From Mizuhopecten yessoensis (lineage: Eukaryota), in NCBI RefSeq assembly GCF_002113885.1, contig NW_018408252.1, forward strand, positions 389,188 to 453,187: a stretch of 64,000 nucleotides of DNA. Direction: 5' to 3'. The notes below the pieces were generated by a model, which was not told where the DNA came from, did no database searches, and saw nothing but the letters and a program-made list of their open reading frames with translations. Positions 1-64,000 of the stretch are shown here, piece after piece. Each line of letters starts with the position of its first letter. Position 1 is the first letter of the stretch. The translations under genes were made by a program, and so were the position numbers.

Positions 1-59
1 TTTCTTCAACAATTTAAAAATCCATCAAGTCTGATAATATAAACAACACTAAAGACATG

Positions 60-235
60 GCTACATTTGAATATTATGGGCCAAGACAATTTAATATCAT
101 AATTTGTCAGCTAATAAATCATGCCAGCAACCCTAATAGTGACTTGTTTATGGATCATCTAAATAACACACCTGTATGTAGATGTGGACATGAAAATGAA
201 AATGCGTTTCATTTTATATTTGAATGCAATTAGTA
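60..235 (+). mobile_element. Decayed 3' end of CR1/L2-type LINE ORF2
   Basis: Reads NIIICQLINHASNPNSDLFMDHLNNTPVCRCGHENENAFHFIFECN, aligning with NIILCQLRNSCSNLNSDLHHDHLTNSPACTCSAEHETVSHYFLQC in the LINE ORF at 10762-11475. Confidence 0.75.
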
Positions 236-649
236 CTTAACATTTCTCAATTTGGTATAACCGATAACCAGGATAATTTTAATCTAAGAACCCTAATGGG
301 TGCTTAATATGCAGCACTGCTATCAACATATTCATTTTACAAAGTATATCTGTATACCTTTGTCACTTCATCCGTTCCTCGTCAATCCTGACGATTTAAT
401 CCCCGCCAAAGTGTCTGGATAATATACCAGCGTGATTACTGAGGTACACTTTAATATACTGAATAGAAGTGTTTCTGTTAATACCTAGGCAACTCTGCTA
501 ATGAGGACTTGATGAACAACATATAGCCGAAGAAGAAGTAACGTATAACGCTTTATTTAATCAGATGTACAATGTCTAAACACAGTGTAAATACCTGTTT
601 GCGTCTGATCATCAGACCTATTCTATTGAAACAGGAGAGGAGAAATGCA

Positions 650-722
650 CGGCCAGACCGGGGTTCGAACCAGGGACCCTCCGATCTCTAGACGGACGCT
701 CTACAAGTTGAGCTATCTGGTC
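650..722 (-). mobile_element. tRNA-derived SINE head / tRNA pseudogene, with a partial direct repeat at ~888-975
   Basis: 73-nt cloverleaf GACCAGA-TA-GCTC..GAGC-G-TCCGT-CTAGAGA-TCGGA-GGGTC-CCTGG-TTCGAAC-CCCGG-TCTGGCC. It has stem mismatches, no D-loop GG, and anticodon AGA without the long Ser variable arm. A related head lies at ~42920-42990. Confidence 0.65.
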
Positions 723-1050
723 GCCGACAATTAATCGACCCAGTCTAGTTCCGCTTCATTCCTACCTTCTTTTTCTAAGTCTTCGCACCCGAAGACACAA
801 CTATTTACAACTCATGTTCGGGTATCCCCTTGCCAAGGTTACAATGCTTGAAACAAGGGTTGGTCACAGGCACTACTGTAAAAGGTGAGGAAAAATGCAC
901 GGCCAGACCGGGGTTCGAACCCGGGACCCTCCGATCTCTAGACGGACGCTCTACAAGTCGGTCTAGTTCCGCTACACTAGTATAAAAAGCACAGATTTAG
1001 TTTTCGGAAAAAATATCCAACTATTGCTAAAAAGATTTGTTAAATACAAC

Positions 1051-1735
1051 TTAGAGCATGAAGAGTGATAGGACGATCATACAGCCAACAGTCGACACAC
1101 GAGAGATTACAGCTGAAACACCGTTTGTTCTGTCTCCTTCATCCTCAATGGCGGCGAACATCCGCGCAGGCGCACCAGTTCCTCCCTTAAACTTGATCAT
1201 AGGGACATAGACAAAAGAACCACTGTCGGGAAGTTTGTCCATATTTGCCACATTTTCGATTATAAGGATTCCTTCCTTCGTCACCAGTTGATGAACTGGG
1301 AACGATGTGCTCCGTCCGTAGTCAGCTGAGGGTGTGTCGGACCCTAGGGCATGTACGTCACGCTTGTTGACAAGCCATTGCGCAGCACTCTCGTGGAAGC
1401 CAGGGAAGTGGAGCGATGAATGGTCCTCTTTGTATGTTGAGGAGTTGAAGACTCGTACAAAATCAGGATAACGGGAGCCCCAGCCAGAGTTCATCAGTAC
1501 AATAGCTCCTGATGGAATTGGGCCGTGATTTTCCTCCCATGCCATCAGATCTAGGTCAGTTACTCGATAGTCTATGTTACTGGCGACCTTGGCCTTGACA
1601 TTGATCACCACACCCGGACCCATCAGCTGTTCCATCTTGATCTGATGTGCCTGCAGGCCCCCCTTTGCGAAGTGATTAGGAGAGTCTACATGCGTGCCCG
1701 TGTGTTCTGCAAATTCCACGTTTCCATACTGCACC
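1051..1735 (-). CDS. Cyclase-family (KynB/isatin hydrolase-like) metal-dependent amidohydrolase, coding exon 2
   Basis: HTGTHVDSPNH matches HxGTHxDxPxH; also FPG, GSDTPSAD, FPVH, IIENVAN and GGTGAPAR. Acceptor tgtgcag|G completes the Trp codon with exon 1. Hydrophobic C-terminus. Confidence 0.92.
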
Positions 1736-1854
1736 CTGCACATATGATAAAATATACAGTTTGAATATTGCATTTCTATAAAATTATTTTCTTAGTTTGC
1801 AAATTACACTGTTTTCTAATAACAATTTTTAGAATATAGCGTTCTTATTGTTTA

Positions 1855-1897
1855 TAAACCTGAAGAGCCCTGTGAAGGGTGAAAGCAGCTAGTTTTT
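1855..1897 (+). ncRNA. Candidate minimal type I hammerhead ribozyme
   Basis: AAAC-CTGAAGA-GCCCT(GTGA)AGGGT-GAAA-GCAGC-TA-GTTT: intact core, GNRA-capped stem II, 4-bp stem I, near-palindromic stem III. Confidence 0.45.
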
Positions 1898-1959
1898 TAG
1901 TCGGTCGTTAATCATATTTTTTCTATATATATAACACAAGACATAAATATTGACATTTT

Positions 1960-3425
1960 GAGTGAACATTCATAGATAACGTAAGAAATATTGAGTCAAA
2001 ATTTATAGATAACAGGAAACATATTGAGTCAAAACTTATAGATAACAGGTAACATGTTGAGTGACTTTTCATGTCAACATTTATAGGAAACAAGACATGT
2101 CAAGTCAATATTTATAGATAACATAGGACAGGTCAAGTCAACATTTATAGATAGCGTAAAACATGTCATGTCAACATTTATAGATAACATAAGACATGTC
2201 AAGTCAACATTTATAGATAACATAAGACAGGTCAAGTCAACATTTATAGAAAGCGTAAAACATGTCATGTCAACATTTATAGATAACATGAGACATGTCA
2301 AGTCAACATTTATATATAACATGAGACATGTCATGTCAACATTTATATATAACATGAGACATGTCATGTCAACATTTATAGAAAACATAAGACATGTCAA
2401 GTCAACATTTATAGATAACATAAGACATGTCAAGTCAACATTTATAGATAACATAACACATGTCATGTCAACATTTACAGATAACATAAGACATGTCAAG
2501 TCAATATTTACAGATAAAATAAGACGTCAAGTCAACATTTATAGATAACATAAGACATGTCAAGTCAACATTTACAGATAAAATCAGACATGTCAAGTCA
2601 ACATTTATAAATAACATAAGACATGTCCTGTCAACATTTATAGATAACATAACACATGTCCTGTCAACATTTACAGATAACATAAGACATGTCAGTCAAC
2701 ATTTAAAGATAACATAAGACATGTCAGGTCAACATTTATACATAACATAAGTCATGTCCTGTCAACACTTAAAGATAACATAAGACATGTCAAGTCAACA
2801 TTTATAAATAACATAAGACATGTCCTGTCAACATTTACAGATAACATAAGACATGTCAGTCAACATTTAAAGATAACATAAGACATGTCAGGTCAACATT
2901 TATACACAACATAAGTCATGTCAAGTCAACATTTAAAGATAATATGAGACATGTCAAGACAACATTTATAAATAACATAAGACATGTCATGTCAACATTT
3001 ACAGATAACATAAGACATGTCAAGTCAACATTTAACGATAATATAAAACATGTCAGGTCAACATTTATACATAACATAAGTCATGTCAAGTCAACATTTA
3101 AAGATAATATGAGACATGTCAAGTCAACATTTATATATAACATAAGACATGTCAGGTCAACATTTATACATAACATCAGTCATGTCAAGTCAACATATAT
3201 AGATAACATAAGACATGTCCTGTCAACACTTAAAGATAATATAAGACATGTCAAGTCAACATTTATAGATAACCTAAGACATGTCATGTCAACATTTATA
3301 GATAGCATAAGACATGTCAAGTCAACACTTAAAGATAACATAAGACATGTCAGGTCAACATTAATAGATAACATAAGACATGTCACGTCGACATGTATAG
3401 ATAACATGAGACATGTAAAGTGAAC
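1960..3425. repeat. 33-bp intronic minisatellite, about 44 diverged copies
   Basis: Unit acatgtcaagtcaacatttatagataacataag, giving 11-aa periodicity in spurious ORFs. Confidence 0.95.
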
Positions 3426-3831
3426 AATTATACATAAGACACTTTTCGTAGTGTTGAACTGTTTTGTATAACAAATAAAGTTGTAGCATTTAGGAAACTT
3501 GTTGTATTGAGGATTGTGTTATCTTAAGTATACACTTGTGTTTCTGTATTGAACGGTGATTTAATGCTGTATTAAAAGGTAAATACTGTCAATCTAATTA
3601 TTTTCAGGAGTACTAATCGAAAGATTTTCAGTTTGAGAACATTTTTTCGTGAGAACTTCAAATTCGCGAAAATAACAGCTATATGTAGCGTCTTTTGACA
3701 TAACTTATTGAGCAAAATGACTATAATTTAACTAGCTATATATACGGATCGTATTTTACTGTTTTCATAAGTCCTTATTCGCTTTAGTTTAATTAAACAT
3801 TTTGAAGCGACGACACCAATGCTATACGTAC

Positions 3832-4004
3832 CATGGAACAGTGCCGTATGGACCTTCGTGCTGAACGGAGAGGTTGAATCTTGGATTATTGGGATATGTT
3901 AAGGTGTCGTGGTCCATGTCATACGAGAGGTCAACAACTCTCCGAGTGTGAACTCCGGGTATGAAGATAGTCATAGCCGAACAAATTAACACGAATCCAA
4001 CCAT
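3832..4004 (-). CDS. Cyclase-family amidohydrolase, coding exon 1 (signal peptide plus VVDLSY motif)
   Basis: MVGFVLICSAMTIFIPGVHT-RRVVDLSYDMD..TYP. Donor TG|gtacgt is phase 2 and matches exon 2, giving about 285 aa. Confidence 0.88.
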
Positions 4005-4874
4005 TTCTACTTCTTCAATTATTTTCTATATAAAGAATTGGTTGCAATGTTCCAGAAATAAAGCACTTTCTTCTCACATTAAATAATACACTGGTTTGAA
4101 TTTCCTTCAAATATAGAGTATTTTCGAAAGCTCAGAAAAACATTAATTCTGCAGACGTTGGAGAAAGATACAGATCATATGGTGCTCGTCACATATACAC
4201 CCCGTGAACATGCTTACATTCCACGAGGAATAACGTACAATATAAATACTCGTACGGGTTTCCCATACTTGAGCATACTATAAAACATGGTCTGGTCTGA
4301 ATGAAATTTTCATATAGTTCATATCACTATTGATCACTAAATTCAGCGATACCTAGTTCCTATGATTTTTTTTTATGCTTCGATGAGGGGGACAGGGTAG
4401 CCGTATCAGGCAACACTCAATGTTGAAACAAACCGACACACAATTTAATCCTGATTCATTCACCTTTTACTCTATACAATAAGACCAGACCAGACCAGAT
4501 CATGTTTTAAAGCATACAGGCGAATGCCACTATTTAGCTTAACACATATGTTTGCACACGTGTAAATTCCAAACTAATTAATTAAAAATCAACATTTTAT
4601 CACTCAACCCTCAAAATAAAAATTGGTTTCCGTGTAAGCTTTCAGTTATCCTGCATACAAGCTATTTCTCCTGGCACGAAAGCATAAGGTGTTAGGCTAC
4701 TCCCACCTGGTAACACACATGAAGAAAGCCGAAGATATAAAGCAGTATGTTTTCATTAGACTTCTAGCGTGATGTATGTAAATGTAAACGGAGAAGATGC
4801 TGTTAAAGTTGTGACTGTAATCAACCATTAAGTCCTCAAAACGAAGGTGGTCGACTTATTGTTTTATTTCTTTT

Positions 4875-5250
4875 CTTCTTTCTGATCTCTTGGACCTCCG
4901 ACTTATCAGAGTTTTCCTTTTTTAACCTCTTGGACATCCTACAAAACATATGTCTTCTTCTGACCTCTCTGACCTCCGACCAATCAGGGTTCTTCTTTTT
5001 AGCCCCTTGGACATCCGACCAATTAGAGGTTTTCTTCTCTCTGACCTCTTGGACCTCCGACCAATCAGCGGTCTTATTTCCTTCTGACCTCTCTGACCTC
5101 CGACCAATCAGAGTTTTCCTTTTTTAACCTCTTAGACATCCTACCAATCAGGTATCTTCTTCCTTCTGACCTCTCTGACCTCCAACCAATCAGAGTTCTT
5201 CTTTTTAACCTTTTGGACATCCGACCAATCAGAGATCTTCTTCTCTTCTT
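4875..5250. repeat. Degenerate ~35-40 bp tandem repeat containing CCAAT
   Basis: Recurrent gacctccgaccaatcagagttttcttttt. Confidence 0.85.
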
Positions 5251-6637
5251 CTCCGCTAGTACTCCTAGAGGCCTACAGTTTGCCTGAGATCATTTTAATA
5301 AGTAAAGGAAACACGAAGAAGTCACAGGGACTAACCTATAGTGAATCAAGTAGGTGGGCAATCTGTACTACTTTCTCGTGCAATGAAAAGGTGGAATGAG
5401 TGAAGCGTTACAATATTGCTTCTATGGGATGAAGCATTGGCGTGATGTCATTCATCAATCCTTTACTTGGACGCTTTTTAATGTAGAATCTTTGTACATA
5501 CTTCAGTTATTCGTCTCTGACAGTGGTAGTATTTCCTTTCGTGCATGATATCTAAACAACAGGCTCACTAGAATTTTAAAAAAAAACATCTTTGTGCCCG
5601 ATTGACAAATACAGAACTTTCTTGACGCTTTTTCTTTATTTCTCGACGACCATTGTCGACTATGCGCCTCTGGTGTTTAAATAAAAAATAGACCCAGGTC
5701 TCATCCCTGGTAATTTAGTAACTCAGATAGGTTTCTGGAGGCGCAATTATCGCACTCATATTTTGGCCTTCTGCTCAAATATCAGCAACTAGGCGATCAA
5801 TCTGACACAAAGCTTCTTTAATTTTAAGCACTCTGTCAGAATATGATGTGTACTGCCTTCTGAAATGCCAATTATTGACCATCATCTTTAAGGAGGTTTT
5901 ACCCTTTTGCAATAAACCAGCAGAATTCGTTGAAATTTTCACAAAATGGTTTTGCAACTGTGTAGAGGTTATTTGATAAAAAGCTAATCATTCCAATAGA
6001 CTGGGGATTTTTTGGAACAAAAATACAAAACAAAATAATAGGATTTTTCCTTCAATTTCATTTTTTTTTAATTATTTTGGTGGGAGGCATTGTTTGGAAC
6101 AATAATAATAATAAAAAATAATGAAAACAAACATTACCGATTAAACCTACACTTAATTTCTTTATCACAAAATATATAAAACGCGTTACACAAAGTGTTT
6201 TTATTGAAATTTTACAGATAAAACCAAACAGGATACAAAGTTTCTTACAGACAATGTGGAAAATTGAACAAAATAAACACAACGGTTTTAAATTAATTAA
6301 CTTTACATTTTTTTATCACTTGTTCCAGGTGAGAGTTGTCTTCCTTGAAAAAATCGGAACTTTTTGCAGAGGGATTAAATTTACACAATGGCACTTTATA
6401 GATACATCAAAAATGCTGGAAATAAATCAAAATTAGGTTATCAAAATTGCCATTTTATTGTTCTTTTTTGGAACCAAAATACTCTCAATCATGTATACAT
6501 TTGACATCATTCCACAGCCTGCTAACAAATGATATATTTACTTGTCGGGTACATATGTGACCAGTTCACACGTACACTTACACATGCATTTTCATAGAGA
6601 TCTTGGTATTTTACAAACCACTATTTTCACAGAGTAC

Positions 6638-6982
6638 CAGGGGCGGGTCCAGGTGAGGGCTCGTAATCTGCTAATTTTGTATTGAATATGGCAATTTATC
6701 ATATTCATTAATTAAACAAATACTCTGATTTCTTTTTATACTGATTCCCCCATCCGAAGGGTGATCCGTAAAATTTCGTTTCTCCGCCGTATTCGACTCT
6801 GCGATTAGTATCCATTGTTGTTGACCACGTGATATAGTGAAATCGTTACATTAGTGCATTTCACAATTATTTTATGTGTTGTTTTGCAGTGATGAAAGGT
6901 CCAAACATTTTTTCGCCTCGATCCGCTCTGCGAAAGCTTTTATTCTACGCCCCCTCTTTCAAAATTCCTATAAACGCCCCTG
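6638..6982. mobile_element. Short TIR element (hAT-like MITE)
   Basis: Termini caggggcg / cgcccctg, flanked on both sides by agtac. Confidence 0.55.
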
Positions 6983-8157
6983 AGTACGTGCACTGCGTTT
7001 GTATAAACGACGATTTACTCGACAGAGAGTAACTCGCTCTACAGCGAAAATCTAATGACCTCGAGATTGGTGAAATGGTGTAAGCACATGATATGCACAT
7101 GTGAGGTCGGTACACGAAACACATCAGTCTGCATTCCATGTGATTCATGTATGACCTTCGTGAAGTCGTCTGGTCTCGCGTCAGTGTCTTTCCATGTGTC
7201 AATTTATGTCTTTGTATCGGAAGCTTTATTTCTGAAGTACGTGTCGTTACATTTTTCCCAGTAAAGTCTCGATATCGAGTGTTGACATATCATCGTCACG
7301 CACGTGTACTATTATTGTTTACCCGGTGTTACTATAGTTTACACTACGGCATTGAAATGCCCGATAAGCAATACGGAAATGACGACACGACAAAAAGTCG
7401 ACAAGAAAAACATCTGTATTACGAAGAGTGGGATGTCCTTAATTATTGCTTTAGCAGTAGCAATGCTTTCTTCGGTGCGTCATCAATTCTGTCGGATTGT
7501 CGAAATTATTCACGTGTATTGTTCTTTGATTGTTGTTACATGCCTTAGGGACCGGAAAATTTGTTACAGCTATATTTGGACCGAAACTAAGGTGCTCAAG
7601 TAATTTTACATGTTTTGAGGGTTTAGATCGACTTTCGGTAAAAATGACACCCCCATGCAATGATATATGGGTGGAAAGCTCTCAATGTCGAAAAGCCTAC
7701 CCTGCCTAACTTTCTTGCATCAAAACAACTTTTTTAATTGATCTACGGAGAAATGCTTAGTATCGTTGGAAACATGTATAATTTTTCTTTTGGCCTCATA
7801 TATGCACGTAAAATGTATTCTCCTATCGCGGACATGATCTCCGTTGCCTCCAAAAACACACGCCATTTTAGAGTTTCAAAGTTTTTCGAAGTCATCGTTT
7901 AACCTTTTGGTAGAAGGAGAATAGATTTTACGTGCATATATTCTATAGCCCGTTTGTATGGGAGCTGTGTGGTGACATAATTGATTGGAAGGCCCTCGTA
8001 AATATTAACAATATTTAATCAGAATCGAGCCATGTTGGACTAATTCATTGTGCGGAAAACCGTCAATCAGAGCGCAGTATGTTTATTTATGTAACGTAGA
8101 TTTCGCTTAACATCGAACTCGTCCTCAGTCGTTGTCTGTATATTGTACTTGCTTACC

Positions 8158-8329
8158 AAAGGAGGGTGCCAATTTTGGCCTTCTGGTGGCTATTACCGAT
8201 ACGTTGTATTTTTTGCATATACATACCTTGGGGTAATGCCATCATGATATGACATGAAATTAAGGTCAGCATGGAGACCATTCCGAGATATGAGGGGGTA
8301 AAGTGGGGGACCAAAATCACAAATGGATG

Positions 8330-8373
<44 letters not shown>

Positions 8374-8420
8374 ATTACGTTATTTTTTAAAAGTTTCTTC
8401 ATCATTTTGGTGATTTGGTC
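8158..8420 (+). repeat. Dispersed repeat, probably a DNA-transposon end; second copy at ~31300-31530
   Basis: Shared gggtgccaatt..ggccttctggtg..catacct..gggtaaagtgggggaccaaa. This copy has an expanded poly-T (8331-8368). Confidence 0.75.
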
Positions 8421-10414
8421 ATATAGAGAAGGCCGATCTTAGTAACAGTTTTATGCATATTGTCATAATTCCTCAATAACTTATTACAAAAAAAAAGATA
8501 ATTGTCTTTATAGTTCTGTATGTCATTATGGTGTATTGTGTTCATTCGCAGATTATCTCATCAGCAAAGGCAAGCTACTGCCGCACCACCTTGTACGATA
8601 TAATCTTTATCATTGCACAATTCAGAGTCTTCCTCCTTTTCTAGATAAATGGTATTTTTTTCATATAATGTCAAGTACAGCTCAGTTTAATTTTCCATTT
8701 TAAGAGAGTCTTTCTCAGATTCCTTCTAAATGTTATCGCTGTGTTATAGAATAAGAAAAATCTGAAGCCATGCCTAACTATACATTTTCATTTCAGTTGA
8801 GATTCAACAGCTGCCAAGTTGTTTGTGAGAGCTGAAGACACGACGTAGAACCAGACGAGAACTTGAACCCAAGTATCCAGAGTCTACAAAAATGGCAATC
8901 AAGCTACATCTGTCCAACCTAGGGGGCTTAACAAGTTGACCTTAGGTATCACCAATATCATTTATACTGGTCACTGATCTGGTATCACGGAACCGTATAT
9001 TTGTGACTTCATATGATGTCAATAAAATGCAGTTTGCAAAAATGAGTATGTGATAATTAAAACCAGTGTCAGTGTTTGAAAGCAACATGATTCTAATAAG
9101 AGAGTGGCAGATATGGAGGAGAAAACAGTAAACACTGGTCGGAAGTTAATCGGAATTGAGAACATTGATATTATGATTCACTGCCACAACATAACGTACG
9201 CATTTTCCTTTGCAATTTGCTGTTATTGTATTCCAGCAATTGAGTTGGTTTTGAGAACAGCTACATTGTATATTGCTCTTAGAGGCCCTGTTCGGAGCGA
9301 TACTTACTCAAAGCAATCGCTGCTTCATAATGACCTAATCTTGTGATGTAGATGCGACAGTTTACATATTAGTATTAACGGCATACCGCCCCCCCCCCCC
9401 TCCCCCATACAAAAATGCATTCATATCATTAAGTTCCCCAAGCCTTCTCTGACGGTGTGCTATCTTGCAGACCTGTTCCCCGTCTGTCACTACACCTATA
9501 AGGTCTATTGACAGATGAGGCTAGAAGCTGGGCCTGCTCCAACTTTATAAAAGACATAATTATGAAAATATCTGCTGTCGTTACGAAAGCAGGAACCACA
9601 GGTTAAGCTGATAATGCTGATAACATCTCCTCCTCTCATCTCTCCTCTCCCTTCCCCTTAGCGGTGAGTTGTGGATACTGATAGCACTGTCAACTTTTGA
9701 AATGTATTCCTTTGTCCCGACAACGTTTAGTAGAGACACAATATGTCTATATTGTATAGTTATTACCCCACATCTACTGCAATGCACAGTCCATCGATCA
9801 ATACAAATCGATCGAAAATAATCAATGATTACATGCATATCACAAAAAGCTTAATATTACATTCTACACAAATACCATCTAGCAGACGACACATGTTGTA
9901 GCGTATGCTGTGAATAGGCGTGTGTGCTAAATACCTCAAAACTTGTATTTCAATTTATTAACAGAGAATCAATTAACAAAAAGTTGGTTGTTTTTGTTTT
10001 TGTTTTTTATTTAATTTAACAACAATGGTATTAAGCCTACAATCAAGCATCACAGTATATTACCACGAATACAAACGGAGACCTCAAATGCGATTACAAG
10101 CTAAAGTTCGACAAAATTTCTGATCGAAGGCGAAAGTCTCTGGGATATAATTAGCCAAATGAACTAAAAAGGACGTCTTTCTATGTTAGCACTTAGATTA
10201 TATTTACTTGCCTATCATATAGTTCTTCTCATTTACGACTTAGTTGTTGATACATGAAAAACTTGTAAACAATAAAAGTTTTTTCGGGTGATTTATTTTA
10301 TATCTTTATTCAGCGAAAGGGGAATTACAGACTGAGTTTGTAAAGTAAATTAAGTAATACAAACTTATTCAAACTAATTCAATAGTATGCCGGCTATGCC
10401 CACGTATTGGGAAC

Positions 10415-10628
10415 ACGTGCGAGTATTATGTAAGCATGTTCACGGAGTGTATACGGTGACAGGCACCATATGATCCGTATCTTTCTCCGACGACCGCAGA
10501 ATTAATGTTTTCGGAAATACTCTATATTTGAAGTAATTTCCAAGAAGTGTATTATTTTAAGTGAGAAAAAAAAGTGATTTATTTCTAGAATTTTACAACC
10601 AGTTCTTTATATAGAAATAACTGAAAAG
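10415..10628 (+). pseudogene. Inverted paralogous copy of the cyclase gene 5' flank
   Basis: Reverse complement aligns with ~4015-4255 (e.g. gcaccatatgatc, attaatgtttt, tactctatatttgaag, ttctttatatagaaa). Confidence 0.85.
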
Positions 10629-10629
10629 G

Positions 10630-12070
10630 CTATCGGCTATGACTATCATATCTTGGAGTTGTTGACATATCGTATGACATTGACCAAACCAGCTTGACAT
10701 ATCCCTTTAATCCAAGATTCAACCTCTCGATCCAGCACGCAGGACCCTACGGCACTGTTCCATGGAACGTATAGCATTGGTGTCGTCGCTTCAAAATGTT
10801 CGAAAAGATCTTCTTGAATCTGTACAATTAGAAGCAGCCAGGATAATAACAGGTCTTCGTTCTGGGGTATCACATGACAAACTATACAATGAACTAGGTT
10901 GGGAAACACTATCTGTAAGACGAAATAAACACAAACATGTAATGATGTACAAAATTATGCATGGGCTGACACCTCAATACCTACAAAATGATTTAAATCC
11001 CTTTATTAATAATCAAAATGATAACCCCTACCCTCTCAGACAAACGAAGCTTTTTAGCCCACCGTTATGTAGAACTAATAACTATTTCAACAGTTTTTAC
11101 CCTCAAATGTGCCGCACAATTAACACTGTAAATTCTGATCTTCTTAATTCTCCCTCTCCTGCAGCATTAACAAATTATTTGAACAAAGATATTGTTTCTG
11201 ATAGTGAATCTGTATCAATTTTCAAAACAGAAGGTAACAGAAGAGCAAATATTATTCTATGTCAACTTCGAAACTCCTGTAGTAATTTAAATTCTGATTT
11301 ACACCATGACCATCTTACTAATAGTCCAGCTTGTACCTGCTCTGCTGAACATGAAACAGTATCTCATTACTTTTTGCAATGTCCTATTTTTAATAATCGA
11401 AGAACTAATTTGTTCACTTCTCTCAATAGTTATGGCAACCACAATCACATTGACCTGCTTGTGAGGGGCTTATAAAAGACGAATACTTGACGATGTGCAT
11501 ATTTTTATTGGAAAATCCCGTCGTTTTAATTTTTATATGACTTAAAGCCACGATGTACATGTTAAAACAAAAATATTATATATTACATCCAGGAGATTCT
11601 AGTTGAGCATACCTGACTATTGCATGTACTTATCTTGTCATTGTAAATAATTACACTCTATATGTATTAATTGAATTTATTATTTTGAATTGTAACAGAT
11701 GTTGGTAGTGACCTGTGCAATATATGCACATGGACTTTTGGTCTAAGCCTGCCAATATCTGTCTATAATAGTGTATATATATGCTGAAATAAACGTATTT
11801 GTACATGTACTTGTATGTGTGTGTAAGTGTGTATGAGGTGTGCGAGATGTTTCCTTCATGAGTTACTTCCCCTTAGCCTTGTGTTACCAATATGAATTAT
11901 TTTGTGTTAATTTTTTTTCATTTCCAACATGTCTAAACTATTATGTCTCATTGTTTATTCCACTTTGGCCATTTGACGGAGAGAATTTATATAGGCTTTG
12001 CCTGTTATTCTATCCATTTGACTATGACATCTTGTCAATACAATTTGATGAAATGAAAATGTTTAATTAA
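10630..12070 (+). mobile_element. 5'-truncated CR1/L2-group LINE (ORF2 C-terminus plus 3' UTR)
   Basis: LESVQLEAARIITGL..LYNELGWETLSVRR..MYKI..PQYL..YPLR and a C-terminal CxC..H..C. Sits where paralogue exon 1 should be. Confidence 0.88.
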
Positions 12071-12146
12071 ACTAAAGCGAATAAGGACTGATGAGAACAG
12101 TAAAATACAATCCGTATATATAGCAAGTGAAATTATAGTCATTTAA

Positions 12147-13470
12147 GTTAGTTAGTTAGTCCTCTTCGTGCTGGGTTGCATATAAGGCCACCATCACCAG
12201 AGGTTCCCATTCCTGTCTGTCTTGTGACCACTGGTGTATTTGTCCCCATATCCAGTATTTCTCTTTCAGTTCTCTCTCAGCAGACCGCCGCCAGGTTTCC
12301 TTTGGTCTTCCTCTCTTTCTTTTTCCTGGTAGTGTCCACCTTCTTGCTACCCTAGGGATGGAATCTGGGTGCATTCTAGATCCGGAGACATGTCCAATCC
12401 ACCTCCATCTTCCTGCTTGACTTCTGATGAAAGAGGAATGGTGTTTGTCCTCTGATACAACTACTCATTTGAGATGATCTGTGGCAAGAAGATGCGCAAA
12501 ATTCTGCGGAGGCATCGAGTTTGGAAGACATTCGGCTTGTTGTTAATAGCATTTGTTGTCTTCCAGGATTCTGCGCCATACAGAAGGACACCCAGTATGT
12601 TGCTTTTGAAATCCTTAATTTGGTGTTGGTGCTTATCTTGGTGGACTTCCAGATGTACATTAATCTCAAAATTACCATCTGCCGTGATTTTGCTTCCTAG
12701 GTAGACACATTCATTCATTTCCTCGATGTCTGATGCATTTAGGGTAATGTATTCATTTGATCTGGTGCTGACTTTCATAATCTTGGTTTTGCTGACATTG
12801 ATGTTAAGTCGAACGTCCTATCTGTTTTGCTGTTGTAGCCAGATGGTTGGTTTTGCATTGTATATCTTGATATCGATGAGACAGCAGCATGGTATCGTCT
12901 GTGAAATCTAGATATTCCAGCATCTCTCTAAATGTCCAACTAATCCCGCTGTTTGTATTTCTTGTGGTCATTTTCATTATCCAGTCTATGCAAAATGTGA
13001 AGAGTAACGGGGAACGCAAACACCCCTGTTTTATCTCTGTCCGCAGTTTGATCGCCACTGTTAGACTTGATCCACATATCACACTGGTATTGAAGTCTGC
13101 ATATAGCATCCTCATGATGGAGATGAGTTTGTCTGGGATACCGTAGTGTTTGAGTAATCTCCACAAGGCCAACCGGTTGACACTATCGAAAGCCTTTGTG
13201 AAGTCAATGAAGTTGATATACATTGACGAGTTCCATTCCTTACTTTGCTCTACTATTTGTCTGAGGGTAAATATCTGGTCCGCACATGATCGTCCCTTTC
13301 TAAAAACTGCTTGTTTTTTTCTTTGCTTTTTTAACTTTATCGATACTAGGTGGTTCTTTATTGATGTCTAAGATGTCCTCGACCGATGTAATGACTGCTT
13401 CTATTTCTGGGTCTTCCATATTGAACACCTTCTCAAAATGATCTTTCCAGCAATTCAAAACGTCATCTTC
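12147..13470 (-). mobile_element. Decayed RTE-clade LINE (reverse transcriptase and C-terminus)
   Basis: Frameshifted ORFs: FIDFTKAFDSVNR..YGIP, KQGCLRSPLLF, LDFTDD, VYLGS, LLYGAESW, CLRRILRI, GKRKRGRPKETWRR; (CTAA)n tail. Confidence 0.92.
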
Positions 13471-13661
13471 TTTTGATAATAGTTTATATAATATCAACAA
13501 TTACATCTTTTATTTTTTCAATATTGTCTTTTGGTTTCTATAAGAACGTTGTATACTGAAAATTATTCTTTGAAAACAGTGTAATTTGCATACATGAAAA
13601 CATGTTGCAGAAATGGTATTCTTCACTGCTGTACTCAAAGTATAAGCTATCATATTTGCAG

Positions 13662-14336
13662 GCTGAAGTATGGAAACGTGGAATTTGGAGAACACACGGG
13701 CACGCATGTGGACTCCTAAAGGTGCATGGGGTGCGGGGGTGGGGGGATGGAACAGCTGATGGGTCCGGGTGTGGTGATCAATGTCAAGGCCAAGGTCGCC
13801 AGTAACATAGACTATCGAGTAACTGACCTAGATCTGATGGCATGGGAGGAAAATCACGGCCCAATTCCATCAGGAGCTATTGTACTGATGAACTCTGGCT
13901 GGGGCTCCCGTTATCCTGATTTTGTACGAGTCTACAACTCCTCAACATACAGGGAGGACCTTTTATCGCTCCACTTCTCTGGCTTCCACGAGAGTGCTGC
14001 GCAATGGCTTGTCAACAAGCGTGACGTACATACCCTAGGAGTCGACACACCCTCAGGTGACTACGGACAGAGCGGATTGTTCCCGGTTCATCGAATTGTG
14101 ATGAAGGAAGGAATCCTTATAATCGAAAATGTGGCAAATATGGACAAACCTCCCGACAGTGGTTCTTTTGTCTATGTCCATATGATCAAATTCAAAGGAA
14201 GAATTGTGCGCCTGCGCAGATGTACGCCGCCATTGAAGACAAAGGAGACAGAACAAACGGTGCATCAGCTGCGATCTCTCGTGTGTCGACTGTTGGCTGT
14301 ATGATTGTTGTATCATTATATATGACCTGTCTCTAA
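13662..14336 (+). pseudogene. Cyclase-family pseudogene, exon 2 of the inverted paralogue
   Basis: Near-identical to 1051-1735 and the acceptor tttgcag is kept. GACTCCTAA gives a frameshift/stop inside the metal motif, followed by a G-rich replacement; second frameshift at ~14205; exon 1 absent. Confidence 0.92.
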
Positions 14337-14869
14337 ATGCGGGGGTATTTTATCACAATATTGACTGACTTACCGAACTAATGAGTAAACTTGAGTGTTG
14401 TTTACTAGAAAAGAATGATGTTTTTTTTTGCTGCAAACAGTTGTTACATTGTTTTTCGATTTATTATTGATCGAATAAAGGCAAAGGATAATCGTGAAAT
14501 TTAAATTTAGATATTGTATTTATCGATATAAATCAAACTTTAAATAGGCGTTATTCTGCCAAATGAATTGATGTAATATTTGGAACAAATCGGTAAAAAA
14601 TAATTTGAAATACTTGTTTTTGTGGCAGTATTAACAGTATATCAAATGTTAACTGTTGTTTACCTACATGTATAGTGTCATCTTCAAACTCATATACAGC
14701 CAAGTCACGATCATGATTATTCCAGATAGTATGGACATATTTTTATGTATTTTCAAAGAATATCCCAGTGATCCAGCAGTTTCATGATCTTGTCATTTTA
14801 TCTGGAAAGACAATTTGCACAGATCGACGAAGGATGACAGCTTAGGCGGTTAATAAAAGTAACGAACAG

Positions 14870-15040
14870 TTTTATAATATTAGGACCGCACACATTATCT
14901 GTATCAACCTTAGGTGAGTAATGATAGTAACAGATAGTTTTTGGACATTAGGACCACACACATTATCTGTATCAACCTTAGGTGAGTAATGATATTAATA
15001 GATAGTTTTAGGACAAAAGGACCACACACATTATCTGTTT
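14870..15040. repeat. ~68-bp tandem repeat, about 2.5 copies
   Basis: aggaccacacacattatctgtatcaaccttaggtgagtaatgat repeated. Confidence 0.85.
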
Positions 15041-15624
15041 TAGATGAGATGAACTCAAAGATGGTGAGGAAATACCAGATGCCTGAGTTCCCGGACTCCG
15101 TTAGTCGATTTGCATAATGCCTGTAATTGGTTGAAATTCCACATTTTAGTGTCGATGATGGACCTACATTGAAATGAAGTGAATGTATTAGTGAACAGAT
15201 TTTATGAACAAATCTTTATCGAATCCACGTATTTCATTTTTCAGTTTCTAGGATGATTGTGTTTCAACGTTGATTAATCAGCTACACACATATCGTTTAA
15301 GTGTACTGCGTTCGAATAGTTTTCAACAAAAATGAACCATCGCAATTAGGGCATTACTAAAATAATTTGTAAACCAAACACAGCCTTGGGTTTTAATGAT
15401 TTTGTTAAAGTTGTTTCGTATCTAATACAAATATTATCAAAAGCCAATTTATTTCATCGCTTTAAGACACTTTCACGTGATAATATGTCCAAAAATAATG
15501 TATTGTTCACATACAGTAATCAATATACCTGGATAATCAACAACGCGGCAGAACAATACGTGGTTAGTGTTATGTTATATGCGATATATGCGATGAAATA
15601 GATCAATAATATTATAACAATAAT

Positions 15625-15975
15625 AATAATGATATTCGAGGTTCTTATATACCGCTTTATCACAACCTAGTTCGTAAGCCGTCTCAAAGCGGTTCACAAA
15701 TTATTATCCGTGGTTATAGGGCTTTTGCAACCAGCCAATACCTTTCTCAACTCCCTGGGGAGCATACAGCCGGAGCTGCCATTTCGGCGCTAACGGCTAG
15801 CGTTCAACAATTCTAGCACTGCCCAACCACGTACTCATTTACAGCTGAGTAGACTAGAACAAGCGGAGTAAAGAATATTGCTCAAAGATACAACACAGTG
15901 CCGTGACGTGACTCGAACGTGCAAGCCTTCGGTCACGAGCCCGGCGTCCTACCACTACACTACCGTGCCTCCTGT
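15625..15975 (-). mobile_element. tRNA-derived SINE family A (CORE-like), full length
   Basis: A box ggtagtgtagtgg, B box gttcgagtc, CORE-like gtatctttgagcaa..ctactcagctgtaaatgagtac, (ATT)n tail; three other copies in the window. Confidence 0.85.
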
Positions 15976-16160
15976 AGCCCCGCGTCCTACCACTACACTA
16001 CCGTGCCTCCTGTAGCCAGGCGTCCTACCACTACACTACCGAGCCTCCTGTAGCCCGGCGTCCTACCCCTACACTACAGTGCCTCCTGTAGTCCGGCATC
16101 CTACCACTACACTACCGTGCCTCCTGTAGCCCGGCGTCCTACCACTACACTACCGTGCCT
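15939..16160 (-). repeat. 38-bp tandem array of the SINE 5' head, about 6 copies
   Basis: Unit cctaccactacactaccgtgcctcctgtagcccggcgt is the reverse complement of the SINE start. Confidence 0.92.
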
Positions 16161-17782
16161 TCATTTGTTACGTTTTTATGATTTGAATAAAAATATTGAA
16201 TCAAATTTAACATTATCTAAGAAAGCATTATTCTTACTTGTATTTAATTTACACCAGTATAAGGCAGGTGACAGTATTGTACCTCATGTAAATACCTTCT
16301 TTTATAATTCATAGTGCTCTATATTAGTAAGTTTGAGCCTAGTTTTCCCCCTACTGATATGTGAGTTCCTTTATCCAACTAACAACTTTGTAATGTACTG
16401 ATTAAGTTCCATTATTTAATATCTTTTAGAATACATTTGAATACATCAGAGTATTAAGAAGTATTATTTTCCCAATACATGATATAAATGAAAAGTGAAA
16501 TGTGTGTAGTTTTCTTTCACACTGGTGATGATGATGATGATGATGATGATGATACTATTCTTTGGAACCATATACAAGTTATATCATATCTCAGGTAAAT
16601 ATAGTACATATATGATACAAACTATAATTACCCTCCCTTTGATGTTTCTACCTATTGTTCTAAAGATGTATGCGTTCATGGAACACCCCAGACTACCGTG
16701 CCTCCAATATGACTCCTGATATATAACAGCTTTGGTTTATGCAGATTTATATGCCGTTACAAATCTAAAATCAATTTTATCGTTTGATTTTGGTTTCAAA
16801 GGAGAAGTTGATGGAAAGTTCAAAAATATTTAATGCTGGAGATATAAGAAAAACGCGTTCAGCCTTTCTATTAGTTAACGATAATCAAAAAATATTGATG
16901 ACAAATCATAAAAAAATGGAAATCAATTATGTTATTTGAATCTATTTTACAAGTAGTAGCGGCTGCCACTATCACAATGATCTTTAGGTCTAAAGCAGGC
17001 AGAAAATGTCAAAAAGTTGTAAAATACCCGACTCAAACAATTTCTGTTCATGGACAAGTTTCAGTTTATTTGACAGCCTAATTATACCATAGGTTTGCTT
17101 CGCGAAAGAAAAAATACTGTATGATATGTAAACATAGTACATTGTTTACGGCTATAAGTCTCCTAAAGGGACATTCATACGAACAGACGTTGTTGGTAAG
17201 TATTTGATGTTTTAAACCCAGTGCCGAGCGATCTGCGTTTTATACAAAATAGCTTCATTACCTGTTCAAACAAAAAATATCTTATGTTATCAATAACCAC
17301 AAAAAATATATTTTTCTAACAGAGGGACAGCTGAAAGGTTTACTGACTGTGGATAGCAAATAGATAAATACACAACATTTGATATAGCGCCCTATCTAGC
17401 TAGAATAAACCACGCTAAAGCGCTTAAGAGTACATAGACATACAATTTATATAATCCATACAATTAGCATATATACACGAATCAATATAATTTTGAGAAC
17501 TTCGCAGGAGCTGCCTTAGCAGGCGCTAACTAATAGCCCTATGCCACCTGGCTAATATCTCCCTATGTGCATATGCCTGAGTGTGTGCTGAAGATGTATT
17601 GTGTTCTGTTTTTGTAGTGTGACCGTGCTTCCAACGGTATCATTTATAGTGCAATCTCACTTGATTGCTCAAGCGCAGATACCGCAACATCCACCTCAGA
17701 CCATTTTTATACTCCACCTGGGTTGTTGGAGTTGCGTGTGCAGGAGAAAAACAATTTCTCTGAATATTCAATGCGTACGACC

Positions 17783-17935
17783 AAAATGGCAGCACCTGCT
17801 GTATGCTCCCAGGGGGGTTGAGAAAGGCATTGGCTGGTTGCAAAGGCCCTATAACCACGGATAATAATTTGTGAACCGCTTTCAGACGACCTAAAAACTA
17901 GGTTGTGATAAAGCGGTATATAAGAATCTCAAATT
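17783..17935 (+). mobile_element. SINE family A, 3' half
   Basis: aaatggcagc..gtatgctcccagggg..gttgtgataaagcggtatataagaa. Confidence 0.85.
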
Positions 17936-20773
17936 AATATTATGCTGTTAGGGTTTGTCCTTGAATACCTGAACATGTACAGGCTAACAGTTGCGAATGA
18001 TTGTTTGTAAAATCCTTCCAATTCTGGATACTGAAAACAGTTTTATGGCAATAAGATATCTTTAGACATGTAAAACATAAATCTGTGAGTGGTGTCTGTA
18101 CACGAAGATCTTTATATGTAAACTTAAAGATAATGTACCATGTAAATAATCGTATGTAAAGAGCCACCCGAATCCCTTTTATGCATATGTAAACGGAAAC
18201 ATTCGAACAATACATCCTAGATCACAGCACAGATGTAATTGATCTCAGAGACGGTTGTCCAGCAGTGAGCTTGTGGTCAGCGCTTTGATAGGACTGTTTA
18301 GCCGGGAAGGATGCCAGACACAGGATGTTGCATATGGCTACTGCCCGCGTGCTTACTTCTCGCGGAAGGTAAGTAATAAATATATACATCTTTGATTCCA
18401 AAAACATTGGGTACATAACCCTCTTTCCAGAGCATCTGTTTTCGTGTGTTGTTGGGCTTCCTGATGTCTTTGTTAGGTGCCCCCTTGGTTCCTTTAGTCA
18501 TGTTTCTGTATCAAAAGTAGTCATTTAACACGTTGGTACTCTTTTCTGTAGAATACTCAAAATAGAGTTGTTAACATTTTTCTTAATTTCATAAGATATA
18601 TAGAAACCTAGCTGCCGGTATAAATGTCAAACGATAAACAGCCATTATTCAATAGTGTAAATATTATATCGTTTAATCGTAAAAGGTTATATAATATCGA
18701 CAGTTTTCTGTGTAGGTGTTTATTATATGTTAACAATCCCCATCAATCTCTTTGCCAACAACTTGCGATACTCTTGGCCAAATGTTCTTCGTGACTTTTA
18801 GACACGTTCTCATCGTTTGCAAACCCTAGAAATGTTATGCTGTAACACAAATGAGTTGTTTCGTTGCTAAGCTGTAAACAAGTTGTTACAAAGTCTGTTT
18901 GAGGATAGCAAATACCATTTTGGTTAAGACTGGCTTGTCAAAATGGAACGCTGTATTTTAATTCGATGTTAAAAATAAATCAAAGTACTGAAAGTACTGA
19001 AAGCTAAGGCAAAAGATATATATATATTATTTTTGGAATGGAGAACAAAATAAAGACGAAGTTCCCATCATATTGTACAGGAGGATTTACTGTTAATTTG
19101 TTATGAATCAAAGTTTTATGTAAAAGTGTACCACTGTGAAGTTATTCTTCTTGTGTGTACAGTATATCTTTATAGGTTTGTCAGAAGAAGGGTACCAAGT
19201 TTCCTCTAGAATATATCATTTTAGACCTTTGGATAATTAATTTGCATAGGAATTAGGAATTGCTTCCCTTTGTCCATACAATGTATTTCATAGAACATTA
19301 AAAACTGAAACTGGCATTTACCCCTTTGACCAATACCTGATTATTTTAAACCATTGAATAGATTATGCACAGATTGTGAACATCTTTGAACTTTGCCTTT
19401 GTTGTTGAATAAGATATCAACCCTTGCCTTATCTAACAAAGTTACTTGGCATAAAACCATTGACCAATCAGAGTACAGTATGCTAATTAATTAGGCATGG
19501 ATTTCACTCAACTTTGAACTTATCGTCTAAGTTTGTATATTGATCAATATATATTCAAGCAAGTTATCTTGTAAAGTGTGCACATCGACCAGGGTTGGCA
19601 TGCTTTTTAATACGTGTGAATTTTGTTCAAGTTTCAATTTTGCATCAGTCAGTGTATATTGTTACAGAACAATATTTATAAGGATGTTTACTTGCCGAAA
19701 CTAAATTGTGGATAAGCAAGTGGATTACTGCTACCTATAAATTTACAAGTCTCTCAATAATTTTGAAAAACTTTTAAATAAAGTGTTTTACATATTCACT
19801 GCAGTGAAAAGGTCTCTTCTTATGAAAAATGGAACTATTTTGAATCTGTGTTCCCATGAACAAATAATATAAAAAGCACTCTAATTCAATATGATACATT
19901 GTTGTATGTTTCAATATTGAATAAGATAAACAAAATATAAACATACATACTCACACACACACACAAGATTAGGAGAGTTACATTATTTTCCCTCTATTTC
20001 CATTGCATAAATTCTTCACAAAGAAAACAACAACTTTATAGCATATGTTCAGCTTTATCATCTTCATAGGCTAGCATTTGAAATAAGATGCACATATTAA
20101 TTTCAAATACATTTCAAAAGAGTACTGCAAATGTACCAGCTAGAACACATACTATGTTATTACAGTTGTCATGATTGTTGGTTTCAGAACTGATAGCATT
20201 GTGCAACAAATGTTGACAACAGGACTTATTGAAAGTTGAGGTTGCTTGTGTATATGCAAACAGGTAGTGCATGATTTAATGTTGAGAATGATGGATCAAG
20301 GTTTATAAAATTTGGTTTGAATACTTAGTTAGGAATGCACTGACAATTTCTCTGTCACATGTACATGAACAGGTTGTGAAGCTGTAGCCTTCACCTTGAC
20401 TGAATGAAATTGACCTTAAAACTGTCTTGAACAATTGATGTATGAAATTTAGAAATGAAGTTTCAAGAAATATGGTTGAAAACTTAAGAAATAATTGCTT
20501 TCATTGACATTGATACAATCTTGTGTGCTATCCCTCTCATATATCACACAAGATTTAATATCAAATGTTGGACACAGTAAAATCGAGCGAAGTTAACAAA
20601 TATCAAGTTACATATTATAACTTTTATTTTATTTTATTGATATTGATCATAAGCATTGTTAAAAGTACAATGTATACCAGGGATCTTACATTTCTTTTAC
20701 TACTTAACATTTGCGTTGACTTTTAATTCATTGGACAAAAACTAAAAGGAAGCCATGACCAGTATTTCTATCT

Positions 20774-21308
20774 TTAAAAACATACTTTTAATTTTTTTTC
20801 CAATTTGCTCCCACCACCCATAGTGTTATATTGATCAAAACAAACGTTGTTTCCAACATTTGTGCCCTTAGTCAGTAGTGGGTGTTCAATCACATTCATC
20901 AGGGTTTCAGCATCAAGTAGGGGCTGTTCAATCACATTCATCAGGCTTTCAGCATCAATATTCACAGATTCAATCTGTTCCAAGTAAAGATCACTGACTT
21001 CTCCATTAAGGAAAAGTTTGCGAGGAAAGCATTTGAACTACATTTGAACTATTCGCTGATGGAAGGATCTGTGGACTCGGCTTTCATGTGTCTGAGAGAA
21101 AATGATTTAGTCAGAGGTTCCTCCTCTATAAAGTAACTGACAGATTTCAAAATGTCATGTCACTGTTGGTATAGTTCTTGCAGCCTTTTGAAAAAGTTCA
21201 TGAAGTCCTCAAAGGTATGAGAGAGTTGGTACAGTTCCTATTTCTCATCCTCCTTTCTCCCATCAATAACCATCCCTGTCTGTTGTAATATTGATTGCTT
21301 TCCCCCCC
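20774..21308 (-). pseudogene. Decayed coding exon of unknown family
   Basis: One continuous frame after ttttag acceptor if three stops (TAG, TGA, TAG) are read through and an 11-bp tandem duplication (tagttcaaatg) is removed; internal 42-bp duplication. Confidence 0.4.
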
Positions 21309-22370
21309 TAAAATAGAACATAGTTACCATATAATTTCTGCACCAGCAATAATGTTTAGAGATGATATTCAAACAAATAGGAGGCATAGCAATATGAGCT
21401 TGTATAGTGAGAAATAAGGCATTAAAGCTGAGGAGTTCATTAAAATGTTTCAAAAACATTTCAATAAGTCAATCTCTTTGGTAGCAGAACTAAATATAAA
21501 CAAAATGTACATTAAATTCAACTTATAACAGCACATCATATGGGGGCTTAAGACATCTAATTCCTTAGGTGGTAAAACATGTGTACATAAAAAGGTACCA
21601 GTAAAAACAAAACAAAATTAGTTTAAACACACGCACTTAGATATTCACGGTTTTCATTAATACAAAAGATGAAGCAGAACATCACTCTCCCCTGGTTGTT
21701 TCCATAAAGAAGAAATTAACCAGGAAACATGGAGATGTCCATTGCACTCCTTTATTTTGCTTACAATGTGCAAATGTGCCTACTATGTGCTAATAAGCTT
21801 TCCATGTTATGGTTTTGTTTTTTATGTGCTGTATGCAAATGTTCTAAATGTGCTTAAATTACCATGTGCTGATGTGCTTACCGTGTTCAATGTGCCTATT
21901 AAGTGCTTTCCAAGTGATAAACTCTTTTTCTGAGCTTACAGTATACTACATGTACATACATGTTTTTATTTTATTTTTCCATGTTGTAATATTTTGGTCT
22001 CTGTTATTATACTCATGTTTTGTCTTTGTAGCTTATGTTGTATGTTTTGCAAAATGGACGTAAAATATATATTTTTGTATCTTGTACGTGCTCAAGGATT
22101 TTATCTGTAGTTTTTGGGACTATATATAGAAAAACTTTACCCCAGTATGAGGAATTGTTTTACACATTTATCATAAAACAAGTTATGTTCAGATTTCAGA
22201 CAGAAGATACTCTAAAATTGTACAACTCAGAAAAGGTTGAAAAATATTTATAGTTCATTTTTTTCTGCTTAGAAATATTTAATCTCTAAATTACAAATGA
22301 TAACTGTTTTAACAGGTCTAGTTTCCGAATTGGAAACCAAACCCTGTCTGACCTATAAATGATCATTATA

Positions 22371-22702
22371 TAAGGCCAATTAAAAGTTTAAAACAAATAT
22401 TGAGTTTATGCTAACCCCACAGATACTGGACACACTAATAGTAATATGATGTGTATAAACTATGATATATTATACACACTATACTTATTGGTGTGTTCGA
22501 CACCAGTGTGGTTAACCAGACTTATCTCAGATTTGTGTTCTACAATACCCTTAAGTTTTTATATGCACTGTTAAAGTCAGAACTCCTGCTCTATATTAGC
22601 GCAGTAAAGATATTTTTCAAATTAACAATAAAATGCCTAGCTAATACATACCTACCCTATTTTTTTCTGATAGTAGAAACACAAGTAATTTGTTTGGCCT
22701 AA
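22371..22702. mobile_element. MITE with taaggccaa/ttggcctaa ends; relatives at 40847-41037 and ~41492-41668
   Basis: Matching termini and shared subterminal cctaccc/gggtagg motifs. Confidence 0.6.
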
Positions 22703-25169
22703 TGTTTCTGTCATTTCATAATATTTAGAACTACTATACTTGTTTAAGTTTCCAAAACATCAAGTAGTATAACAATTGAAACTTCAATGAAAGCCAACAT
22801 CACAATGAATCTAATAATACAATGTTTATAACATGTTTTTTTTTAACTGAATGAGAAGAAATGTAAGGCCAAATATCCTCACAAACAACGCTTAAGTGAA
22901 ATCAGTTTGCAACTAAGCAGTTCGAAAATTTTGCAACACGTCTGGAGAAAGACGTTCCTCGTGACGCTGTAATTCACTAGAGTAAAACGTCCGTTTATTA
23001 TGTTTGTTTTTGCATAATAACTGCTATACATACCGTAGAAGCACCTTCCTTTTTGTCATCGCCGCTGACAACATGCGCCATTCTCTGCGGCTTCGGCCGC
23101 ATGCTTGGCCACAAGTCACCGAAATCGGGATACATAGCCTTATTTATGAATCAGTAGTAGGTAAACGTTGCAGAAGTGTATGTATATTGTTCATTGTCAA
23201 TGCTGCTTAAACAACATGCCTAACATTAAGTCAACACTCGCCTGCATTTTCGTCTTTTCCGCTTCGCGTTGCGAATGATGTCTAGGCCTACACAAAACGA
23301 AAGTAAAATGTGCGCATGTCTAAATGTAAGGGAGATCACTCGTGTTTTCCCGCAGTATATGTCTGAAATCATTCCGAAGGTGTTGTTGTTTTTGTGTATA
23401 TTGAAATAAAAGAGTCCTGTTATATGGTAATACTTCAATAAACGAAAAACACAAATCACACCAACAGACATATAAAATGTAGGCCTATCGGAGCATATTT
23501 TCGTTTCTGGCTGAGCTGTAATTAGCGAGAAGGCGATATAAAAATGCAATAGCATATCTTATGATGAAAATAGAACAAAATGATAATACTGCGAAGGTAA
23601 AAAAAGCCTTCAGGTTAGAATACCAATATGGAACTAGAGAAGGACAGTGGCTAGTTCTAACATGATTCCCGGTCTCATCTGCCCCGGCCGGTTGATCCCA
23701 TTTTAGTTAGGCAAGCCTGGTGTGAATCACACGGAGGCGATTTTAGAATTAATTGACAGGATCCGTATCCATTAATAGGTTTGTAATATGAACTTTTTAT
23801 GTTGATCTCCTACATAATTGTAAGTTATACTCCGCCTTATATTTCGTTAAATTATCAAGTTTACGTAACAAGTGCAAGCGAAATCCTAATTGACTGCCAT
23901 GTTGGAAACTTCCTCAATCTTTCCGATATAGGTCAGACGTCTAAATATGGGTGTCATGACCAAATATGGAAATTGTAGTAAACATGACCGCATCAGTAGT
24001 AATACTATATTTGGCCGTGAAGGCCATATAAGGAAACGGATAACATCACGCGTGATCTAACATGGCCGTCGTTTCTGTTTTTAGAGTTTTTAGTAAGGAT
24101 TTGTTATTTCAACGATGAACGAATATGCAATATTTTGATAACATTATAATCATATGAAGCGTGAATCATATATATTATTACTGATTAGCACTTTTGATTT
24201 TCCTCAGTTAGTTGGAACAGGACTGCTTCATAGCTCTGACCACGCAATATATAAATGTAAACAGGGACGTAAATGTCACCAATTTTAGCCAATCACAGGA
24301 CAATATTTCCGTGTAAAGGGTTAATCCAGCGACAGTTCCAAGAGTAAATACGAAGTTTTAGAAGGATACTTAGTTCTTACTAAGAATAAGATTATATCCA
24401 ATGACGTGTGAGTGAACTTGAGTCCGTGGTAATGGATTTTATTTGCAGTTTGTTTAGTATTACTGGTAGGTGACGTTATGTCTCGTTTATGAATATCTGA
24501 GCTCATTAACTGAAGTATTTTTACCGGAAGTTGCGTGTAGCATGCATGACCTACAGTCAAGTAGCAGTTCCCGATTGAGATAAACAGGGTGCATTTTCAA
24601 TAAGAATACGACGTTGTGATAAGATCATATGTTCTACAAAGGAAAGGAATGATATTTACAAGCCATTCAAGTGCATTTGAGTCCAAAGTTACGCATAATA
24701 AAGACAGTAGGTCCGGTATATGATTCAATTTAGTACCAGTGGGTACCGCTAGAGGCCGTCTGTGTGAAATCGACATTTATGAATATCTTGAGCTCATTAA
24801 CTAAAGTAATACCAATAGCTGGCGGCTAACGCCTTAGCTAAAAAGGTAAAAAAAACAATAAAAAAAAACAAAAACATCATGGTAATGCAAAGCACATAAA
24901 GAAAAACAACCTCTTTAACAAGACAGGCCATTCGGATTAATATGTCTTGCCTGTGCCCCGCTATGACCATCAATGCACATTAAAACGCAAAAACTTAATG
25001 TTGATGGATATGCTAACAAAGACAATGGACTATGAAAGATAGGCCGCATCCAGCATTTGACATATGGGTTAAGAGGTATTGTTACCTGACTCGCTATATA
25101 AATGCATATTAATAAATTTCGACTGTTTCCCAGACAATTCACCAAACGAACTATAGGTAATGTGTGCTA

Positions 25170-25322
25170 CCGTAAAACTGTTGACTGGTCACCGTAAAAC
25201 TGTTGACTGGTCACGTGAAACTGTTGACTAGTCACGTGAAACTGTTGACTGGTCACGTGAAACAGTTGACTGGTCACGTGAAACTGTTGACTGGTCGCGT
25301 GCAACTGTTGACTGGTCACATG
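25170..25322. repeat. 21-bp tandem repeat, about 7 copies
   Basis: Unit gtgaaactgttgactggtcac. Confidence 0.9.
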
Positions 25323-25467
25323 TTAGGTAATCGAACGCACCTATAATTACAAGCACCCCGATGACCAAGCGTTTTTGGTACTGGATTGTTGACGGTTGTC
25401 TGTCGGTAGATCTAAACATCACATTCGACATAGAACTTTTTGGTTTTTCATTGGTCAAGTAACAAAA

Positions 25468-25577
25468 CAGTTGTTTCATGCCTTATCAGTCAACAGTCAA
25501 AACTATTTTCCCGAGGAGTTGGGACCCTCCAGATGAACTGTTTCCCGAGGCCGACTGATAAGGCATGAAACAACTGT
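25468..25577. mobile_element. Mini inverted-repeat element
   Basis: Perfect 24-bp inverted repeat cagttgtttcatgccttatcagtc / gactgataaggcatgaaacaactg. Confidence 0.75.
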
Positions 25578-25579
25578 AT

Positions 25580-25755
25580 ACTACCTACTATGCATATATG
25601 GTGCAAGTTTGGTTGGGCTAGCACTCATACTTTTAGTGAAATTAACTTAGACGCAGAAACTTAATGCTGACGCCGCCTCCGCCGCCGTCGCTGCCGCCGG
25701 AAAAAGCAACACCTTAGTCTCGCTTCCGCTACTTCGTGGCGGCGAGACAAAAAAC
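25580..25755 (+). mobile_element. 3' end of a non-autonomous Helentron-like (HINE/pearl-type) element
   Basis: (GCC)n microsatellite, terminal hairpin gtctcgc..gcgagac, A-run. Confidence 0.55.
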
Positions 25756-26003
25756 CTTTAAAACAAAATGAAAACATCATCATTCCTCATAAAACATATG
25801 CAAAACTGAATACTCTGTAAGGTCCAGTGTGTCCTGATGATATCCACCATACAGTTACTTACCAACTTAAAAACAATGTACCTCATAATGTAATTGATTA
25901 TAATGAAACATTGTTTACCTTAATTTTCATTTGAACAGTTTAGAGATGTATATGGGTATAAATATTTCTTTTCGTTTTCCTTCATGCCACTACTTGATCA
26001 GAG

Positions 26004-26975
26004 ATGGCCGCGGTGGCCGAGTGGTCAAAGGGCCTGTCACACCTAGCAGATTTGGGTCGCCGAGCCATACCGGAGCACAAATTTGGCGATTTTCGGGGAT
26101 CGGTACTAGTACGGCAGCGCAACGGTATCAAATCGCTAAGAACGGTAGTACATCGTCAGGATATCGTCTGGATATCGTCAGAGCATCGGCGAAAAATTTA
26201 GAAACGGCAGGTGACGGTAGAAATTTTTGAACATGCTCAAAAATGTCCGCCGTTGTGGTGCCGGAACGAGCAACGAGATTACAACGGCAGTACATCGGGA
26301 GAACTCCGGTGTAGCATCGTTAATGTCGCTAGAGCACTGGTAGCGCCCCGTAATCGATCGGCTGCTCTCCGCTGGCCTCAATGTGTACCGTACTGGTACC
26401 GATGTGATACCGTAGTACTACCGAATACCACCGAAGTAGTAATGATGCGCCGCAGATGTACTAACGATGTACTACCGTAACATCGGCACCGCAACGGTAT
26501 CACTCCGCTATAGCTCCGGTCAACGGTGGCACATCGGTAGAACAACGGCGGTTCCTCGGTATAACATCGACAGCGTATCGGTAACACTGAAGTGACAGAA
26601 AAGTGGTATTCGGTAGCACATCGGCTCTTACATCGGTAGAACAACGGTATCACAACGGCAACGCCGGAACTACATCGGTTTTGCTATGGTCAATTAGATT
26701 TTTCAAGTGCTTACTCGACGGAGCTCTGCCGATTTTCTCGCCGTTGTTTATTTTTTGTTCCGTTTTAGGTGATAGGCCCTTATGGTGTCTGACCATCTAC
26801 GATCATTAGTCCTCCACCACTGGGTCGCGTGTTCGAGGCCTACGTGTGGCAGTCGCCAGGTACTGGCCGAAGGTCGGAGTTTTTTTCTCTGGGAAACTCC
26901 GGCTTTCCTCAACCACCAAAATCTGACTCGTCCTTAAATGATCATAGCTGTTAATATGGCATAAAGCACAAATAA
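26004..26975 (+). mobile_element. tRNA-derived SINE split by the 26030-26779 insertion
   Basis: A box ggccgcggtggccgagtgg at 26006; resumes at 26783 with B box gtgttcgaggcc, body ctgggaaactccggctttcctc and tail gtccttaaatga..gctgttaat. Confidence 0.7.
26030..26779. mobile_element. GC-rich non-autonomous TIR element (PIF/Harbinger-like) nested in a SINE head
   Basis: Ends gggcctgtcacaccta / taggtgataggccc with A/T-rich 3-bp flanks; many internal catcggta-type motifs. Confidence 0.65.
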
Positions 26976-27143
26976 ACCAACTCAACTTGAACAAAATTCA
27001 AAATCAAAATTAAGCGATTTATATCATCAGTTTCATTGATGGTAAAAGTAACAGTTCCATTGATAAAAAGAGTTTCAGCTTTGTTTATAACGCATATATA
27101 TTTACACGTCACATGTAATTCATTTGTGTTGTTGTTTATCCAG

Positions 27144-28400
27144 TTTCTACGGCAACGAGCAGCACGTACTTTCTTGTTTCTACTTCACGTGTGGCTGTCA
27201 CTGAGGTCGTCATTTTCAACAATTCATCATTCACTGCTGTCGCTACAATCAAGGGGCTAAAGAACGATACCTCTGGGCTGATGGCTGACAACTCCAATGA
27301 TGTGTCCATCATGGCCTCCAGCTTCACAACTATAACACTACCGACCGATATGAATATGGACGCTACCGGTGTGTATGAAAACAATGCCATATCAGTCCAG
27401 TGCAGTAATGATATTTCTCTGTTGATGTACAGTGTAACTCCAAACCTCGGAAATCTCATCAAACCATTCCACGTAGGTTTTTTTAGGAAGTTATTCTTTC
27501 CCGTTACACCCAACTGTTCCAATTATTTCGTCCTACATATGGTGGCAAACGCCGTCTCAGAAGTTCGCATAACGTTCCCCTCAAGCCAAACAAACACATT
27601 GTTCACTACCTACAATGCCATTAGTTACTACGGAGGAGACACCCTCGTGCTAGAAATCCTGGCGTACAGCGCTGCTCTGGTAGAGAGTTTGGCAGACTTG
27701 ACGGGAACCTCTGTTAAAGCGAATGTACCCATAGGTATGTTCTCTGGGTGTGATTATAGCAGCACCCAGAATGGACCTGACTACCGCTCTGATAAGGTCC
27801 CCGGACAGATAGACATGGGTCTACAGTACATCGTCATGGCACTCAATGAACCACGTTTTTCGGTTGAGGGGTATGTGATTGTGTCGACAATGGAAAACAC
27901 AACTGTCATCACCTATGCCGACGATACTTGCCACGAAACAAAACTGAGGAAAAGCGGGGATAGTCATGTGGTTACCATGTCAGCTGTCAATGAAATCGTG
28001 GTATCAAGCCAACCTATTGTTGTAGTTCACATGGCGTACAACGGAGCAGACAATCATAATATGTACTATGTTACTCCTGTGTCGATGTTCCGTAATGACT
28101 ACAAAGCGGCCGCGTTCAAAGACATGGCAATGAAAGTCAAAATTACTTTCAACAATGGAAGTGAAGATTCTTTTGAGGTGAATGAACACTCAGTCACCAT
28201 GGATGTTCGCGATCGTCTTGTGGACGACGTTGTTGGTGTCGGACGTCTGGGAGGTGCTGATGTATTCTATAATAATACAGTGCACTTCATAAAATCACAG
28301 GACCCATACCTTTTCGGTGGGTATATGTGGAGTGAAGATAATAATGATAGACTCTTCATCACATCACTCGGCAGGAACACTCCAAGACAACATACGGTAG
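27144..28400 (+). CDS. Membrane mucin-lectin gene, exon A: IgGFc-binding-protein N-terminal-like domain
   Basis: Long open exon with DLTGTSVKANVPIGMFSG, G..YIV, IVSTMENTTV, SSQPIVV, YVTPVSMFRNDY. Acceptor tatccag| (phase 1), donor G|gtaacg. Upstream exon not identified. Confidence 0.8.
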
Positions 28401-28559
28401 GTAACGTCGTTTAGTGTTGTTGATTTAACGTTACGCTACTACAATTGGTACGCTACCAAATACAACATACAGCCATTTTGTGACTATGCATACTGAAAAA
28501 GTGGAATGTGGATTTTGAACATTGGTTCAATAGCAACCACGAAAACCATGAATGTAAAT

Positions 28560-28905
28560 GAGAATAAAATTGTGAAAATGATTCTGGTCGAAAGATCTTT
28601 GCTGAATTGATTTTCCAGGAGACTGTTGGCATTTATATAGGAACAATATGTGCTACTCTTCTAGTTGACTTACTTCAGTTTCCATATCAGGCTATATTTA
28701 TCGAGGATCTTATCTGGACTGGTAACAAAACCTCATGCAGTTCCTTCAATTTAAGATTCACTTCTATCGGCAATATGCTGTCTTTAAATAACAAGACATA
28801 CATTGACAAAATAGATCGTATATACTCTTCTCGGCTTGAAATAAAGGACACTGTATATTTACAACATGACGAACCGGGACGGCTTACTACTTTTGATAGG
28901 CACAT
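28560..28905 (+). mobile_element. Decayed Penelope-like reverse-transcriptase fragment (intronic)
   Basis: FQETVGIYIGTICATLLVDL..SFNLRFTSIGNMLSLNN..IYSSRLEIKDT resembles the PLE RT pattern GIPMGTNCAPLLADL..FRYIDDVLSLNN..IYP.ELEIKDT. Confidence 0.7.
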
Positions 28906-28913
28906 TGTAACAG

Positions 28914-29262
28914 TAGGATCGGTAGTCTAGTGGTAGGACGCCGGGCTCGTGACCAAAGGGCTGTGGGTTCGAGTTACGTCACGGTACTTTGTTGTATCTT
29001 TGAACAAAATACTTTACTCCGTTTGTTTCAGTCTACTCAGCTTTTAAATGAGTACGTTGTTGTGCGGTGCTGGAATTGTTGAATGCTAACTTTGAGCACC
29101 GAAATGGCAGCACCGGATGTATGCTACACTGAAAGTTATAGAAGATATTAGCTGGTTGCAAAAGCCCTATAACCACGGGTAATAATTTGTAAACCGCTTT
29201 GAAACGACCTACAAACTAGGTTGTGATAAAGCGGTATATAAAAACCTAGAATTATTAGTTAG
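28914..29262 (+). mobile_element. SINE family A, full length
   Basis: Colinear with the reverse complement of 15625-15975. Confidence 0.88.
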
Positions 29263-30197
29263 TATTGTAAGAATTTGTACTCTGCCTTTCCCAAGTAAGT
29301 TAGGAATCAAACAATTTAAACAATGTTCATAAGTAACATCTTTGTTCTAACTTTATGCTACGAATTCTAACCCATAAGTCTCAAAAGTTTATTTCAATAA
29401 AAGAGCAGTTCGTTATTAACGATTGCAAACAATAACATGAGCAATAGCGTGTTTTCCAAGTACAGTATTCGTGGAAGGATTCATTACAGATGGTTTACAA
29501 GAAAAGGAATCTTTCGTTTTACCGTATGGCGCCCTTCTGTAGCATCCGAATCTGTAAAATGAACCACAACAAAATATAAGTGTATATATCAAATGTGGTT
29601 GACGAAACAAGGCAGCGTATTCAAAGCAATACACAACCCCAAACTCGATACAAATATTACCACAAAGAACTAAGGGCCATAAATATGTCAAACGTAGATC
29701 AGGAGTCCTAATGTTAGAACGCGACACGCTGCCATCTCAAGCAGTTCCCTCATACAAAATGGCAACTGTATGTGATAGCATAGAACCACGCCTCTGTATG
29801 TTGTCGGTGACGATATCGTCTTTTAGTGCTCGACAATGAGCCATTCAAATCAAAATATACCCTGGACAAAGTGACGCATGGACCGACTGACGAACGGATG
29901 GATAACCGGTGAGGGACTAGTAGCCACAGTATGTATCAATGTATTGATATGTTAGATATAACAATGATATCACATACTCGGTTCTGTGTTGTTATAGGTG
30001 TGTATGGGAGACGAAGAACCGCTACATGATGGATGTGTAGAACCGTTGAATGGATGTCACGGTGAGTCAAACTGGAATTATACAGTATAAACAAAAAATG
30101 TAAACTTGTATCTGAGTTATTCATGAAAAGTTATTAGTTTTGACATCGATACCGGTTCTAGCTTTTACATAATGCTAGCTTGTTTTCTGTTTTAAAG

Positions 30198-31134
30198 GGC
30201 CAAAAAATGAATCAAATGCGACGACCATTCCAACAACCGGAAGTCCGAACATTCTACAACCTACCAATGTGACCGTTCCACCATCTACCAATGTGACCAT
30301 TCCACAACCTACGAATGTGATCGTTCCACATCCTACCAATGTGACCTTTCCACAACCTACCAATGTGACCATTCCACAACCTACCAATGTGATCGTTCCA
30401 CAACCTACCAATGTGACCGTTCCACCACCTACCAATGTGACCATTCCGCAAATTACCAATGTGACCATTCCACCACCTACCAATGTGACCGTTCCACAAC
30501 CTACCAATGTGACCATTCCGCAACCTATCAATGTGACCGTTCCACAACCTTACAATGTGACCATTCCGCAACCTACCAATGTGACCATTCCGCAACCTAC
30601 CAATGTGACCATTCCACCACCTACCAATGTGACCTTTCCGCAACCTACCAATGTGACTATTCCACCACCTAACAATGTGACCTTTCCGCAACCTATCAAT
30701 GTGACCGTTCCACAACCTTACAATGTGACCATTCCGCAACCTACCAATGTGACCGTTCCACAACCTACCAATGTGACCATTCCGCAAACTACACATGCCA
30801 CCCCGCAATCTTCAATAATGGTCAATGTCTCCCAACCTATGAGTACGACCGCCAGCTCGCAAACCACAAATCCGACCCTCCCACAAACAACTAAAACAAC
30901 AACAACAACAACAACAACCTCACAGTCAACTAATCCGACAACAGCAGGATCAAAGTGTCCCATAAATGCACAAAGGTACAATCACCACGGACAGGTGATT
31001 TGTTACTGGTTGCTAGTCGCAACTGCCAGGATACAAAACCAGGCTTACGATACCTGTTTACAACAGGGAGGACAACTGCCTATCATACCTAACTCAGAGG
31101 CTAATGAGGTTGTTGTCGATCTCATCTCAACCAG
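30198..31134 (+). CDS. Mucin-lectin gene exon B: 22 x PQPTNVT[IVF] stalk, Thr-rich linker, start of C-type lectin domain
   Basis: Acceptor tttaaag|GG (phase 1) matches exon A. CP..CYW..A..C..GGQL CTLD N-half; donor AG|gtaaca. Confidence 0.85.
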
Positions 31135-32084
31135 GTAACACAGCGCAGCCATAAAATAGCATCACTTTAAGTTGATTTTACAGTTTTAGAAAAGGTGAAA
31201 GAAATATTTTCAAATTTTCAAATAAAAACAAATCCAATATGACACATTAAAAAGATAAACTTTTATACAAGATACACACAGGTGGTAACACCCATAAAAG
31301 GGTGGGTGCCAATTCGGGCCTTCTGGTGACTATTACCGATCAGTTTCCTTTTTTTTGTATAAACATACCTTGGAGTTATGCCATCATGACATGACCAGAT
31401 ATTAAGTTCAGCTTGAAGACCATTCTGAAATATGAAGGGGTAAAGTGGGGGACCAAACTCACAAACAAATGTTCTCTTTTGGACAAAACTACATGTTATT
31501 GTTTTTCAAGTTTCTTCATAATTGTGATGTATTGTGTATCACTAAAGCTGCGAATCATAAAAAGTAGCACATAGTCGATAAGTAGGTCACTGTGAACCTG
31601 TTATAAATATATTTAATTATGTCAACAACTTTTCCTATTTTGTTTATTAATGCACATTAGAATCATGCAATAATTTTATCAAATTGTATTAATAAGTGTC
31701 TTAACCAAATCGCAATAAATTTTGACCTATATACAGTATGGCAAAAATGAACTACATTGCACCAAACAGCATACCGATGAGTCTGGGATCAACGAGTTGG
31801 AAATCGAAATAGGTCCAAACTATACGGTGGAAACAGAAGGGGAGATTCGTTAAACCCTTTAAATACTTGACTTTCCGAAATTTGCAGAGTAACGGTCGAT
31901 TTCGAATATATTACTTCTGAGTAAAGTGTATTTCTTATTAACCATGTCACTACTCAAACACAATAATTGTGACTATGAAGGTTACGGCAAGCATCGGGGA
32001 TAAAGAAATCCAGCGGCAGGTTCTACCATAGTGTATCTCTAAGGGTGAACTTAGCCCTTCCACTGCACTTTATTTGTCCCTCCG

Positions 32085-32440
32085 CATCCTCGATATTCAG
32101 GGGTTACGTTCACTTTCGCTCTCTGCACCCCTAGAATATGCCATAGCAAAATTGAAGGCACGAACATGGCTGTTTGATTGGTCTCAGGTAAAAAAATCCT
32201 GACCAATCGCTAGGCTAATACCTGTCCTTTGAAGATTACAAAGGAGAGACGGCCGACTTCAAAGCCTGTCAATTTTTACCGTTACGTGACCGCGATATTC
32301 TGTTGATGTACATCAAAGGATCGAACTAGTCTTCTTGTCTCATCAACAAGGTGGCGCACACTGAGCCTTCAATTTTGCCATGACATATTTCAGGGGTGTA
32401 CAGAGCGAAAGTGGGCGTAATCCCTGGAGTATCGAGAATG
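32085..32440. mobile_element. Mutator-like MITE, copy 1
   Basis: ~70-bp TIRs catcctcgatattcaggggttac.. ; 9-bp flanks gtccctccg / gtctctccg. Confidence 0.88.
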
Positions 32441-33060
32441 GTCTCTCCGGGACTTTTCGGTGATGCTGTGGGGCAAAACAAAAAATCCATATCACAAAAT
32501 ACAGTTGAAAATGAAGATATGTGCGAAAAACTCATTGATTATATGAATTTCAAAAGTATTTGATGTAAAAGTGTGAAGGACGATTAACATATCTAGAAAC
32601 AATGCCGGAAGCTACCAATACACAGTTCAGTCAAGCTTCATCGATCAGGCATTAAAGATTCTTAGTTACTAAAATCAAAATTAAAGTAAAATGTATACAT
32701 TATGATAAAACAAATACCATTAGTCCTAATCTTTCAATTAGATTTCGAAAAAAACTATGATTAAACATTTAATACATAAAGTTAATGCAAGTCAAGGGTC
32801 AAGTTGTCACCTGCTTTGTTATATTACTTTTACGTTCAAGTCACATTTTCTAGTCACAATTCATTGTTTTTAAAATTTGTATGCGTGTTTAACTAAAGAG
32901 TTATCATTCAATTTCTTAAACTTTGATAATCATAAAACGTTCACCGATTTATAACAGGTCTTGAATCTAGATTAAGCCGACATATATCAACAACTGAATT
33001 CCTATTACTTCTTTTATTATCATTGGTATGAAATTTAAGGTTTTATGGTTTTATTTTGTT

Positions 33061-33345
33061 TGACGTCCTATTGACAGCTAAGGTCGTGTCTCCATGTGTA
33101 TTGTGTAACGGTGCAAGTTTGCTGGAGACAGGGTATGTTGGTGTACTTGCCTCCTTGTAATAGAGCGGATCTGATGCCGAATTGATAGTGCTATCTCACT
33201 GAAAAACCATGCCGAAGGCATCCAGCACAACATTCCGCCCGGTCACATTATACTGACAGCGGGTGAACCAGTTGTTGCAATTAACCCCCAATGCAGAACG
33301 TTCAACATGGAATAAAAACTACCATTTTTAAAGACTTTGGTATTG
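33061..33345 (-). mobile_element. SINE family B (Meta/Deu-domain-like)
   Basis: Reverse complement of 34745-35068. Confidence 0.75.
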
Positions 33346-33499
33346 AAGACAGAACCCATTGCCTTCCTGACCTGGGCAGGCTTGTTTTTGCATCAGTAGG
33401 GCATTAAATCACACACAAAAAAACAATATAGGAATATCATCAACTAATGCAATCGTTATAGACGTAGCTCATGACATGATATTCAATTCTCTTTTGTAG

Positions 33500-33714
33500 T
33501 AATGCAAACATTTTCTATCTGGACTATACAGTAAATTATACCAGTGGGAAAATCATGACGTCATCCGGCAGCCCTCAGGATTGGAACAATGGTATCAACA
33601 CAACACAGCCTAACGGTCCGTGCGTGGTCACCAATGGTAACGGCACCTGGAGTAGTTCCGTCTGTGACGTATCTACATACAATGGCGTCATCTGCTCAGC
33701 ATGTAAGGGAGGAG
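33500..33714 (+). CDS. Mucin-lectin gene exon C: C-type lectin C-half
   Basis: Acceptor ttttgtag|T (phase 2). W..QPNGPCVV..W...C..VIC; donor G|gtaagg (alternative phase-1 donor after 33702). Confidence 0.82.
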
Positions 33715-33750
33715 GTAAGGTTCAGCCATGGATTTGGATATGTTTTGGTT

Positions 33751-34072
33751 TATCCAGGGGTTACACTCACTCTGCACCCCTGGAGTATGTCATAGCAAAA
33801 TAGAAGGATCAGTGTGCGCCACCTTGTTCGAAGACTAGTTCGATCCTTTGATGTACAGCGAAAGAATATCGCGGTCGCGTAACGGTAAAAAATTACTAAC
33901 TTTAAATGTCGTCCCTGTGTAATCTTCAAAGGGCAGGTGTCAGCCTAGCGATTGGTCAGGGTTTGCTTACTCTGACCAATCAAATAGCTGTCTTTATGCC
34001 TTCAATTTTACTGTGATATATGCCAGGAGTGCAGGGAGCGTAAGTGGGCATAACCCCTGGATATCGAGGACG
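33751..34072. mobile_element. Mutator-like MITE, copy 2 (opposite orientation, left end clipped)
   Basis: Same TIR and internal sequence as 32085-32440, inverted. Confidence 0.85.
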
Positions 34073-34744
34073 GACGGGATGATACACAAAGGGAAAGACG
34101 TCTAACGTTATCATTAGTACACATCAAGTCATAAATAAAATATGGTCTGTACTTATATATTCTTGTTGACATCACATGAAAAATTCAATGTTCAGATGAT
34201 TTTTGTTTAGTTGACAAACAGTAAGTCTATCGTATGAACTGACAATTCTTTTCATTTGTCCAAGCCATTCTTTCTAATTCGTCTTCCTCAAAATCATGTC
34301 TTTTTGCAACACCAAAATTATACTTTATAAAACATTTTAGTTTCTATACCGTTAGTGTTTTGACGTTAGATGCAGTTGAATTGCATCAAGTGTGGGCGAG
34401 TGGCTGTTTCGTTACCAAGTTGACATAATATTACAGGGGAATTACAATGTCGTTACTGAGAAGATCAAGTATTTTTATTGCTTCGAGTCAAAGTAACAAA
34501 AGTGCGATATTTACAATGCATAATACAAAATAGCATTACACAACATTACACACACTCACAACACAACTACAAATAGTGTCCCAATCAACAATGTTCAGTT
34601 GCCATACCGTTACTGTTGTTGACCTGACCTGTATAATAATAACCTCACTACTGGTATTACCATACTCAGGTTTGGTACTGATCAGATGTTCTGTCATATA
34701 TACAGTTCCATGTGCGGGTTATATTGCTTCTTGTGCTGCTAGAC

Positions 34745-35068
34745 ATAGGCAATGGGTTCTGACCCCAGGCCGGGACATGCCGCAGTCCTTGAAATGGTAG
34801 TTGTTATTCCCTGCTTAATGTTCAGCATTTAAGGTTATGGCAATAACTGGTCCACCCGCTGTCAGTATAATGTGACCGGGCAGAATGCTGTGTTGGATGC
34901 TTTCGGCATGGTATTTCAGTGAGATGGCACTATAAAGTCGGCATCAGATCCGCGCTTTCACAAGGAGGCAGGTACACCAACATACCCTGTCTTCAGCACA
35001 CATACACGCATACACAACACACATGGAGGCACGTCCTTATAGACTTTAGCTGTTAATAGGACGTTAGA
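34745..35068 (+). mobile_element. SINE family B (Meta/Deu-domain-like); partial copies at ~38345-38490 and ~44960-45025
   Basis: aaatggtagttg..gtcagtataatgtgaccggg..cagtgagatggcactataaag..gtcctta..gctgttaataggacgtta. Confidence 0.75.
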
Positions 35069-35125
35069 CAAGTATAGCTAACGTAGGTATCATGTCGAGT
35101 ATATTTGTGTTGTTGTATATTCTAG

Positions 35126-35445
35126 GTGCGTCGTGCTATACCCACAGCAAAAACTATTGCGGCCCTTGCTCTTGTCCAAACTACATCGTTAACCAAGTTG
35201 ATATTACAGAGAAGCTGCAGAGAAAGCTGGACGACTTGAGGAGAGCCACGAGTGTCAATAAGAAGAATACATCTAGAACACTACGTAGGATAACCTGCGC
35301 CAGTGATCCTCGACCCTCCTCGGCCGCCATGGGATACCTAGGAGCATCCGTACTCACGGTCGTTTTCGGTGGGTTCATCTTGCTCGACCTACCAATGTTG
35401 TTTCTGGAGTTTAAGACCCATATACTCGGTCTTTTCCAAGGATAG
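35126..35445 (+). CDS. Mucin-lectin gene terminal exon D: Cys motif, coiled coil, TM segment
   Basis: Acceptor ttctag|GT (phase 1). CGPCSC, helical EKLQRKLDDLRR, DPRPSS, hydrophobic MGYLGASVLTVVFGGFILLD, stop. Confidence 0.82.
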
Positions 35446-35781
35446 AATAACGTCTTGTGTGTTATCACATACATCTCCATATAGTAGTCGTACGTTGTAG
35501 TTGTAGAGTTTCGCCGAGTTAAGAGGTTGGCGCATATGGCAGGAAACTGTTTCACAAATATAATCCATTTGTTAAAATGGCAAAAGGTTTTGAAAACTAC
35601 TTTATATTATAAAAACATTTATTCAGAGATATATCCTGTGCAATCACATAACGTTATACCAAACCTTAGTTATGCCGGAAATACTGTTTCCAACACGTTG
35701 TTACAGATTTCGACAGTGGTAGGGGGGTCATTATATTGCTTTATGAATTTCGTCAAAATTTATATTTATCAGTTCTATTAC

Positions 35782-36091
35782 CATCCTCGACATCGTGGGG
35801 TTACGCTCACTTTCGCTCTCTACATCCCTGGAATGTCATAGAAAAATTGAAGACACGAAGCAAGCTGCTTGATTGGTTTCACGTAAAAAACCTGACTAAT
35901 CGCTAGGCTGATACCTGTCTTTTAAAGATTACAAAGGAGAGACGCCCGACTTCAAAGCCTGTCAATTTTTACCGTTATGTGACCGCGAGATTCTTTTAAT
36001 GTACATCGTTCACTGAACCTTCAATTTTGCTACGACATATTCCAGCGGTGTAGAGAGCGAAAGTGAATGTAACCCCTGGATATCGATGATG
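35782..36091. mobile_element. Mutator-like MITE, copy 3
   Basis: Same TIRs; 9-bp flanks ttctattac / ttctattcc. Confidence 0.88.
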
Positions 36092-36302
36092 TTCTATTCC
36101 AAAATGTACAATATTTTTCTTTATTTTCCGTTCTTTTTTTCTTATTTCATTCAACCCAAATAGCATATTTTTTAATACAAATCATCATTTTCGCGCTACG
36201 AAATTACCACACCAAAATGCCATCAAAGTAACAGTGATTCGATGCGTTATGTGTACATTTTTTATAAATAAGTTTTTATATATTTAGTTGACTAAGATAC
36301 AT

Positions 36303-36802
36303 ACAAGAGGCCCAGCAGGCCTGTATTACCTGTTATTCATATCACATCTTTGACCTTCAAAGACGGACAAGCTCAAGTTTATTTAAAAAGGCAAAAGTAT
36401 GGTTACATTGTACATCATGGTGATTTTATAACATCTTTGACCTCTTGTTACCTTGAAAGTAGGTCAAGGTCAGTCTTCTGTTCAACCTGTGTTTGCTCTA
36501 TCCCAGGAAGCTGCCAGCCAAACAGCATGACTCTAATGACTATGCCTGGTGGTTCTTTAGAAGTTGTCTGAAGCCTTTGACATATTAGGCCTCTGTGGCC
36601 TTGAATGCAAATAAGGGTCATCTTAATTGAACCATTTGTAAGGTCTTACCCCAGGAAGCTATAAGCAAAACATCTTTACTCTAAGCCTTTTGGTTCTTCA
36701 GGAAGAAATTGTTTAAGGAAAAGTAGTCGACGAACGAAGTATAGGCGGATGAAGGGCTACGGCATAAGCTCACTTTCCCTTTCGGCAGGTGATCTACCAA
36801 AA
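36303..36802 (+). mobile_element. HINE/pearl-type element; a longer relative lies at ~37450-38220
   Basis: Core repeats with the tgaccttgaaagtaggtcaaggtca palindrome, terminal agctcac..ggtga hairpin, A-run. Confidence 0.6.
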
Positions 36803-39073
36803 TAATTAAGATTTGTAGGTCATTTTGTCAGTTGTCTTATGATCTCTGTCTGCTTTTGTTCCAAAATTACGCGATGAAGGCTGCTCTTTATATACCAATA
36901 CATAGTATTACAAGGTACCTTATTCAAAGTCCGATATGTTTTTGTTTTTTTTAGAAATAATAAGTATTAGCTCATTGTTGTTTATGAAATCATATACTTA
37001 TTAATAATGTTTATGTAACCGTAGACTTATTTGTGAGTTTTTTTTTTCTTAATCCACATAAGCATGTTCATTTCAAAGAAATAGAAGTTTCAGACAAGCT
37101 TTTAAAAAAAAGAAATCAACTTTCAATCGACATTGTGCTGAAGATGACGTGTCTATATTGTTGTTAACTTGTTGTTTTTAAATGTTAATAAAACATTTGT
37201 TCCTCTAATTTCTATCGTGTCGTTGCTTTAATGTAAATCAGAACAATTTAAGCAGGATTTCAACACACTGCATCTTTAGGCTACTGACATATAAGCAGAA
37301 TGCGACACACTTCCCCAATGTCTCGCTTTAATGCCCCTTATCCCTGTTTGACAGCTAATCAAGAGGGCCAAGTACCTTAATATTAATAGCTCACTTAGTG
37401 TTTATTTCTTTTAAGTTTAACAGTTCTATGAAGAGAAAAGAAAAGATAGCAAGAGCATAACAGGTCTGCAGTGCTCACCTGATATTAATCTCCCACTTGT
37501 ACCTTAAAAGTGGATGAAAGTCAAATATATTAAAATGGACAATTTAAAACTAAGGGCTAAACATCATAACCTAGTTGATATCTGTGACCTTGAAAATAGG
37601 TCAAGGTTATTCTAACAAAATGGCCATACTGGCCAAAAATCCCAGTGAGTTTTGGTTATTGAAAAGGAGTTTAAAGATTTTAAACCTTTGACCCATGTGA
37701 TCTTGAAAGTGGGTCAAGGACATTTGTTTTAACAGAATATTGGTAGCTTTTCATCCCAGTATGTCAAATATCGTCACCATGTGTCTCTTGGTCATTCTGA
37801 AGAATTCATTCAAACTTTTAGCACTTTTAACTCCTGTGAGTTGAAAAGGTCAACATCATTCAATTCAATTCAGGAGAAATTGCTTAAACATTTTATAACA
37901 AATTTGGCCCCTGTGACTTTCTGATTTTAAATAATGGTATTGCCATTCATTTTAACAAATTTGATGACTGATTAACCTAGTATGCTACTGTTCAAATGAA
38001 AACGCCCCAAAACTTATTCAGGGGAAGTAATTTAAAAATTTAAACCCATTTCACCCCATTGACCGAGAAAGTAGCTCAAGGTCATTCATTTGAATATTTT
38101 GAGAGTTCCATCTTCCACCATGCTTCTGGCTTAATATCATCACCCTGAGACTTTTTTTGTCATCAAGAAGCCGGATCATGACATCAGCTCACCAGGCCCT
38201 TCAGGCCAGATTGCTAAAAACTTTATCGAGAGTTTATTTTCCTAAACTCCTATTACACTGGGCCGGTCTTTGGAGTGTAGCCATTCTATTTATATATATA
38301 CTGTTGAGTTCCATTTCAGTAAATCGTCACTAGGTTGAATACAGTGAGGTAGCACTCTGAAGTCGTCTTCAGATCTGTGCTATCACAAGGAGGCAAATAC
38401 ACCAACATACCTTCAAAAGCATACATACACGCATATATTACACACATGAAGACTGGTCCTTAAATATTCTCAGCTGTCAATAGGATGCTAAAAAAAAATA
38501 AACCAAACCAAACCATACCAAACCTTGGATGAGTCTGCTGGATAACCAAACTACTCAGTAGTGAAGCGGACGTAAAACCTATAAATCAACCTTAGATGTG
38601 GGTCAAGGTCAATCATTTGAACAAACTTTGAAACCAAAGATAAGGTTAAGACCAGACTTGAAGTTCAGATACTCTGGCTCAATTCGGAAAGTCTACAGAA
38701 GTATATAATAGTTATCTGAGAATCATAGATAACCAAAAATAAGTGAAAACAGAATTCATCTTTAACTATGTATTGTTCACAATAAAACAAAGATTATAAC
38801 TTCTTTACACATCTACCTCATTGCTGGTAAAAAAAAAATGCAATATTTCTGCTACTGGTGTTTATAACTGTTACAGTGTGTTCTACTATTGCGGTTATAT
38901 ATTTTGCTTTCCCTTTATCCTTAGTCCCAATATTTTACCTTAATTCTATACAGACTATTTGTCAATGTGAAAATAATAATGAAATCAAAAAAAAATTAAA
39001 CAGTGTTATTTGAAAAAAAACATAACAAAATTTAGAGTACAGGCACAAATCATGAAAGTCAGACCCTGTAAGA

Positions 39074-39165
39074 TTAACTCATTTACCCCTGAAAACACAT
39101 TTAAGCTCTTACAGTTCAAAGTTTGGAATAGCTCATTATGCAATTTCAGGGGTGAATGAGTAAAT
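39074..39165. mobile_element. Mini TTAA-type (piggyBac-like) element; similar at 42471-42559
   Basis: ttaa-ctcatttacccctgaaa ... tttcaggggtgaatgag; second copy ttaa-ccctttcacc ... ggttgaaaggt-ttaa. Confidence 0.6.
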
Positions 39166-42116
39166 CACTCTTAAGTGTTTTACTTGGTTTTGCTTCCCAA
39201 ACTTTTATCTCATTCACTCAGCTTGCTGAATTTCCCCCGGGGAACACCAACAAATCATGAAGCCTACAAAATGTAATACTTTAAGCAGTTTTGAGAAGAC
39301 AACATTTTTCAAATTCAGATGAATTCACATTTAACTTCTAGAGTTAACATTTCAAGGTTTTCCTGCAACAATTAACGAGACTGGAATACGAGATCATGAT
39401 GTATATGAAGACTGACTGGAACTTTCACTCAGTCTCAAAACCTCAGAGCAAGAAATTTGGATCTTAAGTGAGAAAGACTGTTCAATTAAGTAAGTTATCA
39501 TAAGACCTATTTGTGGAAGTTTGAAACATGGTAAAATAGACTGACATGTGTTACGTTAATAACACATCTCAATATAACATCCCTTGGTTCATTTACAATG
39601 TCGCTTATCATCAATGCTTTTAACCCTTTCAACATTGTAGACAATAATGTAGACTCATCCAGATCGGATCCCCTTTTTATTTTTTTTTAACAATTCCATT
39701 ATTGTCTGTCTCTACATATCGGCAAACTTCTTTATATTGCCAAATGGTGACAGTGTAATAAGGTTTTACTGTACTTGTATGCAAAAGCTGGTCCGGATCA
39801 ACATGAAGTAGAGTGACCACACCTTTACTCAAGGAAATTAAACCTCTTAGATTATAATTTACCATTCATAACTATATAGAACCATACATAAATTAACCAC
39901 AGGTTAAATATGTCATCAGAAAATAAAAACAGGTTTTCCTCTTTCCCAGTATTTACTATCTTCAGCACATAAGATTTGTCTCCATTTGTTACAGGTGGGT
40001 TAAAAATAGTGTATTATACATATCGTTTGCACTCTATGGTCCAAGGGGAATAACTCCCACTCGGAAAGGCTACAAACTCTGAAACATCAGGGTCAGTAGT
40101 ACTTATATTGTTTTAGCTCACAAATATGTCTCACAACTCTTCATCCAATCAAATGTCATTGATACTTCTACATGATCACTATGATGTCCCAGCATCCTGA
40201 AAATAAAACCAATGTATTTTATGAAATATTTCCAATCTCTTTGTGCATATTATTACAAAAGATCTGCAGTAAAACCTGTATGTTATCTATTGTAACTTTC
40301 TGTGGAGATACTTGTGGTTCTGAATGATCATGAGGTACTTTTGTAAGGAAGGTGCATTAAATTACAGTAGTTTATATTCCTATACAACACACATCATTAA
40401 TCACATGTCACAAATTACCATATGTAAATTACCACATAACACATTGGAGAAAAGATTTTGCTTTTGACAATCAATCTATTATATATGGATGCCTGAAATA
40501 TATTGACATATACCAAGTAATGGTTTGAAAACTGACTCTAGTTATATATCCTCAACAAGAAATATTGAACATCAACCTTCATCTGAAGATAACAAAAAAA
40601 CACTTCCAAATTAAGTGCATCCTCACCTGTTTCAGCTTCAAGAGTTTTGGATATTTTAATTCATTGTTACAGTTGGCTAGTCCCATCCCAAATCCTACAC
40701 CAGTAAAGAAAAGTAGCGACCACCGGGTCCCACCTGTTCAAGAAAATAAAGGCTATTAGTTCTTTACCTAAGGTCACTTTCAACATCAATGGTTTGTAGA
40801 TGATAGTGTTAAATGCAAACATTTATCATAAATAACCAATTTTGAATAAGGCAAAAAAAAATATATGTGTGTTTGTGCTTGAAATATTTGAAAAGATTTT
40901 TATTATGCTTAAAAAGAACAGGAGTTCTGACTTTAACAGTGCTTATCAATAAATGCCAATAAAAACTTCAGGGTAGGCACGAAAAACTAGGGTCGATAAG
41001 GAAACCGGAAAACATACATAATTATTTTTGGCCTAAGGCATCGCAAATCAGTGTTTGAAGTCGATGACTGTTTGAGTATTGATTGATACCAAAAAGCAAT
41101 CCCAAGCGAGTGTTTTCAGTAAGAAACAGTAATGAGTGTTTCCAGCCAACTTGAGCTAGTGGGTGGAAAAATAATTTTCTATTTTTAGAAACAGAGACCT
41201 TCAGACCTGACAGCCAATCCTAAGCAGGATTTTTTGTTAAGGAAGTAGTATTTGAATTTTGAGTTTGATCGACAAATTTCAACTTGAGTCATTGAAACTC
41301 ATTTTCTATTTATAGCACTGTTCAAGTGAATTTGACCTTCACCCTTCAAATTATTACAGTGAGAAAACACGTTATGAAACTTTAGTAGATTAAGACCACA
41401 AGAACTCAAGTTTTTTTTGCGGAGACAATGGTGAGATGGACAATGATAAATCACAATGATAAATCACCTCTAGTCTCTGTCTTGGGGTTGCTAAGGCAAG
41501 ACACAAAAAAACATGTTTCCTGTAACTTGTTGGAAAAAATCATGGTAGGTAGGTACCTAACAAGTTTTATTTTAACAAAATATTTTGTATTTTAATCTTG
41601 ATTTTAACAGTGCTTCTTTGAAAATTGACTTTAAAAGTTTAGGGTGGACACAAAAAATTAGGGTAGGCCCCCCGTCTCTAGAATATGGAATTATTAAGAT
41701 TTTCTTTTTATCTATAATTATTTTGATCACTTGGATGTCTGATTCTAGACCGAAGCTCTAAACTAGGGGGAGATAATCTCTAGCTAGTAGTAAAATGCAG
41801 TCGAGAAATTCTTCATAAATCTTAGGGGCTGGTAGCCAGTCTAAGGTAACTGGAAACACCAGCATTTCCTCCCCAGAAAAAAACCCTGAGCAACATTAAA
41901 TTTTGATACATAAAGGGATTTCCATTAGGAAGGGCTGTTCTAGTGAACTATTTCTCATTACAGTTTGAATCTGTTGTCTCAAAGTTTGTTCGGGATATTT
42001 TTATGTTCAGTTACAGTGACAAATTATCCGAAATTGAATTATTATTCTTCCCAAGGTCAAATCACATACCAAGTTGGAGCTTTGTGCAATCATTCCTTCT
42101 GAAGTAAGTTTCTGGA

Positions 42117-42254
42117 TAGCCAGAGTTTCCTCTGTCCTTGACACCAGACTCAGACATTTTGAAAGATAGATGTCTGATAGCCATCTATCTGTCTGATAGC
42201 AATCTATCTGTCAAAATGTCTGTCTGGTGTCAGGGACAGAGGAAATTCCGGCTA
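42117..42254. mobile_element. Fold-back (hairpin) MITE
   Basis: tagccagagtttcctctgtccttgacaccagac..agacattttga pairs with tcaaaatgtctgtctggtgtcagggacagaggaaattccggcta. Confidence 0.75.
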
Positions 42255-43724
42255 TTTTCTGGACAAGAAAGTGAAGTGACAACAGACATCCTGTCTGACC
42301 ACTAAATCTTTCCCCACTACGTCATTTCCTCTCGAGGACAAAAAATAATTAAAAAACAAAAATTGATACTCCCTTTTTGTACACACACCCTTATCATAAA
42401 TACAGGTTCTTTTGTTTGGCCTCCCAAAAATGATGAAATAAATTGACATCAATACATTTTTAAAACATGTTTAACCCTTTCACCACTAGACCACAATGGA
42501 CTCGTCCAGATCAATGCATGGTCGAGTCTACTAAAGTTACACAGGGTTGAAAGGTTTAACTTAAGCTCTTCCGATCTGTCAGTCAACTTACCTTTAGTTT
42601 TCCCAAATCTTGTCAGTGATAATATTCCTCCAATGGTGGCCCCGGAGACTGAGGAACAGAAATAAACACGAACTTATATAATTGTCTCTTACTTCAACGT
42701 GAGTAAAAATTCAGACTATCAGTAGACTATACATATATAGCTATTGTACCGGGTAAAGAGTACTAAATTAGTCTTATCAAGGATAGACCTGTGGTCATCT
42801 TAAATATACTGTACATATTTAAATTAAAATTAAGTCTGATTTCTTTCTTCTATCAGGCATTATAGCACATCGCATTAATTTAATGCAATGTATGTAACAG
42901 AGGTCAATATTTTTTCAATGCCTCTGCTAGTGATTCGAACCAGGGACCTCTGGTTTACTAGTCTTACGCTCTACCAAATGAGCTGAAGAGATATTCTCCC
43001 TAACCGAAACGGTAAGTGGCCAGTTATTTTTTTGTACCAGAGTGACATGTATTTTTTTGCTTGATTGTAAATAGGCTATATATATATACTACAATAATAT
43101 TACTTAGCAGAATAGTTACGGTATGAACGTAGCGGTACCTGTATACTGTTATACCAATGTCCCATAACTTTCATGAGAAACCTGGTTGGTAAACATCGAA
43201 TGCGTCAAAACAGGTAACACTGGAGAAAAGTACCAAACTGACACATCAGTCATGAATCAAAGTACAAATATTTGCCAATTCATTTTTATAGCAGTCATTG
43301 ATTGTTAAAATAAATTCAAAAATCTTACTGGTCTTAAGGGCAGTATCCACAATACATTTGTCCCATTTATCCGCAATAACGTCCTCCGATCTCGCAGCCA
43401 TGTTGGAAGGTTATGATGGGCGCGTTCGATTCTAGAGTCTTTACTTACGCACGGTGCATTCGATTGTGAAATTATTGCGATTCAGGTTGCTGATGGCACA
43501 GGGACATGGAAGAAATTGATACCGATGAAGTTTTAAAATTGTTTCGTGCTACTCTTATGCTTTGTTTTTGTTCTATTTTATACTATCGCAGCTTTATTTT
43601 TATTTTTTATAATATTATTTTACAGTATCAACTAATTAACATCATTGATATCAGCATCATCTTCTGTTTTTATACACAATTGTAGCTTTTCTTTCTCCCC
43701 TCAATATTTTTTACATAACTAACT

Positions 43725-44345
43725 GATACCATTGTCAAGGAAAGTTTCCAGATATGATAGCTACCACCTGAAGTTGTCCATCCGGGTTAAAAATGAAATT
43801 CCTTCTGACCTTTTTCTTTTTACAAAGTTATGGCCCTTTGTTGAGAAATGCTTGTCCGGACAACTCCTCAAAAACTACGAGCCAATTTCAACGATATTTT
43901 TCAAAAATGATAACTACCACCTGCATCCAGGTATTATTATTTTTTTCATTCTGACCCTTTTTACGGAGTTATTGCCCTTTGTTGAAAAATGCTTACCCGC
44001 ACAACTTCTCCAAAACTTCTGGGTGCCTATTTCAATGAAAATGTTCACATATGATAACTACCATCTGATGTTGTGCATCCAGGTATACTTTTTTCAATCC
44101 GTCCCTTTTTTGGAGTAAATGCCCTTTGTTGAAAAATACTTGTCTAGACAACTACTCCAAGACTATGCAGCCAATTTGAACGAAAGTTTCCAGATATGAT
44201 AATTACCCCCTGATGTTGTGCATCCAGGTATTTTTTTCCAACCCCTTTTTTATAGAGTTGTGGCCCGCTTTTGAAAAATCCTTGTCCTGACAACTTCTCC
44301 TAATCTACTCAGCCATTTTCAAAGAAGAAAGTTTACAGATATGGT
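43725..44345. repeat. ~150-bp tandem satellite, about 4 diverged copies
   Basis: Recurring atgataactacca..gttgtgcatccagg..gagttatggccctttgttgaaaaatgcttgtcc..acaactcc. Confidence 0.85.
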
Positions 44346-44659
44346 TTGTTTTGGCATTGGGAGGGACTACAGGAAGTATGTCAGTGACCTGTATACTTGA
44401 TAAAGAAATCATTATTGGGGGCATGGGAGACGATGGATTGCTTTGTAATGCTTTGCCTTAGTAAGCCTTTAACTTACCGTTCTGGTTTATATATAGCAGC
44501 GGGGGTGTTAGTTGGCTTACAATTATTTCTAGTTCATTCTAAGTAGATGGCAAATGTTTCTACACACAGTATGATATGACGTAAGTTATCATATATTGTT
44601 TTCATCCAACTTATACCATTACGAAAATAAAAACAATACATTATCAATGACATTCGGTT

Positions 44660-44850
44660 TTGGATGGTCATGTGGGAAAGACTCGTCTTTCACCAAGGCG
44701 GCCGGGGTTCGATTCCCCGATCGAACGTGAAAATGTACGGGGCCACCTATACCCAACCACGTGGGTTTTCTATCGGTACTCTGGTTTCTTCCCCGTGCGC
44801 GCTAACATCCATGCCAAAAAGAGTGATTAATATAAACTGAAAAAAGTTGT
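44660..44850 (+). mobile_element. tRNA-derived SINE family C (V-domain-like)
   Basis: B box ggggttcgattcccc; body gtgggttttctatcggtactctggtttcttccc. Confidence 0.65.
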
Positions 44851-45229
44851 TTAATAGTTGTTGTAAAGTTTATATCTATATTTATATTTCATAACTTGCA
44901 GACCAGCAGAATCAATATTATCAATATGCTCGTTTATAACATATGAACCATGGGCACACATGCATACATTACACACACGAAGCACGTCCTTAAATGACAA
45001 TATCTTTTGATAGGACACTTAACCATGCTAAACCAAATAGAGTCAATGAATGTGTCCATAAAGCAGCATGTGCCTTCAGCCTTCAGACACATAACCACAG
45101 CAGAGAAACAGAAAAAATAATTGTCTTAATTAGTATAACAAATATGTCATTTAGAACACCTTGTGCACACAACTTCCACGTGATGTGTGATCGACAAAAC
45201 ACCATCACAGCCCTCATCATTCATTATAT

Positions 45230-48227
45230 CATCCTCGACATTCCAGGGGTTATAGTCTCTAACATTCCAGGGTTATACTCTCTAACATTCCAGGGGTTAT
45301 ACTCCCTAACATTCCAGGGGTTATACTCTCTAATATTCCAGGGGTTATACTCTCTAACATTCCAGGGGTTATACTCTCTAACATTCCAGGGGTTATACTC
45401 TCTAACATTCCAGGGGTTATACTCTCTAACATTCCAGGGGTTATACTCTCTAACATTCCAGGGGTTATACTCTCTAACATTCCAGGGGTTATACTCTCTA
45501 ACATTCCAGGGGTTATACTCTCTAACATTCCAGGGGTTATACTCTCTAACATTCCAGGGGTTATACTCTCTAACATTCCAGGGGTTATACTCTCTAACAT
45601 TCCAGGGGTTATACTCTCTAACATTCCAGGGGTTATACTCTCTAACATTCCAGGGGTTATACTCTCTAACATTCCAGGGGTTATACTCTCTAACATTCCA
45701 GGGGTTATACTCTCTAACATTCCAGGGGTTATACTCTCTAACATTCCAGGGGTTATACTCTCTAACATTCCAGGGGTTATACTCTCTAACATTCCAGGGG
45801 TTATACTCTCTAACATTCCAGGGGTTATACTCTCTAACATTCCAGGGGTTATACTCTCTAACATTCCAGGGGTTATACTCTCTAACATTCCAGGGGTTAT
45901 ACTCTCTAACATTCCAGGGGTTATACTCTCTAACATTCCAGGGGTTATACTCTCTAACATTCCAGGGGTTATACTCTCTAACATTCCAGGGGTTATACTC
46001 TCTAACATTCCAGGGGTTATACTCTCTAACATTCCAGGGGTTATACTCTCTAACATTCCAGGGGTTATACTCTCTAACATTCCAGGGGTTATACTCTCTA
46101 ACATTCCAGGGGTTATACTCTCTAACATTCCAGGGGTTATACTCTCTAACATTCCAGGGGTTATACTCTCTAACATTCCAGGGGTTATACTCTCTAACAT
46201 TCCAGGGGTTATACTCTCTAACATTCCAGGGGTTATACTCTCTAACATTCCAGGGGTTATACTCTCTAACATTCCAGGGGTTATACTCTCTAACATTCCA
46301 GGGGTTATACTCTCTAACATTCCAGGGGTTATACTCTCTAACATTCCAGGGGTTATACTCTCTAACATTCCAGGGGTTATACTCTCTAACATTCCAGGGG
46401 TTATACTCTCTAACATTCCAGGGGTTATACTCTCTAACATTCCAGGGGTTATACTCTCTAACATTCCAGGGGTTATACTCTCTAACATTCCAGGGGTTAT
46501 ACTCTCTAACATTCCAGGGGTTATACTCTCTAACATTCCAGGGGTTATACTCTCTAACATTCCAGGGGTTATACTCTCTAACATTCCAGGGGTTATACTC
46601 TCTAACATTCCAGGGGTTATACTCTCTAACATTCCAGGGGTTATACTCTCTAACATTCCAGGGGTTATACTCTCTAACATTCCAGGGGTTATACTCTCTA
46701 ACATTCCAGGGGTTATACTCTCTAACATTCCAGGGGTTATACTCTCTAACATTCCAGGGGTTATACTCTCTAACATTCCAGGGGTTATACTCTCTAACAT
46801 TCCAGGGGTTATACTCTCTAACATTCCAGGGGTTATACTCTCTAACATTCCAGGGGTTATACTCTCTAACATTCCAGGGGTTATACTCTCTAACATTCCA
46901 GGGGTTATACTCTCTAACATTCCAGGGGTTATACTCTCTAACATTCCAGGGGTTATACTCTCTAACATTCCAGGGGTTATACTCTCTAACATTCCAGGGG
47001 TTATACTCTCTAACATTCCAGGGGTTATACTCTCTAACATTCCAGGGGTTATACTCTCTAACATTCCAGGGGTTATACTCTCTAACATTCCAGGGGTTAT
47101 ACTCTCTAACATTCCAGGGGTTATACTCTCTAACATTCCAGGGGTTATACTCTCTAACATTCCAGGGGTTATACTCTCTAACATTCCAGGGGTTATACTC
47201 TCTAACATTCCAGGGGTTATACTCTCTAACATTCCAGGGGTTATACTCTCTAACATTCCAGGGGTTATACTCTCTAACATTCCAGGGGTTATACTCTCTA
47301 ACATTCCAGGGGTTATACTCTCTAACATTCCAGGGGTTATACTCTCTAACATTCCAGGGGTTATACTCTCTAACATTCCAGGGGTTATACTCTCTAACAT
47401 TCCAGGGGTTATACTCTCTAACATTCCAGGGGTTATACTCTCTAACATTCCAGGGGTTATACTCTCTAACATTCCAGGGGTTATACTCTCTAACATTCCA
47501 GGGGTTATACTCTCTAACATTCCAGGGGTTATACTCTCTAACATTCCAGGGGTTATACTCTCTAACATTCCAGGGGTTATACTCTCTAACATTCCAGGGG
47601 TTATACTCTCTAACATTCCAGGGGTTATACTCTCTAACATTCCAGGGGTTATACTCTCTAACATTCCAGGGGTTATACTCTCTAACATTGCAGGGGTTAT
47701 ACTCTCTAACATTTCAGGGGTTATACTCTCTAACATTCCAGGGTTATACTCTCTAACATTCCAGGGGTTATACTCTCTAACATTCCAGGGGTGATACTCT
47801 CTAACACTCCAGGGGTTATACTCTCTAACATTCCAGGGGTTATACTCCCTAACATTCCAGGGGTTATACTCTCTAACATTCCAGGGTTATACTTTCTAAC
47901 ACTCTAGGGGTTATACTCTCTAACATTCTCTGCACCTCTGTAATATGTCATGATGCAATCGAAGGCTCTGTGCGCGCTTCCTTGTTGATGATACAAATAT
48001 AAAAAAAAGTAGATGAGTTTGATTCTTTGATCAAAAGAATCACGCGTCCGCGTAACGGTAAAACTTACTGGCTTTGAAGTCGGGTATCGCTTCTCCGTAA
48101 TCTTCAAAAGAAAGATATCAGTGTCAGTAATTTTTAACTTAAAAATAGTTAACAGTGTGTCTTCGATTTTGCCTTTAAGGAGTACATAGAACGTTAATAT
48201 ACGTAACTCCTGGAATTTAGAAGGCTG
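45230..48227. mobile_element. Mutator-like MITE, copy 4, containing the 24-bp satellite
   Basis: Begins catcctcgacattccaggggtta. MITE body resumes at ~47928 and ends taactcctggaatttagaaggctg; 9-bp flanks tcattatat / tcattaaat. Confidence 0.8.
45239..47927. repeat. 24-bp satellite, about 112 near-identical copies
   Basis: Unit cattccaggggttatactctctaa; variants only at the two edges. Confidence 0.98.
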
Positions 48228-48307
48228 TCATTAAATGACATCTTAGTGGTCGGTCCTGTTCTGTAACTGTCTTTATAGCGAACCATATATTTAGATTTCC
48301 ATTCATT

Positions 48308-48575
48308 AGGAGGCACGGTAGTCTAGTGGTAGGTTCCAGTCTACTCAGCTGTAAATGAGTACGTGGTTTGGGCAGTGCTAGAAATGTAGAATGCTAGCTG
48401 TGATCGCCGAAATGGCAGCACCGGCTGTATGCTCCCCAGAGAGCCGAGAAAGATACTGGCTGGTTGCAAATACCCTATTACCACGGATAATAATTTTTGA
48501 ACCGCTTTGAGACGACCTACGAAATAGGTTGTGATAAAGTTGTACATAAGAACCTCGAATTATTATGATTATTAT
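48308..48575 (+). mobile_element. SINE family A with internal deletion (B-box region lost)
   Basis: aggaggcacggtagtctagtggtagg joined directly to ttccagtctactcagctgtaaatgag. Confidence 0.85.
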
Positions 48576-48904
48576 TGCGATCTATTAAACTTTCTACTTC
48601 AGTGCCTGTTACTCAAATACATTGTCATAAAGGATGCGTTTTAATTTTTGTACAACGCCTAAATCAAATATTGTATACACACAGTAAAAATGAATTAATC
48701 ATCGTGTTTGGACTGTACTATTGATCTGCTTCACTTAACGAAACAGAGTAATATTGTAACTCTGATTGAAGAGAAAATTATTAAGGCAAGCGAATATCGA
48801 AGCAAAAACAAAATCATAATTCGAACTCATTATCGATTAACCTTTGACACTTTATGAGCAAGGAAAAGATTTAAAGACAGACACCTGAAAACGTACAAGG
48901 ATAA

Positions 48905-48960
48905 TGAGACCATGCGTTCCGGAAGGGTAAGCGTGTTCTGCTTCATTGACAACACCAGCC
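48905..48960. repeat. Short dispersed repeat; second copy at ~58012-58066
   Basis: Shared gagacc.tg.gttccggaagggtaagcgt.ttctg.ttcat.gac. Confidence 0.7.
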
Positions 48961-49407
48961 AGGTTATACATAGTAAAACAATAAATGATTACAAAACTAT
49001 GATAATGATAGACATATTTAGTAAAATATACCAGGCCCGGTCGGCCGTATGGTCAAGACAGTGTGTTAGCGTTGGTATATCTCTGTTTCCTTGAAATACG
49101 TTTCTGAAAAAAATACATGAATTTTCTCTGCGCCTTTGAAATATGCTTTTGAAAAATCGAAGGTTCGTTGTTGATATATATGTGATTATTGTTGTGATTT
49201 AACTATTTTACACTCATCTTAACTATTAACTTGACTATTAACTTGATATTTATGAATTCCATTATCAAAATTTAAAAAAAATCATTGTATCATTTTTATT
49301 TACTTGTCTACAAGGACAATTTCAGTTTATTACAATAAAAAATGTCACCGTCATGTATTCCTTGACACGCTGTGCGGTTGCGCCCCGGTACTATTGATTC
49401 GATTCGA

Positions 49408-49867
49408 ATGCCTTATTTGTGTCTGTCCAAGCGTAAAATCTTCAATGATATCAAGCCGGGGCTGCGATATTGTCAGGTGGGACATATGTTAACGCACGAT
49501 ATACTACACTCTTTAAGTATGTTTTACCTGAAACAGGTATGTGTTATTGGCGTCACCGTGCTTTTATATTTTATTGTGATAGAAGTTTTTCTGAATGACT
49601 CTTATAACACTTATCAGCAGCTTGAATACATGCAGAAAGACATTTTTTATCCAACTGTTATGAGTCCAAAACAAATGGGAAGCAAATGGACTAACGCCGA
49701 TCCGAAATCTGTTTTTGATCTTTTACAGAAAAAATTCAAACACGAGACTTGCAAGAAAAGAGAAAATTTAGCTTTGCTGGCTGGCAATTCCAGTTATCAC
49801 ACAGGACTGTTGAGTTTTCCTGCATCGGGAAACACATGGACAAGGCATCTTATACAACAGCTTACAG
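49408..49867 (+). CDS. WSCD-family-like Golgi sulfotransferase, first coding segment (start 49408 or 49519; possible 60-bp in-frame intron 49477-49536)
   Basis: Type II anchor VCVIGVTVLLYFIVIEVFL; 5'-PSB motif LLSFPASGNTWTRHLIQQLTG; donor G|gtattg (phase 1). Confidence 0.85.
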
Positions 49868-51551
49868 GTATTGTACTAGTATACAACAGCTTACAGGTAT
49901 TGTACTGGTATACAACAGTTTACAGGTATTGTACTAGTATACAACAGTTTACAGGTATCGTACTAGTATACAACAGTTTACAGGTATTGTACTAGTATAC
50001 AACAGCTTACAGGTAGTGTACTAGTATACAACAGTTTACAGGTATTGTACTAGTATACAACAGTTTACAGGTATCGTACTAGTATACAACAGTTCACAGG
50101 TAGTGTACTAGTATACAACAGTTTACAGGTATTGTACTAGTATACAACAGTTTACAGGTATTGTACTAGTATACAACAGTTTACAGGTATTGTACTAGTA
50201 TACAACAGTTTACAGGTATTGTACTAGTATACAACAGTTTACAGGTATTGTACTAGTATACAACAGTTTACAGGTATTGTACTAGTATACAACAGTTTAC
50301 AGGTATTGTACTAGTATACAACAGTTTACAGGTATTGTACTAGTATACAACAGTTTACAGGTATTGTACTAGTATACAACAGTTTACAGGTATTGTACTA
50401 GTATACAACAGTTTACAGGTATTGTACTAGTATACAACAGTTTACAGGTATTGTACTAGTATACAACAGTTTACAGGTATTGTACTAGTATACAACAGTT
50501 TACAGGTATTGTACTAGTATACAACAGTTTACAGGTATTGTACTAGTATACAACAGTTTACAGGTATTGTACTAGTATACAACAGTTTACAGGTAGTGTA
50601 CTAGTATACAACAGTTTACAGGTATTGTACTAGTATACAACAGTTTACAGGTATTGTACTAGTATACAACAGTTTAAAGGTATCGTACTAGTATACAACA
50701 GTTTATAGGTATCGTACTAGTATACAACTGTTACAAGTATTGTACTAGTATACAACAGTTTACAGGTATCGTACTAGTATACAACAGTTTACAGGTATTT
50801 TACTAAGGTATTGTACTAGTATACAACAGTTTACAGGTATTTTACTAAGGTATTGTACTAGTATACAACAGTTTACAGGTATCGTACTAGTATACAACAG
50901 CTTACAGGTAGTGTACTAGTATACAACAGTTTACAGGTATTGTACTAGGATACAACAGTTTACAGGGAGTGTACGAGTATACAACAGTTTACAGGTTTCG
51001 TACTAGTATTCAACAGTTTACAGGTATTTTACTAGTATACAACAGTTTACAGGTATTGTACTAGGATACAACAGTTTACAGGGAGTGTACGAGTATACAA
51101 CAGTTTACAGGTTTCGTACTAGTATTCAACAGTTTACAGGTATTTTACTAGTATACAACAGTTTACAGGTATTGTACTAGGATACAACAGTTTACAGGGA
51201 GTGTACGAGTATACAACAGTTTACAGGTTTCGTACTAGTATACAGCAGTTTACAGGTATTTTACTAGTATACAACAGTTTACAGGTATTGTACTAGTATA
51301 TAACAGTTTACAGGTATCATACTAGTACACAACAGTTTACAGGTGTTGTACTAGTATACAACTGTTACAAGTATTGTACTAGTATACAACAGTTTACAGG
51401 TATTTTACTAAGGTATTGTACTAGTATACAACAGTTTACAGGTAGTGTACGAGTATACAACAGTTTACAGGTTTCGTACTAGTATACAACAGTTTACAGG
51501 TATTTTACTAGTATACAACAGTTTTCATGTATTGTACTAGTATACAACAGT
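49852..51551. repeat. 29-bp minisatellite, about 58 copies, built from the exon/intron junction
   Basis: Unit atacaacagtttacag|gtattgtactagt; the first unit overlaps the coding exon end. Confidence 0.96.
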
Positions 51552-51669
51552 GAAAATGAAAATTAAAAAAGCCATTTCAGACATTACCATCTTCAGTGAA
51601 GTTGGTTTAGTAAATGTCTTTGGTTTAATTATCTTTTTACCATAAGTTATATTTCAACATGTGTTGCAG

Positions 51670-51951
51670 GGATTAACACCTGTGCTGCCGCCAGTAAAGT
51701 CATGGCAGGAGAAAATGTCAGTATCGAGAGTAGCTATTCAAAAAAAAGCATTGTCTACAAAAGCCACCTATCAACCGCCGTGGACATGGCACCTTTCAAC
51801 AGAGCAGTGATTATTATACGGGACCCATTGTACGCTCTGAAGTCCTATTTCCATTACTTGTACGGACAACAGAAAGACAAGGATCTTTCAGCTCGCAACA
51901 GAGAAGAGAAGCACACGGGTTATGCAGACACATCCTTGTTCCTATCGCCAA
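51670..51951 (+). CDS. WSCD-like sulfotransferase, middle exon
   Basis: Acceptor gttgcag|GG (phase 1). IVYKSH and 3'-PB AVIIIRDPLYALKSYF; donor A|gtaagt. Confidence 0.88.
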
Positions 51952-52000
51952 GTAAGTTTCTTCAAGTCCGCCATTGATGTTTACATATGGGCGACAATTA

Positions 52001-52140
52001 TAGAGATAATGACAGCAATACAACACCTACTCGTTATCTGACGTCACAGATAGCACGCGTTCTGAGCGGAAGAGATAATGACAGCAATACAACACATACT
52101 CGTTATCTGACGTCACAGATAGCATGCGTTCTGAGCGGAC
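52001..52140. repeat. ~70-bp intronic tandem duplication
   Basis: agataatgacagcaatacaacac.tactcgttatctgacgtcacagatagca.gcgttctgagcgga twice. Confidence 0.9.
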
Positions 52141-52573
52141 AGATCCAGCCACGACAATGTAGCGTGCAAGTGCATGTGTGCATCCGCGCAACGAGCGTCA
52201 TTTGCGACATGTGTTGTTGAATTTAGTACATACTTGCAATAAGAACTTATCGTAAAAATGTCTGTTTTATATGCAATTTGCGAATCTTGAATGACGAACG
52301 TTACACAAACACGTGATTGCGTCTATAAAATGTTCGATCTGCGAACAAAGAGTTGTTTGCTCAATTCCCATTAAATCGGATTGATGTAATAAAATATTTT
52401 GAAATGAAAAAATGAAAAACGAATCTTACACACCATACAACGTTAAGTGAGAATGCAGATTTGATGGTTCTTTCTTAGAACGTGAGATATATGTTTTAAG
52501 GTTAACAGGTCGGCCGCTAAACAGTCTATAAAAATTCAAATTTCATGTTTAGTTTTACACGTTTTCATTTCAG

Positions 52574-52968
52574 AGTGGACGTTACATGTGAAAAACAAAC
52601 TTTCGGTGTGGAAAAATAGTTATATATCTTGGTTTAGTTACTTCAAACAGAACTGTACGGTTGTCTTATATGAAAATATGAAACAGAACGTTTTGCCAGA
52701 ACTGTTAAGAATAATTGGATTCCTCAGAATACAGGTGAAGCCGAAGGACCTGTGGTGCTCTCTGGTTAACCAGGAGGGACGGTACCACCGACTCACGCGG
52801 AACATGTCGGAGACGAGCGTGTTCAATCTGTTTACTGCAAAACAAAAGGAGGAGGTTCTCAAATCTGTCTGTCAGGTTTCCAAAGTTGCCAGAAGTTTGG
52901 ACATTGATTTGGACATTTCTCAGTATCTGGTGAACCTCTCAGAGACGGCTGACACCGCGTGTCGCTAG
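52574..52968 (+). CDS. WSCD-like sulfotransferase, last exon
   Basis: Acceptor catttcag|AG (phase 1). W..W, VVLYENMK..EL..I..FL, C..NQEGRYHR; stop TAG. Confidence 0.88.
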
Positions 52969-53172
52969 GACAATTCACCAGACTTACTTGGGTGCATGTC
53001 AAAATGGTTTAGTCTAATCACGTGATGTCAGAGTTTCCATACAATTTCTTTACTTTAAGCGACAAAACTTGATTTTCCATGTATATGCTCACGAAAAAGA
53101 ATTATTCCTGCTCTTTCATTATCTACACATATGCAGCAAATAAGAAGCAAATTCAAACATTATATTCGTGAC

Positions 53173-54758
53173 CTGGCCCCGGAATCTCGAAACTTCTTAA
53201 TTCTCAATTCTTAACTTTCCATTCTTAAGCTAAGTACGTACTTAGCTGAGAATTTCTCAAATTGGTGTATCTCGAAGGCGTTCTTAAACATTTGAGAACG
53301 TACTTAACTAAGAATGTGTTTGTTGATACATAAGGGACCCTATTTGGAACTCTTTAATGAAAAAGGTAATATCAGTGTATGAAATACTTCGGGAATTAAC
53401 TAGGATAGATACTCCCGCACTTCTTTTGCAGTGCATTGAAAACCATATTTAAGTTTTCAAGCTAAATTGTATATTAAAAAACAGTTGACACCATTTTTGT
53501 TGTTATGACAGACATATTATTGAATGTTAGAGATTAAAAGAAAATATTGAATAATTATCCTAAACTGATTAAATTTATTTATGACGATTCATTAGAACCA
53601 TGACTGGACACTTTTTATACAATGGTATTGTTCATATGTTCAGATATGAATTCAATAGAGCGATGAAAAAAGGTGATAAATATGTACGCACGGAACAAAA
53701 CACCCCCTTACCCATTACACCACCACCACTCCCCATGGGAGGGGATAAAAAAAGGTTCCACACTTCAAATGAAAATGTCTGGTACAGAAGCCTATTGGGT
53801 TAAATTTGAAGAAAAAAAGTCATTTTAACGTGTTCACTATAATGTTAAAATTAGGGTTGTCAAACCAGACAAATTTACTAACCGGTTACTCGAAAAATCT
53901 TCTGACCGAGTAACCGGTTAATCGGTCAGTTCGGTAATCAAACAATTAACAACAATAACTACAATTTATGTAATGCTTCTCTCATTAACAAAGCAATGAC
54001 CTAGTTTTAAATGTGTGGAACGATATTAACAGGTTGTAACGAGATTGCTAATGTAATAAGAAATGCTATGACATTAATTGTTGCATTTACAACATTTCCT
54101 TTAAGAAATATTTCCTGGGTAAGAAATATTTGAGGAAAGGTGCCTATCATTATGCATGTATTCGCGATATGAAAATTTTACACTTGGGTGGGGTCAGAAC
54201 CTGCCCCAAATCCTCTGGTAAAATTTTCCTTTTCCCCATAACCGAATAGGCCATATCAGTTATTTGCCAATGTCTGATTTTATGGACATCCTGTGATAGA
54301 AGACTGTATTGAATGGCCCCAAATGCTGGTTTTCTAATTATATCCAAAGCGTTGACTAATTATGAATAAACAAATAAATAAATGAAAAATAACGATAAAC
54401 ACTGTGCCTTTCGTCTCCTTTCTCATTTCTGGCGGCTGAATTTCATGACTTATAAGACAATTACAGTTGGCCATTTTGTGTATTTAAGCACGTTCTTAAA
54501 TATTTAAGCATGCTCCTTACCATTCTCAAATATTGAGCCCGTTCTCAACTTAAAATTTGAGAATGCATACTTAAGAACCTTTGAGATACACTTTTTTTAA
54601 GTATATGCTTAAAGTTAAGCATATGCTTAAAGTTAAGAATTGAGAATGGTTTAAGAACCTTTGAGATACACTTTTTTAAGTATATGCTTAAAGTTAAGCA
54701 TATGCTTAAAGTTAAGCACTAAGAATGGGTTTAAGAAGTTTCGAGATTCCGGGGCCAG
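53173..54758. mobile_element. 1.6-kb non-autonomous TIR element (Harbinger-like)
   Basis: Perfect inverted ends ctggccccggaatctcgaaacttcttaa / ttaagaagtttcgagattccggggccag; many cttaa subterminal motifs; ~80-bp internal duplication at 54571-54730. Confidence 0.8.
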
Positions 54759-55649
54759 ACCTTTCCATGTTCTGTTCAAATATCTACGCGTTTTTGAGAT
54801 ATAATTTAATGATATCAACATAACCTCCTTAAACTGTAACAAAACAGAGAAACCCATACTCAGAAACTCCACAACTACCGTGTTTTTACGCCAGAAGAAA
54901 ACTCTCACAAGCCAAACCTTCTAGTTGATAAAAGGGGAAAATATCTTACTTCATTTCGGCATAAAATATTGATTCTTACATAAGGAAAAATGAACTAGTC
55001 ATTAGTATTTGTGAATAACGAAACGTAATCACTATTTAAATTCAATAAACAAATCTATAACTATTATAATCGCATTTCATCAGTGTGTCAAATCAAATAT
55101 CAAATATCATAAACGGGTGTAGAGCCCAGGTGGGTTTCCTGGACACGTGTTTCATTGTTTGTGGTCCATTACTGGGCTTTCAACAATTGTTATTCAATAC
55201 TCGTGCACATGTCGTATAACATGATGTCAGGGTCAAATGCATTTTTTTTTCGATATTGTATGAATGTTTGTTGTTGCATTTGAAACGGTATTTCGTTTAT
55301 GGTGAATTAACTTTCTGTTTAAATCTTGAGCAATGTTACACAAATTGCTTATACAAACACCCAGCTTAACACGACATTGTAGTGTACGCTTTTTGATCAA
55401 TCAGTGTCGAGAATTAATTTCACATTACTACCTGATATGTGACGTGTAAGAATGAGTCGTTAGGAGACACAGGAATAAGTCTGTTTCTCGAGTCTTTTCA
55501 ATTTTAGATTATTTTCAATGTAAATGACGCGTAAATAACTTACTTGTATATATGTGAACAACTAGGACTGGAATTCAGCCTAGAGTTGTGTTTCGTGTGT
55601 CAGGTTGGGTTAAGGTAAATTACTTATCTATATTAACAGCCACAAAATT

Positions 55650-55918
55650 TGGTGACGGGGGCAGTATTACGGGTGCAAAATGTGGTGACGGGGGCAGTAT
55701 TACGGGTGCAAAATGTGGTGACGGGGGCAGTATTTCGGGTGCAAATTGTGGTGACGGGGGCAGTATTACGGGTGCAAAATGTGGTGACGGGGGCAGTATT
55801 ACGGGTGCAAAATGTGGTGACGGGGGCAGTATTACGAGTGCAAAGTGTGGCGACGGGGCGGTATTTCGGGTGCTTGATATGGTGACGGGGCAGTATTACG
55901 GGTGCCGGATATGGTGAC
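55650..55918. repeat. 33-bp G-rich minisatellite, about 8 copies
   Basis: Unit tgtggtgacgggggcagtattacgggtgcaaaa. Confidence 0.93.
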
Positions 55919-56465
55919 TCAAAATCTTAACGTTTGTTTTATTATAAATCTGTGAATGACGAATGTGTGTTCATCAAGGATTTTAAACTAGAGCTCAGCT
56001 CCAAGTGTATTATGATACCGACAATCTAGTTGGATTGTATACTATATGCTTTTGATGCGACACAAAATGGTTAATGTTAATCAAAGCACATTAAGTCATG
56101 TACATCTTACGTGGTTACCAGGGCCAACTATGACGTGTAAACGACAACAATCTTGCCTGATTTAGGATATGTACACAGGAGAATGTCCGATTCCTGAGAA
56201 CTGAAATTCTTGATTTTTTCCAAATGGGCGTTGACATCTTCCGTTGCGTTTGCCAGTTCGAGATAGAGAGAACCGGCAAAGTTACGTCCCTTCCATAATC
56301 AGGTGATCTGCTTGTACAATGACTGTTGTCTTAATAGGGAAAAGTTATCTGTATAACCCCTGCTGGATTCAAATGTGAAAATATGTGTTTTGGACATGAA
56401 AATTTGTCGCCAGATAAATTGCCTTTCAACAGCAGACGAAAATGAACCTATTTTATTAGCCAATA

Positions 56466-56632
56466 CGCACCAATCGGGAACCTTCGGCACTTTCCGTAAA
56501 CGAGAAAATACGTTTTCTCCATTCGGCTAACCTCGGCCGATTCCGGTACCCTACAGGTACGGATTCTGCCGAGATGTGACGAGTGACTTTTTCTCATTTA
56601 CGGAAAGTGTCGACGGTTCCCGATTGATGCGC
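56466..56632. mobile_element. Fold-back MITE
   Basis: cgcaccaatcgggaacc..cactttccgtaaacgagaaaa pairs with ttttctcatttacggaaagtg..ggttcccgattgatgcg; also an inner inverted repeat. Confidence 0.75.
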
Positions 56633-57540
56633 GACACGGTGGCCGAGTTGTGTCATGGTGCGTTGTTTCTTCACTTCGCCCCAGAAAAGACGAGTTTCAT
56701 TTTTGCGGGACGACGAGACAAAACGAAGAGAATTAAAAGTTCATAAATACGAAACAATGAAGTGGCTTATCAGGACGTGTTGTTATTACTTCTACATTAT
56801 TATTTCATACTCGACAACTTTTGAACCACTTCAGTTTTAAATTACACAGTCAAACCTAACCAGAAACAATGTTATCTATAACATACGACATACATTAATG
56901 CTGAGTGATGAGAAAGTTTAAGACAAAATTATCATAATGATTAAGGCCAGGCCCCGTCCTGGTATGTCACAAATAAATTGTTTTAAACATTTAGGTGTGT
57001 TTTGTTTATTCTAAAAAATCAATCCGAATGTTGTGATCAAAATGCAGTAAAGTTGATTTACTCGCTTGTGTTCAAAATAAGAGCAATTTCTAAACACTTG
57101 TACACAAATTTACAACACGTTTAGAACGACAACAAATATATTTACCTTCGGGGCTTTCGACACTGTGTTGAGAACACACTGTTGTAGTCCCACATGTTAG
57201 ACTATGTGTGTAGATGTGTTTTGTCTGTGTTAGAGCTTTGTTACATAACGACAGGATACGGCTCCACGTACAACACTATCACTCTGTCATTATATATATG
57301 TACAGGCATTTATTACGTACTTACTAATAAATACGATGTTTTTTGTATATGCGATACGACACAATTGCTCTAATCCATAACAGCCCTCGCCGTATCACAC
57401 CCAAAAACACGTATCAGCCCTCTCCGTATAAGCCCGCAAAACCCGTATCACACCCCTTTTGAAAAAAAACAACGTTTTTCAATATTTCAAAAGAAAAATA
57501 GATCATAAGATAGTAGACCATTCCGTATTTTATTAGTAAG

Positions 57541-57700
57541 TATGTAATAAACAGAATAAAACATGCCTTTTTCCTCATCATACCCAGTATCAACCCTCGA
57601 CCAATATCAGCCCGAAGGCCTGAGTGCTGATATTGAATCTCGGGTTGATACTGGGTGTGATATGGAAAAATGCATGTATCATTCTCTATGTTGTACATAT
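57541..57700. mobile_element. Fold-back MITE
   Basis: acccagtatcaaccc..caatatcagc / gctgatattg..gggttgatactgggt. Confidence 0.75.
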
Positions 57701-59785
57701 CAGTATCTACGCGTATTTAAGTCTCTGTCCGGCTTGCTTTTCTGACATCTTTTTAGCATATGGAAAGCTAAATACATATACAGTAGGCCTCTAATATGAT
57801 AACGCAGAAATCATTGTCAAATATTTATTTAGATACAGCTCTAATTCAAAATCTTATGGAAGGCGTCTATCTATCTATTTCTGTTTACTTAACATACTAC
57901 TTTTGTAATAAAAACTAGAAAAGCTTAATTTCGAGCTTAAAACCTCTTAACAAAGGGGGAAATATGGACAAAAGAAAAATTGATACGGAGACCACTAAAA
58001 CAACAAGCATTGAGACCGTGTGTTCCGGAAGGGTAAGCGTCTTCTGATTCATCGACGATACCCGCCATACAAATCCGGGTCAGATCCAAGTATAGACACG
58101 TTTAAGGTAGGTATTCACCATTGTGAATTGACAATGTCATGAGTTGGAAAGCATGGACACTGGTTATCGTGTAAATGCCATCGACTTGCCGCTAATTTGA
58201 GTGAAGTAAAACAAGGGAAGTAACCAAACGTTTTCCAAGAAATTGTGATATGATGTACTAATAGCGTATTCGTATTACATGCCTCTTTTTTGGAATCGTA
58301 CGTCGGCAAAATAACTAGATATGTTAGTGGAAAGTTGATGTCACATCCGGGCAATTAACACGTCAAAATTCGGTGTTATATCGACATAATTCATTAATTA
58401 TTTTGATTTAATGTGAGAAAACGTCAACATCTTCTCAGTTTATATAGAAATATTTTAAAAATTGTGTTGACATGCATAACTCGGAAGTCATAAGTCAGTT
58501 CCAGAAATATACCACCATAATCCTTATATCGAGCCTCAAATTAAACGTCATCCACCGGGAGAGGGGAGGTCACTCTCGTTCCCTGTAACAGTACGAGTCG
58601 ATACTTTCAGTGATGTCGAAAGGCTAATTAACATTATGTAATACACTGAAGGGTGTTTGATTTATGTGTTTAATTATACTTGGGTATATGTATGTGCCTG
58701 CCCAGGTAGATGTATACGCCAGGTAGTTATTACGCTATCGTTGGTCTTCTGAAGAGTTATAACGACAACACTACATATACGACACCTGAGCGGGTCATCT
58801 AATGTTTGACTTCTCTAAAAGTCACGTAATATTAGTCACCTTTCTTTTTGTTACTGAGACTAGATTCCAATATGTAGCTCCTCATTTAGGGCGGAACTCC
58901 GACATACGACGCAACCGATCGCAAAAGAACCATTACTGATATTCGTTTTTTGTTTCATACTTTCATATTAAGCATGTGTATTTGAGGCCTGGTGAGGACC
59001 TTCTCACAACTTCACGCACGCTACTGTGCCAGGAGTAGCATGTACATATGGTGGATGTGGTATGATAATTGGTTGTGGGGTCGGAATATCTTAATAGGTT
59101 TATATAATAGTTAATAGAATAACCTGAAAGTTAACATTGCTAAGTCAATGATTTCCGGAGATGAGAATCTCACATGGGTGTGGTCCGTAGACAAGGAATT
59201 CTCTCATATCCGGTCATGTAAGATTACGCTGGCCATGTACATTGCAGGTAGCCATGCTTGCTGAATCTATCTTCCACATGGGCTAATCACATCGCACAGA
59301 AGTACAAAAACTAAGGGGAGCAACTCTCAATGTCAACAACTTACGTCCGGCTCTGTATCTTTAATTTCATTCATATTAACTAATTACATGATCAGTCATG
59401 AATTAAAACTTTGACAACAGAAACATAATTTGTTTTTTATTTTCAATTAAAAACTATATTTCTCTGCGCACTAAATGAGATGTACAGTAAGTAGCGTTGA
59501 TGTTCAAAGATGGCGCTTAGAAAATGCCATATGGAAAATAAAAAAGTTGAATAACAACTAAACCATAAAGTTATCATGGAAATGTGTTGTTTTTATGCGT
59601 GCAACGACGTTGCGGTTTGAGAGTATGGATTGCGGTTTGAGGGTATGGATAATTCATTTCTACTGCTATTTTTGTTTTTAAACCACGGAGAAAGTATTTA
59701 AAAACCTCGAAGATGGCGACCGTCTGTGAGCATTGAGGGGTGAAATATTTGCTTTTTTATAGGTAGATATGAGAGAAAAATACCC

Positions 59786-59929
59786 TTTCATATGTAAAGG
59801 TAGGTGGCTAGAGAATTCCTCCCTTGGAGATCATAATTGGGGTTAAAACCTCGGCACAGCCTCGGGTATTAACCCAATTTATGATCCCCTCGGGAGGAAT
59901 TCTCTATCCACCTCCGGTACATATGAAAG
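59786..59929. mobile_element. Long hairpin at the end of a probable TIR element (other end possibly ~59160)
   Basis: tttcatatgta..ggtgg.tagagaattcctccc..gatcataa.tggg / ccca.ttatgatc..gggaggaattctctatccacc..tacatatgaaa. Confidence 0.7.
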
Positions 59930-60559
59930 AGTCTTATAATCTCAACCAGAGGGTAAGAGTTTGGCTTTGCCGTGTGCTGGACAGCCAAACTGTTACCCGA
60001 GAGTTGAGATTTCCCTGTCAACGGACTATACCATGTTTGATTTATTTTCCCTCCCATACTCGAAATAAGCATGCCAGTGTCAATACTCCGTGACCTTCAT
60101 ATGCTTGTATTCCATGACACGTATGACTACAATCATGAGTATTCTACAGGAGTGATGAACCCTGAACATAAAATCGGAAATCCATTTAAAGCTCAACGTT
60201 AACAGTATTATTATTTAATAATCCAACCACGGTAATATATCAGTTAATATGTCTTAAAATAAGTACAAAATCAATGAAAATTGTACAGTCAAAACAACGG
60301 AACTATTTCAAACGCCGACGTCATAACGTCATAGCGCGTGTAGGCTGTCACCTCGGGACAGACAGGTTTATCTTTTCAAAAGGGCCCCTAACACAAACAA
60401 GTTGTGTTGAATATAAACTCCAACAACTCAATGACGTTGTCAATAGGAAGGTTTGTTCCCTTCTTCACGGTTCTATCTACGTTTAACCCATCCCTTATGA
60501 GCTTTGCAGCCTCGTCCACTGGTGTATTTGTAAAGAGAGAAACTACGTCATGAGAGTTA

Positions 60560-63500
60560 AAAATGTCGTCTACTGCAACAATTATGTCAGCTAGGTCCAG
60601 TATTAGAGTGCAAATTGGTGAAACGATTTCTGACAGCTGACTTTACTGGTTCGGCATACTGTGGTTTAGCCAGTTGTTTTCAGCGGTTTAGACTCGAGAC
60701 AACGGTCATTTCATTCTTTGCTCAACAAAGGAAACAGACGTTTTCGAAAGCTCGCAAAATAAGTTTTCAATTCCTGTTTGTATTCAAAGCATTAAAAAAC
60801 TGATTAATTCTATTCCGCGTTCCTTATTGAACTTTTTATTTACCTCATTTTTAATTATTAGTGCTTTACTTATCTCAATAATTATTTCAATAAATATTTC
60901 CATGCGTTTTATGGCGAAATAAACCATTCTTTAATAGGCCCTTCTCCATGTAAATACCCACTGGTTCTTGTCAACAGCGACACGATAAACTTCAACACAG
61001 GTGCAACTTAACTAAATATCAACAGCATCAATACAACAAAGGTTACTTCAACTAATAAAACAAATATAACCAAAATGTAAACTGCAAAACTAATCCCTTT
61101 CTTATCATATCTATTTTTAAAAAATAAAATAAAAATCATAACAATTTTTTTTTATTTGTAGTGCATGTGGTCGCCCGGAAGGAAAAAGCCCTATTTTTCA
61201 TTTTGTGTCAAAATTTCATGAAAATTGTATACGCTGCTATGGGTTGGTACACCAACGAAAACAATTGAAAAAATATTATTTTTTTAACACACTACTATCT
61301 GGTATATTATAATTTGAACATAACAAATATAATACTATATAGAGGCTTTGAACCACCAGAGACATCACTTCTGTATAAATGTTACATAAGTACATCAATA
61401 CGTAGCTATAAAATGCACACAATAGCATAACAATAACACATGCATAATTTCATAGCTACAACATTCACACTTACATAACTTTAACATAAACACAAATAAA
61501 TAACAATTACCTGTACACAATTACATATTATTTATGATTACATAACTAAAAAATATACATACAATAACATTATAATAACAAAAAACATACCTTTAACATA
61601 TTGTAACATAATAACATTTACACAACTACATAACTATAACACTTACATAACTACATAACTATTACCTATACACAATTACATCAATATAATTTATGATTAC
61701 ATAACTATATACACATCACTATATAATACACAAAATGACATAACTATAATAAAAATTACCTACTTTTAACATATTATTACATAATTATATTATATACCCA
61801 ATTAAATTACTATAAACTGTACACAATTACATACATATAACCTGTACACAATCACATAAATATAACCTGTACACAATTACATAAATATAACCTGTACACA
61901 ATCACATAAATATAACCTGTACACAATTACATTACTATAATATATACACAGAGTTTGTATTAGCCGAGTTAGGGATACGTGTACAGATTGATGTATGAGT
62001 AGATAACAATAGACAATCATATTTTATCTATAAACCTGCCAAACATGATTAACTATTGTCTTACTTGAATTTTACAAAACGGACAGATATATCTGGCGAC
62101 GGATGTTGATTGCTTTAAGTGTTTAACATCAAATTTAATCATTTTTCTTCCTATCAATTAACTGATATATATATTTCATTGATTAAATATATCTGTGAGT
62201 TTATCTTGGAAAAATTTCGTCCTCTTCAACAATTATGTTACAGATGCAGTATTACAGAGATAATTGGCGAAATGATTTTTGACAGCTGACTGTACTGATT
62301 CGGCACAATGTGACTAAGTGAATTGTTAGCGGTTTTGAGTCGAGATACTGGTCATTTAACTCTTTGCTTTACAAAGGAAACAGACGTTTTCGAAATCTCG
62401 CAAAATATGTTTTCAATTCCTGTTTTTGTTCAAAACAAACCAAGCATTTATTATTCAAACCAAACTGATGAATCTTATTCCAAGTTCCTAATTGTTTTTT
62501 TTTTAATTTACTACTTTGTTTTTAAATACTGATCCTTCACCATTTTATCTCAATAATTATTTCCATGCCTTTTATGGGGATATAAATCATTTTTCAATAG
62601 ACCCTTCTCCATTTAAATACCGACTTGTCCATCTTCTGGCCAACAGCGCCAAGATAAGCAAAGGTAAAACAAGCATTTTATTTAATTAGTTGTTATCTGG
62701 GTTGAAGCTGCAAACGTCCACACAGTTGCAACATAACTAAATGTCAACAGAATGAATACCATAAAGGTTACTAGAACTAATAAAACAAATAAAACCAAAA
62801 TGTAAACTGCAAAACTTAGCCTTTTCTTGTAATATATGTACATTTTTTTTTAAATGATAAAAATCATAACAAAATTGAATTATTTTGATTTGTAGGGCAT
62901 GTTGTAGCCCGGAAGAAAATAACCATATTTTTATTTTGTGTCAAAATTTCATAAAAATTATGCATATCTTGTAGACGCTGTTACTAGCAATCTACTGGAT
63001 TGGAGTACAAAAAAATCATTAGATTTTTTTTTTAATATAATACTATCTGGTATATTATAGTTTTAATATGACAAATATTTAACATATGTATAACATATAG
63101 ATAACTACACCTATATATTTATTACCTATACACAATTACATAAATATAAAATACACACCATTACATAACTATAACACATGCATTACTACATAACTATTAC
63201 CTATACACAATTACATCAATATAATTTATGATTACATAACTATATACACAATTACATCACTATAGAAGACACGCAATTAAATAACCATAACAAAAAATAA
63301 TACCTTTAACATTTAATTACATTCTATAAGACATACACAGTTCCATAACTATAACATATACACAATTACATAACTGTAATATACGCATATTTAGATTACT
63401 ACAATATATACATAATTATATGTATAGTACAGTGAACTACATTTCGTACACATATATATGTACGTGTATATTGGCTATCGCTGATGGTGATTAGCGGGTG

Positions 63501-64000
63501 GTCATCGTCTGATTGTGTCACCCCACTAGAAACCTCACCATCACAGTGTGTTCGTGCATCTTTGAGCATTCGTTCCTGGTATACACAAATATGCTGAAAA
63601 CATCAGCTGTAAATATCCTAGGCTTGATATTAGGACTGTCGACAGGTAAGTAATGTCGGCTCGTTAGCGTTTTGAAAGGGATATGATTTATCAATTTATT
63701 AATAGTCATATAATATAAGCTCAAATCATTTTATCTCTGCAACAAAGGGCATTTTCTATAGATAGTGTGTTATACTGCTAGGTAGCATTCAATACATATT
63801 AAACAACAATAGATGAGTTTGTTTTAGCCGAGTTAGGGATACGTGTACATATTGTTGTATGAGTAGATAACAATAGACAATCATATTTTATCTATAAACC
63901 TGCCAAATATGATTACCTATTGTCTTACATGAATTTTACAAAACGGACAGATATGTCTGGCGACGGATGTTGATTGCTTTAAGTGTTTAACTTCAAATTT
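60560..64000. repeat. Tandem segmental duplication of a ~1.65-1.9-kb unit, running off the window end
   Basis: 60600-61340 matches 62250-63080, and 61951-62135 matches 63815-64000. Each unit has an A/C-rich acataactat low-complexity tract. Confidence 0.88.

What the first reader, a model, noticed from the sequence alone, without database searches (positions are those of the whole stretch)
45230..48227. A 2.7-kb satellite born inside the terminal inverted repeat of a single MITE copy
Seen: the 24-bp unit is part of the left TIR of a MITE present unexpanded three times at 32085-36091. The array starts about 9 bp inside the element (catcctcga|cattccagggg) and the MITE body resumes right after it. 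The whole 3 kb is bounded by a 9-bp duplication (tcattatat/tcattaaat). The core is uniform with variants only at the edges. Established: 9-bp TSDs with long TIRs typify Mutator-like elements, and TEs can seed satellites. Inference: this is a complete snapshot of satellite birth, creating ~112 copies of a possible transposase-binding motif that could act as a sink. The decayed MITE body versus the uniform array implies expansion long after insertion.
Basis: partly seen in the sequence, partly recalled or inferred. Interest (0 to 1): 0.78.

Follow-up and report, generated by a model that had tools for sequence, protein, structure and literature searches.

The report
Minisatellite grown from a MITE end
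A 2.7-kb run of about 112 copies of a 24-base unit sits inside one end of an old miniature transposon, but this transposon family does the same at dozens of other places in the genome and similar cases are published for insects, so it is a tidy example of a known process.

Summary
Window 45238-47928 is a 24-bp x 112 tandem array: 97 identical core units, with variants only at the two edges. It lies inside the left terminal inverted repeat (TIR) of one copy of a 354-356-bp MITE. The family has 75-bp TIRs, 9-bp target-site duplications (TSDs) and thousands of copies. The two flanks are two halves of one element: they share sublineage-specific TIR markers and an 8/9 TSD.

The array is bounded by a native 6-bp direct repeat (ACATTC) spaced 24 bp apart, the usual signature of a slippage or microhomology duplication. 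The host copy looks old (left TIR vs right TIR 78.5% identical).

- The exact unit is private to this locus, but at least 34 other loci carry tandem arrays of the same TIR core at periods of 24-32 bp. Some sit on both ends inside a perfect TSD, as in foldback elements.
- TIR-derived repeats that expand into satellites are published for Rehavkus/Mutator-like, Tetris and Galileo elements.
- This is a single-locus minisatellite, not a satellite.
- The transposase-sink idea has no support.
- Array length and uniformity come from a gap-containing scaffold assembly and are unverified.

The parts
45221..45229 (+). Left 9-bp target-site duplication, TCATTATAT
   Evidence: Matches 48228-48236 at 8/9. 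A 9-bp TSD is seen in 17/23 family copies.
45230..45237 (+). Outermost 8 nt of the left TIR (CATCCTCG), before the array
   Evidence: Identical to family consensus positions 1-8.
45238..47928 (+). Tandem array, 24-bp unit ACATTCCAGGGGTTATACTCTCTA, 112.2 copies. The last 6 nt (ACATTC, 47923-47928) are native TIR sequence and form the second copy of the bounding direct repeat.
   Evidence: The right TIR carries ACGTTC at the homologous position.
45357..47684 (+). Homogeneous core: 97 identical units
   Evidence: Edge units share variants across the two sides: the 1-bp G deletion at 45262, 47733 and 47876, and ACTCCCTA at 45285 and 47828.
47923..47966 (+). Inner part of the left TIR, resuming after the array
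   Evidence: Collapsed to one unit, the left TIR is colinear with the 75-bp consensus TIR with a single 1-nt indel.
47967..48159 (+). Internal body of the MITE, reverse orientation relative to copy A
   Evidence: The whole collapsed element aligns to the reverse-complemented family consensus at 76.7% identity. BLAST against copy A gives 70.6% over 47901-48121.
48160..48227 (-). Right TIR, decayed, no array
   Evidence: 78.5% identical to the collapsed left TIR and shares its sublineage markers.
48228..48236 (+). Right 9-bp target-site duplication, TCATTAAAT
32085..32440 (+). Unexpanded family copy A, full length. TSD GTCCCTCCG / GTCTCTCCG.
   Evidence: 95% identical to consensus.
33742..34072 (-). 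Unexpanded family copy B. Left terminal ~10 bp not recognisable; 8-bp gap in the left TIR.
   Evidence: 87% identical to consensus.
35782..36091 (+). Unexpanded family copy C, ~45-bp internal deletion. TSD TTCTATTAC / TTCTATTCC.
   Evidence: 92% identical to consensus.

Best explanation
This is a single-locus minisatellite that arose in place inside the left terminal inverted repeat of an old, decayed copy of a high-copy MITE. The family is 354-356 bp long with 75-bp TIRs and 9-bp TSDs, most likely Mutator/Rehavkus-like.

Proposed sequence of events:
1. The inserted TIR carried the hexamer ACATTC twice, 24 bp apart (shown from the sequence and the right TIR).
2. Slipped-strand mispairing or microhomology-mediated repair between the two copies duplicated the 24 bp between them (inferred).
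3. The short array then drifted and picked up unit variants (inferred).
4. A later burst of unequal sister-chromatid exchange or replication slippage amplified one variant. This gave the ~97 identical core units and pushed the older variant units to both edges (inferred).

The event is not unique. In this genome the outer 24-32 bp of this TIR type is tandemly repeated at dozens of loci, sometimes on both ends. TIR-end repeats are therefore a family trait of the foldback kind, and this locus is one of its larger private expansions. No function is indicated.
For: - The array is real in the assembly and far beyond chance.
- With the array collapsed to one unit, the left TIR is colinear with the family TIR.
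- The hexamer after the array (ACATTC) corresponds to ACGTTC in the element's own right TIR. It is therefore native sequence, not a partial unit, and the structure is (24 bp)n bounded by a 6-bp direct repeat.
- The left and right TIRs share markers that the consensus lacks, and the TSD matches 8/9, so this is one element.
- The same TIR variant exists unexpanded at 6 or more other places.
- The host copy is old: left vs right TIR 78.5% identical, against 84-96% in 23 other copies.
- Units differ by less than 1%, and several edge variants occur on both sides of the core.
- The exact dimer occurs only here: 105 matches, all at this locus.
- At least 34 other loci have 3 or more tandem copies of the TIR core.
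- Held loci show what those arrays look like: L071 has 25-bp arrays on both ends inside a perfect TSD, and L078 has a 31-bp x3 array inside its TSD.
- Published precedent: Rehavkus TIR repeats expanding to an 80-kb satellite (bioRxiv 10.1101/2024.12.02.626372), Tetris (PMC4079207), and Aedes MULE subterminal repeats with variable copy number (PMC5225508).
Against: - Copy number and the perfect core rest on one scaffold-level assembly. That assembly has N gaps, one of them (49 N) inside a sister array in L089. A gap-filler or a collapsed repeat would also give a uniform core with variants only near the unique flanks.
- A D-like TIR elsewhere (contig C1638, position 263711) also has ACATTCT and TTATAC. 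The direct repeat may therefore pre-date insertion, so it does not by itself date the duplication.
- No reads, no second individual and no orthologous empty site were available.
- The superfamily rests on TSD and TIR features only.
Confidence: 0.7

Rival explanations
1. The array exists, but its length and uniformity are assembly products. The assembler or a gap-closer filled a repeat of unknown size with consensus units, so '112 copies, 97 identical' is not biology.
For: - The genome is in 82,659 pieces and has N gaps in the held loci. One 49-N gap sits in the middle of a sister TIR array, L089 1623-1671.
- Several other arrays of this kind are also letter-perfect over more than 1.5 kb (contigs C1829, C4809 and C2992).
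- All variants lie within ~120 bp and ~245 bp of the unique flanks, which is about the reach of anchored short reads.
Against: - The window has no N and both junctions are continuous.
- Other arrays in the same assembly are imperfect (87-92% matches in L080, L088, L089), so the assembler does not always homogenise.
- Homogeneous cores with diverged edges are also the usual biological pattern for tandem arrays (general knowledge).
Confidence: 0.3
2. The element was already carrying tandem TIR repeats when it inserted. It would descend from a foldback-like master copy, and the locus only changed copy number afterwards.
For: - Many family members carry terminal-unit arrays inside their TSDs, and the same 25-bp and 31-bp units recur at many loci. 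That pattern fits inheritance by transposition.
- L071 has arrays on both ends with a perfect TSD.
Against: - No other locus has this unit: the dimer search finds only this locus.
- The unit omits the terminal 8 nt that the recurrent units include.
- The right TIR of this element has a single copy.
- Six other D-like TIRs found by pattern are unexpanded.
Confidence: 0.12
3. The array is functional. It might act as a decoy that titrates the family's transposase, or as a regulatory or chromatin element between the neighbouring genes.
For: - The unit covers TIR positions about 9-32. The CCAGGGGTTA core is shared by several related TIR types in the genome, so it is a reasonable candidate binding site.
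- In Aedes Muta1 the TIR carries subterminal tandem repeats whose number varies among derivative elements (PMC5225508).
Against: - No transposase has been linked to the family.
- The sampled copies are diverged and none is near-identical to another, so recent transposition is not shown.
- Conservation is flat along the whole TIR, with no motif standing out.
- One 2.7-kb locus is small against thousands of genomic TIRs that carry the same motif.
Confidence: 0.03

Closest known systems
Rehavkus (Mutator-related) foldback transposons of Tribolium and their TIR-resident satellites (TfSat25/TCsat12 and others); bioRxiv 10.1101/2024.12.02.626372, PMC6446971
   Same: [quoted passage not shown] One TIR-resident repeat expanded locally into a long array, and copy number differs between copies.
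   Different: - Here the carrier is a 356-bp non-coding MITE in what looks like a bivalve.
- The unit is 24 bp and only 2.7 kb at one locus, against up to 80 kb in Tribolium.
- Only one TIR is expanded.
- No Rehavkus or MULE transposase has been tied to it.
Tetris foldback element and TIR-220 satellite of Drosophila virilis (PMC4079207)
   Same: Tandem repeats inside the TIRs of a non-autonomous element serve as building blocks for kb-size arrays. A related MITE shares the TIR ends.
   Different: The Tetris unit is ~220 bp and is a fixed part of both TIRs. Its arrays occur at many heterochromatic sites. Here the unit is private to one euchromatic-looking locus between genes.
Aedes aegypti MULEs (Muta1 and relatives) with subterminal tandem repeats (PMC5225508)
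   Same: 8-9-bp TSD, long TIRs, and short tandem repeats in the TIR whose number varies among non-autonomous derivatives.
   Different: Muta repeats are 9-15 bp with spacers, are part of the functional TIR on both ends, and number about 9 copies. There is no 100-copy expansion.
Tandem-repeat-containing MITEs and Helentron-borne repeats of bivalves (DTC84 in Donax, PMC3879986; CvA/pearl; Crassostrea Helentrons, PMC7492417)
   Same: A mollusc transposon carrying short tandem arrays that link mobile elements and satellite DNA.
   Different: In those elements the repeats form the central core, not the TIR, and they travel with the element. Here the array is derived from TIR sequence itself and is locus-specific.
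Xenopus MITE-derived tandem repeats (Xstir; miDNA4), as reviewed in PMC12628747
   Same: MITE sequence turned into tandem arrays. Short direct repeats (microhomology) flanking the unit are proposed as the trigger.
   Different: Different superfamilies (miDNA4 is Tc1/mariner). Their units come from internal MITE sequence or whole MITEs, not from a 24-bp TIR segment.

Membership tests
MITE | Short non-coding element with terminal inverted repeats | tested here: met
   The consensus of 23 aligned full copies is 354 bp, with 75-bp TIRs conserved at 92-97% per 10-nt block. No ORF of note.
MITE | Target-site duplication of fixed length | tested here: met
   9-bp TSD matching at 8/9 or better in 17 of 23 copies. 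At this locus it matches 8/9.
MITE | High copy number | tested here: met
   4,152 and 2,438 first-look candidates for two queries, and all 40 scored candidates in each were true hits. Exact copy number was not determined.
Mutator-like / Rehavkus superfamily | 9-bp (8-11 bp) TSD and long TIRs | tested here: met
   compare Table 1 of PMC6446971. Merlin elements can also give 8-9-bp TSDs (from memory), so this feature is not exclusive.
Mutator-like / Rehavkus superfamily | Tandem repeats in or next to the TIRs | tested here: met
   Seen in L071, L072, L078, L079, L080 and L089, and at 34 or more loci by pattern search.
Mutator-like / Rehavkus superfamily | An autonomous partner with the same TIRs encoding a MULE-type DDE transposase (with PHD finger for Rehavkus) | tested here: inconclusive
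   - PF10551 gives 65 matches over its cut-off in the genome, but none lies near a listed array locus.
- No transposase ORF is present in the 79 held loci.
Foldback element | Both TIRs built of tandem repeats | tested here: not met
   At this locus only the left TIR is expanded; the right TIR has one copy. The feature is met by another family member, L071, with 3 and 6 units.
Classical satellite DNA | Long arrays at several loci, making up an appreciable genome fraction | tested here: not met
   The dimer of the unit (up to 3 mismatches) occurs only at this locus, 2.7 kb in total.
Minisatellite (VNTR) | Unit of 10-100 bp in a single-locus array of 0.5-30 kb | tested here: met
Minisatellite (VNTR) | Length polymorphism between individuals | not testable with these tools
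   No reads or second assembly were available. The protein search with the array ORF found only four weak, non-identical hits, which says nothing either way.

The most novel reading that the evidence does not exclude
The outer 24-32 bp of this MITE group's TIR is a genome-wide nursery of minisatellites in a bivalve. Dozens of arrays with different unit phases arise repeatedly from the same TIR end. Some would be inherited by transposition of foldback-like sublineages, and others born in place at microhomologies, as at this locus. If so, one transposon family would account for a sizeable share of the species' 24-32-bp tandem repeats and would offer many independent replicates of array birth at different stages.
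Probability: 0.45. Interest if true: 0.45.

Novelty: new member of a known kind. Interest (0 to 1): 0.3.

Why it matters
- **A clean example.** The locus is unusually well preserved: intact TSD, both TIR halves, and the bounding 6-bp direct repeat still readable. That makes it a good teaching case for how a transposon end seeds a tandem array. It extends the Rehavkus, Tetris and Muta-type picture to what appears to be a mollusc.
- **Annotation.** The array is open in two frames, giving spurious ORFs of 920 and 825 aa.
- **Assembly quality control.** Sister arrays break the assembly.
- **Limits.** It does not open a new question. The process is already documented at larger scale in insects.

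Tried and rejected
- **Unit as the terminal 24 bp of the TIR.** I tested whether the unit is a diverged copy of the terminal 24 bp, as in the contig C3918 arrays. Rejected: only about 7 of 15 positions match outside the core, and the right TIR shows the unit's 3' neighbour is native TIR.
- **Internal TIR deletion.** I first read the unit as TIR positions 9-41 with a 9-bp deletion, like copy B. Rejected: the collapsed TIR is colinear with the consensus.
- **Autonomous partner.** The eight longest ORFs (240 aa or more) from the held loci gave no transposase; the only hits were Mab-21 and weak RVT. MULE-domain hits are not near array loci.
- **Independent evidence for the array.** A protein search with the 920-aa array ORF returned only four weak, non-identical hits. 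This is a blank and says nothing.
- **tRNA or SINE scan.** A scan of 43-50 kb found none.
- **Organism.** The size and piece count (987.6 Mb, 82,659) resemble, from memory, the short-read Yesso scallop reference. Three literature look-ups did not confirm this, so it stays a lead.
- **A most-conserved TIR motif.** Conservation is flat along the 75 bp.

Full report
**What is there**

Tandem Repeats Finder reports one array at 45238-47928: period 24, 112.2 copies, 99% matches. The unit ACATTCCAGGGGTTATACTCTCTA matches 109 times at up to 3 mismatches, where shuffles give none. A walk through the array shows 97 consecutive identical units at 45357-47684. Every variant unit lies in the first ~120 bp or the last ~245 bp. 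The window has no N.

Several variants occur on both sides of the core. The 1-bp G deletion is at 45262, 47733 and 47876, and ACTCCCTA is at 45285 and 47828. This looks like an older, mixed short array split by a later amplification of one unit type.

**The host element**

I fetched 30 genomic relatives and aligned 23 full-length copies. The results:
- The consensus is 354 bp (copy A is 356 bp), with 75-bp TIRs beginning CATCCTCGATATCCAGGGGTTAC.
- The TSD is 9 bp, matching at 8/9 or better in 17 of 23 copies.
- First-look candidate counts of 4,152 and 2,438 show a family of thousands.

The array-bearing element runs 45230-48227, with TSDs at 45221-45229 and 48228-48236 that match 8/9.

With the array collapsed to one unit, the element aligns end to end with the reverse-complemented consensus at 76.7% identity. 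Copies A, C and B give 95%, 92% and 87%, and the 23 genomic copies give 92-97%.

**Are the flanks two halves of one MITE?**

Yes. A joint alignment of all TIRs shows that the left (collapsed) and right TIR of this element share states that the family consensus lacks:
- ATTCCAGG, against AT-A-TCCAGG in the consensus.
- TAAC[A/G]TTCT, against TTTCGCTCT.
- ATCGAAG, against ATTGAAG.

The same TIR variant occurs unexpanded at six or more other places in the genome. The element therefore belongs to a minor sublineage, and part of its distance from the consensus is lineage difference rather than decay.

A fairer age measure is left TIR against right TIR: 78.5% identity (Jukes-Cantor distance 0.25). 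The 23 other copies give 84-96%. It is the oldest-looking copy examined. The 2,328-bp core has no substitution at all.

**How the array was born**

The collapsed left TIR is colinear with the consensus TIR with a single 1-nt indel. The hexamer that follows the last full unit, ACATTC at 47923-47928, aligns with ACGTTC in the element's own right TIR. It is therefore native TIR sequence and not a leftover partial unit.

The pre-expansion TIR thus read ACATTC, then 18 nt, then ACATTC. The array is exactly (24 bp)n bounded by that 6-bp direct repeat. This is the classical footprint of slipped-strand mispairing or microhomology-mediated duplication.

The first duplication step is inferred from this footprint. 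Later growth by unequal exchange or slippage is inferred from the pattern of a uniform core and shared edge variants.

**It is not a one-off**

The dimer of the exact unit occurs only here: 105 matches, all at this locus. But three tandem copies of the TIR core CCAGGGGTTA, spaced for periods of 18-32 bp, occur 560 times in the genome and never in the reversed control.

Searches split by period list at least 34 other loci:

| Period | Loci listed | Examples (contig) |
|---|---|---|
| 24 bp | 2 | C3918 (two arrays) |
| 25 bp | about 14 | C2292, C5537 and others |
| 26 bp | 3 | C414, C5541, C5551 |
| 28 bp | 7 | including C1185, C1638, C2992 |
| 30 bp | 2 | C3070, C4809 |
| 31 bp | 5 | C428, C688, C3059 (two), C4270 |
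| 32 bp | 2 | C1744; C1829 is over 1.8 kb |

Most of these units include the very terminus of the element. The same 25-bp and 31-bp units recur at many loci.

In the loci I could read:
- L071 has 25-bp arrays on both ends (3 and 6 units) inside a perfect 9-bp TSD.
- L078 has the terminal 31 bp three times inside its TSD.
- L079 has the same 31-bp unit 3.9 times at the other end.
- L080 has 16 units of a 28-bp repeat, and L089 has about 39 in two blocks.

Tandem repetition of the TIR end is therefore a trait of this transposon group, of the foldback kind. An unchecked first-reader note elsewhere in this genome describes a similar case (s1-514939).

**Comparison with what is known**

- Rehavkus elements are Mutator-related, with 9-bp TSDs and TIRs of 26-400 bp (PMC6446971). 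In Tribolium they carry variable numbers of tandem repeats in their inverted termini, and one such repeat expanded from 2-12 copies to an 80.5-kb array (bioRxiv 10.1101/2024.12.02.626372).
- Tetris did the same in Drosophila virilis (PMC4079207).
- Most Aedes MULE families have subterminal tandem repeats with variable copy number in their derivatives (PMC5225508).
- A 2025 review lists TIRs of DNA transposons as a recognised source of satellites, and microhomology as a proposed trigger (PMC12628747).
- The bivalve cases described so far (DTC84, CvA/pearl, Helentrons) carry their repeats in the centre of the element, not in the TIR (PMC3879986, PMC7492417, PMC5874043).

**Superfamily**

The 9-bp TSD, long TIRs and TIR repeats fit Mutator/Rehavkus. 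MULE transposase domains are present in the genome, with 65 matches over the Pfam cut-off. I could not link any of them to these TIRs. None lies near a listed array locus. No transposase ORF is in the held loci.

**Caveats**

The genome is in 82,659 pieces and carries N gaps. One 49-N gap sits inside the sister array in L089, so arrays of this kind are at the limit of what the assembly resolves. A perfect core with variants only near the unique flanks is also what a gap-filler would write.

The existence of the array and both junctions are secure. The copy number and the uniformity are not.

The array is open in two frames, giving 920 aa on the plus strand and 825 aa on the minus strand. A protein search with the 920-aa frame found only four weak, non-identical hits.

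**The sink idea**

Nothing supports it. No transposase is linked to the family, and none of the sampled copies is near-identical to another. TIR conservation is flat, with no motif standing out. One locus adds little to thousands of genomic TIRs with the same motif.

**Verdict**

This is a new member of a known kind and of modest interest.

Noticed in passing
window 44994-47756 (+) and 45259-47736 (-): Because the unit is 24 bp and free of stop codons in two frames, the array reads as ORFs of 920 aa (TFQGLYSL repeats) and 825 aa (MLESITPG repeats). A gene caller could report them as proteins. A protein search with the 920-aa ORF found only four weak, non-identical hits.
   Followed up: partly
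window 30250-30792: A second 24-bp tandem repeat (22.6 copies, 86% matches). It sits in the stretch an earlier first-reader note calls an N-glycan comb of a C-type-lectin receptor gene. It looks coding (an octapeptide like PQPTNVTI) and is unrelated in sequence to the MITE array. The shared period is a coincidence.
   Followed up: no
L089 1623-1671 (contig C1185): A 49-N assembly gap lies exactly between two blocks (28.6 and 10.5 units) of a 28-bp TIR-derived array. Arrays of this family break the assembly, so their lengths are unreliable.
   Followed up: partly
L013 1501-1853, L021 1501-1828, L031 1501-1860: Three of the 23 full copies sit next to or inside sequence of their own family. In L013 the TSD CCCTGGAAT is itself TIR sequence. 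The flanks of L021 and L031 read like TIR ends. This suggests nested or adjacent insertions, or extra terminal units outside the element.
   Followed up: no
contigs C4809:1346763-1348422, C1829:88125-89956 and C2992:136609-136870 (not fetched): Other long, letter-perfect arrays contain the same CCAGGGGTTA core. C4809 has a 30-bp unit, C1829 a 32-bp unit alternating as a 64-bp higher-order repeat, and C2992 a 28-bp unit. The C4809 unit shows little other TIR similarity and may come from a different element.
   Followed up: no
window 43832-44343: A 145-bp tandem repeat, 3.6 copies at 74-76% matches, lies about 1 kb upstream of the element. It was not characterised.
   Followed up: no
contig C1638:263711-263737 (not fetched): An unexpanded TIR carries both TTATAC and AACATTCT, the closest match to the pre-expansion left TIR of this locus. 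It lies 10 kb from a 28-bp TIR array on the same contig (C1638:273233-273746) whose unit also starts with ACATT.
   Followed up: no
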